From an uncultured Gemmatimonadaceae bacterium (GTDB lineage: Bacteria; Gemmatimonadota; Gemmatimonadetes; Gemmatimonadales; Gemmatimonadaceae): a stretch of 64,000 nt of DNA. The position numbers and the translations under genes were made by a program. This document shows positions 1 to 64,000 of this stretch, in pieces. The notes below the pieces were generated by a model. The model did not search any database and was not told the origin of the DNA. It worked only from the letters and a program-made list of their open reading frames with translations. The DNA is taken from contig CAVXGK010000001.1 of NCBI GenBank assembly GCA_963761305.1, positions 928,001-992,000 of the forward strand, in the 5' to 3' direction. How positions within the stretch are numbered: position 1 is the first letter of the stretch; each line of letters opens with the position of its first letter.

Positions 1-659
1 ATGCGGATCCGAGGCGCGTCGGTCTCCATGGCGGCAGCTATAGCGGCCAGGGCGGCGCGTACATCTCGACGCAGTCCAAGATGTTCGCGGCGATCGCGAT
101 TCGCGCCGCGGCCGTCGACCTCGTCGCCGACTTCAACCAGCTCTGGAAGACGACGGGCACGAATCAACACCGCTACGACACGTACGGGCAGGGACGCTTC
201 GGCACGAACCCGTACGACAACCTACCGCTGTTCATGGATCAGTCGGCGGTGTTCCACGCGCAGTCGATGAATACACCGCTGCTCATTTTCCAGGGAACCA
301 ACGACGGCTCGACGGAGTGGCTGCAGGGCGTCGAGTTCTACAACGCGCTTCGGTTCCTCAAGAAGCCCGTGATCTTTCTCTCCTACGAAGGAGAAGGCCA
401 CGGTTTCACGCGCTACGACAACCAGTACGACGTCGAAGTGCGCATGCGCGAGTTCTACGATCACTACTTGAAGGACGCGCCGGCGACGGAGTGGATCGCG
501 AACGGAGTGCCGTTCGTGAAGAAGAAAGCGCCGACGGGCGCGGCCGCGCAGGCGGTGCAGTTGATGGGCGGCGGCGCGGGAATCGGCACGCCGATGGCGG
601 GCGCGGGTGGTGGCGGCGGCGGCGGCGGACAACCGCCGGCGGGGCCGCCGAACCCGTAG
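1..659 (+). CDS. S9 (prolyl oligopeptidase-family) peptidase, C-terminal part; 5' end lies outside the window
   Basis: The frame of ORF 81..659 is open from position 3: RVGLHGGSYSG (nucleophile elbow), IFQGTND (Asp), EGHGF (His); Gly/Pro-rich tail. Confidence 0.85.
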   Translation, partial: ADPRRVGLHGGSYSGQGGAYISTQSKMFAAIAIRAAAVDLVADFNQLWKTTGTNQHRYDTYGQGRFGTNPYDNLPLFMDQSAVFHAQSMNTPLLIFQGTNDGSTEWLQGVEFYNALRFLKKPVIFLSYEGEGHGFTRYDNQYDVEVRMREFYDHYLKDAPATEWIANGVPFVKKKAPTGAAAQAVQLMGGGAGIGTPMAGAGGGGGGGGQPPAGPPNP

Positions 660-680
660 CCAAGCGATCAACCGGACCAA

Positions 681-728
681 CGACGGGCGCTCTTCGCGAG
701 AGGAGCGCCCGTTGTGCTTTCTGTGTTT
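681..728 (+). terminator. Intrinsic terminator
   Basis: Stem ACGGGCGCTC/GAGCGCCCGT followed by a T-rich tail, just after the stop at 659. Confidence 0.7.
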
Positions 729-737
729 CCGTCGGGC

Positions 738-797
738 TTGCGCGTCCGATTCGCTCGTCGTACGTTGTTAACCGCATGGTTAAACCGTCTGGTCGAA
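738..797 (+). promoter_or_regulatory. Sigma70-type promoter and palindromic TetR operator overlapping the start codon
   Basis: TTGCGC(738)-17 bp-TACGTT(761); TTAACC-GCAT-GGTTAA at 768-783 contains ATG 776; degenerate second copy at 781-797. Confidence 0.6.
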
Positions 798-1465
798 CTC
801 GAACCAAGCCGACCAAGCGCGTCGCACACACGGCGCGTGAGCTCGACCGCGACACCGAACAGCGCATCCTCGACGCCGCGCACACCGTCTTCGTCAGGCA
901 CGGCACGGCCGGCGCGCGCATGCAGGAGATCGCCGAGGAAGCGGGCGTCAACAAAGCCCTCCTGCACTACTACTTCCGCAACAAGGCGCGCCTCGGCGAA
1001 GCGATCTTCCGCCGCGTCGCGCAGGGACTGTTTGCCCGCGTCGGCGCGATCCTCGGCGGCGCGGACAGTCTCGACGAGAAGGTGCGTCAGGTCGTCGCGA
1101 TCTACATCGACCAATTGCTGCTCACGCCGTACGCGCCCGGCTACGTGATCGGCGAGGTGAACCAACATCCCGAGCGCGCCAAACAGTTGCTCGACGCCGT
1201 CGGACAGATGCGCGCGCAGGCGATGGGCGAGCACTTCCTCGCCACCCTCGGCCGCCAGCTCGAGCAAGCGGCGCGCGACGGACGCATTCGCGCCATCTCG
1301 CTCGAGCAGTTCATCGCGAATCTCGCCTCGCTCTGCGTCTTTCCCTTCGCCGCGCGGCCGATGCTCGGCGCCGTGCTCCACCTCGACGACCGTGCCTTCG
1401 AGCGATTCATGCGCGAGCGAAAGGCCACGCTCGCCGACTTCATCCTCAACGCTCTCCGTCCATGA
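776..1465 (+). CDS. TetR/AcrR-family transcriptional regulator
   Basis: RILDAAHTVFVRHGTAGARMQEIAEEAGVNKALLHYYFRNK helix-turn-helix; start moved to ATG 776. Confidence 0.92.
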   Translation: MVKPSGRTRTKPTKRVAHTARELDRDTEQRILDAAHTVFVRHGTAGARMQEIAEEAGVNKALLHYYFRNKARLGEAIFRRVAQGLFARVGAILGGADSLDEKVRQVVAIYIDQLLLTPYAPGYVIGEVNQHPERAKQLLDAVGQMRAQAMGEHFLATLGRQLEQAARDGRIRAISLEQFIANLASLCVFPFAARPMLGAVLHLDDRAFERFMRERKATLADFILNALRP

Positions 1466-2799
1466 CCGGCGCCCGCTCTTCGATCGCGCTCGCGTTGCTG
1501 GCCGCGTTGCTGGCGACCGCCGTCGCCGGGGCGCAATCAGAGTGGTCCGCACCGCGCGACACCATTCGCCTGCCGGCGCTGCTCCAGCAGGCGACGATCT
1601 CCGATCCACGACAGCGCCAGTTCCAGCTGTCATCCGCCGCGACCGCGCTTCGCATCCAGAACATCGACACGGATCGCAAACCGTCGATCGCGCTGTCGGG
1701 CCAGGCGCAGTACCAGTCGTCGGTCACGACGATCGCCGTGCCGGCTCCGGTGCGCACGCTCAACATCGTCTTCCCCACGCCGCCGTACGACACGTACGAC
1801 GCCCACCTCAACGCCCAGCAGCCGCTGATCACTCCCAGCGTCGCGCCACGGCGCGTGGCGGAGCGCGCGCAGTTGGCGGAAACGCAGGCCGAACTTCGCG
1901 TCACTCTCTTCGGCCTCCGGCAGGACGTGAACGACGCCTTCTTCGGCGCGGTGCTGGCGCAGGAGCGCGAAGCGCAGATCGTCGTCACCGTCGTCGACCT
2001 CACGGCGCGATTGCGCGAGACGGCGATTCGGCTACGCGAGGGGGCGGCGCTTCCCGGCGACACGGCCGCGATCGCCGCGACGATTCTCCAGCGTCGTCAG
2101 GACCTCGCGCAGACGCATGCGGATCGGACCGCGGCTCTCGCCCGACTGTCCGAGCTCGTGCGCCAACCGATCAGCGATTCGGCCGCGCTCGTTTCACCCG
2201 ATCTCACCGCCGCGGTGACCCGCGCCGAGGCAACGGCACCGAGTGATGCGCGCGCGCGTCCCGAGTTCGCGCAGTTCGAGGCGACGCGCGCGCGTCTCGC
2301 CGCTCAGGAGGCCGTGGACGCGGCGGAGGATCGGCCGAAGATCTCGGCGTTCGGACGCGTCGGCTACGGCCGGCCCGGGCTCAACCTGCTCGCGTCGGGT
2401 TTTCAGCCGTATGCGCTCGGCGGTTTGCAGTTCGACTGGAAGCCGTGGAACTGGGGCACGACGACGCGCGATCGTCAGGAGCTCGAGCTCCAACGACAGA
2501 TCACGACGACGAACGAGCGTGCCTTCGCCGACCAGCTCGGACGCGGCGTACAGCCATATCTCGCGACGATGACGCGGCTCGACACGGCGATCGCCCTCGA
2601 CGACCGCATCGTCGCGCTGCGCGTCGAGATCGAGCGCGAGACGGCGGCCAAGCTTCGCGAGGGCGTCGTGACGGCCTCCGAATACGCCGATCGCAGCACC
2701 GACCTGCTCGCCGCGCGGCTGGCGAGCGCGCAGCACCGCGTCGAGTTGGCGCAGGCGCGGGCTGCCTATCTCACCATGCTGGGTTTGGAGATTCCGTAA
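1462..2799 (+). CDS. TolC-family outer membrane efflux protein
   Basis: Signal peptide, helical OEP-type repeats (RPEFAQF...PKISAFG), ATGA overlap with tetR, precedes HlyD. Confidence 0.85.
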   Translation: MTGARSSIALALLAALLATAVAGAQSEWSAPRDTIRLPALLQQATISDPRQRQFQLSSAATALRIQNIDTDRKPSIALSGQAQYQSSVTTIAVPAPVRTLNIVFPTPPYDTYDAHLNAQQPLITPSVAPRRVAERAQLAETQAELRVTLFGLRQDVNDAFFGAVLAQEREAQIVVTVVDLTARLRETAIRLREGAALPGDTAAIAATILQRRQDLAQTHADRTAALARLSELVRQPISDSAALVSPDLTAAVTRAEATAPSDARARPEFAQFEATRARLAAQEAVDAAEDRPKISAFGRVGYGRPGLNLLASGFQPYALGGLQFDWKPWNWGTTTRDRQELELQRQITTTNERAFADQLGRGVQPYLATMTRLDTAIALDDRIVALRVEIERETAAKLREGVVTASEYADRSTDLLAARLASAQHRVELAQARAAYLTMLGLEIP

Positions 2800-2800
2800 G

Positions 2801-3706
2801 ATGCGACCCATTCATCGATCGTTCGTGGCGGGCGGCGCGCTCCTCGTGACGGCAGCGTGCCAGAAAGCCTCCGGACCGGACGCGTACGGCAACGTCGAAG
2901 CGACGGAAGTCGTGGTCGGCTCGCAAACGGCCGGCCAACTCGAGTCGTTCGCGCCGATCGAGGGGCAGCAGTTGGACGCCGGCGCCGTCGTCGCCGTCGT
3001 CGACACCACGGCACTCGTGCTGCAGCTGCGTCAGGCGTCATCGGAGAGTGCGACGAGCGGCTCGCGGGTGGAGGAGGCGACGCGCCAACTCGGCGTGCTG
3101 GAGACCCAGCGCGACATCGCGCAACGTACGTACGACCGGACGCGGCGGCTGTTCACGCAACAGGCCGCGACGTCGCAGCAACTGGACCAGGCCGAGCGCG
3201 ACTACCGCACGCTGCTGGCGCAGATCGAGACGGGACACGCGCAGGTGCGCACCGCATCGCGAGACGTCGCGTCGAACGACGCGCGCGCGGCGCAGATTCG
3301 CGATCAGATCCGGCGGAGCCGCGTGGCCAACCCCGTGGGCGGTACGGTGCTCACGACGTACACGAAGCGCGGCGAGTTCGTGCAGATCGGACAGCCCCTG
3401 TACAAGATCGCGGACCTCGACACGGTCGAGCTGCGCGCCTACGTGACGGAGCCGCAGCTCGCGCAGGTGAAGCTTGGGAGTCGCGTCGAGGTCACGGTCG
3501 ACGTGGACGGCGCACGACGAACGTTGCCGGGCGTCGTGTCGTGGATCAGCTCCCAAGCGGAGTTCACGCCCACACCCATCGAGACGCGCGACGAGCGCAC
3601 GAATCTCGTTTACGCGATCAAGGTGCGCGTCGGCAATCAGGAGGCGGTGCTCAAGATCGGGATGCCGGCCGACGTGCAGTTCACCACGGTCACGGCGGCG
3701 AGATGA
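2801..3706 (+). CDS. HlyD/YbhG-family periplasmic adaptor (lipoprotein)
   Basis: TAAC lipobox; YGNVEATEV; WISSQAEFTP..IET..ER..LVYAIKV motif; LKIGMPADV. Confidence 0.92.
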   Translation: MRPIHRSFVAGGALLVTAACQKASGPDAYGNVEATEVVVGSQTAGQLESFAPIEGQQLDAGAVVAVVDTTALVLQLRQASSESATSGSRVEEATRQLGVLETQRDIAQRTYDRTRRLFTQQAATSQQLDQAERDYRTLLAQIETGHAQVRTASRDVASNDARAAQIRDQIRRSRVANPVGGTVLTTYTKRGEFVQIGQPLYKIADLDTVELRAYVTEPQLAQVKLGSRVEVTVDVDGARRTLPGVVSWISSQAEFTPTPIETRDERTNLVYAIKVRVGNQEAVLKIGMPADVQFTTVTAAR

Positions 3707-4704
3707 CTTCTGGCGTGCGGGAAGCGGGGCGCGGCGAAACGCAGGCGGCCGTCGTCGTCGACCGCATCTCGAAGCGGTTCGCCGATCGCGTCGCGCTCGA
3801 CGACGTCTCGGTCCGCGTCGGCGCGGGCGAGCTGTTTGGATTCATCGGCCCGGACGGCGCCGGCAAGACGACGCTGTTCCGGATTCTCACGACGCTCATC
3901 GTCCCGGATTCGGGCACGGCTCGCGTGCTCGACGTCGACGTCGTGGAAGGGATTTGGACGTTGCGCCGGCAGATCGGCTACATGCCGGGCCGTTTCTCGC
4001 TCTATCCCGACCTGAGCGTCGAGGAGAATCTGCGCTTCTTCGCGTCGGTGTTCGGTACGACGGTGGAGCGCGAGTACGAGCAGATCGCGCCGATCTACGT
4101 GCAGCTCGAACCGTTCCGCAGGCGGCGGGCGGCGGCGCTCTCGGGCGGCATGAAGCAGAAGCTCGCGCTCTGCTGCGCGCTCGTGCATCGCCCGAACATC
4201 CTTTTCCTCGACGAGCCGACGACGGGCGTCGACGCGGTGTCGCGGCGCGAGTTCTGGGAGCTGTTGGCGAAGTTCCGCGCCGGCGGACTGACGATCCTCG
4301 TCTCGACGCCGTACATGGACGAGGCGGATCGGTGCGATCGCGTCGCGCTGATGCAGCGCGGCCGCGTGCTCGCGATCGACGCGCCGAAGACGATCACGGC
4401 GTCGTATGAGCATCCGCTGTTTGCCGTGCGCGCCGCGAATCGCTACGCGGCGCTTCGAGCGCTGCGTTCCTACGAGAACACCGCGTCGGTCTATCCGTTC
4501 GGCGAGGCGCTGCACTTCGTGGACGCGCGCCCCGACGTCACTCCGGATCGCATCGCGGCCGGCGTCGTCGACGCGTTGCGCGCCGCCGGCATCGCCGACG
4601 CCACGGCCAACCAGATCCCGGCCACGATCGAAGACGTGTTCATGGCGCGGATGGGCGCGCCCGAGGGCGAAGAAGCCGAGGCTTCGCGGGGGAACGCCGC
4701 GTGA
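3703..4704 (+). CDS. ABC transporter ATP-binding protein (YbhF-like, first half)
   Basis: GPDGAGKTT, LSGGMKQK, LDEPTTGVD; ATG 3703 overlaps the HlyD stop. Confidence 0.92.
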   Translation: MTSGVREAGRGETQAAVVVDRISKRFADRVALDDVSVRVGAGELFGFIGPDGAGKTTLFRILTTLIVPDSGTARVLDVDVVEGIWTLRRQIGYMPGRFSLYPDLSVEENLRFFASVFGTTVEREYEQIAPIYVQLEPFRRRRAAALSGGMKQKLALCCALVHRPNILFLDEPTTGVDAVSRREFWELLAKFRAGGLTILVSTPYMDEADRCDRVALMQRGRVLAIDAPKTITASYEHPLFAVRAANRYAALRALRSYENTASVYPFGEALHFVDARPDVTPDRIAAGVVDALRAAGIADATANQIPATIEDVFMARMGAPEGEEAEASRGNAA

Positions 4705-5456
4705 TTCAGAGCGCCGGCGCGATTCGCGCCCACAACCTCACGCGCACGTTCGGCACGTTCACCGCCGTCGACCACGTCTCATTCGACGTGAGGCCGGGTG
4801 AAGTCTTCGGCTTTCTCGGCGCGAACGGCGCCGGGAAGACGACCGCGATGCGCATGCTCACCGGTCTCCTCGCGCCATCGAGCGGCGAGGCCACCGTTGC
4901 CGGCTTCGACGTCGCGACGCAGAGCGAAGCGATCAAGCAGAACATCGGCTACATGAGCCAGCGCTTCTCGCTCTACGACGACCTCACCGTGCGGGAGAAC
5001 ATCCGCTTGTACGGCGGCATCTACGATCTCACTCCGTCCGACCTCCGGGATCGCACGGCACGCATCCTCGACCGCCTCGGACTTGCTCGGGCCCGGAACG
5101 AGTTGGTGCGCGCGATCCCACTCGGCTGGAAACAGAAGCTCGCATTCTCCGTCGCGCTGCTGCACCAACCGAAGGTCGTGTTCCTCGACGAGCCGACGAG
5201 CGGCGTCGATCCGGTCACGCGCCGCCAGTTCTGGGAGCTGATCTACGAGGCCGCGCACGCCGGCACGACGGTGCTCGCCACCACGCACTACATGGACGAA
5301 GCCGAGTACTGCGATCGCATCTCGATCATGGTCGCGGGACGCATCGAGGCGATGGGCGCGCCGGCCGATCTCAAACGCCAGGCGAGCGTCTCGTCGATCG
5401 ACGAGCTGTTCGTGCGTCTCGCGCGTCCGACCGCCGAATCGGGGGCGTCGTCATGA
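4701..5456 (+). CDS. ABC transporter ATP-binding protein (YbhF-like, second half)
   Basis: GANGAGKTT, IPLGWKQKL, LDEPTSGVD, TTHYMDEAE. Confidence 0.92.
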   Translation: MIQSAGAIRAHNLTRTFGTFTAVDHVSFDVRPGEVFGFLGANGAGKTTAMRMLTGLLAPSSGEATVAGFDVATQSEAIKQNIGYMSQRFSLYDDLTVRENIRLYGGIYDLTPSDLRDRTARILDRLGLARARNELVRAIPLGWKQKLAFSVALLHQPKVVFLDEPTSGVDPVTRRQFWELIYEAAHAGTTVLATTHYMDEAEYCDRISIMVAGRIEAMGAPADLKRQASVSSIDELFVRLARPTAESGASS

Positions 5457-6556
5457 AGGCGCTCTGGGGGCTGCTGCGAAAAGAGACGTACCACATCCTG
5501 CGCGATCGCCGCACGCTCGCCGTGCTGATCTTCATGCCGATCGTACAGGTCATTCTGTTCGGCTTCTCGATTCGCACGGACGTGAGCGACGTCCGCTTGG
5601 CGATCGTCGACCCGTCGCCTGACGCGGCGACGTTGGCGATTCGCGACCGATTCAACGCCAGCGGCGTGTTCCGCACCGTCGCGGTCGCGGCCAGGGCGCA
5701 CGACGTCGAGCCGCTGTTCAAGTCCGACTCGGCGCAGGTGGCGATCCAATTTGAGCCCGACTTCGCGCGTCGGCTGGCGTCGGGACAACCGGCGCAGATC
5801 CTCGTCACGACGGACGCCACCGAGCCCAACTCGGGAACGTCGCGCCTGTTTTACGTCAACGCCGTTCTCCAGAGCTACGAGGCCGAGCAAACGCGGGGTG
5901 CCGGCGCCATCCAGATCGTTCCGCAGGCGCGATCGCGATACAATCCGACGCGCGAGAGCACGAACCTCTTCGTGCCCGGACTGATGGCGATGGTGCTGAT
6001 GATCATCGCGGCGCTCATGACCGCGCTCTCGATTACGCGCGAGAAAGAGACGGGGACGATGGAAGCGCTACTCGTGTCGCCGCTGCGGCCGTGGCAGATC
6101 ATCATCGGCAAGGTCGCGCCGTATCTCGGCATCGGCTTCCTGAGCGTTCTCGCGGTGCTCGGTGTCTCGCGACTCGTGTTCCGTGTGCCGATGGCGGGGA
6201 GCCTGACGCTGCTCCTCGCGCAAGGCACGCTCTTCATCCTGGTCGCGCTGGCGCTCGGCATTCTCGTCTCGGCGCGGACGTCGTCGCAGCGCGTGGCAAT
6301 GCTGGGGGCGTTGATGGGCACGATGCTTCCCACGCAGATGCTGTCCGGTTTCGTTTTTCCGATCGAGAGCATGCCCACGGTGCTCCAGTGGGTCACGTTC
6401 ATCGTGCCGGCGCGCTGGTTCGTCACCATCGTGCGCGGCATCATGCTCAAGGGCGTCGGCCTGGAGTACTTGTGGCGAGAGACGCTGGTGCTCGCCGCCA
6501 TGGCCCTCGCGCTACTCCTCGCCAGCGCGAAGTCGTTCAAGGTGCGGCTGCAATGA
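5453..6556 (+). CDS. ABC-2 type permease (YbhS-like)
   Basis: KETYHILRDRR, REKETGTMEALLVSP, LSGFVFPIESMP; multiple TM segments. Confidence 0.92.
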   Translation: MKALWGLLRKETYHILRDRRTLAVLIFMPIVQVILFGFSIRTDVSDVRLAIVDPSPDAATLAIRDRFNASGVFRTVAVAARAHDVEPLFKSDSAQVAIQFEPDFARRLASGQPAQILVTTDATEPNSGTSRLFYVNAVLQSYEAEQTRGAGAIQIVPQARSRYNPTRESTNLFVPGLMAMVLMIIAALMTALSITREKETGTMEALLVSPLRPWQIIIGKVAPYLGIGFLSVLAVLGVSRLVFRVPMAGSLTLLLAQGTLFILVALALGILVSARTSSQRVAMLGALMGTMLPTQMLSGFVFPIESMPTVLQWVTFIVPARWFVTIVRGIMLKGVGLEYLWRETLVLAAMALALLLASAKSFKVRLQ

Positions 6557-7740
6557 GCGCCCGACGACGCGGCTCGCCGTTCCTTCGGCGCGTGCTGGTG
6601 CTGGCGCACGCCGAGGTGCTGCACGTCAGCCGCGACCGGGCGTCGCTCGTGCAGATCATCGTCATGCCGCTGATCCAGTTGCTGCTGTTGTCGAACGTCG
6701 CGACGTTCGCGATCAAGCGGTCGCCCGTGTACGTCGTCGACTTCGACCGCACGAGTACCTCGCGAGGCGTGGTGAGCCGGCTGCGATCGTCGGGCTACTT
6801 CGACATGGTCGGCCAGTCCGCGTCGCCGGACTCGGCCAACGCCGCGATGCTCGGCGGACGGGCGACGCTCGTCGTGACGATCCCGCACGATTTCGAGCGG
6901 TCGCTCGTGCGGACGGGCAACGCTCCAATCGGTCTCGACGTGAACGCCGAGAAGGGCTCGGCGGCGGGCATCGTCCAGTCCTACGCCGTGGAGATTCTGA
7001 ACGACTACTCTCGCGAGTTGTCGGCCGTCCTTCGCCCGACGATCCACGCGGTGTCCGACGATCCGCTGGAGGCGCAGCCGCCCACGCCGGGTGAATCGCG
7101 CATCGAAGTGCGCACGGCATCGCTTTACAACCCGACGCTCAACTACAAGCACTACATGGTGCCGGGAATCCTGGTCGCGCTCGTCACGATGATCGGCACG
7201 CTGCTCACGGCGCAAAATATCGCTCGCGAGCGCGAGATGGGAACGCTCGAGCAGCTCAACGTCACGCCGATCACCAAGGCCGAGTTCATCACCGCCAAGC
7301 TGCTTCCGTTCTGGGTGCTGGCGCTGGTCGACATGTCGCTCGGCCTGCTCGTCGGCCATTTTGTGTTCGGCGTTCCAATCCGCGGCAGCCCGGTGTTGCT
7401 CCTCGCGGCGGCGGCGGTTTACCTGGTCGTTGCGCTCGCGATCGGCCTGCTGATCTCGACGGGTGTCGAGACGCAGCAACAGGCGATGTTCGTATCGTTC
7501 TTCATTCTGATGATCTACCTGTTGATGAGCGGGTTGCTGACGCCGATCGACAGCATGCCGCACTGGGTGCAGTTGCTGTCCGAGCTCAATCCGGTGCGTC
7601 ATTTCGTATCGATCTCGCGACAGATTCTCGTCAAAGGCGCCGGGTTCACGGACATCGCGGCTCCGCTTGGTGTCCTCGCGATTTACGGTGTGGTCACGTT
7701 GGCGCTCGCGATCCGGTTGTACCACAAACGGACCGCGTGA
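6553..7740 (+). CDS. ABC-2 type permease (YbhR-like)
   Basis: REREMGTLEQLNVTP, MSGLLTPIDSMP; ATG 6553 overlaps the previous stop. Confidence 0.92.
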   Translation: MSARRRGSPFLRRVLVLAHAEVLHVSRDRASLVQIIVMPLIQLLLLSNVATFAIKRSPVYVVDFDRTSTSRGVVSRLRSSGYFDMVGQSASPDSANAAMLGGRATLVVTIPHDFERSLVRTGNAPIGLDVNAEKGSAAGIVQSYAVEILNDYSRELSAVLRPTIHAVSDDPLEAQPPTPGESRIEVRTASLYNPTLNYKHYMVPGILVALVTMIGTLLTAQNIAREREMGTLEQLNVTPITKAEFITAKLLPFWVLALVDMSLGLLVGHFVFGVPIRGSPVLLLAAAAVYLVVALAIGLLISTGVETQQQAMFVSFFILMIYLLMSGLLTPIDSMPHWVQLLSELNPVRHFVSISRQILVKGAGFTDIAAPLGVLAIYGVVTLALAIRLYHKRTA

Positions 7741-7984
7741 CGGTAAGACGTCCACCCTTCTCGCCGTTTCATCTGCGGCATCGCTGTTCAGATCTGCGGC
7801 ATCTGCGTCAGGTTTCTTGCCTTCAGTTGTAGCCAGACAGACCCGTAGAAAACGCGTAAGGCTCTGGCGCTCGAACCGGGCGCGTTAGATTAGTTGGTAG
7901 CCTGGCGGTCGACGTGCGCGTCCCGCCAGTGGCTCCGTCAGTCACCTCGCTGGGCCAAAAGCCTCGAGTCGAGAGACAAGTCCA

Positions 7985-10759
<2,775 letters not shown>

Positions 10760-10769
10760 CGGCTGCGGC

Positions 10770-13514
10770 TTATCGGCGGGACAGCGAATCGAGGCGCGCG
10801 CGGAATGACGGGTCCGCGTAGCGCCACGCTTCTCGAACATAGGCCGCGTACACCGCGGCGCTGTCCGGTTGGTGGGCGGCAGTGAAAGCGCGCGACATCC
10901 ACCAATCGATCTCCGTGCGCGGAACGTAGCGCGCCATCGCGTCCACGGGCGCCATGTCGGCGTCGCGAAGGGCGGCGATCGCGCTGTCGGGATGACCCAG
11001 CGCGAGGCGCGCTCGAGCCAGCTCCACGTTCGTGCGCGTCCATGCGTTCGCCGACCACTCGGCCGCCGTCAGCTCTCGCTCGGCGTCGGCGTACCGGCCC
11101 TGGGCGAACAACAACACGCCGCGCACGTGGTGATGCAGCACCTTGTCGCGACCGTAGTAGCTCTGTTCACCCGACCGTGCGATCGAGTCGACCAGTGCGC
11201 GCGCGGACGCTGTGTCACCCGCGCGCACCAGCGCGTCGGCCTCCAGCGCGTGCGACCACGAGAAACCGCGCGCCTGGGGAGCCGTGAACGCAGACAGAGA
11301 CGTACCGGGCGGATGTCCGACGCGCTCGAAGATGGCGCGCGCCTCGGCGATACGACCAACCCGCGCCAGTCCATCGGCGCGCACGAGGGTCAAACCGTCG
11401 TTCGCCGGCAGATCGGCCAGCAACGCCAGCGATTCGGCGATGCGGCCGCGCTCGCGGGCGACCATGACTCCGATGTCGCGTCGTCCGTCGAGCAACACGG
11501 GATCGCGCGTCGTGCGCCACGCACGGAGCAGCGAGTCCACGATGTCGTAGCGACGCGCCGAGAGCATCGTGCGAGCGAAGTCCACCGCCGCCAGCGCATT
11601 CTTCGAGAGCGCGACGTCGTGATAACCCGCCTCGGCCGACTCCGCGGACTTTCCGACCGCGGCGAGCGTCGCCGACAGGTTTCGCCATGCCGCCGGCAAA
11701 TCCGGTTGCAACGCGACCCATCGTCGTGCCGCCGCTTCCGCGCCAGAGCGGTCCGCCTCGGCAAGACGCACCTGCGAGAGACGCCAGAGCACCTCGCATG
11801 GCGTGCACGGGCCGTCGCCGGCGACCATGGCGAGGGAGTCGAGCGCCAGCTCGCGCGACAACACGCCCTCGGTTTCGGCCCACTTGCCGTGCGCGGTGAG
11901 AAGGTCGGCGCGCGCGCTGTACGCGCGCGGATCATATGGAAATCGCGAGACGAGCTGCGAGCTCAACGCGTCGGCACGCGCGCTCTCACCAAGGCTGTCG
12001 GCGTTTCGGATCTCGTCGGCGAGCCGCTCCAACTCGGGAAGACGATCCTCGTGTCGCGCGGCGAGCAGTGCGAGACGGTGCTCACCGGATTCGTCGCCGA
12101 GTGCGCCGGCCACCGCTTCCCTGCCGCGGATCGCTTCGACGAATCCCGAGTCCTCGGCGATCGCCGAGTCGAGCTGCGTCGCGGCATCGCCGAGCTTCTC
12201 GGCGCTCAGCGACAGCATGCCACGCGTGAAGTGCCGATACGCGTCGGCGCTCGCGGTCTCGACGCCCGAGTATCGCGCAGTGCCGCCCGGTCCGACGGCG
12301 AGGATCGCGGCGACGCGGTTCGCGGCTTGGCGTCCCAGCTCGACGGGGTTCGCGGCGAGAATCGTGAACGTCTCCGACTCGGACACGTTCGCGACGTTGC
12401 GAACCGTCACGTCGAGCACGTAGCCCGTCGGCGCGACGGAGAGTCCACCCGTCACCGACCAGTTGGCGCGCAGTCGACGTGCGACGTCCATCGACTTGTC
12501 CTCGGTGAGCCGCGCCGAGCCCGAACCGGTGAGTCGAGCAACGACGTCGCGCACGCGCGACGGCGCGACGGACTCGACGCCGCGCAATCCGTCGAGATCG
12601 GTGGCGATCATTCGCGGGAGGGCCACGCGAAGCCAGTCGATCGACGTATCGCCGCGCACATCCTCGATCGACGTCACGGCGACGATGGGTCGCGTCGCGG
12701 CCGACGCCTCGGACGACGAATTCCGAACGCGCCAGACGAGTGCGACCACGAGCGACGCCGCGATCACGCCCAGCACGATGGGCCAGCGTCGGCGTGAGAC
12801 GGTCGTCGGTGGTTGCGTGGGCGCCGACTCGGCGACGATCGCTGCCGGCGCCGGCGTCAGAACCGGCCTTGGTGAAGCCGGCGACATCGCGTCCGACGAC
12901 GACCTTTGTTCCGCCTTCAGCTTCGCGACGACCGCCACGGCGGCCGACGACGTCGGTGCGGCATCGAGCCATCGCTCGGCGGCGGCGAGCGCGGCGCTCG
13001 TTGCCATGCCGCGCTGAAGCTGAGAAACGTGCCGCTCGCATACCTCGACGAACCGGCGTTCGAGCTTGCCGCGCTCGCGGCTTGCCCAATCGTCGAACTC
13101 GGGCGCATCGGGCACGTGCACCGCGTCGAGAAAACGGCCGCCGTAGACAGCGACCGCGCGCGCGTCGTCGCCGGATTCGTAGGCCGAGGTGAATTGGACG
13201 GTGTCCACCTCGACACGCGCGTCCTCGGACAACGCGATGGTGTCGCGTCGCGCAGTGATGGCATCGGCGCCGAGCACGCCGCGAAGACCGGAAAGCGCGT
13301 TGGACAGCGAGTGTCGCGCGCGCGATTCGTCCTCGCCGCCCCAGAACATCTCGACCAGCGCATCGCGCGAGATGGGTCTGGCGAAGAGCGCGATCACGGC
13401 CAGCACCGCCAGATGACGCGGCCGAATCTCGGCGATCGACTCGGTCTCACCGTCTACGACAGTGAGCGTCAAGCGGCCGAGCGTTTGAAGCCGGAAGTAA
13501 CGGCGCGTCAACAT
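10770..13514 (-). CDS. Membrane-spanning SARP/BTAD-type regulator (wHTH, partial BTAD, TM, TolB_N-like and TPR)
   Basis: LQTLGRLTL...SRDALVEMFW..EDESRARHSLSNALSGLR; YGGRFLDAVHVPDAPEFDDW; TM WPIVLGVIAASLVVALVW; AYRHFTRG TPR-type helices. Confidence 0.8.
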   Translation of the reverse strand: MLTRRYFRLQTLGRLTLTVVDGETESIAEIRPRHLAVLAVIALFARPISRDALVEMFWGGEDESRARHSLSNALSGLRGVLGADAITARRDTIALSEDARVEVDTVQFTSAYESGDDARAVAVYGGRFLDAVHVPDAPEFDDWASRERGKLERRFVEVCERHVSQLQRGMATSAALAAAERWLDAAPTSSAAVAVVAKLKAEQRSSSDAMSPASPRPVLTPAPAAIVAESAPTQPPTTVSRRRWPIVLGVIAASLVVALVWRVRNSSSEASAATRPIVAVTSIEDVRGDTSIDWLRVALPRMIATDLDGLRGVESVAPSRVRDVVARLTGSGSARLTEDKSMDVARRLRANWSVTGGLSVAPTGYVLDVTVRNVANVSESETFTILAANPVELGRQAANRVAAILAVGPGGTARYSGVETASADAYRHFTRGMLSLSAEKLGDAATQLDSAIAEDSGFVEAIRGREAVAGALGDESGEHRLALLAARHEDRLPELERLADEIRNADSLGESARADALSSQLVSRFPYDPRAYSARADLLTAHGKWAETEGVLSRELALDSLAMVAGDGPCTPCEVLWRLSQVRLAEADRSGAEAAARRWVALQPDLPAAWRNLSATLAAVGKSAESAEAGYHDVALSKNALAAVDFARTMLSARRYDIVDSLLRAWRTTRDPVLLDGRRDIGVMVARERGRIAESLALLADLPANDGLTLVRADGLARVGRIAEARAIFERVGHPPGTSLSAFTAPQARGFSWSHALEADALVRAGDTASARALVDSIARSGEQSYYGRDKVLHHHVRGVLLFAQGRYADAERELTAAEWSANAWTRTNVELARARLALGHPDSAIAALRDADMAPVDAMARYVPRTEIDWWMSRAFTAAHQPDSAAVYAAYVREAWRYADPSFRARLDSLSRR

Positions 13515-13632
13515 GTTGACATGGTGAGATCGCGTGGACAGCGGCCGCCTAATATAGCGCCGCGTACACGAGGCCGCGCGGACGGCCAGACCCCCGAGAT
13601 CAACACACGACAGTCATTCCGGAGTGCACCCA

Positions 13633-14988
13633 ATGTCCCGATCCACCGCCCCCGTGGCGAGCACCGAGTTGTTCAGGCGCGCTCGCGGAATCCTGACCCT
13701 CGCCGTGCTATTGGCGTCGGCAGCCCCTTTCGCCAGCCTCCCGGCGCAGGGGCTCATCGACCGGATGAAGCAGAAGGTCCAAGATCGCGTCAACAACGCC
13801 GAAGACAGCCTGACCGACGCCGCGTTGGACAAGGCGACGGGCGCGATCACGTGCGCTGCCACCAACACCCAGTGCATCCATAAGGCGTTGGGCGCCGGCA
13901 AAACGGTGCAGGTCGTCGACAAGAACGGAAAGCCGGTTTCGGCGGCCGATTCGGCCAAAGCCGTCAACGCGGCGGGCGGTGTGCCGGCGTCGATGCAAAA
14001 CGCGGCGACGACGTCGAGCAGCTCTGCGGCGCCGACTGCCTCGGCGCCCGCGTTCGGCGAGGACGTCCTCGTCAACTACGACTTCGTGCCGGGCGATCGC
14101 GTGATCTTCGCCGAGGATTTCATGAAGGACAACATCGGCGACTTCCCGAAGCGTCTGGAACTGCGGCGCGGCAACTTCGAGGTCGCGAAATGGCAGGGGC
14201 AGCAGTACCTCCGCACGAACTCGGGCGGCGTCGTCGTGATTCCGCTGTCGGAAGTTCTGCCGTCGCGCTTCACCTTCGAGGCGGACTACAACGGCTCGAA
14301 CGGATGGAGCCTGGAGGTGAACTTTGCCGATCCTGACGCGATCGACAACCTCGTGGAAGCCTCGTTCGCACCGGGCAACGCGCAGCTCGCCGGCCCCGGC
14401 GTCAATTCCTCGGCGGAAATGCCCGAAGCGGCCATCAAGCCGATCAGTCACGTCGCGTTGATGGCCGACGGCAAGTACGTGAAGATCTACGTGAACGGCG
14501 TGCGTTTGGCGAACGTGCCCAACGCGAACATCGGACGCGGTAAAGTCGTGGTCGTGGCCGTGCCGGGGAGCAACGACGAGCCGGGGTACCTGTCGAACAT
14601 CCGCATCGCCGCCGGCGGCAAGCCGCTCTACGACGCCATCATGGCCGCCGGTCGCGTGGCGACGCACGGCATCCTGTTCGACACGGGCAGCGATCACATT
14701 CGGAGTGAATCCAAGCCGACGCTCGACATGATCGGGCAGATGCTCAAGGATCACGCGGACCTCAAGCTTGCGATCGAAGGACACACCGACAACGTCGGGT
14801 CGGCCGCGTCGAATCAAACGCTGAGCGACAAGCGCGCGGCGGCCGTGCGCCAGTTCCTGATCGCGAACTACCACGTCGATGCGGGCCGTCTGTCGAGCAA
14901 GGGCCTCGGTTCGACGAAACCGGCCGCCTCGAACGACACGCCGGAAGGACGTCAGCAGAATCGGCGCGTCGAGCTGGTGAAGAACTGA
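13633..14988 (+). CDS. Secreted OmpA-family peptidoglycan-binding protein
   Basis: Signal peptide; YDFVPGDRVIFAEDF beta-rich middle domain; ILFDTGS, IEGHTDNVG, NQTLSDKRA, GRQQNRRVEL. Confidence 0.9.
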   Translation: MSRSTAPVASTELFRRARGILTLAVLLASAAPFASLPAQGLIDRMKQKVQDRVNNAEDSLTDAALDKATGAITCAATNTQCIHKALGAGKTVQVVDKNGKPVSAADSAKAVNAAGGVPASMQNAATTSSSSAAPTASAPAFGEDVLVNYDFVPGDRVIFAEDFMKDNIGDFPKRLELRRGNFEVAKWQGQQYLRTNSGGVVVIPLSEVLPSRFTFEADYNGSNGWSLEVNFADPDAIDNLVEASFAPGNAQLAGPGVNSSAEMPEAAIKPISHVALMADGKYVKIYVNGVRLANVPNANIGRGKVVVVAVPGSNDEPGYLSNIRIAAGGKPLYDAIMAAGRVATHGILFDTGSDHIRSESKPTLDMIGQMLKDHADLKLAIEGHTDNVGSAASNQTLSDKRAAAVRQFLIANYHVDAGRLSSKGLGSTKPAASNDTPEGRQQNRRVELVKN

Positions 14989-15005
14989 GCGGCGGCGAGT
15001 CGCGC

Positions 15006-15956
15006 ATGATGTCGCTGTCGTGGGTGTGCCGTCGCGGGCCGGCGCTCGCCTTCGCGCTCGCACCGTTGTTCGCGGCGCACACTCACGGCGGCGATGGCGG
15101 CACCGTGCTGCTCACTGGCAGCGTGCACGGCGCGATTCCTCCGGCGACGTGCGCCGAGGCCGGCGCGTCCGGCGTGCGCCTTCGTTCGTTCGGCGAGATC
15201 ACGCCGGACGGTGCGCATCACCGGTCGTTTCAGATTCAGATGAACTCGTCGTGCGTCGCGCCGCTCTACCAGGCGCTCTTCTCGCGCGAGCGCCTGGAGG
15301 CGCGGATCGTTCCGCCGGGCGAGCGCGCCGACGTCGCCGTGATGTTGGGCGACGCGCACCTCACTCGCGTCGAGCTCTCGACCTCCACGAACGAGCGCGG
15401 GACGCGCTATCCACTCATCACGCTCGAGCTCACGGCGACGCGCGTCACCGGCGTGCCGCGGCGCGCCCGGGCGAACGGTCGACTGCTCGCCTCGGATCTC
15501 TCCCCCGTGCCGCAAGGAACCGCCGAGGCGTGGGTGCGGAACGGAGTGGCGGGGACGAGCGTGCGGCTGACGGGACAACCGTCGGGGTTGGACGTCACGT
15601 TCGCGTCGGGCGATCAACGCATAGCGGCCGCGTGGTCGGTCGACGATCAAACGGGCTTGCCGCGCGACGACCTGCACATCTCGGTCGATCCGATCGACAA
15701 GGCGGCGAGCGGAGACGACGCCGCCGTCGCCTCGGCCGTCGAAGACCGGCGGGAGCTGTCGGAGGCCGTGATCTCGTTCCTCGGCCGGGACGGCGCGGCG
15801 GGGATCGTCGTGTGGCTCAAGCGCGCGTCGCTCGCCGGGTTCAACGCCCCGTCGGCGACGCCGTACGGCGTCCGCGGCGTCGGCCACGTGTCACTCGTAG
15901 CGCGTCAACTGGCGATCACCGACATCGGGTCGGGCCGAACCGCCGCGTTTCCGTAA
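15006..15956 (+). CDS. Probably secreted protein with two degenerate Hcp/TssD-like domains
   Basis: Hydrophobic N-terminus; VLLTGSVHGAI...HRSFQIQ...APLYQALFSRERL; second repeat DDQTGLP...ELSEAVISF...VWLKRASL...HVSLVARQLAIT. Confidence 0.55.
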   Translation: MMSLSWVCRRGPALAFALAPLFAAHTHGGDGGTVLLTGSVHGAIPPATCAEAGASGVRLRSFGEITPDGAHHRSFQIQMNSSCVAPLYQALFSRERLEARIVPPGERADVAVMLGDAHLTRVELSTSTNERGTRYPLITLELTATRVTGVPRRARANGRLLASDLSPVPQGTAEAWVRNGVAGTSVRLTGQPSGLDVTFASGDQRIAAAWSVDDQTGLPRDDLHISVDPIDKAASGDDAAVASAVEDRRELSEAVISFLGRDGAAGIVVWLKRASLAGFNAPSATPYGVRGVGHVSLVARQLAITDIGSGRTAAFP

Positions 15957-15979
15957 CGAACACACATAAAACTTTCAGC

Positions 15980-17239
15980 ATGCCGACCATGAGATCGCTC
16001 GTCGCGTTCGCCCTCGCCGGACTGATGTCCACCAACGCGCTCGCGCAGGACGACCCGAAAACGCACCCGGGCTCGCTGTCGGTCAAACCCGACGTCCACT
16101 TCGGCAAGGAAATCCCCGCCGGCCCACAGCGGGCCGCCGCCTTTGCCGAGGCGCAGAGCGTGCTCGACGTGCTCCGCACCGACGCGGCGCTCACGAGCCC
16201 CATCGGCTACGCCGTCGTCGTGAAGCGACTCGCCAGCGCGCGACTCTCCGCCGACGCGCCCGGCATGCTCTATCACGCCGCGGTGCTCGGCGCGATCAAC
16301 TATTTCGGATTGGAGGACGACGGCCACGGCGGCAAAGAGATCGGCCTCACCGGCGGCATCGTGCCGTTTCACGTCGCCATCAATACGTTCGGCGACCAGG
16401 GCGAGATCGAGAGCACGGACGAAGAAGTGGATCACGGCCCGCGCATTCTGTACGACCTCAAAGAGACCGGGAAGTTTCGCGGTCGTCCGGTCTACAACGG
16501 CGCGTGCACGTACGTTTCGCGCCGGCCGGTGCCACCGCTCATTCCACTGTCACTGGAGCGCTACTACACGCTCGAGCTGATCAAGGCACGTGGAGCCTCG
16601 TCGCGCTTCGCGAGTGATCGCGCAACCGAGACGAAGACGCCGGCGCAGGACGCACTGCGGCGATTCCTCAAAGACAGACAGGAGCGCCAGGCGTCGAACC
16701 AGAAAACCATCGACGCCGTTCGCAAGATGGGCGCGGACCAGGCGACGATTCAGCAGATGGAACAAACGTTTCGCGACACGGAGAAGGAGCAAGAAGCGGG
16801 ACTCCGCGCGGCGGCGGCAGGAAACACCGACCAGAAGTATCAGGAAATCATCGAACAAGCGCGACAACAACAGACCGAAGGCATCACGCAGCTCCAGGCA
16901 AAGCTCGACGCGCTGTCGCCCGAAGAGCGCAAGTCGCCCGCGTACCTGATCGATCACGGCCGCAGCATGTACACGGTCGGCACCAAGGACGACGAAGGCA
17001 TGGTGTTGCCGATGCAGCCGAACCCGGCGTTCTACGATCAGTCCATCTCACCGTCGGCGCCGCAGCTGCTCTGGATTTGTTTGCCGGGGCTGCAAGGCGT
17101 CGTCGATTCGACTTACCAGATGTACGCGGGCGACGAGCGCGAGCAGGAGAAGCAAACCGCCGAACGACGCCTCGCCGATGCGGTACGCATTCGCGACAAG
17201 TTGAACTGGACGGCGCTCGAGGCGCTCGTGAAACCGTGA
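15980..17239 (+). CDS. Secreted hypothetical protein with a central coiled coil
   Basis: Signal peptide ending ALA-QDD; Q/E/K-rich helical centre; coding-like codon usage from 15980. Confidence 0.7.
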   Translation: MPTMRSLVAFALAGLMSTNALAQDDPKTHPGSLSVKPDVHFGKEIPAGPQRAAAFAEAQSVLDVLRTDAALTSPIGYAVVVKRLASARLSADAPGMLYHAAVLGAINYFGLEDDGHGGKEIGLTGGIVPFHVAINTFGDQGEIESTDEEVDHGPRILYDLKETGKFRGRPVYNGACTYVSRRPVPPLIPLSLERYYTLELIKARGASSRFASDRATETKTPAQDALRRFLKDRQERQASNQKTIDAVRKMGADQATIQQMEQTFRDTEKEQEAGLRAAAAGNTDQKYQEIIEQARQQQTEGITQLQAKLDALSPEERKSPAYLIDHGRSMYTVGTKDDEGMVLPMQPNPAFYDQSISPSAPQLLWICLPGLQGVVDSTYQMYAGDEREQEKQTAERRLADAVRIRDKLNWTALEALVKP

Positions 17240-17252
17240 CGCGGTGGACCGG

Positions 17253-18389
17253 TCAGTACTTCGGTAGCGTCGGGTCCACCTCGTCGCTCCAGCGCAGAAT
17301 GCCGCCGGCAAGGTTCGTCGCCCGAAATCCGGCGGCGGACAACTGCTTTACCGCGTCGGCGCTGCGCACGCCGGACCGGCAGTACACAACGACGTGCTTG
17401 CTCGGGTCGAGCGTCGGCATCGCGCCGGCGAGTGCGCCGAGCGGCACGAGGGTCGCATTGGGCAGCACGCCGAGCTGCCACTCGTACGGCTCGCGCACGT
17501 CGAGCAGCTGAAGATCGTCGCCGCGTGCGAGCGCCTCGGCGAGCTCGCGCGGAGTCAGTTCGGGAACGCGGGCCATATGCGATGTCGTGGTTGGTGAAGT
17601 GCCGCAGTACTCGTCGTAGTCGATGAGCGCTTTGATCTCTCGCGTGCCGCACGCCGGACACGTGGGATCGCGTGCCACGCGGATCGTTCGAAAATTCATT
17701 CCCAGCGCGTCGACCAACAGGAGTCGGCCGATCAACGGATCGCCGGCGCCGAGGATCAGTTTGAGCGCTTCCGTCGCCTGAATCGTTCCGACGAGTCCCG
17801 GCAACACGCCGAGCACTCCGCCTTCCGCACAACTCGGCACGCTTCCCGGCGGCGGCGGTGTTGGAAAGAGGCAGCGATAGCACGGGCCGTCCGTCGTGCA
17901 GAACACCGACGCTTGTCCGTCGAACCGGAAGATCGATCCGTACACGTTCGGCTTGCCGAGCAGCACGCAGGCGTCGTTCACGAGATACCGCGTGGCGAAG
18001 TTGTCGGTGCCGTCGATGATGATGTCGTAGTCGGCGAGAATCTCGAACGCGTTGTCCGACGTAAGCCGCGTTTCGTGCGTCTCGACGTTCACGTTGGGAT
18101 TGAGGTCGGCGATGCGGGCGCGCGCCGACTCGAGCTTGGGCCGGCCGACGGCCGACGTGCCGTGCAACACCTGTCGCTGGAGGTTCGAAACGTCGACGAC
18201 GTCGAAGTCGACCAGACCGATCGTGCCGACGCCCGCCGCCGCGAGATAGAGCGCCGCGGGCGAGCCGAGTCCTCCGGCGCCGACGAGCAGCACGCGCGCC
18301 GCCTTGATCCGCTGCTGTCCGTCGAGCGCGACGTTGGGCAGGAGCAGGTGGCGGCTGTAGCGCTGCAGCTCGTCGCGCGTGAGGTCCAT
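17253..18389 (-). CDS. moeB: MoeB/MoeZ adenylyltransferase with rhodanese domain
   Basis: RYSRHLLLP, GAGGLG, SNLQRQ, CYRC, CAEGGVLG, CPAC, C-terminal YCRSGVRS. Confidence 0.93.
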   Translation of the reverse strand: MDLTRDELQRYSRHLLLPNVALDGQQRIKAARVLLVGAGGLGSPAALYLAAAGVGTIGLVDFDVVDVSNLQRQVLHGTSAVGRPKLESARARIADLNPNVNVETHETRLTSDNAFEILADYDIIIDGTDNFATRYLVNDACVLLGKPNVYGSIFRFDGQASVFCTTDGPCYRCLFPTPPPPGSVPSCAEGGVLGVLPGLVGTIQATEALKLILGAGDPLIGRLLLVDALGMNFRTIRVARDPTCPACGTREIKALIDYDEYCGTSPTTTSHMARVPELTPRELAEALARGDDLQLLDVREPYEWQLGVLPNATLVPLGALAGAMPTLDPSKHVVVYCRSGVRSADAVKQLSAAGFRATNLAGGILRWSDEVDPTLPKY

Positions 18390-18496
18390 GCCGAAAGCTA
18401 CAGCGCGAGCGAGCCGGCGGCCGAGCGCCGCGAACGCAAACCGGCGCGCCCGCGATGGTCCGCGAGCGCGCCGGTTCGAAGTTCAGCGTCTTCTTC

Positions 18497-20488
18497 TTAC
18501 TTCGACGCCAGATCGCGAACCGACTTCGCGAGCAGCTGAACCTTCGCCGAGTCGGACGAACCGCGCGCGTCGCCGTCGAGCTGACCGGCGAGCTTGTTCA
18601 GCGACTCACGCCGATCGACGCCCGACTTCATCTCGGCCTCGGAGAGCACCGAGCGAACCGCGGCGAGCCGGCCGGCGGAGAGACCGCCGGAGCGCTGCAG
18701 CTGGTCCGTGTAGGCGCGCGACAGCGCGAACGTCGCCGGCCACACGAACTTCGGCTGCCCCTGCGTGTTGAGATAATCCAAATGCACGGACTTGGCCGCG
18801 TCGATCTCGTTCGACGTGAGCAGCGGGCTCGGTGCGAGCTCGAAGACGTCGAGGCCGCGCGCGATCTCGGAGCTCACGATCTCGCCGTTGTACCAGTACA
18901 CGGACCACGAGCCGCCCATCGCCATACGCGTGCCGTCGACCGGACCGCGGTCGAAGTAGCCGATTTCCTTGGCGTGCGCCGGATCCGTCCAGTCGAACAC
19001 CGAGATGCCGCCCTGATACCAGGCCTGCACCATGATGTCGCGGCCCGGCACGGGAATCAGCGAGCCGTTGTGGGCGACGCAGTTTTCCTCCGACGTCTGC
19101 GGCGCGGACATCTTGTAGTAGCCCTGGAAATGCATCTTGTGGTTCGCGTCGATCGTGAAGAGCGCATCGGCGCCCCACTGTTTCGGATCGGACGCGCGGC
19201 ACTTCGGCGCGCCACCGCCGCCCCACTCGTCGCTGAACAGCACTTTCGTGCCGTCGTTGTTGAACGTCGCCGAGTGCCAATATGAGAAGTTGGAATCCGC
19301 GGCCGCGTCGACGCGCACGGGATGCGCCGGGTCGTGGATGTCGAGCAGCAGGCCGTAGCCTTCACACGCGCCACCGGCGTAGCCGACGGCCGGGTACACG
19401 GTGATGTCGTGGCACTGCGTCGGGCCGGCGTTCGGGTTCTCCGACGGCGGGCCGATCATCTTGTCGACGAGGGCCTGAATCGACCCGCGCAGCTCGGCGC
19501 TGTCGGCCGCTGTCGCCGCTCCGCTGTGGCGCTTGGCGAGGCTGTCGATCAGCGGCTTGGTCATGTTTGCCGGCAGCGGGTAGTCGGTACCGAAGACCTT
19601 CACGATGTAGATGCCCTTCGCGCGCGCCGCGGCCATCTCTTCCTTGTCGGCCGCCGACTGACCGTGGGTCGCCGGCTTGGTGAGATCGTTGAAGATGCGC
19701 GGCGAGCTCACGATCGCCGCCTTTTCCGGATGGGCGAGCGGAACCTTGATGACCTCGATGCGGAAGAGCGGCGAGTTCGGGTCCTTGCTCGGCGACATGT
19801 TCGAGCAGCCCGTGAGTTCCTGCGTGGAGCGCGGCGCCGATGAGCCGGAGATGTAGACGTACACGTTGTCGGGATCTTTCGGATCGACGAGTACCGTGTG
19901 CGTATGCGACCCACGGCACGTCTGCACGTTGCCGACGTATTTCGGATTCGCGATGTCAGTGATGTCGAAGATGCGGATGCCGCGAATTCGCTCGTCGCTC
20001 ACCGCCGTTGCCACACCTTGGCCGCCACAGTCGAGCCGAGCGGTCGGCGCCTCCGCCGAGACGAACAGAAGGTTCTTGTAGACCGACACGTCGCTCTGCG
20101 ACGCTGGACAGTAGAACGCCGTCTTGAGCGTCGGATGCGCCGGATTGCTGATGTCCCAGATCTGGTAGCCGTTGTAGCTGCCCTGGATCGCGTACGGTCC
20201 GCTGAACGTCAGGTCGGAGTTCGTCTGGCCGAGGAATTTCTCGGAGGGCCTCGTCGTGGAAACGAGCTTGACGTTCCACTCGGCCTGGCCCGCGTCCCAC
20301 AGACCGGGCTTGAGACCGACGCGCGGATCGGGGCTCGGCGCCGCCATCGTGAGCGAGCCGGCCTGCATCGCGCCGCCGCCGGCGGTCGATGTCGCCGGGT
20401 GCGTGCACGCCGCGGCGACAATGGCGATCGCGGCGAGCGCCGACGCGCGTCGCGCGCCTACGCGGGTAAGAGCAAATCTGAGAGCCAT
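18497..20488 (-). CDS. LVIVD-repeat beta-propeller lipoprotein
   Basis: AAAC lipobox; YQIWDISNP, IRIFDITDIANP, LLLDIHDP, ISVFDWTDP repeats; CHDITV, YWHSATF. Confidence 0.8.
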   Translation of the reverse strand: MALRFALTRVGARRASALAAIAIVAAACTHPATSTAGGGAMQAGSLTMAAPSPDPRVGLKPGLWDAGQAEWNVKLVSTTRPSEKFLGQTNSDLTFSGPYAIQGSYNGYQIWDISNPAHPTLKTAFYCPASQSDVSVYKNLLFVSAEAPTARLDCGGQGVATAVSDERIRGIRIFDITDIANPKYVGNVQTCRGSHTHTVLVDPKDPDNVYVYISGSSAPRSTQELTGCSNMSPSKDPNSPLFRIEVIKVPLAHPEKAAIVSSPRIFNDLTKPATHGQSAADKEEMAAARAKGIYIVKVFGTDYPLPANMTKPLIDSLAKRHSGAATAADSAELRGSIQALVDKMIGPPSENPNAGPTQCHDITVYPAVGYAGGACEGYGLLLDIHDPAHPVRVDAAADSNFSYWHSATFNNDGTKVLFSDEWGGGGAPKCRASDPKQWGADALFTIDANHKMHFQGYYKMSAPQTSEENCVAHNGSLIPVPGRDIMVQAWYQGGISVFDWTDPAHAKEIGYFDRGPVDGTRMAMGGSWSVYWYNGEIVSSEIARGLDVFELAPSPLLTSNEIDAAKSVHLDYLNTQGQPKFVWPATFALSRAYTDQLQRSGGLSAGRLAAVRSVLSEAEMKSGVDRRESLNKLAGQLDGDARGSSDSAKVQLLAKSVRDLASK

Positions 20489-20557
20489 GCGCAACTCCTG
20501 TGACGTGCGGATTGTTGGGTGGGGCGGGGGTGGGGAACTCGAATCAACTGCGTTGGT

Positions 20558-21241
20558 TCACGGCGGGATGATGCCGAGCGTCATCAGCGCGAGCATTTTC
20601 TGCATGCGCGCGATCTCGGTCACCTGATCGACGTGGATGTCGTTCGTGAGCTTGAAGACCAGCTCGTCCTGCGCGGCGCCGTTTTGCGAGAGGAGATCCT
20701 CCACCATCGACACGGCGCCCTGGTGGTGCTGGATCATGCCCTTGAGAAAGAGCATGTCGAAGTCGGGGCCGCGCGCGGCGTCGAGCTCCTTGAGCTGCTC
20801 ATCCGACAGCATGCCCGGCATGAGCATTTCGTGCTCCATCCCGTTCATCATCATCTTCATCGGGACGGGCTTGGCCTCGGGCACCGGCTGCCCGCGGTCA
20901 CGCAGCCAGGTTTGCATGATGTTGATCTCGTCCTTCTGCGCGTTGATGATGCGGCTGCACAGCGTCTGCACTTGCGGACCGGCGCCGTGCGACTGCGCCC
21001 AACCGGCCATGAGAATCGCCTGCGAATGGTGCGCGATCATGCCGCGCATGAAGTCGATGTCGGCCCGCGTGTACGGCCGGTTCACACTGTCGGCCTTCGC
21101 CTTGGCCATCGCCGCGACATCGCTCGGTGTCGGCTGGCCTTGCATCGTGGCGACTTGCGCGGCAGCGAGCGGCGCCTGAAGACCGATCGCCGCGAGGCCG
21201 GCGATCAGCGAGACGCGCCGGCGAATGTTGAATGTTGTCAT
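20558..21241 (-). CDS. DUF305 ferritin-like secreted protein
   Basis: ADIDFMRGMIAHHSQAILM and FLKGMIQHHQGAVSM repeats. Confidence 0.9.
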   Translation of the reverse strand: MTTFNIRRRVSLIAGLAAIGLQAPLAAAQVATMQGQPTPSDVAAMAKAKADSVNRPYTRADIDFMRGMIAHHSQAILMAGWAQSHGAGPQVQTLCSRIINAQKDEINIMQTWLRDRGQPVPEAKPVPMKMMMNGMEHEMLMPGMLSDEQLKELDAARGPDFDMLFLKGMIQHHQGAVSMVEDLLSQNGAAQDELVFKLTNDIHVDQVTEIARMQKMLALMTLGIIPP

Positions 21242-21324
21242 CTGTCAGTTCTCCCTGCGACGGACTCCGATATATAGTAGCCGTGCGGGACTCGCGCGCG
21301 AGAGCGGCGATTGGATTCTGAATA

Positions 21325-21372
21325 CAAAGAAGTGCGAGGGACGCGGCGCTCCTGCGCCGCGTCCCCCGCACT
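21325..21372 (-). terminator. Intrinsic terminator
   Basis: GGGACGCGGCGC-TCCT-GCGCCGCGTCCC hairpin, extended by AGTGCG/CGCACT; A-rich left flank gives a U-tract on the minus strand. Confidence 0.7.
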
Positions 21373-21405
21373 CAAATTTTCCTTACAACGACGCCGATTC
21401 GGTGA

Positions 21406-21927
21406 CTACCAGCCCGACTTTTTCGTAATGTCGACGTTGTTGCCGATCACACCGCCGAGAACGCCGCCGACCATCGCGCCGATGAGTCCGCCCTTGACCT
21501 TGTCGCGGCTCGTCGTTGCGCCGAGTACGGCACCTGCCGCCGCGCCGATCGCGGCGTCACGCTGCGTGTGCTTCTCGACGACCACCGGCGGCGCGGCCGG
21601 CGCCGAGCTCGCGGAGCCCGAGGGATAGTATCCCGAGTTGCTCGAGCTCGAGCGGCGCGCGGTGGTACGGCGCGCTGACGAGTAGACCGGCTGTCGCGCG
21701 ACCGTCTGGACCGCGCGCGGCGCGTACTGCGGCGCATTTCGCGGCGCGTTCTGGGGCGCGTAACCCGATTCGTTCGGGTTGAAGTTGGGGTTGAGGCCTT
21801 GGGCCTGCGATGCGAGGGCGAGATCGTTCTTCAGCGCGTCGTCCGCGGAGTTGCCACCGCGGCCGCACGCCGCCGCGAGCACCAGGGTCGTCGCAGACAG
21901 CATCCACGTGGCAGTGCGCATCACCAT
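21406..21927 (-). CDS. Glycine-zipper (YMGG-like) lipoprotein
   Basis: LAAAC lipobox; KHTQRDAAIGAAAGAVLGA...GGLIGAMVGGVLGGVIG; G-rich RBS before ATG 21927. Confidence 0.8.
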   Translation of the reverse strand: MVMRTATWMLSATTLVLAAACGRGGNSADDALKNDLALASQAQGLNPNFNPNESGYAPQNAPRNAPQYAPRAVQTVARQPVYSSARRTTARRSSSSNSGYYPSGSASSAPAAPPVVVEKHTQRDAAIGAAAGAVLGATTSRDKVKGGLIGAMVGGVLGGVIGNNVDITKKSGW

Positions 21928-22268
21928 TCTCCCCCCGAAAATGAAGCCGCGTCGGAACCGCTCGTACCATCCGCCATAGGTATTTGGCACATGCCGTTCC
22001 GCTGTCTAATGTGCCGAATTGCCAGTTGGCCCCTCGATCGACCCCTCCGAGCGTCCCGATTGGAGACACCGCTGTCCACTATAGGGATCGCTTGGCGCGA
22101 TGGATCACCCGTCGCGGCCACCGTCCTCAGCCGCGTCTCTCCTCGGTTGGCGATTCTCTCCCCGGCTCGTCTTTCTGGCGTTCCTCATTGTTCGTTGGCT
22201 TCGTTTCTTGTTAGCTTCGCTGTTCGTGGGTTTGGTGTTGGTCACCTTTCGCACTCCGGAGTCTCATC

Positions 22269-22868
22269 ATGAGTGTCGTTTCGAGGCTCACCGCGCCGCT
22301 CGTTTCTGCGTTGGCGCTCGCCGCGGTCTCCGCGTCGGCTCAGCAGCCCGCGGCGCCGCAGCCCGGCGGTGCGGCGTCGGCCCCCACGGTCGGCCAGACC
22401 GCTCCGGAGTTCACGCTTCCCGGCGCGACGCGGTTCGGGGTGTTGAAGGAGCCCGTACGCCTCGCGGATTACCACGGCCAGATCGTCGTCCTGGCCTTCT
22501 TCCCGAAAGCACGGACAAAAGGCTGAACGATCCAAATGGAGGCGTACCGTGATCAGTACGCCACGCTCTTCAACGCCGGCAAAAAAGTCGTCGTGATCGG
22601 CATCAGCACCGACGCCGATACCACCCAAGCGAATTGGGCGCACGACTCCGGTTTCCCGAATCTGTTCGCGAGCGATCCCGATCAGACGGTGGCCAAGCTC
22701 TATGGTTCAGCCGACACCAAGTTCGACACGCGGAACGTGTTCGTCGTCGGGCCGGACGGCAAAATCGTCGCGCGCATGATGAAGTTCAACGTGCTCGCCG
22801 GAGACGCATACACCGAACTGGGAGCCGACGTCGCGGCAGCGCTGAAGACGTTGGGGCCATCGCACTAG
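22269..22868 (+). CDS. Selenocysteine-containing peroxiredoxin (AhpC/TSA, BCP/PrxQ-like) with signal peptide; TGA 22524-22526 read as Sec
   Basis: ORFs 22269..22526 and 22536..22868 share a frame; LAFFPKARTKG-TGA-TIQMEAYRD matches the Prx PxxxTxxC motif; downstream hairpin. Confidence 0.88.
22541..22562 (+). promoter_or_regulatory. Candidate bacterial SECIS hairpin
   Basis: GGCGTAC-CGTGATCA-GTACGCC, starting 15 nt after the UGA. Confidence 0.7.
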
Positions 22869-22869
22869 C

Positions 22870-24210
22870 GTGACCGCACTCGACGCGCCGGCCGCCGCTG
22901 GCCGCGCACTCGCATTAGAGTTGTATGATGCAGCCGTCGCGGCAGCCGCCCCCGGTCCGGCGACGGCGCGCGCGGTCGACGCGCTGGCGATCGACCGCGC
23001 CGCGCGCCTCTGGATCTTCGCGTTCGGCAAAGCGGCTCAGCCGATGGCCGCCGCCGCGGTCACCTCGACGCTGCGCTCGCTCCATTCGATCGTCGGCGGA
23101 CTGATCGTCGCGGCGGACGACGGGCCGTCTCCCTATCCGACGATCCTCTCGATGCGCGGCGATCACCCGCTGCCAGGACGCCACTCGTTCGACGCCGCGG
23201 CCAGGATCGCCGACGTCGCGTCCGGCCGCCGCGGATCGGACGTGGCGATCGTGCTGCTGTCCGGCGGCGCGTCGAGCTTGATCGGCGCGCCGGTCCGCGC
23301 CATCACCGAATCGGATTTCGTCGTTCTGCAGGAGCTGTTGCTCGGCTCCGGCCTCGACATCACGGCGACGAACATGGTGCGCAAGCGGTTCGCGCGCTGG
23401 GGCGCCGGCCGCCTCGCACTCGCGCTGGCGCCGGCCACGACGCACTGCCTTGCCATTTCCGACGTCCCCAACGACGACATGAGCGTCATCGGCAGCGGCC
23501 CGTGCATGCCGGATGGATCGACCGTCGCCGACGTGAACAAGCTGCTTCAACGCAGCAATCTCCTCACGCGATTGCCCGCGCCCTGTCGGGACTATCTCGC
23601 CGGCGTGTCTCGCGGTACGGTTCCCGAGACGCCCGCGAAGTCGCACCCCGCCTTCGCGCACATTTCGGGACGCGTCATCGGCAACAACCGTCTCGCGCTC
23701 GAAGGCGTTGCGTCGACGGCGGCCGATCACCGGCTGGCGGCGACGATCGCGCCGGAGCGACTCGACGGCGAAGCGGCGCGCGCCGGTGAAACGATCGCGC
23801 GCACGCTGCTCGCCGCCGTCGCGCAGGGCGCGACCAACGCGTGTTTCGCCTGGGGTGGCGAGACGACCGTCACGCTCAGCGCGTCCAACGGCGGCGGCAC
23901 CGCCGGCGGTGGACGATGTCAGGAGCTCGCGTTGGCCGCGGCCCGCGTGCTTCACCAAAGCGGCGCCGATGCCAACGGCATCGCGCTGCTCGCCGCCGGC
24001 ACCGACGGACGCGACGGCGCCACCGACGCGGCCGGCGCGATCGTCGACCAGACCACCTGGAGCGCGGCGGCGGACGGCGGCCGCGATCCGGCCGGTGCGC
24101 TCTCCACGCACGAGTCGTACAAGGCGCTGCGCGCGGCCAACGCCCTCATCCCGCGGCGCGACACCGGCACCAATGTCAACGACGTCGTCATCGGCGTGAT
24201 CCTGCGCTGA
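22870..24210 (+). CDS. Glycerate kinase type 2 (DUF4147/MOFRL)
   Basis: FGKAA, DHPLP, LSGGASSL, ISDVP..D..VIGSGP, GGETTV, GGGRCQEL, GTDGRDG, TGTNVND. Confidence 0.92.
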   Translation: MTALDAPAAAGRALALELYDAAVAAAAPGPATARAVDALAIDRAARLWIFAFGKAAQPMAAAAVTSTLRSLHSIVGGLIVAADDGPSPYPTILSMRGDHPLPGRHSFDAAARIADVASGRRGSDVAIVLLSGGASSLIGAPVRAITESDFVVLQELLLGSGLDITATNMVRKRFARWGAGRLALALAPATTHCLAISDVPNDDMSVIGSGPCMPDGSTVADVNKLLQRSNLLTRLPAPCRDYLAGVSRGTVPETPAKSHPAFAHISGRVIGNNRLALEGVASTAADHRLAATIAPERLDGEAARAGETIARTLLAAVAQGATNACFAWGGETTVTLSASNGGGTAGGGRCQELALAAARVLHQSGADANGIALLAAGTDGRDGATDAAGAIVDQTTWSAAADGGRDPAGALSTHESYKALRAANALIPRRDTGTNVNDVVIGVILR

Positions 24211-24224
24211 CTAGTTTTCGGCGC

Positions 24225-25145
24225 ATGACCGCGCCCTTCACAGTGGGGATCATTCAGGACGACGCCACCGCCGACGCGACGAGGAACGTCGCGGCGACGA
24301 TCGAGCGCATTCGCGGCGCCGCGGCGCGCGGCGCCCAGATCGTCTGCCTGAAGGAGCTCTTCAACGCGCCGTATTTCTGCAAGGCGGAGAGCGCCGAGCG
24401 CTTTGACCTCGCCGAACCGATCCCGGGCCCGACGACGGAGCGCATGCAGGCGCTCGCCAAGGAGCTCGCGATCGTCCTGATCGTTCCGCTGTTCGAGAAG
24501 CAGGCGCGCGGCGTCTACCGCAACTCGGCGGCGGTCATCGACGCCGACGGGTCGCTGCTCGGCGTGTATCGCAAGATGCACATCCCCGACGATCCGCTCT
24601 TTTACGAGAAGTACTATTTCACGCCGGGCGACGCGGCCGCCGACGCCGCGATGCGCGTGTCCGCGCAAGCGAACGGATTCCGCGTGTGGAAGACCCGGTA
24701 CGCGACGATCGGCGTGTTGATCTGCTGGGACCAGTGGTTTCCCGAGGCGGCGCGGATCACGTCGCTCCTCGGCGCCGACATCCTGCTCTATCCGACGGCG
24801 ATCGGCTGGCATCCATCGGAGAAGGCCGAATTCGGAAACGCGCAGGTGGACGCGTGGCGCACCGCGCAGCGCGCGCACGCCATCGCCAACGGCGTGTTCG
24901 TCGCGGCGCCGAATCGCGTGGGACACGAGGACGAGCCCGGGACCAAAGGACTCGAGTTCTTCGGCCACTCGTTCGTCGCCGATCCGTTCGGCCGTCTCAT
25001 CGCCGAGGCGGGCACGGAGCCGGAGACGCTCGTCGCGACGTGCGATCCGCGGCTGATCGAGGAGACGCGTCGCAACTGGCCGTTCCTCCGCGACCGGCGC
25101 ATCGACGCGTACGCACCGATTCTCAGCCGCTACATCGGCAGCTGA
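24225..25145 (+). CDS. aguB: N-carbamoylputrescine amidase (nitrilase/CN-hydrolase)
   Basis: CLKELF, YRKMHIPDDPLFYEKYYF, LICWDQWFPE triad; adjacent to agmatine deiminase. Confidence 0.88.
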   Translation: MTAPFTVGIIQDDATADATRNVAATIERIRGAAARGAQIVCLKELFNAPYFCKAESAERFDLAEPIPGPTTERMQALAKELAIVLIVPLFEKQARGVYRNSAAVIDADGSLLGVYRKMHIPDDPLFYEKYYFTPGDAAADAAMRVSAQANGFRVWKTRYATIGVLICWDQWFPEAARITSLLGADILLYPTAIGWHPSEKAEFGNAQVDAWRTAQRAHAIANGVFVAAPNRVGHEDEPGTKGLEFFGHSFVADPFGRLIAEAGTEPETLVATCDPRLIEETRRNWPFLRDRRIDAYAPILSRYIGS

Positions 25146-25170
25146 GCCGTCACGGATCGCCAATTCTCGA

Positions 25171-26211
25171 ATGACGGTTCGGTTTCCGGGCGAATTCGGG
25201 CCGCACGCGGCGACATGGATCGCGTGGCCGCACCACGAGCCCGACTGGCCCGGCAAGATCGAGCCCATCGCGTGGGTCTACGCCGAGATCGTGCGCGCGC
25301 TCGCCAAACACGAGCCCGTGGAGATCCTTTGCCAGAGCGAGGACGTGCGCGAATCAGCGCGCCAAGCGATCGAAGCGCACGGCACGCGCGACAATTATCG
25401 CTTGCACGTCCTGCCGACCGACCGGGTGTGGCTCCGTGATTCTGGCCCGACGGGCGTCGTGGATGAGGCCGGGCGCGTCCGCCTGGTGAACTGGGCGTTC
25501 AATGCCTGGGCGAAGTACGACAATTATGAGTTGGATTCGCGAGTTGGCGAGGCAGTCGCCCGCATCACCGGACTTCCACGCGATGAGCCGAAACGCCCCG
25601 ACACCGGCGGCCGCGTCGTGCTCGAAGGCGGCGGGATCGACACCGATGGCGAGGGCACACTCCTCGTCACCGAGGAATGGCTGCTCTCGGACCTACAGGT
25701 GCGAAACCCCGGACTCACGCGCGAAGGCTACGAGCGGGTCTTTCGCGACGCGCTCGGCATTCGCCAGACGATCTGGCTCGGCGAAGGCTGCGTCGGCGAC
25801 GACACGCACGGCCACGTCGACGACGTCGCCCGGTTCACCGCGCCGGGCGTGATCGCACTCGCCTACGAGCCCGATCCCGCCGACGCCGAGAATCACCGCC
25901 GGTCGGCCGACAATCTCGATCGCCTTCGCCTGGCGGGATTCGATGGCGGGCGACTACGAGTCGTGACGCTTCCCTATCCCCGGCCAATCACGATGAACGG
26001 CGAGCGATTGCCGGCGAGTTACGCGAATTTCTACGTCGCCAACGGCGTCGTGATCGCTCCCACGTTCAACGACCCCAACGACCGCGTCGCGCTGAACACG
26101 CTGGCCGAGCTTTTTCCCGGCCGCGAGGTCGTCGGGATCCACGCCGTGGATCTCGTCTGGGGACTCGGCACGCTTCACTGCTTGACCCAGCAACAGCCGC
26201 GGGGGCGGTAA
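25171..26211 (+). CDS. aguA: Agmatine deiminase-family protein
   Basis: WLRDSGP, LEGGGIDTDG, DDTHGHVDD, ASYANFY, GLGTLHCLTQQQP. Confidence 0.92.
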   Translation: MTVRFPGEFGPHAATWIAWPHHEPDWPGKIEPIAWVYAEIVRALAKHEPVEILCQSEDVRESARQAIEAHGTRDNYRLHVLPTDRVWLRDSGPTGVVDEAGRVRLVNWAFNAWAKYDNYELDSRVGEAVARITGLPRDEPKRPDTGGRVVLEGGGIDTDGEGTLLVTEEWLLSDLQVRNPGLTREGYERVFRDALGIRQTIWLGEGCVGDDTHGHVDDVARFTAPGVIALAYEPDPADAENHRRSADNLDRLRLAGFDGGRLRVVTLPYPRPITMNGERLPASYANFYVANGVVIAPTFNDPNDRVALNTLAELFPGREVVGIHAVDLVWGLGTLHCLTQQQPRGR

Positions 26212-26218
26212 GAGTCCC

Positions 26219-27304
26219 CTACTTCGTCTCCGCGTCCCGCATCTTGTACGCCTTGAGCTTTCTCGCAAGCGTCGGGCGGGAGATGCAGAGGATGCGCGCG
26301 GCCGCGCTCTGATTGTTCTGCGTCAGGCGAAGCGTGAGCTCCAGCGCCTCGCGCTCGATGTCGCGCAGACGCTTGCCTTCGCCCGGAATGCGGATGTCGC
26401 CGAAGCTGACGGTGCCGTGGAGCGCGCTGGCGCCCGCACGCTGCTGGTTGATCATCAGGTGCTCGGCACCGATGACCGGGCCGTTGGCGGCGTTCGCCGC
26501 CTTGTCGATCACGTACTTCAATTCGCGCACGTTGCCGGGCCAGCGATGCGAGCGCAGCACGGCGAGCGCGTCGAGCCCGATCTGGCGGCGAGACTCGCCG
26601 CGAGCGCGTTGATTCGTCGACAGGAAGTGATCCGCGATCAGCCGCACGTCGTCGTCGCGCTCACGGAGCGGGGGCAGCTCGATGCGAAGCACGGCGAGAC
26701 GTGCGGCAAGATCGTCGCGGAACGTACCCGCGGAAACCGCTTCTTCGAGCCGCGTTCTGGTCGCCGCGATGACGCGGCAGTGAACCGGCGTGTCGTTGGG
26801 TGAACCAGTGCCGAGTCGGGGAACGCCGTACTCCTCGAGCGAGCGAGTGAGGCGGTCCTGCAGCGCGAGCGGCAGCTCGGCGACGTCGTCGAGATACACC
26901 GTGCCGCGTCCGGCCAGCTCCAGCGCGCCGGCGCGTCGCGACGCATCGCGGTGGGCCGGGTCGGAGCCGAACAGCTCGATCTCGAGCATCGATGCCGGCA
27001 GCGCCGAACAATTGATGGCGATGAACGGTTCGTTGGCGCCCGCGCCCGCGCTGTGAATGCAGCGCGCGAGCAGGTCCTTGCCGGTTCCCGCTTCGCCGTA
27101 GAGCAGCAATGCGCGCACCGGAGTGCCGGCGACGCGATGGGCCGTTTGAATGGTCTGACGCATGACGGCACTGCCCGCGATCACGGATCCGAATTCGAAT
27201 CCGGCGTCGCGGGTGCCGATTGGCCGCCGAGGTGAGGGCGCTGTCACAGGGTCCATCCGAAGAAGTGGCTTTGGTCGTTCACGCGAGGAAGTCTCCGAGT
27301 CCAT
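26219..27304 (-). CDS. Atypical NtrC-like AAA+/Fis-HTH regulator lacking GAFTGA and any N-terminal sensor domain
   Basis: GEAGTGKD, INCSALP..LEIELFG, WPGNVREL, NQSAAARILCISRPTLARKL; loop 1 reads SDPAHRDA. Confidence 0.85.
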   Translation of the reverse strand: MDSETSSRERPKPLLRMDPVTAPSPRRPIGTRDAGFEFGSVIAGSAVMRQTIQTAHRVAGTPVRALLLYGEAGTGKDLLARCIHSAGAGANEPFIAINCSALPASMLEIELFGSDPAHRDASRRAGALELAGRGTVYLDDVAELPLALQDRLTRSLEEYGVPRLGTGSPNDTPVHCRVIAATRTRLEEAVSAGTFRDDLAARLAVLRIELPPLRERDDDVRLIADHFLSTNQRARGESRRQIGLDALAVLRSHRWPGNVRELKYVIDKAANAANGPVIGAEHLMINQQRAGASALHGTVSFGDIRIPGEGKRLRDIEREALELTLRLTQNNQSAAARILCISRPTLARKLKAYKMRDAETK

Positions 27305-27373
27305 TTACCAGCGCTATCTCCCCGAGTATCGGCCTGCCCCCGCGAAATCCGTAGTCCGTGACATTCGCGCCGA

Positions 27374-30300
27374 CTAGGCGGCGAGGGTCGCCAACAGGCT
27401 CATTCGTACGTTGGTGAGGCGTTGAACCGCGCCGGTGAGGCCGAACGCCTGGACCTCGGGAACGAGGCGATCGATAAGCGCGACCAACGGCGCCTCCGCT
27501 GAGCGCAGGGACGGCGCGCACTCGGCGACGAGGTACGCAGCCAGATACATGTCGTGCCGCCCCGCGAGGTCCACCGCCTCGGCGAGAAGGCGCATGGCAT
27601 GCGCGTCGTCGTTGCGCTCCGCGGCGAGACGAATCCTCAGCGCGTCGACGAGGTCACGTCCGTGGAACCACCATCCCGGCCGCGTTTCGACGTTCGCGCG
27701 GATCCACCGCATCGCGTCTTCACCGACCGACCGCGCGCCGACCGCCAGCGCGGCCAACGCCTGACCGGCGCGTGCGCCTAGCTCCATATCCGGCTGGCCG
27801 ATCCGCGCGGCGACCGCCATGACCTGCTCGTAGAGCGCCGACGCCGTGGTCCAATCCTCGGCTTCCCGGGCGAGGTGCGCCATGTTGAACAACGTCAACA
27901 GCCGGTCCGACTCGTTCGACGATTCGGAGAAGCGCTCGAGCGCGTCGTCATAGCATTCGCCGGCCGCCGCGAGCTGTCCGCGGCGCAAATGCAGCAGTCC
28001 GAGGTTGAGCGATGCGAGGCCGGCGAGATCGACCGCCTGCGCGGATTGCGCCGTCTCCAGCGCCTGATCGTACGCCGCCGCCGCCGCGGCCATGTCGCCG
28101 GCGCGCTGGTGGATCCTGCCGATGTGGATCTGGCAGCGCGCTTCACCGCTGCGATCGCCGGCCGCATGGAACAGCGCGACCGCGCGACCGAAGAACTGCT
28201 GCGCGTCGGACGCGTTGTCCTCCATGATCGCGCTGCCGAGCCGCGTGAGCGATTCGGCAAGGAGACGCGGATCGTTCGCCGACTGCGCCGCCGTCACCGC
28301 TTCGCGCGCGACCCGTTCCGCGATCGCGCTCTCGCCGAGTCGATCCTGGCACTGCGAGATCATGGTGAGCAGCGCCGACTCCTCGGCGCGATCGCCCAGC
28401 GCGCGCGCCTTGTCCAGCAGCTCGGTGCAGACGGCGATCGTCGCTCGCGCCGGACGTCCTTGCAGAGAGCGCGTCCGCTCGCGCATGCGGCGAAGCGCGA
28501 GCACGGTGTGGTCGTCCGCGCTGCCCGCCAGCGCGGCGAGCGCGCGGTCGCAGAGCTCCTCCGTCAGCGCGTGACGACCTTCGAGCTCCGACACCTCGGC
28601 CAGCCCGAGCAGCGCGCTCGCGCGTTCGCCCGGCGTGACGGCCGCGCGTTCGGCGATCTCGAAGAAACGGCGCGCTTCGGATTGTCCGTACATGGCGAGC
28701 GCTTCGCGGCCGGCGATCATCGCGTGCGGATACGCTTTGCGCGGCAGGCCGGCGTGCTCGTAATGCACGGCGATGGCCGACGCGCGCTCCGGATTGCTCT
28801 GTTCCATCGCGGCGCCGACGCGTTCGTTGATGCGCGCGAGCCGGCGCGGATTGATCGACCGTCGCACCGCGTCGACGAGGAGGCCGTGGGTGAACTCGAA
28901 TTCGGATCCGCTCGAGTCGATCGCGTGGAGGACGGCGTGCTCGATGCCCTCGTCGAGCGCGTCGAGCACTTCGTCTTCGGTGCCGGCGCCGGCGGCCACC
29001 GCGAGGTCGATGTCGAACACGCGGCCGATCACGGCGGCGGTGTTGAGGATCGACCGCGCGTCGGGACTGAGCCGGTCGAGGCGCCGGCCCATCAAGTCGC
29101 TCAGCGCCGTCGTCAGCTCGCGCGACGGTTCCGACCACAGACCCCAGCGTCCGTGCTCGAATCGCACGACGCCGGCGTCGATCAGAATGCGCACGACTTG
29201 CGTCGCGAGAAGTGGATTGCCCTCGGAGTATCGCTGCAGAAACGCATCGAGCTCGCGGCTCGCTTCGCCGCCGAACACACCGGCCAGCCACTGGCGCACG
29301 TCGCCGTCCGCCAAACGCGAGACCGGGATCTCGTTGAATCGTTCGTCGCGCAGCAAGCGGTTCCGGCGCTCGAGCGCTTCGCCGCGCATATCCTCGCTGC
29401 GCATCGTGAGGCAGAGGAGCACATGCTCCATCTCGAGTTGCGACATCACGTGCTCGACGACGTCCCACGTCGCCGTGTCGGACCACTGCATGTCGTCGAG
29501 CAGGACGATCACCGGATTCGTCTCCGCGGCGAGCCGCAGATACTCGACGATCTCGTTGAGCAACGCGTAGCGGTTCGGCTCCGGAGCGAGCGAGAGGTGG
29601 GACATCGACGGCACGAGGCGCGGCAGCTCGCGCCAGTCGCGCGCACTGACGATGCCGAGCGATTCGATCGCGGCGATCACTTCGGCCCACGGCGCGTACG
29701 GCGGCTTGTTGCCGGCCTCGCTGCACTGGCCCGACACGAGGCACCCCGCGCGCAAGCGCGCCTCGCTGGCCAGCCGTCGCACGAGCGACGACTTGCCGAC
29801 GCCGGCTTCGCCGACCACCGATACCAGCTGCGGCCCGTTCTCGACCGCCTCGAGAATGCGGAGCAATCGTTTGCTCTCGCTCTCGCGGCCGACGAACTGC
29901 TTGAGGTTGAGCGCCGGCCCCTGCGACGTCTGGTCGCCTTCCACCGCCGACACCACCGTATCGCGACCGCGCCGCTTCGCTTCATACAGCGCGCGATCGG
30001 CGACGGCGAACAGCGCGTCGAAGTCGCGGTGTTCCGAGCGCGCGCCGGCGACGCCGATCGATAGCGTGGCCGAGGTGGACCCCGAGCGTTCGCGCAACGG
30101 AATCGACGTGCGGCGAACCGTGGCGCGAATTCGCTCGGCCAGCTCGCCCGCTTCGTCGATCGCCGCATGCGGCAGCAGAATGACGAATTCGTCGCCCGCG
30201 TATCGCCCGATGATGCCCGACGACGCGGCGAGCTCGCGCAGCGTGCCGGCGATGACGCGCAACACGACGTCGCCCTGGAGATGGCCGTGCTGGTCGTTCA

Positions 30301-32077
30301 CCTGCTTGAACTCGTCGACGTCGAGCACGATGAGCGACATCGTCGCGAACGGTCCGCGTTCGCCGAGGATGGTGTTCGCGATCTCGACGAAGGGCCGACG
30401 CGTGAGGAGGCCGGTGAGATCGTCGGACGGACCGTTCACGCGCAGCTCGCGCGCCGGCGTGACGCGGTGCTCGGGCGCCGGCTTGGCGTGCACGATCGCG
30501 CGCTGCCGCATCGACGGCGCCCGCGTGCGCATGAGCTCTTCGAACATCGCGAACAGCGCCGGATCGAACTGCCCGATGTCGGCACGCATCACGTCGAGCG
30601 CGGCTTCGTGCGACAGGGCACCCTTGTAGCTGCGCTTGGACATGAGCGCGTCGTAGACATCAGCGATGCACAACATGCGCGCCGCGCACGGAATCGCGTC
30701 GCCGGCGAGCGCGTCGGGATATCCCTGCCCGTCCCAACGCTCGTGGTGCGACCGCACCATCGGCGCCACTGCGGCCGGGAACTCCATTTCCGTGAGCATC
30801 TCCACGCCCGCCACCGGATGGCGCTTGATCAGCTCCCACTCGTCGGGCGCCAGTTTGCCCGGCTTGTTCAGAACATCCGACGGGATGATCAACTTGCCGA
30901 TGTCGTGCAGGGTGGCGCCCATGCGGAACCAGAACAGCTCGCGCGATTCACATCCGTCGCGAATGGCGAGCGCGCACGCCAGGTCGGCGACGCGTTCGCA
31001 GTGCCCTTGCGTGTGGCGATCCTTCGACTCGATCGACCCCGACCAGTGCCGCGCGACCTCGAGGAACTGGCGCTCGAGTCGCGCCACGTGGCGATCGAGG
31101 TCCAGCACCACGCGCGTCGCCGCGAGCTCCATCAGAATGCGATGCCCGCGGTTGAGATGGATCAGCGCGTCGCGCAGCCGGCCTTGCTTGCGGCACGTCT
31201 CGGCGTGTTCGCGCGCCGTCTCGGCGGAGAGGAGCGAGTCGCGGCGTTCGACGGCGATTTGTCGCGCGCGCTCGAAATGCTCTTCGGCCTGGCCCAGCTC
31301 TCCGGTCTCGCGGGCGATCGTTCCGAGATGCTTCTCGATCTCACCGAGCGCGTCGGACTCCGGCACTCGCGCTGCGAGCGCGCGCGCCGTCTCGCACGCC
31401 GCGCCGGCGGCGACGAAGTCGGCGCGCGCGATCTCCAACGCCGCGCGCTGCGCCTGAATGCGGACGCGTTCGGCCATGTCGCCGAGCGCGTCGGCGATCT
31501 GCGCCCCTTCGTCGAACGCGCGGGCTGAATCTTCCCAGCACTCGAGCTCGATGCAGAGCTGCCCCATCCCGCGAAGCGACGCGAGCACCTCTTTCGGGAC
31601 GCCGAGCGCTCGATACTCGGCGAGGCTCGCGCGGTGGTGGCGCAGCGCCTTTTCGTGATCGCCGCGCACGAGCGCGATCATTCCCAGGCTCTCGGCTGCC
31701 ATCGCGGCGAGGCGAGTGTCCTGGGTGGTGAGCGCGCGCGAGCGGGTCTCGATGTAGAGCGATTCGGCGCGGTCGAGCTGGCCGAGCCGCCGATGCACGC
31801 CGGCCTGCTCGTGATACGCCTTGCCGATTTCCGCGTAATCGTCGGCCAGTTCGGCGATCGTCAGCGCCGTGTCGAACGCGTCGAAGGCGGCGTCGACGTC
31901 TCCGGCGTCGTGGTACAGACGGCCGATCCACCGCAGCAGGGCAGCCGCCTGCGGCGCGTCAGGCCGACTCTCGAGCGAAAACAGCGCCCGCTCGTAGAGC
32001 GCCCGCGCGTCGTCGCGCCGGCCTTCCCGGTCGGCGGTTTGCGCCTGCTGAATAAGGATGTCGACCGACGGCGTCAT
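27374..32077 (-). CDS. TPR / HD-GYP / GGDEF(AGDEF) / STAND AAA ATPase / TPR multidomain signalling protein
   Basis: [81 protein letters not shown]. Confidence 0.9.
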
Positions 32078-32317
32078 CTCACGCTGCGATCTCGGTTCTT
32101 CGAGCCGATACTAGGGGACGAGAGACGCTCTCTTGCGCCCCTCCACGCTTAGTATCGGCCGAGCCAACCGAGTCCAAAGCACTGCCCCGTCGGGCTTGTG
32201 CGGCGAGCGACTCGGGACTCGGCCGACACTCGGCACGGTTACAGGCAGTTCGCGTGTTTCGTCTTGGCTGTGCCCGGCCAGGTCGCCGGGTTGCCCACTT
32301 CCATTTGTCGGTGGTCG

Positions 32318-33412
32318 ATGGCCCTCAAGCAGCGCTTCGCCCTCGCCGTCACGGTTGTCCTGGCCGCGTGCTCGCACGACGCGGCGCGAATCGTCACGCT
32401 CGGCGCCGCGGGACCGTTCAGTCAGGCCTACGGCCTCGCCAACAAGCAAGGCATTCAACTCGCCGTCGAAGAGATCAACGCGAGTCCGGCGTGGGGAAGC
32501 CATCGCCGCCTCTCGATCCAATTCGCCGACGATTCGGGCAGCGGTGCGCGCGCCAGCGCGGTCGCGCAGGAATTCGTCGACAGCCCGCGCATCGTCGCCG
32601 TCGTCGGACACGTCAATTCGGGCGCGATGGTGTCGGCGGCTCACGTGTACGACAAGCACCTCGCCGCCGTCGCGACCACCGCGACGTCGCCCGCGCTCAC
32701 GGGCATCTCGCCATGGGCGTTTCGCGTCATCCCCAGCGATTCCGCCAACGGGCAGGCGATCGCCCGCTTCGTCAACGCGCGCGGCCGCAAGCGCGCCGCG
32801 GTGCTCTACGAGAACAATCCCTACGGGCGCGGACTCGCCGAGAACTTCAAGCGCGGATTCTCCGGACAGATCATCAGCATCGATCCGATCGGCGAGGATT
32901 CGTCGCAGCGCTTCGAGCCCTACGTCACGTGGTACAAGAAAGAGCGGCCGGACATCGTCTTCGTCGCCGGCACCGACGCGTCCGGACTGGCGTTCCTCAA
33001 GGAAGTGCGGCGCCAGAATCTCGACGCCGACCTGGTCGGCGGCGACGGGTGGCAGACCGTCGCCCCGAGCGCGCTCGCCGAGGGCGTGTTCGTCGGCGCG
33101 CCGTTCAGCGCGCTCGACCCGCGTCCGGAAGTGCGAACGTTCGTCGCCGCATACACGAAAAAATTCAACGCCACGCCCGACGGCAACGCCGCACTCGCCT
33201 ACGACGCGACCAAACTCCTCGCGCACGCGGTCGAGGTGGTGGGGGCGGATCGCGTGAAGATTCGCGAGTATCTCGCGCACCTCACGGACGCCTCGGCGTT
33301 CCATGGCGTGACCGGACCGCTCCGCTTTCGCGAAGACGGCGACCCGGTGGGCAAGAGCATCGTGATGACGCGCATTCATCAGGGCACGATGCAGCTGGAG
33401 AGCGGCAAGTGA
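32318..33412 (+). CDS. LivJ-like (branched-chain amino acid) periplasmic binding lipoprotein
   Basis: LAAC lipobox; [40 protein letters not shown]. Confidence 0.88.
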
Positions 33413-35118
33413 GGCTCATCGACCGCTCCCAGTTCAACTCGATTCGCGGACGCCTTTGGGTCGGGTTCGGCATCCTCGTCGGCATCCTGTTGCTGGCGGG
33501 ATTCGTGGCACGGCGGTCACTCACCGAGATGTCGACGCAGATCGCCGCGTCGTTGTCCGAAGTGGAAGCCGACGCCACGCTCACCAGCCAGGTCTCGGCC
33601 GACGTCGCGAAGACCATCGAGGCGGCGTCTCGCTACCTCGACACGCGCGACTCGTCGGCGGAGTCGGCGTTCCGGGCGTTCGGCTGGGCGGCGCACGAGG
33701 TTCAGCGTCAGATGAACAGCCGGCCGAATCAATCGACGGCGGAGGTCGCCGCGCTGGCAACGATCGACGGCAAGCTGTCCGAGATGGAGATCCGGTACGC
33801 GCTCGCGCACCGGCTGATAGATCTCAACCGCGCCGACGACGCGCGCGCCGCGGCCGGCGACGCACGCCGCTCGATCGACGAACTGCTCGCCGACATCGCC
33901 CTGCTCGGCCACATCAAGGCCGACAAGGTGGCGGCGGCGCGGTCGGACATCACGGCGGAAACGAGCCGGCGCTCCGAGCTCCTGCTCTCGATCATCGGCC
34001 TCGCGCTCGTGTTCGGCATCATCGTCGTAATGATCACCGTTCGCCACATCAGCGAGCCGCTCGACCTGCTCGTCGGTCACGCGCGCCGCCTGCGGGACGG
34101 TGATCTGGCGAGCCGCACGACCGAATCGATGCCGGGTGAGTTCAGCATCCTCGCCGCGGCGATGAATCAGACCGGCGAGTCGTTGTCGCAGGTCGTCGCC
34201 GTCGCCGCGCGCACGGCCGACGAGGTCTCGAGCTCGGCGCACGAGTTGGCGTCGGTGTCGGAGCAGATCTCGCTCTCGGCGGGCCAAATGGCGAGCGCGA
34301 TGACGGAAGTCTCACACGGCGCCGAGGCGCAGGTGCAGCAGCTTCGCTCGGTCGACGAGACGCTCCAAGTGATTCGCGAAGCGGCGACGGGCGTGAAAAA
34401 ACGCTCCGACGAGGTCACGCACCTCGCCCACAGCATCGAGGGTGCGGCGCACGCCAAGCGGATCGAGATCGAGCGGGCACTCGGCATTCTCGTGGACGTG
34501 AAGTCGAGCGTCGAGCGCGCGGCCGGCGAGATCGGGCACCTCAACGCGACCGTGAGCGACATCAACCGGTTCGTGCAGACGGTGAGTCAGATCGCCGATC
34601 AGACGAACCTGCTGGCGCTGAATGCCGCGATCGAGGCGGCGCGCGCCGGCGAGGCCGGTCGCGGATTCGCCGTCGTCGCCGACGAGGTTCGCAAGCTCGC
34701 CGAGCAGTCGCAGCGCGCTGCCGACGACATCGTGCAGATGACGTCGGTGGTCACGGCGCGCGTGACGAGCAGCGCGGCGGCGATGGAGTCGAGCGCCAGC
34801 CGCGTGATCGAGATCGAACGCGTGTCGCGCGACATCGACGCGGCCCTGCACACGATCAGCGACGCCGCGGAACGCACGCGCGTCGCCGCCGTCGGCGTCA
34901 CCGGCGCCGCCGAGGCCAACGCCTCGGCGGTCAACCACGCCGCGGTGAGCCTCGAGTCGATCGCCAAGACGGCCGAAGGCCACGCCGCCGCCGCGCAGCA
35001 AGTGAACGCGTCGACGCAGGAACAGAGCGCGGCCTGCGAGCAGATGACGTCGGCGTCGAACGTGCTGCTCGCCGGTTCGACGCAGTTGCGAGAGCTGGTG
35101 GGAGTGCTGAAGACTTAA
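33409..35118 (+). CDS. Methyl-accepting chemotaxis protein
   Basis: Two TMs, [45 protein letters not shown] overlaps the upstream TGA. Confidence 0.93.
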
Positions 35119-35246
35119 GCGGACGGGTGGACCGGTGGACCGGAACGGCTGACGGCGAAAAAGAAGACGTCTGACGTCAGATATCTGACATCAGACGTCC
35201 GACTTCTCGCGTTCCACCTGTCCACGCGTCCACCCGTCCACCCGCT
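35119..35246. repeat. Composite inverted element: octamer arms around a 34-bp heptamer palindrome
   Basis: GGGTGGAC/CGGTGGAC left arm, GTCCACCC-like right arm; core GACGTCTGACGTCAGATATCTGACATCAGACGTC at 35166-35199. Confidence 0.8.
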
Positions 35247-37034
35247 CTACTGGCGACACCTTGCCTTCGGATCGCCGACCGGGTGGTCCACCTTCGGCCG
35301 GTGGTCGAGATCGGCGACGTAGGTGCCCAGGTCGTACATGAAGTTGCCGATCTTCGCCATGTGCGGATAGTCGATGTACTCCGGCTCATCCGTCACCTGG
35401 TGGTAGTCGCCGTGGAGACCGGTCGTCACGAACACGATCGGAATTCCATAACGAGCATAGTTGAAGTGGTCGCTCCGACAGTAGATGTTCTCGGGGTGGC
35501 CGTTGGCGTCGTACTGGTAGTCGAACGTGAACGGTTTGGCGAGCTTCTTGTTCTGCGCCTCGACGATGTCCCCCAGCTCGGTCGACACGCGCCGCCCGCC
35601 GACGAGCTGCACGTAGGTCGGCCCGCCCTCGAACAAGTCGCTCGCCGCGCCGCGCCCGACCATGTCCATGTTCAGCTGCGCCACGATCGAATCGCGCGGC
35701 ACCGGCGGATGGTCGGTGATGTACTGCGACCCCCACAGACCCTTCTCCTCGCCGACGTGCCACACGAACAACATCGACCGCTTCGTGTTCGGCTTCGACT
35801 TGGCGAACTTCTCGGCGATCTCGAGCAGCGTCACCGTACCCGAGCCGTCGTCGTCGGCGCCGTTGCTGATCGAGTCGAGCCGGATCCCGCCGTTCACCTT
35901 CCGCACGCTGTCCAGGTTGATGTGGATCGCGGCGATCTGCGCGTTGAGTGAATCGAGGTGCGACTGCTGCGCCGGCGTGGCCGCCGAGCATTCCGCCTGC
36001 AGGCGTCCGCCGCAGATGTGATTCTCGAGGTTGTAGAGCGCGATGTGCTCGCGGATCGGATACGCCGCCTGGGCGTAGAGGTGCAGCGAGTCGTGGTCGA
36101 TCGGCGGACCCTGGCGAATGCCGATGTGATCGTTGTGCGCGCCCATCGCGACCCACTCGTTCTTGAGCTTGGCGTCGTGGCCCGGATACCCGGCGACGAC
36201 GTTGCGCGCCGGAGCCGCCTCGTCGACGAACTTCACGTGGAAGGTCGCCGTCTTGCCCGTCGCTCCCTTGGCCATGCCGTCGAGCGACGCACCGAGCAGC
36301 TGCTCCGCGGCCGCGCGCGTCACCGTGATCTGCGGCGCCAGCGCCGGACTGTCGGCCTCAGGCTTGAGCTGCACGTCGCCTTCGCGCGGGTGCAGCGCGT
36401 TGCGCACCTGAGCGTCGTTGAGCTGGTCGGCGATCGTGATCTGCCCGAGGGCGGCGTCCGCGATCCCGCCGCCCGCGTTTCCGCCGCGACCGCCACGACC
36501 TCCGCCACCGGCAAATCCGCCACGCCCGCGGCCGAACCCCGCCGGTGCGCGATACGCGATCACCTTGCCCTTCACCGCGCCGGCCGTGAGGCCGGCCGTC
36601 GTGTCGCCCAGCGCTCCACCATAGATGATGGGCGCATCGGGGAGCGACGCGACGTTTCCGCGTCCGGTCGCGATGAAATCCGTGCCCGCCTTGAGCGTCA
36701 CACCAGGCACCGTGATCGTCGAGCTCGGGTCGAGTGAGCGTCGGATCACCGGCACGTTCTGGAAGTAGGTGCCGTTGTCGCCCATCGGCACGAGGCCGAG
36801 CGCCTTGACCTGCGCGGCGATGTAGTCGGTGGCCCGCACGTGGCCGCGCGTACCCGTCTCGCGGCCTTCCATGGAGTCGGCCGCGTAGATGTAGAGCCGC
36901 GTCTCGAGGTCCGCCGCAGTGATCGCCGCCGTCGTGGGCTGCGGCTTGTGCGTGGTTGGCTGCGTCTTGGGGTTCTGCGCCGTCAACACCATTGGTGCGA
37001 CGATCGCGCCCGCCAAGAATCGGAATGATTTCAC
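35247..37034 (-). CDS. M28-family secreted aminopeptidase with PA-like insert
   Basis: ADSMEGRETG, GAHNDHIG, NGADDDGSG, GEEKGLWGS, LNMDMVGR, RSDH, YHQVTD. Confidence 0.92.
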   Translation of the reverse strand: MKSFRFLAGAIVAPMVLTAQNPKTQPTTHKPQPTTAAITAADLETRLYIYAADSMEGRETGTRGHVRATDYIAAQVKALGLVPMGDNGTYFQNVPVIRRSLDPSSTITVPGVTLKAGTDFIATGRGNVASLPDAPIIYGGALGDTTAGLTAGAVKGKVIAYRAPAGFGRGRGGFAGGGGRGGRGGNAGGGIADAALGQITIADQLNDAQVRNALHPREGDVQLKPEADSPALAPQITVTRAAAEQLLGASLDGMAKGATGKTATFHVKFVDEAAPARNVVAGYPGHDAKLKNEWVAMGAHNDHIGIRQGPPIDHDSLHLYAQAAYPIREHIALYNLENHICGGRLQAECSAATPAQQSHLDSLNAQIAAIHINLDSVRKVNGGIRLDSISNGADDDGSGTVTLLEIAEKFAKSKPNTKRSMLFVWHVGEEKGLWGSQYITDHPPVPRDSIVAQLNMDMVGRGAASDLFEGGPTYVQLVGGRRVSTELGDIVEAQNKKLAKPFTFDYQYDANGHPENIYCRSDHFNYARYGIPIVFVTTGLHGDYHQVTDEPEYIDYPHMAKIGNFMYDLGTYVADLDHRPKVDHPVGDPKARCRQ

Positions 37035-37195
37035 GTGTGTCTCGCGTTGGGGAGGTAGCCTTTCGCTCTTTCTACGTCCCAAAATCTGTCCCCGCTGTCA
37101 GGGTCGCCGCCATTGCCGTCGCGCCGCCGAGCGTCGACTTTCTGAGCGGGATCCGGCGCAGCGTGCGCCCGGGATTCCACTCCCTGCCAACGACC

Positions 37196-38317
37196 ATGCG
37201 CATCGAAACCCTCGCCGTTCACGCCGGCCATGACGTCGATCCTTCGACCGCCGCCGTGACGCCGCCGATTCACCTCTCCACGACCTTCGCACGCGAGGCC
37301 GACGGCAGCTATCGCGCCGGCTTCCTCTACTCGCGCTACACGAACCCCAATCGCGCGGCGCTCGAGCGGTGCCTGACCGAGTTGGAAGGCGGTGCCGCCG
37401 CGGCGGCGTTCGCGTCGGGATCGGCGGCCACGATGACGCTGCTGCAAGCGGTCGAGCCGGGCTCGCACGTCATCATCCCCGACGACGCCTACTTCGGCAC
37501 GATCAAGCTCGCGCGCGACGTCCTGGGCCCCTGGGGCCTCGAGCTGTCGATCGTCGACATGACCGACCTCCAGCGCGTGCGCGACGCGATGCGCCCGAAC
37601 ACGCGACTGCTCTGGGTCGAGACGCCGTCGAACCCGTTGCTCCGCGTCGTCGACATCGCCGCCGTGAGCGCGATCGCGCACGCACGCGGCGCGTTGTGCG
37701 CGGTCGACAACACGTGGGGCACGCCGGTGCTTCAGCGGCCGCTCGACCTCGGGGCCGACGTCGCCATGCACGCTACCACGAAATACCTCGGCGGCCACAG
37801 CGACGTGCTCGGCGGCATTCTCGTGTTTCGTGAGAGCGGGGATCTCCACCAGAAGATCTCGTCCATTCAGATGACCGGCGGCGCGGTGCCGTCACCGTTC
37901 GAGTGCTGGCTCACGCTGCGCGGCATCCGCACGCTGCCGATCCGCGTGCACGCGCAGAGCGCGAGCGCGGCGTCCCTGGCCGCGTTCCTCGAGCAGCATC
38001 CGTGCGTCGAAGCCGTGCACTACCCCGGGCTCGCGTCGCATCCGGCGCACGGCATCGCCGCGAAGCAGATGTCGGAGTTCGGCGGCATGCTGTCGGTCCA
38101 GGCCGGGAAGGATCGCGCGCAGTCGCTCGCCATCGCGGGACGTCTTCGCCTGTTCACGCAGGCGACGAGCCTCGGCGGCACGGAGAGCCTCGTCGAGCAT
38201 CGAGCGTCGGTCGAAGGACCGGGGACGCGAGCGCCCGAGAATCTGCTGCGCGTGTCGGTCGGGCTCGAGCACGTGGACGATCTGAAAGCCGACTTCGACC
38301 AGGCCCTCCGCGGCTGA
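37196..38317 (+). CDS. PLP-dependent transsulfuration enzyme (cystathionine gamma-synthase/lyase)
   Basis: [56 protein letters not shown]. Confidence 0.92.
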
Positions 38318-38997
38318 TGCGGAAGGCGGTGTTGCTGCTGAGCGGGGGATTGGACTCGACGACGCTGCTCGCTGTCGCGCGTCGCGACGGCTACGACGTC
38401 CACGCGATGACTTTCCGCTACGGGCAGCGACACGCGAGCGAGATCGAAGCGGCGCGTCGGGTCGCGGCGCACTTCCACGTGCGCGACCACGTGATCGCCG
38501 ACATCGATCTGCGCACGTTCGGCGGATCGGCCCTCACCAGCGATGCGATCGACGTGCCCCGTGACCGCGACGTGCGCGAGGCGGGCGTGCCGGTGACGTA
38601 CGTGCCCGCGCGGAACACGATCTTTCTCTCTTTTGCATTGGCGTGGGCCGAAGTGCTCGGCGCCGCGGACATATTTATCGGTGTGAACGCCCTCGATTAT
38701 TCGGGCTACCCCGATTGCCGGCCCGAGTACATCCAGGCGTTCGAGACAATGGCGAATTTGGCTACGCGCGCCGGCGTCGAGGACAGTCTCCGTCTTCGGA
38801 TCCGCGCCCCGCTGATCGACCTGACGAAAGCCGAAATCATTCGACTCGGTATCTCCCTCGGCGTCGACTATTCGGTGACACAGAGTTGCTATGACCCCGA
38901 TTCCACCGGCGCCGCCTGCGGTCACTGCGACGCTTGCCAGTTGCGTCTGAAAGGCTTTTCCGAAGCCGGCATCGAAGACCCGGCCCGGTATTCCTAA
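38317..38997 (+). CDS. queC: 7-cyano-7-deazaguanine synthase
   Basis: LSGGLDS, YGQRH, TYVPARN, YPDCR, CYDP...CGHCDAC. Confidence 0.96.
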
Positions 38998-39012
38998 CTC
39001 GCCATTTTTCCG

Positions 39013-39052
39013 GTCCACCCGTCCACCCGTCCACCCGTCCACCCGTCCACCC
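39013..39052 (+). repeat. Tandem octamer (GTCCACCC)x5
   Basis: Five perfect copies between the queC stop and the queE TTG start. Confidence 0.95.
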
Positions 39053-39057
39053 GTCTG

Positions 39058-39693
39058 TTGTACTCCGTCAAAGAAATCTTCTACACGCTTCAGGGCGAAG
39101 GCGCCAACACCGGGCGCGCGGCCGTGTTTTGCCGTTTCGCCGGCTGCAACCTGTGGACGGGGCGCGAGACCGATCGCGCGTCGGCGATTTGCGATTTCTG
39201 TGATACCGATTTCGTCGGCATCGGGCCCGACGGTGGCAAGTTCGAGACGGCCGAGGCGCTCGCCGATGCGGTCGCCTCGCGATGGCCGAGCGGGGGGGGC
39301 GGCGAGGGAAAGCCGTTCGTCGTCTGCACGGGCGGCGAGCCGCTGCTTCAGCTCGACGCTGCGGCGATCGACGCGCTTCACGCCCGCGGCTTCCTCGTCG
39401 CCGTCGAAACAAACGGGACCGTCGAACCGCCGGCCGGTCTGGATTGGATTTGCGTGAGCCCCAAAGCGCGCGCGCCACTGGTGCTGCGCCGCGGGCACGA
39501 GCTCAAGCTGGTGTTTCCGCAGCCGCACCTCGACCCCGGCGTCTTCGAGGCGCTCGCGTTCGGCGAATTCTTCCTCCAGCCGATGGATGGGCCGGCCGTT
39601 TTAGAGAATACTCGAGCCGCGCTCGACTACTGCCTGGCGCACCCGCGCTGGAGGCTCAGCCTGCAGACTCACAAAGCGTTGCACATTCGGTGA
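39058..39693 (+). CDS. queE: 7-carboxy-7-deazaguanine synthase (radical SAM, CX14CX2C type)
   Basis: KEIFYTLQGEG, GCNLW...ICDFCDTDF, TGGEP, ETNG, SLQTHK. Confidence 0.95.
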   Translation: MYSVKEIFYTLQGEGANTGRAAVFCRFAGCNLWTGRETDRASAICDFCDTDFVGIGPDGGKFETAEALADAVASRWPSGGGGEGKPFVVCTGGEPLLQLDAAAIDALHARGFLVAVETNGTVEPPAGLDWICVSPKARAPLVLRRGHELKLVFPQPHLDPGVFEALAFGEFFLQPMDGPAVLENTRAALDYCLAHPRWRLSLQTHKALHIR

Positions 39694-39840
39694 TGCGATT
39701 TGTGGCACCACACAGCCCAAGTGCGTTGCAACTCATGCGTGGAAATGCTGCCTGAACCGCTCTGGACGACCCTTAACTCATGTGGTTGACCGAAGGCCGG
39801 TCAGGGGGTAAACTGACCGAGACTTTTCCCCGTTGAGCGC

Positions 39841-40446
39841 ATGAACCCATCGTCGCCAAACCGATTCGCACACGTGAAGGTCGCGCTCGTCGCGATCTCC
39901 ATGGCGTTCGCGTCGGCGATGCCGGCGATGGCGCAGGATACAAAGACGATCGAGGTGAAGCCGTTCGAGGTCAAGCCGCTCGTCGCGATCAGCAACTCAG
40001 CGCAGACGATGCGCGATTCCATTGTCGCGATGGCCCGCGCGCAGATCGGCACGAAGTACAAATTCGGCGGCGTGTCGCCGGAAAAAGGCTTCGATTGCAG
40101 TGGCCTCGTGCAGTTCGTGATGTCGGCGCTCAACCTCGACGTGCCGCGTACGGCTCGCCAGCAAGCGAAGGCCGGTCTGGCCGTCAAGCGCGATACAACT
40201 CAGCTGCTGCCGGGCGATCTGCTCACGTTCGGCAAGGGCAAGAAGGGCGCGGTGAGCCACGTCGGCATCTATGTCGGCGACGGCCGCTTCGTCCAGGCGA
40301 GCAGCGCCGCGGGTCGGGTCATCGAGACGCCGCTCGATCGGGCGCCGTCACCGCGCATCAAGGTGTGGCGCGGCGTGCGTCGCATCCTCGTGGACGACAG
40401 TACCGCGGCGAACGCGCCCGCGGTCGCCGTCAAGAGCGGCAACTAG
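39841..40446 (+). CDS. NlpC/P60 (C40) peptidase
   Basis: Signal peptide; GTKYKFGG..P..GFDCSG, PRTARQQ, PGDL, SHVGIY. Confidence 0.92.
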   Translation: MNPSSPNRFAHVKVALVAISMAFASAMPAMAQDTKTIEVKPFEVKPLVAISNSAQTMRDSIVAMARAQIGTKYKFGGVSPEKGFDCSGLVQFVMSALNLDVPRTARQQAKAGLAVKRDTTQLLPGDLLTFGKGKKGAVSHVGIYVGDGRFVQASSAAGRVIETPLDRAPSPRIKVWRGVRRILVDDSTAANAPAVAVKSGN

Positions 40447-41612
40447 AACCCTCCTCCTCCGCCGTCACCCTTCCGAATCGGAATGATTCGGGAGCGCAGG
40501 TGGCCGGTCGAATCGACTCGAACGCCGGTGCGCGGAAAATCCAGCGCGCTGAGTGAGTCGACCAACGTCCACGCACGATGTGTCGAATCAGGGCGAAACA
40601 CGCCGGGCCACAGCTGCATTGTCGGACGCAGCTCGGCGTCCGACACGTGCCCGACTGAGTCGATCGTCGCGCACGCGATCGCCCCGCGGTTTGTCGGCTC
40701 GTGCATGCCGAACGGTCCATACGTGAGCAGATTGCCGAGCGAGTAGAACACGAGGCGGTCGCCGTGCCATTCGGCCGCGCGCAGCACGTGCGGGCCGTGA
40801 CCGACGACGAGCGTCGCGCCGCCGGCAAAGGCCGCGTCGGCGAAGCCAACGGGATTGCCGCGGTTCATTCCGAGAAATCGCTCCGTCGCGTTGTGCGTCC
40901 GCTGCGCCGCCGGACCCTCGGCGCCGAGGTGCATGGTGACGATCACGATCGCATAGCGATCGGCGGCGCGGCGCACACTGCGACGAACGGCCGCGAGGTC
41001 GCGAGCGTCGGGCGCGTCCGAGTCGGTGTGAAATCCGAGTATCGCGATCGTGTCGCCCGACGGGAGCGAGATCGGCGTGGCGATCGTATCGCTGCCGGTG
41101 ACGAGAATTTCCGCGGCGTTGAGTCGCGCGATCGTGGTGTCGTGTCCCGCTTCGCCGGCGTCGTGCGAGTGATTGTTCGCCACGTTTCCGACGAGCACCG
41201 CGTTGCTGTCCACGGCGCGCCGCAGCGCTTTCGCCGCACTCGGCGGCTGCCGAAACGCGTAGCAGTTCTTCGAGTGCTTGCTGCATTTCTCCGGCGCGGG
41301 CCCAGAGCCGATCGCGCCTTCGATGTTCAGCAGCACGACGTCGGCGCCGGCGACCAGCGGTGTGAGTTGCGACGCCAGGCTGTCGGGCAGCGGGCTCTGC
41401 CGATAGACGTATCGAAGCGTGTCGCCGGCGAGTCGCGCCCACTTCGGATCGAGGTTGTTGCCGAGGGTGACGTCACCGCCGGCGCAGAAGCGCACGGGCC
41501 GATGGACCGCCTGCCCGCTCACCCGTGACGCGTCGATGAGCAGGACGAAAAGGCTGGCGAGCACGACCGCGGCGGTGGCAGACCGCCGAACGAGCCCTGA
41601 GGGCCGGGTCAT
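40443..41612 (-). CDS. CapA-family metallophosphatase-like protein
   Basis: GGDVTLG, LNIEG, ANNHSHD, MHLGAE, GHGPH, YSLGN. Confidence 0.88.
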   Translation of the reverse strand: MTRPSGLVRRSATAAVVLASLFVLLIDASRVSGQAVHRPVRFCAGGDVTLGNNLDPKWARLAGDTLRYVYRQSPLPDSLASQLTPLVAGADVVLLNIEGAIGSGPAPEKCSKHSKNCYAFRQPPSAAKALRRAVDSNAVLVGNVANNHSHDAGEAGHDTTIARLNAAEILVTGSDTIATPISLPSGDTIAILGFHTDSDAPDARDLAAVRRSVRRAADRYAIVIVTMHLGAEGPAAQRTHNATERFLGMNRGNPVGFADAAFAGGATLVVGHGPHVLRAAEWHGDRLVFYSLGNLLTYGPFGMHEPTNRGAIACATIDSVGHVSDAELRPTMQLWPGVFRPDSTHRAWTLVDSLSALDFPRTGVRVDSTGHLRSRIIPIRKGDGGGGGF

Positions 41613-41871
41613 GAGACAGCAACCTATTCCGCGATGTCGCTGTCTCATAGGGTCTGAAACCCCGATCGGCTGGCGTCCGTCTGGATGTTCGCTTGTGGGA
41701 CGGCAAGTCCCACAGACGAGCAGGTGCCGGTCGAGAGAGAGATTCGCAGGGCGCCGCAACCTTTTGTTTGGTATCGGTTTAGAAGGTGCGTCAGGGCGGC
41801 ATGGACCTTCCATTGGCGACCGGAGTTGGCAGGCCATCTTCCACCCCGTTCCCACCGCTCGAGACGGCCCC

Positions 41872-43128
41872 TTGGACATCAAACGCGAACCACCCAAAAA
41901 GACCAAGAAGATTGTCGGAGCAAGCATCGGCCTCGTGGCCATCGTTGCCGTGACTGTCGCGATCAGCCGTCTCAGGCCGGCCGCTCCGCCTGTCGAACGC
42001 GGCACCCTCTGGATCGACTCGGTCAAGCGCGGGTCGATGACGCGCGACGTCAACGCACCGGGCACTCTCGAGCCGGAATACGTTCGCAACGTCACGGCGC
42101 TGACGAGCGGTCGCGTCGAGGAGCTCCCGGTGCAGCCGGGCGTTCCCGTGACGTCGAAGACGTTGCTCGTCGTGCTCGACAATCCAGACGTGCGGCTCCA
42201 ACTGCTCACCGACCAACAGGCCCTCAGCAGCGCGTACTCCGGGCTGGCGACGCTCAAGACGTCGCTGAGTCAGCAGCTCCTCGCGCAGCAAGGCGTGATT
42301 GCGAACATGCAGACGCAGCTCAACGCAGCGATCCGCTTGGCGGCGGTTCAGGACTCGCTCGCCAGCAAGAAGCTCGCGTCGCCCAACGACGTTGCCGCCG
42401 CGCGCGACGGAGCCGACGAGCTGAGGCTGCGCTCGGACATCGAGAAGAAGAAGCTCGAGGAGATGCAGGCGTCGGAGAAGCAGCAGATCGACCTCCAACA
42501 GCAGCAGATCGAAGGACTCAAGGCGATCCTCAAGGATCAACAGGATCGACTCGAGTCGATGCGCGTGACCGCGCCCGAAGCGGGACTGCTGCAGACGCTC
42601 GGCAATCCGCCGCTCGAGCTCGGACAGTACGTGAACGCGGGCACCACGCTCGCGCGCGTCGTGCAGCCCGGCCGACTCAAGGCCGTGCTCCGCGTGCCCG
42701 AAACGCAGGCGGTCGAAATCGTGCCCGGCCTCCCGGCGACGATCGACTTGCACAACAACACCATCGTGAAGGGCCGCGTGACGCGCACCGATCCGTCATC
42801 GGTCGCCGGAACCGTCACCGTCGAAGTGCGGATCGAAGACTCGCTGCCACCCGGCACGCGCTCCGATCTCGCCGTCGACGGAACGATTCAGCTCGAGCGG
42901 TTGAACGACGTCCTCTTCGTCGCTCGGCCGGGCTTCGGCCAGCCGGGCAACTCCGTCGGCATCTTCCGCGTCATCCCGAATTCCGGCGAGGCAGAACGGA
43001 TCACCGTGCAGTTGGGCCGCGCCTCGGTCAACACGATCGAGATCAAGAGCGGCGCAAAGGTCGGCGACAGTTTGATCGTGAACGACATGACGCAGTTCGA
43101 CGCAACGAACCGAGTACGCATCAAGTAG
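41872..43128 (+). CDS. Efflux periplasmic adaptor subunit (HlyD/MacA-like)
   Basis: TTG start (LDIKREP..) then TM; VKRGSMTRDVNAPGTL; RSDLAVDGTI; VQLGRASVN. Confidence 0.85.
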   Translation: MDIKREPPKKTKKIVGASIGLVAIVAVTVAISRLRPAAPPVERGTLWIDSVKRGSMTRDVNAPGTLEPEYVRNVTALTSGRVEELPVQPGVPVTSKTLLVVLDNPDVRLQLLTDQQALSSAYSGLATLKTSLSQQLLAQQGVIANMQTQLNAAIRLAAVQDSLASKKLASPNDVAAARDGADELRLRSDIEKKKLEEMQASEKQQIDLQQQQIEGLKAILKDQQDRLESMRVTAPEAGLLQTLGNPPLELGQYVNAGTTLARVVQPGRLKAVLRVPETQAVEIVPGLPATIDLHNNTIVKGRVTRTDPSSVAGTVTVEVRIEDSLPPGTRSDLAVDGTIQLERLNDVLFVARPGFGQPGNSVGIFRVIPNSGEAERITVQLGRASVNTIEIKSGAKVGDSLIVNDMTQFDATNRVRIK

Positions 43129-43182
43129 GCGCGTCCGCGCCGCATAGAGAGTTCCTCCCTCCACCTCACCCGCGAGCATCCC

Positions 43183-43938
<756 letters not shown>

Positions 43939-44022
43939 TCCCGATTCACAATTGCAGTACGCCTCGCGGGGCCGGTCATACCGGTCCCCGCCGAAGGCGC
44001 GCCGGTTAACTTAGGAGTCACT

Positions 44023-44778
44023 ATGGCCTTCTTCACCAAGCCAGCCCCCACGGTCACTCGCGACGCGCCTCAGCCGCCCATCGTCGGGCCGGTCATCGCG
44101 ATGCGCAACGTCGAGAAGGTCTTCGAGACCGCCGCCGGCCGAACGTACGTGCTGCGCCGCATCCAGACCGAGATTCAGCCCGGCGAGTTCGTGTCCATCA
44201 TGGGACCGTCGGGCGCCGGCAAGTCGACGCTGCTCGCGATCCTCGGCATGCTCGACAGTGCGTGGGCGGGCGAGTTCTTCTTCCTCGGCCATCCGGTTCA
44301 CGCCATGAACCACAAGCAGCGCGTGGCGCTCAACAAGGAGCACATCGGGTTCGTCTTTCAGCAGTACCACCTGATCGACGATCTCACCGTGTCCGAAAAC
44401 CTCGACATCCCGCTCTCGTATCGCAACGTGAAGAAGTCGGAGCGGGAAGCGATCGTCGCCGACACGCTCGACCGCTTCGGGATGGTCGGCAAGAAGGATC
44501 TGTATCCGCGGCAGCTTTCTGGTGGGCAACAACAGTTGGTCGGTGTGGCGCGGGCGGTCATCGCCAAGCCTCGCCTCATTCTCGCGGACGAGCCCACGGG
44601 CAACCTGCATTCGAGCCAGGGCCGCGAGATCATGGAATTGTTCACGAAGTTGAATCAGGCGGGCGCGACGATCATCCAGGTGACGCACTCCGAGGAGAAC
44701 GCGAAGTACGGCAACCGGATCATCGAATTGAAAGACGGGTGGATCACCGGGAGCGAAGGGCCCGTCACCCACAGCTGA
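44023..44778 (+). CDS. MacB/LolD-type ABC ATP-binding protein (second paralog)
   Basis: [35 protein letters not shown]. Confidence 0.93.
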
Positions 44779-44826
44779 GCCGGAGACAGCGCGCCATCCG
44801 GAATCGAGCAACGCTCCGCGCGTCGT

Positions 44827-46142
44827 TCAGAACGTCACGCGCGTTCGAAAACCCAGCAGCCAGATCAGGTCTTGCGCCGGTTTCACCGCCGGATTGAGAA
44901 CGAGTTGAAGGTCCGGCGACAGCGCGAGATTGTCCGTCAGGTGAAAGCGATAGAAAATCTCGTGCGTCTGTTGGTCGCGGAGCGCGCGATTCGAGGGCCG
45001 TGCCACCCGCTGCCGACGCCGAAGAGATCGGACGGATATCGCGGCGGCCGCCAGCCGAAGCCCGCGCTCAGGTTCGCGTCGGTGAAGAAACCGACCGACG
45101 CGCCGCCGCGCAGAAAGACGAGGAAATCGGACCCGACCTTGGTGCTCGCGTTGAACGCGACGCCGTTCGCTTGCGGCGAGCCGGGCTGCTCGTTCGTGAA
45201 CCAGCCGACGATGTGAAAATTTGCCGCATCCATCGGCCCGCGCGCCTGAATCGGAACGCCCTGATGCGCGAGCACCGACCACCCGAGATCAAGATGGAAG
45301 AAATGCTCGCCGGTCTTGAAGAAATCGTCGATCGTGAGACCGGTGTCGTCGCTGTTGGCGGTGTACATGCCGCCCTGCACGTAGTAGCCCTTGCCGGTGA
45401 AGGGAAACCACGCCGCTACCGCGCCGAAGCCGCGCAGCGGAGACGCAATCGTCGGGCTCGTTGAAAACGTCTGATTGAAGAACTGGCGGTTGTCGTCGAA
45501 AAACGGATACGGGTTGACGAAGTTCGGCGCGAACACCTTGCCGATCGCGCACTGAGAACGATTGTCGGCCAGATTCTGCCGCAGGTAGAACTGCGTGACG
45601 CCGAGGTCGAACTGGCCCCACGTCGCCGCCGTGGGCACGATCGATCCCGCCGCCAACCCCGCGCGCAACGGCGGGAGCTCCGTGCCGAGCGGGCGGCGAT
45701 CTTCGACGACCATGTCGAAGTTCAGCGCGTTCGGCTTGCCGCGGTTCCACAGTGCCCAGTTCACGTTCAGCGTGAACTTACCGCCGACCGCATTCGGTTC
45801 GTCGACGGGGCTGGTCGAGTAGTTCTGTCCCAGAGCGCCGTACGACCCTCCGACCGCCAAGCCGACTGAGTCCTCGAAGGCCTGCTTCGCCTTGAACCAT
45901 CCGGCCAGCAGCGAGGGCATGCGAACATGTCCGACCTTGGGCGCCTCGTCCTCGGTCAGGTCGCCCTGGCCGGAGAGCGTCCCGTCGAGAAGATCGACGT
46001 AGTTCGTATCGGGCTTCGGCGCGCGGACGGTCGATTCGGCGAGACGTGGCTCGGGCGTCGTCGGCGCCGCGGGCCCGCCCGCGCACGCCGCCAAACCGAA
46101 ACCCGCCGCGAGCAGTCCGACGTCCCGCGAGAGACGACGCAC
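44827..46142 (-). pseudogene. OprB-like carbohydrate porin, frameshifted near 45003
   Basis: Main ORF runs to DLFGVGSGW; the porin C-terminus (ARPSNRALRDQQTHEIFYRF...LSPDLQLVLNP...GFRTRVTF) continues in another frame. Confidence 0.75.
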
Positions 46143-46148
46143 GGGTTG

Positions 46149-47789
46149 CTAGCCGGACCACGTCGGAAGATCGCCGCCGCGCACGACAAGAAACGGATCG
46201 CGCCAGCGCCCCGGCGTTTTCGACAGCTTGGCGAGTGGCGCCAAACGTCGAGCCTTGCCGTACGGCGTCGGCGCCTCCGCGACCTCGGGGGCGATCATTC
46301 GATGCTCCGGCGCCATCGCGTCGAACTCTGTCGTCGGGAAGAATCCGAGACTCGCGTACCACATCGCGGCGCGAGAGAGGCTCACGCGCACGTGATAGCT
46401 CCCGCCCTCCCGCGCACGTCGTCGCAACGCGACCATCGCGCCGGCGGCACCGAGGTAGCCGGCGATGTAGTCGTTGAGGACGAGCGTCGGCGGAAACGAA
46501 GGCTCATTCGGCAGGCCCGACGGCATCGCGTAGCTCTCGGAAAACGCCGGATGTCCGCCGCCACCTTCGGCCATGGTGAAGCCGGTGACGGTGAGCGCTT
46601 CCATGTCGAAGCCGGCGCGGTGGTGCCAGGGCCCATCTCAACTGAACGCGCGGAGAGAGACGTAGATGATCCCCGGTCGCAGCTTCGCAACCTCTTCCAC
46701 ACCGAACCCGAGCTTCTCGATTGCTCGCCCGCTGAAGCTCTCGATGAAGACGTCTGCCTTGGGAACGAGCGCCGCAAGCGCAGTCGTGTCATCCGACTTC
46801 GTGAGGTCGAGGAACGTCGAGCGCATTCCGACGCTGGTGTCGGCCCACGGGATCGGATGCTCGAAAGACTGATCGCGCGCGACATGCAGGATGGTCGCAT
46901 CGTGCTCGGCGAGTGCACGCGCCACAACCGAACCGGCGATGACATGCGTCAACGCGAATGCATTCACGCCCGAGAGCGGAGCACGTGGGCTCGGCGCGTA
47001 TGGAATCGGCGGCGCGTCGCCGATCTTGACGATCTCGATCACCGGAGTGGCGGCTAGATGCCGGCCCTCGGGTTCCTGCAGCCATTCCTGCGCCGTGCGA
47101 TGAATGCCAGCGACCACTCGCTGCGCGGCCATTGCGCTCTCGAGCTCAGCGGCGTTCCACTTCTTGATGGCTTGCGCGATCGCGTCGCGCTTCGGCGGAA
47201 TGCCGAGAAGCTCGAGCGCTCGATCGTTGAGATGCGGATACGCGGCTGAGATCGTGACGTATCGCCCATCCTTCGTCTCGAAGATCGCAAAGGAGAACGG
47301 ATTGCCGAGTCCCCACGGCGCTTGATACCAGCGGCCGTTGATGCCCGGCACGAACGTGAAGCTCGCGGGGATGGGATCGTCGCGCGGAATGAGACCCGCC
47401 ATCTGCTTCTGCTTCAGCACGAGCGCGATGATCGGATTCACGTTGTACACGGCTTCCCGAAGGTCGACGTGAACGTTCTGCCCCTGTCCGGTTCGGTCCT
47501 TCCAAATCGACGCCGCGCCAACACCGACTGCGGCGGCCGGAATCGCCATGCTCGTTGCGATTCGGAAATGGCTCCGGAGGATTGGATCGCGTCCCGTGAA
47601 CGTGACGCTCCCTCCTCCGTCCGAAGGCGAGCAACCGAGGTCGTGCATGAACGATGCGAACTGTGAATCGATGTCGCCGTCCGGCGACCCGGCCCCGGCA
47701 ACTAGACCGCGTGTCGCCTCGCGCGAAACCGCCGCTCCGATCGCCGCGCTACTCGCGATCGCGAGGAACTCCCGTCGATCGATGGTCAT
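46149..47789 (-). pseudogene. Two-domain CaiB/BaiF family III CoA-transferase-like gene with Tat signal; in-frame TGA at 46638-46640
   Basis: MTIDRREFL; IFETKDGRY, LTHVIAG, GMRSTFLDL, ADVFIESF, LRPGIIYVSLRAFS*DGPWHHRAGFDM, in frame with ORF 46149..46604. Confidence 0.78.
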
Positions 47790-47949
47790 CGCTGACCTCC
47801 GCTGAGTTCGCGCAGCTCGCTTCGCTGATCCTGCCAACGAAAAGCCGAGTCCATTCGACCCGTGACGCTACGCCGGCGCAGAGTCGGCAGGGATTGGGCG
47901 AAGGCCGTATCGGTGCGCTAAACTTTTTTTCACGCCAGGCGATCTCGAG

Positions 47950-49719
47950 TCACGACGCCGCGCGAACGTCCACCCGCTCGGGCACGCCGAGACCGATGCG
48001 ACCCGAGGAATCAGCACCCACTGTGTGGACGTAGAAATACGTCGCGCCATCCTCCGATGACGGCATCACCGCCGAAGGCGCGGAGAGAATCAGCACGTCG
48101 CCGCACTGGCCCATCCAATCGATGTGGCGATGACCGTGCATGACCACGGCGCGAGTGCCGACCCGCTGCAAGCGACGCGCGAACCAGTTCCCGTTGATCA
48201 GCGTCGTCCCGATGCGCTCGGCGATCGAATGGCCGAGCTTGGGATGCTCGACGATGTGATGGTGCAAGGCGACGATCCAGCACGCGCGCGGGAACGCGCG
48301 CATCGCGACGTCGAGCGCGTGAGCTTCTTCGGCCGCCACGAGCCCGAGCGCGTTCGTGAACGAGAAATGGGTCTCGGCGTTGGAATTCAGCACGATGACG
48401 CCGAGCCCGTCGTCGCGTGCAGGCGGCCGCACCATCGGAAACGCGGCGGACCACGCCTCGCCGCTCACCTTGCCGAGCCGGCGGGAACCGCTGTCCGCGA
48501 AACCCGCGATGTCCTCTGCCTGTGGTGCGAGCGCACGGTCGAGCGACTCGCCCATGCGGCCTTCTTTCTCGTCGACGACACGAACTCGCGTTCCCTGTAG
48601 CGCCGCCAGCGCCGACAGCGTGCGCACCTCGCGGAGACGCTTCTTCGGACTCGTCGGCAGATCGAGACGCGCCGGATTCGCGCGATCGATGATGTTCACG
48701 TCGTGATTCCCCGGCAGCGCGACGACGAGTGGTTCCAGACGCGGAAAACCGGCGAACACGTCGAGCAGCTCGCTCCACTCGGCGGACGTGCCGGCGTCGG
48801 TGAGGTCTCCGGTGATGACGACGGCGTCGAGCGGGTCGCGGCGATGGATCGCGTCGAGTCGTTCGAGCGCGACGATGAGCGCGTCGTTGCCGCGCGTCCC
48901 GGCGCGTCCGCTGCCGAGTCGAAACCCGTAGCGTTCGCCGACGACGTGAATGTCCGAGAGATGCGCGACGCGCCACGAACGCACGAAGTCGCCGGGCGGA
49001 TGAAAGGCGACGAGCTCTCGCGGCTGGGGCATCGTCGCGTCGGCCATTCCCCACACCAGCGCGGCGATCGCGAGATACGCCGTCGCGACCGCCGTCGCGT
49101 TCGCGAGCGCGGTGAGGAAAAGCCAATGCGGCGTTCGAAAATCGGAAAGCGAGCCGACCCAGTGCGTCGCCGGCCAGACCAGACGCAGCACGACCAGCGC
49201 GAGCGCACAGATGATCACGCCGGAGACCGCCGACGCCGCGGCGCGTCCGCGCATGCGCGTCGTCTCGCTCGCGGCGGCACCCGTCAGACGACTCGACAAA
49301 TGGAGGAGGAGCTCACGCCACGCCACGTAGCCGGGCTGTATCGCCATCGCGTTCAGCGACCAGAAGCTGCGCTCGACGACGCGGAACAGCGATCGGCCGC
49401 CGAACCAGGCCAGCGCGAGGAGCGCGACGAGGAAGAGCAACGCGCCCGCTCCGGTCGCTCCCGGCGTCGTCGCGAGCTTGCGGGCCCAGATCGTCGCGAT
49501 GATCGGCGCGAGGCCCAGCAGCACAGCCGGCACGACGATCAACATCACCAGCGCGACGGCCATCTTCGGAAGGCTGACTTCGGCGAGCAGATTGCCCGCG
49601 ATCGCGAGGAGCGAGCGCCGCTCCGGGCTCGACTCGTCGGTCTCGACATCGCCGCCGCGCGGGTCGACGAGCGGGGGCCGGCGACGGTCGAGTGTTCTCA
49701 CGCGCGCCGCGCTCGACAT
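47950..49719 (-). CDS. Membrane-anchored metallophosphoesterase
   Basis: N-terminal TMs; HLSDIH, ITGDLTD, PGNHD, ALHHH, HGHRH. Confidence 0.85.
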   Translation of the reverse strand: MSSAARVRTLDRRRPPLVDPRGGDVETDESSPERRSLLAIAGNLLAEVSLPKMAVALVMLIVVPAVLLGLAPIIATIWARKLATTPGATGAGALLFLVALLALAWFGGRSLFRVVERSFWSLNAMAIQPGYVAWRELLLHLSSRLTGAAASETTRMRGRAAASAVSGVIICALALVVLRLVWPATHWVGSLSDFRTPHWLFLTALANATAVATAYLAIAALVWGMADATMPQPRELVAFHPPGDFVRSWRVAHLSDIHVVGERYGFRLGSGRAGTRGNDALIVALERLDAIHRRDPLDAVVITGDLTDAGTSAEWSELLDVFAGFPRLEPLVVALPGNHDVNIIDRANPARLDLPTSPKKRLREVRTLSALAALQGTRVRVVDEKEGRMGESLDRALAPQAEDIAGFADSGSRRLGKVSGEAWSAAFPMVRPPARDDGLGVIVLNSNAETHFSFTNALGLVAAEEAHALDVAMRAFPRACWIVALHHHIVEHPKLGHSIAERIGTTLINGNWFARRLQRVGTRAVVMHGHRHIDWMGQCGDVLILSAPSAVMPSSEDGATYFYVHTVGADSSGRIGLGVPERVDVRAAS

Positions 49720-49819
49720 GCGCACGAGGGGTCGCAAGATATGTGCGTCCTGTGCGCTCGTTCGGCCTTGTCGCGGCGACGCCTCCAATAGTAGGGTTTC
49801 TCCTCGACTATTTTCCGCC

Positions 49820-51208
49820 ATGCGAGCGGAATCAGCCGTCCCGGTCCCCTCCCCGCAGATTCTCGTCGCCGACGATCAGGCGGACGTGCTCGAAGCGTTG
49901 CGCCTGTTGCTCAAGGGGCACGGCTACGACGTTCACACCGTCAACTCGCCGAGCGCCGCGCTCGCCGCACTCGAGCGCCGCGACTTCGACGCGATGCTGC
50001 TCGACATGAACTACGCGCGCGATACGACGTCGGGCAAAGAAGGGCTCGACCTGCTCGCCTCGCTCCAGACGCTCGAGCCCAACATGCCGGTCGTCGTCAT
50101 GACCGCGTGGGGGAGCATCGACAACGCGGTCGAAGCGATGCGCCGCGGCGCGCGCGACTACGTCGAGAAGCCGTGGGACAACGCCCGACTCGTCTCGATG
50201 CTCGGCGTGCAGGTGGAGCTCGGCCGCGCGCTGCGGCGGGCGCAGCGGCTCGAGTCGGAGAATCGCCTGCTGCGGCGCGACCATCTGCCGCAGATGATCG
50301 CCGAATCGCCGAAGATGAAGCCGATCGTGCAGCTCATGGAGCGCATCGGTCCGTCGGATGCGAACGTGCTGATCACGGGCGAACACGGCACGGGCAAGGA
50401 GCTCGTGGCGCAGTGGCTGCACGCGGCATCGGCCCGCGCCGCGCGGTCGTTCATCGCCGTGAACCTGGGCGGGCTGTCGGAGGGCGTATTCGAGAGCGAA
50501 CTGTTCGGCCACGTGCGCGGCGCGTTCACCGACGCGAAGACCGACCGCGTCGGCCGGTTCGAGCTGGCCGACGGCGGCACGATCTTCCTCGACGAGATCG
50601 GCACCGTGCCGCTCGGGCTTCAGTCGAAGTTGCTCCGCATGCTGCAGACGGGCGACGTCGAGCGCGTCGGGTCCTCGAAGGCGCGGCACGTCGACGCGCG
50701 TGTCATCTCGGCGACGAACGCGAACCTCCAGCAGGAGGTCGCTGAAGGGCGGTTCCGCGAAGACCTGCTGTTCCGGCTCAACACGATCGAGGTCAGCCTG
50801 CCGCCGCTGCGCGACCGCCGTGAGGACATTCCGGCGCTGGCCGCGCACTTCCTCCGCCGCCACGCGACGCGGTATCACAAGGCGCTTGGCGGATTCGACG
50901 CGGGCGGCATGCAGGCGCTCCTCTCGCACGGGTGGCCCGGCAACATCCGCGAGCTGGACCACGCGGTGGAGCGCGCCGTGCTCATGGCGCCAGGCGACCA
51001 GGTGCGCGCGTCGGACCTCGGCCTGCGCCCCGCGGGCGGGGGCGGGGGGCCGGCGCCGCGGCTGGACGAGCTGCCGCTCGAAGACGTCGAGAAAATGCTC
51101 ATTCAGAAAGCGCTATCGCGATACGACGGCAACGTCAGTCGCGCCGCCCAAGCCCTCGGCCTGTCGCGGAGCGCGCTCTACCGGCGCATCGCGTCGCATG
51201 GCCTCTAG
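49820..51208 (+). CDS. Sigma54-dependent NtrC-family response regulator
   Basis: ILVADD, LLDMNY, GEHGTGKE, ESELFGHVRGAFTDA, LDEIG, WPGNIREL, Fis HTH. Confidence 0.94.
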   Translation: MRAESAVPVPSPQILVADDQADVLEALRLLLKGHGYDVHTVNSPSAALAALERRDFDAMLLDMNYARDTTSGKEGLDLLASLQTLEPNMPVVVMTAWGSIDNAVEAMRRGARDYVEKPWDNARLVSMLGVQVELGRALRRAQRLESENRLLRRDHLPQMIAESPKMKPIVQLMERIGPSDANVLITGEHGTGKELVAQWLHAASARAARSFIAVNLGGLSEGVFESELFGHVRGAFTDAKTDRVGRFELADGGTIFLDEIGTVPLGLQSKLLRMLQTGDVERVGSSKARHVDARVISATNANLQQEVAEGRFREDLLFRLNTIEVSLPPLRDRREDIPALAAHFLRRHATRYHKALGGFDAGGMQALLSHGWPGNIRELDHAVERAVLMAPGDQVRASDLGLRPAGGGGGPAPRLDELPLEDVEKMLIQKALSRYDGNVSRAAQALGLSRSALYRRIASHGL

Positions 51209-52598
51209 GCGCCGCACGCCGCCGGCGGGGAGCACCACGCCAGCCACGCGGCCGTCGTCCGACCAGCCGCCCCGCGAGCCGCATCACGAGCGCCTGATCT
51301 TCCGCCTCGCGCTCCTCGCCGGCTTTCCGGGCGTGGCGGTCTCGATGGTCCTGTTGTGGCGCGGCGAGTTCAGCCCGAGCGTGCGCTGGACCCTCGGCCT
51401 CGTCGTCGTCGGCACGTGGCTCGCCTTGGCGGTCGTGTTGCGCGAGCGAGTCGTGCGGCCGCTGCAAACGCTCTCCAACATGCTGGCCGCGCTGCGCGAG
51501 GGCGACTACTCGATCCGTGCCCGCGGCGCCGACCGCGACGACGCGTTGGGCCTGGCGTTCATGGAATCGAACCTCCTCGGCGAGACGCTGCGCGCGCAGC
51601 GGCTCGGCGCGATGGAGGCGACGGCGCTGCTGCGCACCGTCATGGCGGAGATCGACGTCGCCGTGTTCGCGTTCGACGACGCCGAGCGCTTGCGTCTCGT
51701 GAATCGCGCCGGCGAGCGGCTGCTCGCGCAACCGGCCGAGCGGTTGCTGGGGCGGACCTCGGAGCAGGTCGTACTCATCGACGTGCTCGAAGGAGCGTCG
51801 CCGCGCACGATGGACGTCACGTTCGCCGGCGGATCGGGGCGATGGGAAGTGCGGCGCGGATCGTTCCGACAGGACGGGCGACCACACACGCTGCTCGTGC
51901 TCTCCGACGTGAGCCGCACCCTGCGCGAAGAAGAGCTGCAAGCGTGGCAGCGCATCGTTCGCGTGCTGAGCCACGAGATCAACAACTCCCTCGCGCCGAT
52001 CCGCTCGATCACGGACACGCTGCTGTCGCTCCTCGACCGGCCGACGCGCACCGAAGACGCCGACGAAGATCTGCGGCGTGGACTCACCGTCATCGGCGGG
52101 CGCTCCGAAGGGCTCGTGCGATTCATGTCGGCGTACGCGCGTCTCGCCAAGCTTCCGGCGCCGAACAAGGCGCCGCTCGACGTCGGCGCATGGATCCGGC
52201 GAGTCGCGTCGCTCGAGACGCGGGTGCCGATCCGAGTCGTCGCCGGACCCGCCGCCACGCTCGAGGCGGACGGAGACCAGCTCGACCAGCTCCTGATCAA
52301 TCTCGTTCGCAACGCGGCCGACGCCTCGCTCGAGACCCATGGCGACGTGCGGATCCGCTGGTCGCGTCGCAACGGCACCCTCTCGCTGATGGTCGAGGAT
52401 GAAGGTCCGGGGCTGGCCAGCGCCTCAAACCTGTTCGTTCCGTTCTTTACGACCAAGCCGCAGGGTTCGGGCATTGGCCTGGTGCTGTCGCGGCAGATCG
52501 CCGAGGCGCATGGCGGGTCGCTCTCGTTGGCGAACCGGACCGACCGGCGCGGATGCATCGCGACGGTGCGGTTCGAGCTCGGTCCGCCAGCCGTCTGA
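51198..52598 (+). CDS. Sensor histidine kinase (NtrY-like, PAS)
   Basis: Two TMs; LSHEINNSLAP, NLVRNA, DEGPG, FFTTKPQGSGIGL. Confidence 0.93.
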   Translation: MASRRRTPPAGSTTPATRPSSDQPPREPHHERLIFRLALLAGFPGVAVSMVLLWRGEFSPSVRWTLGLVVVGTWLALAVVLRERVVRPLQTLSNMLAALREGDYSIRARGADRDDALGLAFMESNLLGETLRAQRLGAMEATALLRTVMAEIDVAVFAFDDAERLRLVNRAGERLLAQPAERLLGRTSEQVVLIDVLEGASPRTMDVTFAGGSGRWEVRRGSFRQDGRPHTLLVLSDVSRTLREEELQAWQRIVRVLSHEINNSLAPIRSITDTLLSLLDRPTRTEDADEDLRRGLTVIGGRSEGLVRFMSAYARLAKLPAPNKAPLDVGAWIRRVASLETRVPIRVVAGPAATLEADGDQLDQLLINLVRNAADASLETHGDVRIRWSRRNGTLSLMVEDEGPGLASASNLFVPFFTTKPQGSGIGLVLSRQIAEAHGGSLSLANRTDRRGCIATVRFELGPPAV

Positions 52599-52644
52599 CG
52601 AACCCAAGCGGTCCCGCGAGCGATTCGCCATTGGCCTTTCGGCA

Positions 52645-52659
52645 CGGCATGACCTATGC
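52645..52659 (+). promoter_or_regulatory. Sigma54-type -24/-12 promoter
   Basis: CGGCATGACCTATGC (GG-N10-GC); same spacing to the leader motif as at 53779. Confidence 0.55.
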
Positions 52660-52673
52660 TTGAGTACGTTGTC

Positions 52674-52760
52674 GTGCCGCGACGGAGAACCGTCGATCGG
52701 AGCGACGCGAGAGCGACGTTCCGCCCAGCTATCGTCCGCGGGGGCCTGTGAGGACGGATC
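52674..52760 (+). ncRNA. Candidate structured 5'-leader RNA, copy 1
   Basis: CGACGG/CCGTCG hairpin; CGGAGCG/CGTTCCG stem enclosing CGC-GAGA-GCG; crossing pairs GCCC/GGGC and CGTCC/GGACG. Confidence 0.6.
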
Positions 52761-52773
52761 AGGGGAGCGAGCC

Positions 52774-53628
52774 ATGGATCGACGACAGATCACCACATTG
52801 TTGGCCGCCGCCGCGGCGCTGAGCGCGCTCGGGACGACCATCCTAGCCGCGCAGGACACAACGAGAACCGGTCCGCGATCGACACGGACAATCCCAATAA
52901 GGAAGGAGGCGGCGGGCGAGATCGCGAAGCCGATTCACGACACCGTGACGGTGTACCGCACGGACACACTTCGCCTCACGACGCCACCCGTCACGGTTCA
53001 CGACACGGTGACGCGAACCAACACGGTTACGGTCACTCACACGGACACCGTCACACTCACGCCCGTCGCGCCGCCGGTTCGGCTGCCGAACGGTATGTAC
53101 ATGGGCCTGAGCGCCGGCCTGAGCGCGCCGAACGGCGCGTTGTTCAACCCGAACAACACCGGGCCGAGCGCGCAGTTTCAGCTCGGTTGGCAGGACGCGC
53201 TGAAGGTGTTGGGCCTGCGTGGCGACGTGAACTGGACCTCGCCGGGCCAGGATGCCGGCTTCGTTCATTTCCCCAGCTCGCCCCACGGACAGATCTTCAA
53301 CTTCAGCCTGGACGCCAAGGCGCAGCTCCCGTATCTGCACCACACGTTCGGCGCGAGCCACCTGTTCTCGCTGTACGCGATCGGCGGCTACACACACACG
53401 ATGTTCAAGAACGTCGGCCTGCGCGTCGATTCACCGCCGGGTACGCTGCTCTTCGCGCCCGCCAATGATTCGTGGTCGAATCAGAACGGTTGGAACGCCG
53501 GCGGCGGCGCGTCGCTGATGTGGGGCCGGACGGAACTGTTCGCCGAGTCTCGCGTGCTCGCGTTCACGCCGGATAACGCGCCGATGGCTCGGCAGATGCC
53601 CTTCATGCTCGGGCTGAACTGGTACTAA
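52774..53628 (+). CDS. Outer-membrane beta-barrel protein with DT-rich N-terminal stalk (paralog 1)
   Basis: Signal peptide; HDTVTVYRTDTL repeats; amphipathic strands; GWNAGGG..ELFAESRV; C-terminal LNWY. Confidence 0.8.
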   Translation: MDRRQITTLLAAAAALSALGTTILAAQDTTRTGPRSTRTIPIRKEAAGEIAKPIHDTVTVYRTDTLRLTTPPVTVHDTVTRTNTVTVTHTDTVTLTPVAPPVRLPNGMYMGLSAGLSAPNGALFNPNNTGPSAQFQLGWQDALKVLGLRGDVNWTSPGQDAGFVHFPSSPHGQIFNFSLDAKAQLPYLHHTFGASHLFSLYAIGGYTHTMFKNVGLRVDSPPGTLLFAPANDSWSNQNGWNAGGGASLMWGRTELFAESRVLAFTPDNAPMARQMPFMLGLNWY

Positions 53629-53679
53629 CCGCCGAATCGATTCGGGACGACGAGACCGTCGTCCCGCCGCGCGGACGAG

Positions 53680-53720
53680 AGGACAGCGACCAGTTCGTTC
53701 GGGTCGCTGTCCTTTTTTTT
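53680..53720 (+). terminator. Intrinsic terminator
   Basis: AGGACAGCGACC/GGTCGCTGTCCT stem followed by a T run. Confidence 0.85.
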
Positions 53721-53778
53721 GTCGACATGCTTCCGTCTGCTCGAGGCGATTTCGAGAACCTTTACGATTCGGGTATCT

Positions 53779-53793
53779 CGGCACGGCCCCTGC
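53779..53793 (+). promoter_or_regulatory. Sigma54-type -24/-12 promoter
   Basis: CGGCACGGCCCCTGC (GG-N10-GC). Confidence 0.6.
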
Positions 53794-53807
53794 CCTGGAC
53801 TGCGGCG

Positions 53808-53906
53808 GTGCCGCGACGATTTCAGTCGCCCGGAATGTTGACGAGCACTCTCGCTCGAGCACGTTCCGCCCGGGAGCCGTCCCCGTGGGGCGAGTCGAGG
53901 ACGGTG
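53808..53906 (+). ncRNA. Candidate structured 5'-leader RNA, copy 2
   Basis: GCGAC/GTCGC; CGGAATGT/ACGTTCCG; CGAGC/GCTCG; crossing CGCCC/GGGCG and CCGTCC/GGACGG. Confidence 0.6.
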
Positions 53907-53922
53907 GAGAGGAGGAGACACA

Positions 53923-54888
53923 ATGTTGAAGGGTCATGCGTTCGTCCTCGCTGCCGGCGCGGCGTTAATTGCGCTCGACGCGTCGGCGTCTCTAGCGCAG
54001 GACACAACTCGCGCTCGTCCGCATTCGACGAAGCGCATCTCGGTGAAGAAGGAAAGCGGCGAAGTCGCGCCGATGCCGAGAGTCGACACGGTGACGATTT
54101 TCCGCACCGACACGATGTCCATCACGCGTATCGATACCGTGACGCAAACGAACACGGTCGTACGCACGGATACGTTGGTGCAGACGATCACCCGGCCGAT
54201 TCCCGCGTCCGGTAACTGGTACGGCGGGTTTGCTGCCGGCGTGGCGGTGCCGGCCGGCGGTCTGCAGAACTTGAACGAAACCGGTGGTACAGGCCAGTTG
54301 CAGTTCGGTTATCAGCCCGTGCACAGCATTTTGGGAGGGCGCATCGACGCCTCGTACTCGCGCTTCCGCCGACCGTTCGGTTTCGCGGATGACAACTTCG
54401 CGGTTGCGACGCCGTTGCTCGGCTTCACGAACGTCTTCACCCGCCAGCCTGACATCTGGAACTTCAACCTCAACCTGAAGGTCCAGGTCCCGGGAGTCGA
54501 AGGCTGGTTCGGTCATGCAGTCACCTTCCAGCCATACCTGATCGGCGGCGGCGGTTTCGCAACCTACGATCACCTGCCGGTCGAGTTCAGCGACGGATCG
54601 TTCCTCATCGTCCGCAATGGATTCGTGCAAACGACGAACGGCATCATCGTCAACGGCCTGAGCGTGGACAATTTCGACACCGGTTGGCACACGAGTTGGG
54701 GTTGGAACGCCGGCGGCGGTTTGGCGTGGCGCTTCGGACACCAGGAGCTGTTCGTGGAGTCACGCGTGCTCGGGTTCAACACGAGCCGCAACGACTTCTT
54801 CAACAACACGAACATCAACGGCATCGACTTGCCCAGCTTCCGGTCGGCACGTCAGGTCCCGATCGTCTTCGGCATGAACTGGTATTAA
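53923..54888 (+). CDS. Outer-membrane beta-barrel protein (paralog 2)
   Basis: AGGAGGAG RBS; signal peptide; VDTV repeats; C-terminal MNWY. Confidence 0.82.
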   Translation: MLKGHAFVLAAGAALIALDASASLAQDTTRARPHSTKRISVKKESGEVAPMPRVDTVTIFRTDTMSITRIDTVTQTNTVVRTDTLVQTITRPIPASGNWYGGFAAGVAVPAGGLQNLNETGGTGQLQFGYQPVHSILGGRIDASYSRFRRPFGFADDNFAVATPLLGFTNVFTRQPDIWNFNLNLKVQVPGVEGWFGHAVTFQPYLIGGGGFATYDHLPVEFSDGSFLIVRNGFVQTTNGIIVNGLSVDNFDTGWHTSWGWNAGGGLAWRFGHQELFVESRVLGFNTSRNDFFNNTNINGIDLPSFRSARQVPIVFGMNWY

Positions 54889-54925
54889 TGGATCAGGCAG
54901 TAGTAGTCAGTTAGGACAGAACGGT

Positions 54926-54974
54926 CGCGGCAGGCTGGGCGCTTCGGATGGTTCCGGCGCATCAACCTGCCGCG
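54926..54974 (+). terminator. Hairpin homologous to the 56117 terminator but without a U-tract
   Basis: CGCGGCAGG...CCTGCCGCG followed by TCGCTG. Confidence 0.45.
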
Positions 54975-55001
54975 TCGCTGCCCCTGCCCTGGACTGCGAC
55001 G

Positions 55002-55102
55002 GTGCCGCGACGATTTTGAGTCGCTCGGAATGTGTAGACGAGCACGATCGCTTGAGCACGTTTCGCCCGGAGGCCGTCCGCGGGGGCGAGTTGAGGACGG
55101 TG
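55002..55102 (+). ncRNA. Candidate structured 5'-leader RNA, copy 3
   Basis: GCGAC/GTCGC; CGGAATGTG/CACGTTTCG; CGAGC/GCTTG; crossing CGCCC/GGGCG and CCGTCC/GGACGG. Confidence 0.6.
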
Positions 55103-55118
55103 GAGAGGAGGAGACACA

Positions 55119-56060
55119 ATGTTGAAGGGTCATGCGTTCGTCCTCGCTGCCGGCGCGGCGTTCATTGCGCTCGACGCATCGGCGTCTCTAGCGCAGGACA
55201 CAACTCACGCTCGTCCGCATTCGACGAAGCGCATCTCGGTGAAGAAGGAAAGCGGCGAAGTCGCGCCGATGCCGAGAGTCGACACGGTGACGATTTTCCG
55301 CACCGACACGATGTCCATCACGCGCGTCGACACCGTGACGCAGACGAACACGGTCGTACGCACCGATACGCTGGTGCAGACGATCACCCGGCCGATTCCC
55401 GTGGTCGGCAACTTCTACGGCGGATTCGCCGCCGGCGTCACCGTTCCGTCCGGAGGGCTCGATGTACTGAACGAGACCGGCGGCACGGGCCAGTTGCAGT
55501 TCGGCTGGCAACCCGTCCACAGCATCCTTGGCGCGCGCCTCGACGGGTCGTACTCGCGGTATCGCCGGGCATTCGGCTTCGACGACAACTTTGCCGTCGC
55601 CACGCCGTTGCTCAACTTCACGAACGTCGACACCCGCGAACCGAACATCTGGAACTTCAATCTCGATCTGAAAGTCCAGATCCCGGGTATCGAGAGCGCG
55701 TTCGGTCATGCGGTCACGTTCCAGCCGTACCTCCTGGGCGGCGGCGGGTTCGTCACCTATGATCACCTGCCCCTTCAGACGCGCGACGGGGCGTTCATCG
55801 TAGCTCGCAATGGAATCCTCCAGACGTCGAACGGCGTGATTCTCACCGGCGTCACGGTGGACAATTTCGACACCGGTTGGCACACGGATTGGGGTTGGAA
55901 CGCTGGTGGCGGACTCGCTTGGCGCTTCGCGAACAAGGAGCTCTTTGTCGAGTCGCGCGTGCTCGGCTTCAATGCCCATTCCATCAACAACGTCTTCCCG
56001 AACGTCAGCTTCCGTTCGGCGCGCCAGGTTCCGATCGTCTTCGGTATGAACTTCTATTAA
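55119..56060 (+). CDS. Outer-membrane beta-barrel protein (paralog 3, tandem duplicate of paralog 2)
   Basis: First ~90 aa nearly identical to 53923..54888; C-terminal MNFY. Confidence 0.82.
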   Translation: MLKGHAFVLAAGAAFIALDASASLAQDTTHARPHSTKRISVKKESGEVAPMPRVDTVTIFRTDTMSITRVDTVTQTNTVVRTDTLVQTITRPIPVVGNFYGGFAAGVTVPSGGLDVLNETGGTGQLQFGWQPVHSILGARLDGSYSRYRRAFGFDDNFAVATPLLNFTNVDTREPNIWNFNLDLKVQIPGIESAFGHAVTFQPYLLGGGGFVTYDHLPLQTRDGAFIVARNGILQTSNGVILTGVTVDNFDTGWHTDWGWNAGGGLAWRFANKELFVESRVLGFNAHSINNVFPNVSFRSARQVPIVFGMNFY

Positions 56061-56116
56061 TCGATCGCGCGATGAGCGCGAGGTACCGCTAGACCGTGGT
56101 TCGCAGGCACAAATTT

Positions 56117-56170
56117 CGCGGCAGGCTGGGCTGTTCGGTGAAGCACCGACGCATCAGCCTGCCGCGTTTT
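56117..56170 (+). terminator. Intrinsic terminator
   Basis: CGCGGCAGGCTG/CAGCCTGCCGCG stem followed by TTTT. Confidence 0.7.
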
Positions 56171-56276
56171 GCGCTTCAGCGTACGTTACTCATGGAACGG
56201 ATTTGGCATTTTGAACGGTTACCATAGATCGAGCGCTGCGTTTCCCGCGCTGAATTACCGCCGACATCCCACATCC

Positions 56277-57116
56277 ATGAGTAGGATATTGAAGTCTCGA
56301 TGGATCGCCACGCTTCCGGCGGCGATCCTTTTTGTCATTTCGTCTCAAGCCCACGCACAAGGCCGGCATCCACGCTCGGAAGCCGCCAAACGCCTGTGGC
56401 ACCCATCCAAGGACTCGACCGCCGCAATCGACGACTCCGACGACGTCGCGCTTCACTTCGATTCCCGCGCCGACAGCCTGTCGTGGCTGCGCGGCCGCGA
56501 CCTCGCCCATAAATCGTCAGGCCTTCGTCTCGTCGTCTCGCTCCAGGAGCGCCACCTCTGGGCGATCGCCGGACACGACACGCTGCTGAGCGCACCGGTT
56601 GCCGTGGCCAAAGGAACGACCCTCGAGTATGGAAGCCAGAGCTGGCATTTCACTACGCCGCGCGGCGTCCGCACCGTACTCGAGAAAAGCGCCGACCCCG
56701 TCTGGCAGCCGCCCGAGTGGCTCTATGCCGAAACCGCGGTCGAGAACGATCTCAAACTCGCGCATCTGAACTACGGCCAGCGCATCCATCTCTCCGACGG
56801 ACGGCTTCTCACCATCGTCGACGGGTCCGCCGGCATCATCGACACCGACGGCTCGTTCGGCGAGCTGCCGACCGACGAACACATCGTCTTCGGCAACACG
56901 CTCTACATGCCGCCGATGGGCTCGAAGAACCGCAAAGTCGAGGGCGAGCTCGGCAAGTACAAGCTCAGCCTCGGTGACGGGTACCTGTTGCACGGCACGC
57001 CCGACAAGCAATCGATCGGCATGGCGGCAACGCACGGCTGTATCCGCCTGCGCGACGAAGACATCGAGTGGCTGTACGACAACGTCCCGGTTGGGACGAA
57101 GGTGTACATCTTCTGA
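56277..57116 (+). CDS. L,D-transpeptidase (YkuD family)
   Basis: Signal peptide; PVAVAKG..FTTPRG; YLLHGT; ATHGCIRL; PVGTKVYI. Confidence 0.9.
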   Translation: MSRILKSRWIATLPAAILFVISSQAHAQGRHPRSEAAKRLWHPSKDSTAAIDDSDDVALHFDSRADSLSWLRGRDLAHKSSGLRLVVSLQERHLWAIAGHDTLLSAPVAVAKGTTLEYGSQSWHFTTPRGVRTVLEKSADPVWQPPEWLYAETAVENDLKLAHLNYGQRIHLSDGRLLTIVDGSAGIIDTDGSFGELPTDEHIVFGNTLYMPPMGSKNRKVEGELGKYKLSLGDGYLLHGTPDKQSIGMAATHGCIRLRDEDIEWLYDNVPVGTKVYIF

Positions 57117-57156
57117 CGGGTGGACCGGTGCACCGGTGAACGGATCACTCGAATGG

Positions 57157-57190
57157 AAAGAGCCCCGCGAATGGCGGGGCTCTTTGTTTC
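57157..57190. terminator. Bidirectional intrinsic terminator
   Basis: AAAGAGCCCCGC-GAATG-GCGGGGCTCTTT between convergent genes. Confidence 0.8.
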
Positions 57191-57317
57191 TCCTGGCGCT
57201 CTAACTTCAATGCCTCTGTCCGCTCGGCTCCCGCTTCGCTAGCCGGAAGAGTCGGCGGAGGCCGTCAGGAGACCGTCATGAGAGATCTTACTGGACTGCC
57301 ACGGAACGGCTGAGACG

Positions 57318-57836
57318 CTATTGCTTCGCGATCTGGCCGCGGATCTCGCCGCCGCCGTTTTGGGTCGTGTGAACGTTGGCGTACGTGAGGCCGGCGAACA
57401 GAAGCTTCTTGAGCGAATCTCCATTGATCGTGTTCGTGAGCTGTGTCGCGGCGGTCAGCGTCGTAGTCCCGTGTGCCGTGCCGAGGGTCGCCCCGGTCGT
57501 GAACGTTGCACCCGCCAGCGTCCCAAAGTTGAGGATCGGGCTGGCAGTGACGGTCGTCGTCGAGGGGCCGTGGATGTGGCCGAGAGTCACGTTGGACGTG
57601 AGGCCGGTAAAGGTCACGTCGTAGGTGAATACGTTCGTCGACGTGTCGAGCGTCGCAACAAAGGTCCCGCTGCCCGACGAGTTCGTCGGCGGTACCTCGC
57701 CGCTCGGCACCAGCGTCGCCTTGAACGTGACGATCTTCGATGCCGGGGTGGTCGTCGGAGTGTCGTTGCTGCTGCCGCACGCGATGAGAATCGCGGACGT
57801 CGTCAGCGTCAGAACCGCAAGAGTACGCTTCGTCAT
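57318..57836 (-). CDS. CHRD-domain lipoprotein
   Basis: LIAC lipobox; EVPP..S.GSG, GHIHGP, YANVHTTQNGGGEIRGQI. Confidence 0.92.
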   Translation of the reverse strand: MTKRTLAVLTLTTSAILIACGSSNDTPTTTPASKIVTFKATLVPSGEVPPTNSSGSGTFVATLDTSTNVFTYDVTFTGLTSNVTLGHIHGPSTTTVTASPILNFGTLAGATFTTGATLGTAHGTTTLTAATQLTNTINGDSLKKLLFAGLTYANVHTTQNGGGEIRGQIAKQ

Positions 57837-58034
57837 GGTGATGCTCCTCCATTCCTGCTGGTGGATGTGCGGGATACTCGACCACGAGCGTCCTGCCGCG
57901 CCAGCCAGGAATCCCAAGCCGTCAAGCTCGGTTCCTCTCTTTCGAGCATATGCGTCCCCATAACGAACCGGGGCGCGCCGGATTCATCCGCCGCGCCCCG
58001 CTCGCTTCCATTGCCGCGTTGCTGCTCTGTTGTG

Positions 58035-59126
58035 CTATCGCGGTGCGATCAACCGATCTCCGACGGCGATGATCACGAATTCGTCACGACGATTTTGTTT
58101 CCAGCAGTCTTCGTCGTGTCCCTGACACACCGGTCTCTCTTCGCCATTGCTCGCCACGTCGATGCGGCCGGCGTCGATGCCGTGATCGATCAAATACTTC
58201 CGCGTCGCCTGCGCGCGACGCATGCCGAGCGCCAGGTTGTACTCGTCCGACCCACGCTCGTCGGCGTTGCCCTCGATGCGGATGCGCACCGCGGGATTCG
58301 CTCGGAGCACCGGAATCTTGGCGTCGAGAATCGCGCGCTGATCGCCGCGCAGATCCGACTGATCGAAGTCGAAGTACACTGCCGCGAGGAGCGCCTCACG
58401 CGCACGATTCACCGCGTTGACCGAGTCGGTGTTCGGTCCTGTCGGAGCGATACGCGCCGGAGGCGGCGTCGGCTCGGGGCGCGGTGGCGGAGCTTGGCGC
58501 TGCGGCGGCGGCGGCTGCCCTGCGACGGTCGGCGGTGAAGGAGCGCTTGAGTTGCCGAGCAGCCAGCTGAGCCCCGCTCTGATCTGAAGATTCGTCGATC
58601 GCGCCGCGGCGTCATTCACCCCCGACACGGGCGGAAATCCGAATGTGGCAGCCGTCGGATTCTCGACGTACTCCACGATCCCGTCGAGTCTGAGCGCCAG
58701 CGAATTCGTGAAATGCAGTCGAAGGCCGCCGCCGAACGGTGCCGAAAAATCAGAGTGCGATGCGAAGCGCTGCCCACCCGCCCCAGCTTCGAGGATCAAG
58801 TCGTGGGTCTGCCCCGCGAACCCGAACGGGAGGTTGAAGTTGATCTGCCCGTCGAACGTCTGAACCGAGCTCGTTCCACTCGCGCGCGGCGCCTGATTGT
58901 TGAACGACGCCGCTGAGAAGGTCCCCTCGAGCTCGAATCGGCGATTCAGGAAGATTCCGAGGCGTCCGCCGAGTCCGAAACCGTCGTCGGTGTGCCACGC
59001 TTCGTCGGCCCGCGTGAACTGGCCGAACACCCCGACCTCGGTCGTGCCGAATTTTTGGGCGGCGGCCTCGGCCGACGCAATACACACGAGAAGGAAGCTG
59101 GCCACAGCCAAACGCTGCATGCGCAT
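58035..59126 (-). CDS. OmpA-like protein: N-terminal beta-barrel, Pro-rich linker, Pal-type C-terminal domain
   Basis: Signal peptide; amphipathic strands; VYFDFDQSDL, IEGNADERGSDEYNLALGMRRA, NGEERP, QNRRDEF. Confidence 0.88.
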   Translation of the reverse strand: MRMQRLAVASFLLVCIASAEAAAQKFGTTEVGVFGQFTRADEAWHTDDGFGLGGRLGIFLNRRFELEGTFSAASFNNQAPRASGTSSVQTFDGQINFNLPFGFAGQTHDLILEAGAGGQRFASHSDFSAPFGGGLRLHFTNSLALRLDGIVEYVENPTAATFGFPPVSGVNDAAARSTNLQIRAGLSWLLGNSSAPSPPTVAGQPPPPQRQAPPPRPEPTPPPARIAPTGPNTDSVNAVNRAREALLAAVYFDFDQSDLRGDQRAILDAKIPVLRANPAVRIRIEGNADERGSDEYNLALGMRRAQATRKYLIDHGIDAGRIDVASNGEERPVCQGHDEDCWKQNRRDEFVIIAVGDRLIAPR

Positions 59127-59391
59127 GCGACGTCCTCTCCGGATTTGAAGTTGGTTCTGCGCCGATACAATCTAAAGCGAACGAGCTCTGCCGGACGGTT
59201 TCCGCTCCGGTTCCGGTGACCCCACCTGATTGATTTGGGCCGCCTCATACCTCGACACACCGACGCACTCAGCGGATATTCCCGCCTCGTCGTTCGTATC
59301 CCGGCTGCACGCAGCGGCCCGACTCAGCCTACCCCACCCCCATCCCCACTCCCAGCCGTTCGTGAGACCCGAGGCGAGGAGCACGGTCCAC

Positions 59392-61116
59392 ATGCCGAAC
59401 AGTCGCGTTCCAATCACTGCGATACTCGCGTTGATCGCGGGCGTCGCCCCATCCATTGCGTCCGCCCAGCTCGCGGCGAATCGCGAGCGCAACGCGCCGA
59501 GCGCGTACGCGATCACCAATGCGAGAATCGTCACCGGTGCCGGCGCCGCGGTGGATCGCGGGACGATCGTCGTGCGCAACGGCGTGATCGTCGCCGTCGG
59601 CGCGAGCGTGCAGGCGCCGGCCGACGCGCGCGTCATCGACGGGAACGGGCTCACCGTCTACCCGGGCATCATCGACGCAAACAGCAGCCTTGCACTCGGC
59701 GGCGGCGCGCCGGACGTCGTGGCCGAGGCGGGACGCGGGGGGCGAGGCGGTGGCCGAGGCACGGCGCCAACGCAGCAGGGCGCGCCCGCCGGCGCGCCGA
59801 ACTCGCTGCACCCGATCGGCCTTCAGCCGGAGCTGACGGCCGTCGACCTGCTTCACGCCGACGAGGATGCACTGGCCGGACCGCACAGCGCCGGGATCAC
59901 GGCCGCGCTCACGGTGTCGGCCACCGGCATCTTTCGCGGCGAGTCGGCGGTGATCAACCTCGCCGGTTCGTCGGCGCAGGCGATGCTCATCAAGGCTCCA
60001 GTGGCCGAGCACATCGGCTTCACGCCGTCGCGCGGGGGCGGGTATCCGAATTCGCTCATGGGCGTGTTCGCCGCGTTGCGGCAGATGCTGCTCGACGCGC
60101 AGCACTACGCTGCCGAGCAGGCCGCGTACGCCAAGAACCCGCACGGCATGCGCCGCCCCGAGCCCGATCCGTCGCTCGACGCGCTTCAGGCCGTGCTCCA
60201 GCGACAGATTCCGGTCGTGATGGAAGCGTCGTCCAAGCGCGAGATCGAACGCGCGTTGGATCTGGCGAAGGAATTCAACTTCCGCCCGATCATCGCCGGC
60301 GGCGAAGAGGCCGACCAGGTCGCGGCGAGGCTCAAGGCCGAAAACGTGCCGGTGCTGCTCTCGCTCAATTTCCCACGCCGGCCGCAGGCGTCGGCCGACG
60401 CGGATCCCGAGCCGCTTCGCACGCTCCGCGCGCGCGTCGATGCGCCGAAACTCGCCTCGAAGCTGCAGGCCGCGGGCGTGAAGTTCGCGTTCGAGGACGG
60501 CGGGCTCGCGACGTGGTCCGACTACCTCGGCAACGCGAGCCGCTCGGTGGAGAGCGGACTCACGGCCGACCAGGCGATTCGCGCGCTCACACTCACGCCG
60601 GCCGAGATTCTCGGCGTCAACGACCGCCTGGGCACGATCGAGGCGGGCAAGGTGGCGAATCTCACCCTGACGCGCGGCGATCTCTTCACCGGCCGCGTGA
60701 CGCAGATCTTCATCGACGGCACACCGATCGAGGCACGCGCACCGGCGGCCGGCGGCGCCGCCTCGCTCGCCAGCGGCACGTGGACGATCACGATCACGAC
60801 CGACGAGGGCGAAAAGCCGGTGACGCTCACGCTCCAGCAGGTCGGCGACCAGCTGCGCGGCACGGTCCAGGGCTCGCTCGGCAGTTCACAGATTTCTAAT
60901 GGGTCGATCGGGGCGGCGGGCGATGTCCAGTTCACCGCGTCGCTCACGATGAGCTCCGGTACGGAGGAAGGGCGGTTCAGCGGCACGATCGACGGCAACC
61001 TGATGCGCGGCACGGTGTCGGTGGTCGGGCATCCGTCGTCGACGTTCGTCGGTTCGAAACCCGACGCCGCGCAGGGCGGCGGACGGCGGGGACGGCCGCC
61101 GGGGGGGGGCAGATGA
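59392..61116 (+). CDS. Secreted amidohydrolase-family protein lacking HxH, with C-terminal beta domain
   Basis: AITNARIV, VYPGIIDANS, LTLTPAEILG..DRLGTIEAGKVANL. Confidence 0.85.
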   Translation: MPNSRVPITAILALIAGVAPSIASAQLAANRERNAPSAYAITNARIVTGAGAAVDRGTIVVRNGVIVAVGASVQAPADARVIDGNGLTVYPGIIDANSSLALGGGAPDVVAEAGRGGRGGGRGTAPTQQGAPAGAPNSLHPIGLQPELTAVDLLHADEDALAGPHSAGITAALTVSATGIFRGESAVINLAGSSAQAMLIKAPVAEHIGFTPSRGGGYPNSLMGVFAALRQMLLDAQHYAAEQAAYAKNPHGMRRPEPDPSLDALQAVLQRQIPVVMEASSKREIERALDLAKEFNFRPIIAGGEEADQVAARLKAENVPVLLSLNFPRRPQASADADPEPLRTLRARVDAPKLASKLQAAGVKFAFEDGGLATWSDYLGNASRSVESGLTADQAIRALTLTPAEILGVNDRLGTIEAGKVANLTLTRGDLFTGRVTQIFIDGTPIEARAPAAGGAASLASGTWTITITTDEGEKPVTLTLQQVGDQLRGTVQGSLGSSQISNGSIGAAGDVQFTASLTMSSGTEEGRFSGTIDGNLMRGTVSVVGHPSSTFVGSKPDAAQGGGRRGRPPGGGR

Positions 61117-61163
61117 GCGCGCGACACGGCGACCGACCTTCCGGATCATTCTTCGAGACATTC

Positions 61164-62519
61164 ATGTCCAATCTTCCATTCGCCATCTTGCTCGCGGCCG
61201 CGGTATCGGCCGGTGCCCAACAGGCTCCCGCCGCGGCGGCCGCGAAACCGGCAGCGACGCTCATCAAGAACGCGACGGTTCTCACCGTCACCAAAGGGAC
61301 GCTCGAGAACACCGACGTCTTGCTGCAGAACGGCAAGATCGCGCAGATCGGCAAGAACCTCTCGGCGCCGGCCGGCGCGAACGTCATCGACGCGAGCGGC
61401 AAGTACGTGATGCCGGGGATCATCGATCCGCACTCGCACACGATGATCGACGCCGTCAACGAGGGCTCGCTTTCGGTGACGTCGATGGTGCGCATTCGCG
61501 ACGTGCTCAACCCGACCGACGTCAACATCTATCGCCAGCTTGCCGGCGGCGTGACCACGATCAACGTGTTGCACGGCTCGGCGAACACGATCGGCGGACA
61601 GAACGCGGTGGTGAAGCTTAAGTGGGGCCGCGACGCCGATGAAATGCTGTTCCCCGGCGCGATGCCCGGCATCAAGTTCGCGCTCGGCGAAAACGTGACG
61701 CAGAAGAACGGGCAGACGGCGGCCCAGGCCCAGGGTCGCGCGCTGCGGTACCCGGCGACGCGCATGGGTCAGGAAGAGGTGCTCCGCGACGCGTTCACGC
61801 GGGCCCGCGACTACAAGGCGTCGTGGGACGACTACACCGCGAAGGTGAAGGCCGGGGATAAGACCGCGGTCGCGCCGGATCGGGATCTCGAGCTCGAGCC
61901 GCTCGTCGAGGTGCTCGAGGGCAAGCGGTTCGTGCACGCGCACTCGTACCGCGCCGATGAAATGCTCATGCTGATGAACGTCGCCAAGGAGTTCGGCTTC
62001 ACGGTGAAGACGCTCCAGCACGGCTTGGAGGGATACAAGATCGCCTCCGAGATCGCGCAGGCCGGCACGGGACTGTCGACGTTCGCCGACGAGTGGTCGT
62101 ACAAGGTCGAAGCGTACGACGCGATTCCTTACAACACGGCGATTCTCATGCGGCACGGCGTCGTCGCCACGGTGAACTCCGACTCCGACGAGCGCGCGCG
62201 GCGGCTCAACATCGACGCCGCGAAGATGATGCGCTACGGCGGACTCACCGAGGACGAGGCGCTCAAGACGATCACCTACAACGGCGCCGTGCAGCTCGGC
62301 GTGCAGGACAAGGTCGGATCGATCGAGATCGGCAAGGACGCCGACGTGGTGATCTGGTCGGGCGATCCGCTCAGCGTGTACTCGACCGCCGAGACGACGT
62401 TCATCGACGGGGAAATTTTCTTCGACAAGAAGCTGGACGCGGCGATGCGGGATCAGGCGGCCAAGGAGCGCGCAGCGCTCGAGGCGGCCGACCGCGGCCG
62501 CCGTTCCGTGATTCCTTGA
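61164..62519 (+). CDS. Secreted metal-dependent amidohydrolase with intact metal ligands
   Basis: PGIIDPHSH, IKFALGEN, HAHSYR, LQHGLE, NSDSD, GSIEIGKDADVVIW. Confidence 0.9.
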   Translation: MSNLPFAILLAAAVSAGAQQAPAAAAAKPAATLIKNATVLTVTKGTLENTDVLLQNGKIAQIGKNLSAPAGANVIDASGKYVMPGIIDPHSHTMIDAVNEGSLSVTSMVRIRDVLNPTDVNIYRQLAGGVTTINVLHGSANTIGGQNAVVKLKWGRDADEMLFPGAMPGIKFALGENVTQKNGQTAAQAQGRALRYPATRMGQEEVLRDAFTRARDYKASWDDYTAKVKAGDKTAVAPDRDLELEPLVEVLEGKRFVHAHSYRADEMLMLMNVAKEFGFTVKTLQHGLEGYKIASEIAQAGTGLSTFADEWSYKVEAYDAIPYNTAILMRHGVVATVNSDSDERARRLNIDAAKMMRYGGLTEDEALKTITYNGAVQLGVQDKVGSIEIGKDADVVIWSGDPLSVYSTAETTFIDGEIFFDKKLDAAMRDQAAKERAALEAADRGRRSVIP

Positions 62520-62529
62520 GGCGACATCC

Positions 62530-63897
62530 GTGAACATCACTCTCATTAGAAAACTGACAATGCGGCCTGCGGCCGTCGTCCTCGCGGGCGCCGCCGTGGC
62601 GGCGCTGCCGATGCTGGCGCACGCCCAGCTCGGCTCGTTCAACCCCAACCCCGGGCCCCAGGGGACGTTCGCGATCCGCGGGGGCACCGTCGTCACGGTG
62701 AGCGGCGCCGAGATTCCGAACGGCACCGTCGTGATCAGCGGCGGGAAGATCACCGCGGTGGGCGCGAACGTGCAGGTCCCGGCGAACGCACAGGTGATCG
62801 ACGCCAAGGGGCTGATGGTCTATCCCGGAATGATCGAGACCGGATCGAGCATCGGGCTCTCGGAGATCGGACAAGGCGCCGTCGCGACGGTCGACATTCA
62901 AGAGGTCGGATCGTTCAACCCGAACGCGCAGGCGTTCTATGGCATCGATCCGCACAGCGCGCACATCGGCGTCGCGCGCGTCGTCGGCATCACGACGGTC
63001 GTGTCTCGTCCGACGGGCGGCATTCTCTCGGGCCAGGCGGCGTTGATGAATCTCGCCGGCGACACGCCGCCGAAGATGGCCGTCATCCCGAGGCTCGCCC
63101 TCGTCGTTGAACTGCCGCGCTCGGGGTTCGGTGGACGCGGCTTCGCCCGCGCGGCCGCGCTCCAGCAGGGCGCGCCGGCCGACGCCAATCGCGTGCGACA
63201 GGCGCAGATGGATTCGCTCCGCAAGTTGCTGCGCGACGCCGACGCCTACGCGAGGGCGCAGGACGCGTACACCAAGGACAAGTCGATCCCGCGGCCCGCG
63301 CACGACGTGGTGCTCGAATCGATGGTGCCCGCGGTGCGCGGACAGATGCCGGTGATCTTCCCCGCCGATCGCGCGAACGACATTCGTGACGCGGTGACCT
63401 TCGCCGAGGAGATGCATCTCAAGCCGATCATCATGGGCGGCGAGCAGGCGGTGGATGTGGCGGCGTTCCTCAAGCAGCACAACGTGCCGGTGGTCGTCAC
63501 CGCGGTCATGCACCTTCCGTCGCGCGAGGACGATCCGTTCGATGTGAACTATTCAATTCCCGCCAAGCTTGCGGCGGCGGGCGTGACGTTCGCGATCTCG
63601 ACGGGCGACAAGGGCTCCGAGGTTCGCACGCTGCCGTACAACGCCGGCATGGCCGCCGCGCACGGCCTATCCAAGACGGACGCGCTCAAGTCGGTCACGC
63701 TCTGGCCGGCGCAGATCTTCGGCGTCGGCGACCGGATGGGCTCGATCGACGTGGGCAAGATGGCGAACATCGTCGTCACGACCGGCGACCTGCTCGAAGC
63801 CAAGACGGACACGAAATACCTGTTCATCGACGGGCGCAACGTGCCGCTCGACACCAAGCACACGCAGCTGAACGCTCAGTTCAAGGACCGGCCGTAA
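62530..63897 (+). CDS. Secreted amidohydrolase-family protein lacking HxH
   Basis: VYPGMIETGS, VTLWPAQIFG..DRMGSIDVGKMANIV. Confidence 0.85.
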   Translation: MNITLIRKLTMRPAAVVLAGAAVAALPMLAHAQLGSFNPNPGPQGTFAIRGGTVVTVSGAEIPNGTVVISGGKITAVGANVQVPANAQVIDAKGLMVYPGMIETGSSIGLSEIGQGAVATVDIQEVGSFNPNAQAFYGIDPHSAHIGVARVVGITTVVSRPTGGILSGQAALMNLAGDTPPKMAVIPRLALVVELPRSGFGGRGFARAAALQQGAPADANRVRQAQMDSLRKLLRDADAYARAQDAYTKDKSIPRPAHDVVLESMVPAVRGQMPVIFPADRANDIRDAVTFAEEMHLKPIIMGGEQAVDVAAFLKQHNVPVVVTAVMHLPSREDDPFDVNYSIPAKLAAAGVTFAISTGDKGSEVRTLPYNAGMAAAHGLSKTDALKSVTLWPAQIFGVGDRMGSIDVGKMANIVVTTGDLLEAKTDTKYLFIDGRNVPLDTKHTQLNAQFKDRP

Positions 63898-63911
63898 AAG
63901 GGGCGAAGCCG

Positions 63912-64000
63912 CTAGCGCTCCTCGGCGCGCGGCGGCACAGAGTTGCCGCCGTCGATCAAGAACTTCCACGTGCCGTCTTTCTGGCGTTTCCAGACGGTGA
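63912..64000 (-). CDS. C-terminal end of a DUF4440/NTF2-like protein (partial)
   Basis: Minus strand reads TVWKRQKDGTWKFLIDGGNSVPPRAEER*. Confidence 0.65.
   Translation of the reverse strand, partial: TVWKRQKDGTWKFLIDGGNSVPPRAEER

Follow-up and report, generated by a model that had tools for sequence, protein, structure and literature searches.

A conserved structured leader RNA with a predicted pseudoknot before stalked outer-membrane barrel genes of Gemmatimonadaceae

Three leaders and their genes at one locus

The window analysed here, a stretch of 64,000 nucleotides from an uncultured Gemmatimonadaceae bacterium, carries three consecutive genes for outer-membrane proteins (OMPs), each preceded by a structured leader, and an L,D-transpeptidase gene behind them. 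The features are as follows, in window coordinates.

52645..52659, + strand: sigma-54 −24/−12 box of copy 1 (GG-N10-GC, read from the sequence)
52671..52773, + strand: leader 1, with a predicted +1 at about 52671 placed by sigma-54 spacing
52680–52695 (P2) and 52698–52723 (P3), + strand: helices of leader 1, from sequence and homolog covariation
52724–52726/52740–52742 (P4) and 52733–52737/52752–52756 (S2), + strand: predicted knot of leader 1, from sequence and homologs
52762–52767, + strand: Shine–Dalgarno sequence (SD) of leader 1
52774..53628, + strand: OMP 1, 284 aa, with signal peptide, low-complexity D-T-rich stalk and predicted 8-strand beta-barrel
53681..53720, + strand: terminator-like intrinsic hairpin with T8 after gene 1, read from the sequence
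53779..53793, + strand: sigma-54 −24/−12 box of copy 2 (GG-N10-GC)
53805..53922, + strand: leader 2, with P2 at 53814–53828 and P3 at 53831–53868
53869–53873/53883–53888 (P4, one bulged T) and 53876–53882/53899–53905 (S2), + strand: predicted knot of leader 2
53906–53917, + strand: SD region of leader 2
53923..54888, + strand: OMP 2, 321 aa, same family as OMP 1
54926..54974, + strand: G+C hairpin after gene 2, resembling the gene 3 terminator without its T run and abutting the truncated promoter of copy 3
54985..54987, + strand: remnant −12 TGC of copy 3, the −24 box missing as in four related loci
54999..55118, + strand: leader 3, with P2 at 55008–55023 and P3 at 55026–55065
55066–55069/55081–55084 (P4) and 55073–55079/55095–55101 (S2), + strand: predicted knot of leader 3
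55119..56060, + strand: OMP 3, 313 aa, 80% identity to OMP 2
56117..56170, + strand: terminator-like hairpin with T4 after gene 3, from the sequence
56277..57116, + strand: L,D-transpeptidase (YkuD) gene, PF03734 E 3.8e-23, conserved downstream neighbour

As a preliminary description of this DNA had noted, the 11-mer GTGCCGCGACG begins at 52674, 53808 and 55002, each time 15 nt past the C of a TGC. The sigma54-type promoter that it proposed for copies 1 and 2 is there as a complete GG-N10-GC box in both, and copy 3 has the TGC alone; the P2 hairpin, the P3 stem and the GAGA loop of copy 1 are likewise present. The −24 box is gone in copy 3 and in four related loci, each of which lies behind a hairpin without a T run, so copy 3 is probably transcribed by read-through from promoter 2.

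The interleaved CCC..CGTCC..GGG..GGACG pattern of the knot occurs at three sites in the 5.2-Mb, 66% G+C genome, all of them at this locus, and the 11-mer by itself has many occurrences in the same genome. Copies 2 and 3 are 94% alike over 300 nt and represent a recent duplication, and single-sequence folding gives z-scores of −0.63, +0.80 and −0.43 for the three copies, none better than shuffles. For these two reasons the three copies carry little weight by themselves, and the support for an RNA structure comes from the homologs.

The predicted model of OMP 1 (pLDDT 76.5) has a signal helix, a stalk that is disordered and D-T-rich, and a barrel of eight strands, the top structural matches of which are the barrels of NspA, OmpX and OmpA at 11–15% identity. 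No Pfam or NCBIfam match was obtained for the window OMPs; PF13505 is found in 6 of 29 members of the family and is absent from the window proteins. Their atlas neighbours belong to clusters from Gemmatimonadota, and in one of these 77% of the members carry PF13505. With eight modelled strands, a signal peptide and an aromatic C-terminus, the family is by prediction an 8-strand, PF13505-like beta-barrel. An OMP profile applied at E 1e-42 matches in 125 of 400 genomes of the Gemmatimonadaceae. Among 250 genomes of the phylum the full-length stalked form is confined to that family, and barrel-only paralogs are scattered through the order.

The L,D-transpeptidase gene comes next after 32 of 53 last-in-cluster stalked genes, as against 2 of 17 barrel-only genes, and a RIP(I/V)xK motif is encoded by 152 of the 169 motif-bearing genes. 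In other bacteria, beta-barrels are reportedly attached to peptidoglycan by L,D-transpeptidases, once via a lysine (PMC11841132). By analogy, the lineage-specific stalked barrel may be an outer-membrane-to-peptidoglycan tether acting via the neighbouring L,D-transpeptidase, and the locus flags it as a candidate for this role.

Covariation and conservation in homologous leaders

A sequence-only parse applied to the leaders of 273 stalked genes accepted 170 distinct ones and rejected 88, the rest being duplicates or too short. One false parse was dropped, three rows were re-anchored and one 5′ part was blanked, which left 169 leaders (effective number 73). Compensatory events were counted on a protein tree and compared with a tree-aware null of 4000 draws. 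By this measure three helices lie far above the null: P2 with 5 events against 0.64 expected, P3 with 25 against 3.7, and the long-range stem S2 with 9.6 against 1.6 (p about 0.0002 for each). All three event counts exceed every one of the 4000 null draws, and covariation thus supports P2, P3 and S2. In a stricter column-wise test a single pair passes, the central U-A/C-G pair of S2 (E 0.02).

The first stem of the knot, P4, behaves differently. Drawn as CCCG/CGGG it has 2 events against a null of 0.61 (p 0.12) and is 95–99% paired; drawn as GCCC/GGGC it has 2 events against 0.38 (p 0.048) and is 78–96% paired. When 68 dissimilar 3′ modules, with ends set by our own parse, are aligned with MAFFT, the RNAalifold consensus is the same S2, with two-sided changes in 6 of its 7 pairs. 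In that alignment CCCG/CGGG pairs in 258 of 272 cells, plus one G-U, with a U-A swap in two rows, and the four core pairs are kept in 66, 68, 63 and 64 of the 68 modules (G-U allowed); the GCCC/GGGC register is 85.7% paired and has no two-sided change. Other registers of the knot were weaker than CCCG/CGGG and were rejected. Of the H-type pseudoknot put forward in the preliminary description, the interleaved pattern and S2 therefore stand, and the first stem is better drawn as CCCG/CGGG than as the GCCC/GGGC given there; similarly, copy 1 does keep the helices ascribed to it, with P4 reduced to 3 bp in the better register. P4 remains where S2 has been lost (loci L394, L408 and L470). Its near-invariance, without significant covariation, supports P4, and since P4 rests on conservation, so does the predicted knot topology. 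Together, a covarying S2 of 5–7 bp and a conserved P4 of 4–5 bp would give a knot of about 9–12 pairs.

A further helix, P1 (GCC/GGC), which would close a four-way junction, is only possible: it has 2.2 events against a null of 0.9 (p 0.23). The 5′ GC is 95–96% conserved and the GGC that follows P4 77–90%, and these two elements may be paired together. Among the 169 leaders, all columns conserved at 95% or more other than the 5′ GC are helix positions, and the best loop or linker columns reach 35–74%. Exact sequence is held far tighter in P2, P4 and S2 than in P3.

The knot core precedes 167 of the 247 stalked genes that have at least 200 nt of upstream sequence, in contrast to 1 of 30 barrel-only paralogs, and about a third of the stalked genes are without it. 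A covariance model gives 59 matches of at least 50 bits in 29 of the 31 genomes of the genus, the next best match being at 28 bits. Loci gathered after the model search hold 40 motif-like sites, 38 of which lie before a gene of the OMP family; of the other two, one has a probably mis-picked start and one is a weak match. One RNA model (R1), run on 150 genomes of the family, matched 13 others, the weakest of which are only candidates. A second model (R2), run on 150 genomes of the phylum, had a best outside match of 30.4 bits, and none of five inspected matches had parts of the motif; the same search missed the known divergent leaders G029 and G057, so its sensitivity is limited and 'not found' holds solely for the genomes searched. 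A contig pattern scan for the knot, which says nothing about the range of the motif, returned at least 120 matches, and among the matches listed almost all are chance and two are true Gemmatimonadaceae-type leaders. Within the genomes searched, the motif was seen only before the stalked 8-strand barrel family of Gemmatimonadaceae. The tallies include the genomes G007, G247 and G471 (marked unpublished) as rows, and no structural count uses their sequence. On the protein tree, gain and loss of the motif amount to 30 changes over 258 tips, a count in which both the label and the tree are noisy.

Rfam 15 yielded no match at the gathering threshold in the window (chance-level matches only, at E up to 10) and none for the leaders of 10 divergent homolog loci, in keeping with the earlier remark that no Rfam family was recognisable. 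No prior description was found in the literature searched, a scope outside which lay subscription journals and supplementary motif lists. The central proposal of the preliminary description, an undescribed, conserved and structured pseudoknot leader before an OMP family and behind a sigma-54 promoter, is thus upheld: the leader is a real, narrow and undescribed cis RNA family that belongs to no tested family. The family, which has covariation support and no Rfam 15 entry, comes from a phylum that has received little study.

Promoter spacing, SD access and natural variants

The host genome encodes sigma-54, and a sigma-54-type box is found upstream of 202 of the 247 stalked homologs, compared with 3 of the 30 barrel-only paralogs. 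The leader motif sits at a fixed spacing behind this GG-N10-GC box, the gap from the −12 GC to the conserved GCC being 16–17 nt in 109 of 147 leaders. From this gap and the usual sigma-54 promoter-to-start spacing, +1 is predicted about 8–9 nt before P2.

Contigs from metagenome collections may offer a view of the 5′ end. Of 20 that start no more than 200 nt from the start codon, 6 have the first base of P2 as their own first base, two more start at +1 and about +3 relative to it, and none starts in the 20 nt before P2. On a uniform null, in which relatedness is ignored, such a pile-up has a probability of about 1e-7. Several of the contigs stop within the terminator and so have a transcript-like shape; they look like assembled transcripts that start near P2, from records that do not give the library type. 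In two soil metatranscriptome runs (word shares 0.07 and 0.05; contigs), the coding regions of relatives are covered and the leaders barely, with no starts.

The SD is never inside the knot. In 151 leaders it starts 4–23 nt past the S2 core, at 8 nt in 74 of them, and the S2 core ends 16–23 nt before the start codon in most leaders and at least 14 nt before it in all 169. When the knot bases are locked, the predicted openness of the SD in the three window copies rises from 0.44, 0.63 and 0.45 to 0.79, 0.94 and 0.91; family-wide, the mean moves from 0.43 to 0.51 and the gain is above 0.3 in 19% of the 151. In nested folds S2 has a probability of 0.55 and P4 of 0.13, and the main partner of the SD within the leader is the P3-3′/CCC strand.

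Natural deletion variants map the modules of the leader. P3 ranges from 0 to 168 nt in length, and the P2 spacer is 5 nt in 80 of 131 leaders, with a range of 4–10 nt. One genus is without both P3 and GCC/GGC, another has P2 only, and some leaders carry unrelated hairpins behind the same promoter. L295 keeps the knot alone, directly behind the preceding stop codon.

A protective leader and its alternatives

A fold carried by covariation (P2, P3 and S2) and conservation (P4), a fixed place behind the sigma-54 box and a fixed gap to the SD define the leader. The best reading, which we hold tentatively, is that the leader acts constitutively, as a structured 5′ UTR that increases the output of an abundant envelope protein. 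Transcription would start about 8–9 nt before P2, and P2, perhaps together with pairing of the 5′ GCC to the conserved GGC that closes a four-way junction, would impede access of RNase E/G to the 5′ end. The H-type pseudoknot formed by P4 and S2 (about 9–12 stacked pairs) would then be an obstacle to RNase E scanning toward the coding region and, by occupying the C-rich anti-SD strand, would leave the SD open just outside the helix. This reading is ranked first because the host has an RNase E/G, the predicted knot has about 9–12 pairs and a locked knot is predicted to open the SD in the window copies and, modestly, across the family.

The E. coli ompA 5′ UTR is reportedly an mRNA stabiliser with a 5′-proximal hairpin and an open RBS, and it shares with the present leader its structured nature, a hairpin that here may be 5′-proximal, a message for an 8-strand barrel OMP, an RNase E host and the open RBS. 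Unlike ompA, the leader here follows a sigma-54 promoter and contains a predicted pseudoknot and perhaps a four-way junction, and its first proven helix, the covarying P2, starts 8–9 nt after the predicted +1. A comparison of 5′-terminal pairing did not separate the groups, the control being four promoters. No sequence likeness to ompA is known. By analogy, the leader probably works most like the ompA stabiliser with a scanning-obstacle knot added.

According to a study in E. coli, H-type pseudoknots of 8–15 coaxial pairs impede RNase E as it scans from a 5′ monophosphate, and orthogonal or simple stem-loops do not (PMC9943677). The corresponding features here are a predicted coaxial H-type knot of at least 8 pairs, which lies in the 5′ UTR ahead of the coding region, and an RNase E/G in the host genome (PF10150 E 9e-101). 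The knots of that study were viral or telomerase knots transplanted into E. coli reporters (PMC9943677), whereas the knot here would be natural and ligand-free and would face a Gemmatimonadota enzyme with putative scanning. If the protective reading is true, the leader would be a natural ligand-free example of an RNase E barrier so far mainly shown with transplanted knots, and possibly a portable mRNA stabiliser.

In favour of a protective leader are the separate loss of modules, the wide range of P3, the contig starts at P2, the SD placed outside the knot and the absence of an RNase J above the cut-off in 41 genomes; against it are the small family-wide gain in SD access from a locked knot and the third of stalked genes that are without the knot. 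Exact sequence held as tightly as in P2, P4 and S2 is not needed by a generic barrier, which suggests recognition by a partner.

Because these three helices are held so much tighter than P3, a protein-recognised leader stays in play as a possible, less likely account, in which ribosomal protein S1 (at a standby site) or an RNA-binding protein on P2 or the knot would control translation, perhaps in feedback from envelope stress, with the CCC strand toggling between the knot (SD free) and the SD. The near-invariant sequences of P2 and P4, a single gene family downstream and the fixed knot-to-SD gap are consistent with such recognition, as are the nested folds, in which P4 is weak and the P3-3′/CCC strand is the main partner of the SD. 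However, the loops are variable, none of four window neighbours tested is a candidate RNA-binding gene, and the SD is not consistently buried, so that a standby site is not obviously needed. A precedent is tisB, where a 5′ pseudoknot reportedly binds S1 and is required for translation (PMC7708055). The window knot, also in a 5′ UTR, could bind S1 in the same way, although the RBS of tisB is described there as sequestered and about 100 nt away (PMC7708055), and the SD here is about 8 nt past the knot core and partly paired.

A new functional RNA class, which is unlikely, would be either a riboswitch for an envelope ligand or ion or a self-cleaving RNA with a new fold and a cut site immediately 5′ of P2; if true, it would control a barrel that the adjacent L,D-transpeptidase perhaps links to peptidoglycan. 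In its riboswitch form, itself rather doubtful, a ligand or ion would stabilise the four-way junction and the knot and so free the SD or block RNase E, as an orphan translational ON switch. The junction-plus-knot architecture beside the RBS is suggestive, the 5′ GC is highly conserved and has no clearly covarying partner, and the weak P4 might require a ligand. Known riboswitches of the preQ1-II/III, SAM-II/V and guanidine-III classes likewise have an H-type knot close to the RBS. These classes were within the Rfam 15 scans, which gave no match, and in contrast to them the leader has its SD outside the knot, unconserved loops and no metabolic genes. The preliminary description had inferred a riboswitch, thermosensor or protein-bound leader; the first two are not favoured here, because high conservation is almost confined to helices and few unpaired bases are conserved, the 5′ GC and the GGC after P4 being the sole candidates for ligand contacts, the SD lies outside the knot, modules are lost separately and whole ones are dispensable. 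In addition, the downstream genes encode an envelope-protein family instead of a metabolic pathway and give no metabolite clue, and the motif is limited to one bacterial family among the genomes searched.

In the self-cleaving form, which we regard as very improbable, a cut just 5′ of P2 would leave a hairpin-capped 5′-OH end that RNase E attacks poorly and would so stabilise the RNA's own message, the host having no RNase J above the cut-off. The contigs whose first base is that of P2 would fit, as would the conserved GCC(R) before this site, but cDNA libraries can lose about 8 terminal bases, which would explain the pile-up equally well; moreover, there is no conserved unpaired core, the covariance models of self-cleaving ribozymes in Rfam 15 gave no match, and one genus is without the GCC.

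RNase J also bears on flaviviral xrRNAs, in which a junction is closed near the 5′ end, the last hairpin loop pairs with the 3′ tail and a 5′–3′ exonuclease is required. The leader resembles them in its putative closed junction and in the pairing of loop to tail. However, its closing P1 is unproven, and TIGR00649 (RNase J) is above the cut-off in none of 41 genomes, with nine weak partial matches; an xrRNA-like exonuclease block was therefore removed from consideration.

An element acting as DNA, with P2 a palindromic operator and the rest inherited similarity without RNA function, is equally improbable. P2 is indeed a near-invariant inverted repeat, most often with a spacer of 5 nt, but that spacer varies, of the genome's 173 sigma-54-like boxes just 2 are followed by P2, both at this locus, and P3 and S2 covary as RNA helices, for which this explanation is largely refuted. 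Least probable of all is an RNA thermometer: some SD pairing does appear in knot-free folds, but the helices are G+C-rich and the SD lies in no conserved helix.

Promoters and upstream regulators

Immediately 5′ of the outer-membrane protein (OMP) cluster lies a regulatory pair, which is a candidate for the activator of the leader promoters.

49478-52598: NtrC-type sigma-54 activator and PAS histidine kinase

Matches to the PAS histidine kinase occur in 63 of the retrieved loci, chiefly those of close relatives. The third leader is preceded by a junction at which the -24 box is missing and the hairpin before the copy carries no T run.

54926-54987: duplication breakpoint

In a relative's genome (G095), leaders 2 and 3 are identical in sequence, which suggests that these two copies were duplicated or converted recently. 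As seen in the fold, an inverted repeat spans the promoter (52641-52679 and 53779-53813), with GTGCCG of the leader being the reverse complement of CGGCAC in the -24 element; this pairing is probably coincidental, provided that the transcription start (+1) falls between the two halves.

Leader variants and distribution

In one genus (L173, L204, L207, L362, and L368), stem P3 is enlarged to 150-168 nt and carries conserved hairpins of its own. Three other leaders (L187, L198, and L200) have a variant 3′ module, in which nested hairpins apparently stand in for the pseudoknot. The covariance model gave no match upstream of a nearby OmpA-family gene.

58035-59126 (-): OmpA-family protein, beta-barrel and peptidoglycan-binding domain, near the OMP cluster

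No RNase J scored above the family cut-off in the 41 genomes of the order searched.

Stalked barrels and the L,D-transpeptidase gene

The lineage-specific stalked 8-strand beta-barrels (52774-56060) share a conserved RIP(I/V)xK motif. An L,D-transpeptidase gene comes next after 32 of 53 last-in-cluster stalked genes, compared with 2 of 17 barrel-only paralogs, and given this frequent downstream neighbor (here 56277-57116), peptidoglycan tethering is a candidate role for the stalked barrels. The stalks (52850-53080 and 54040-54200) are also rich in D-T and D-S, followed by V, L, or I, a pattern that we take to resemble, putatively, the Bacteroidota O-glycosylation sequon.
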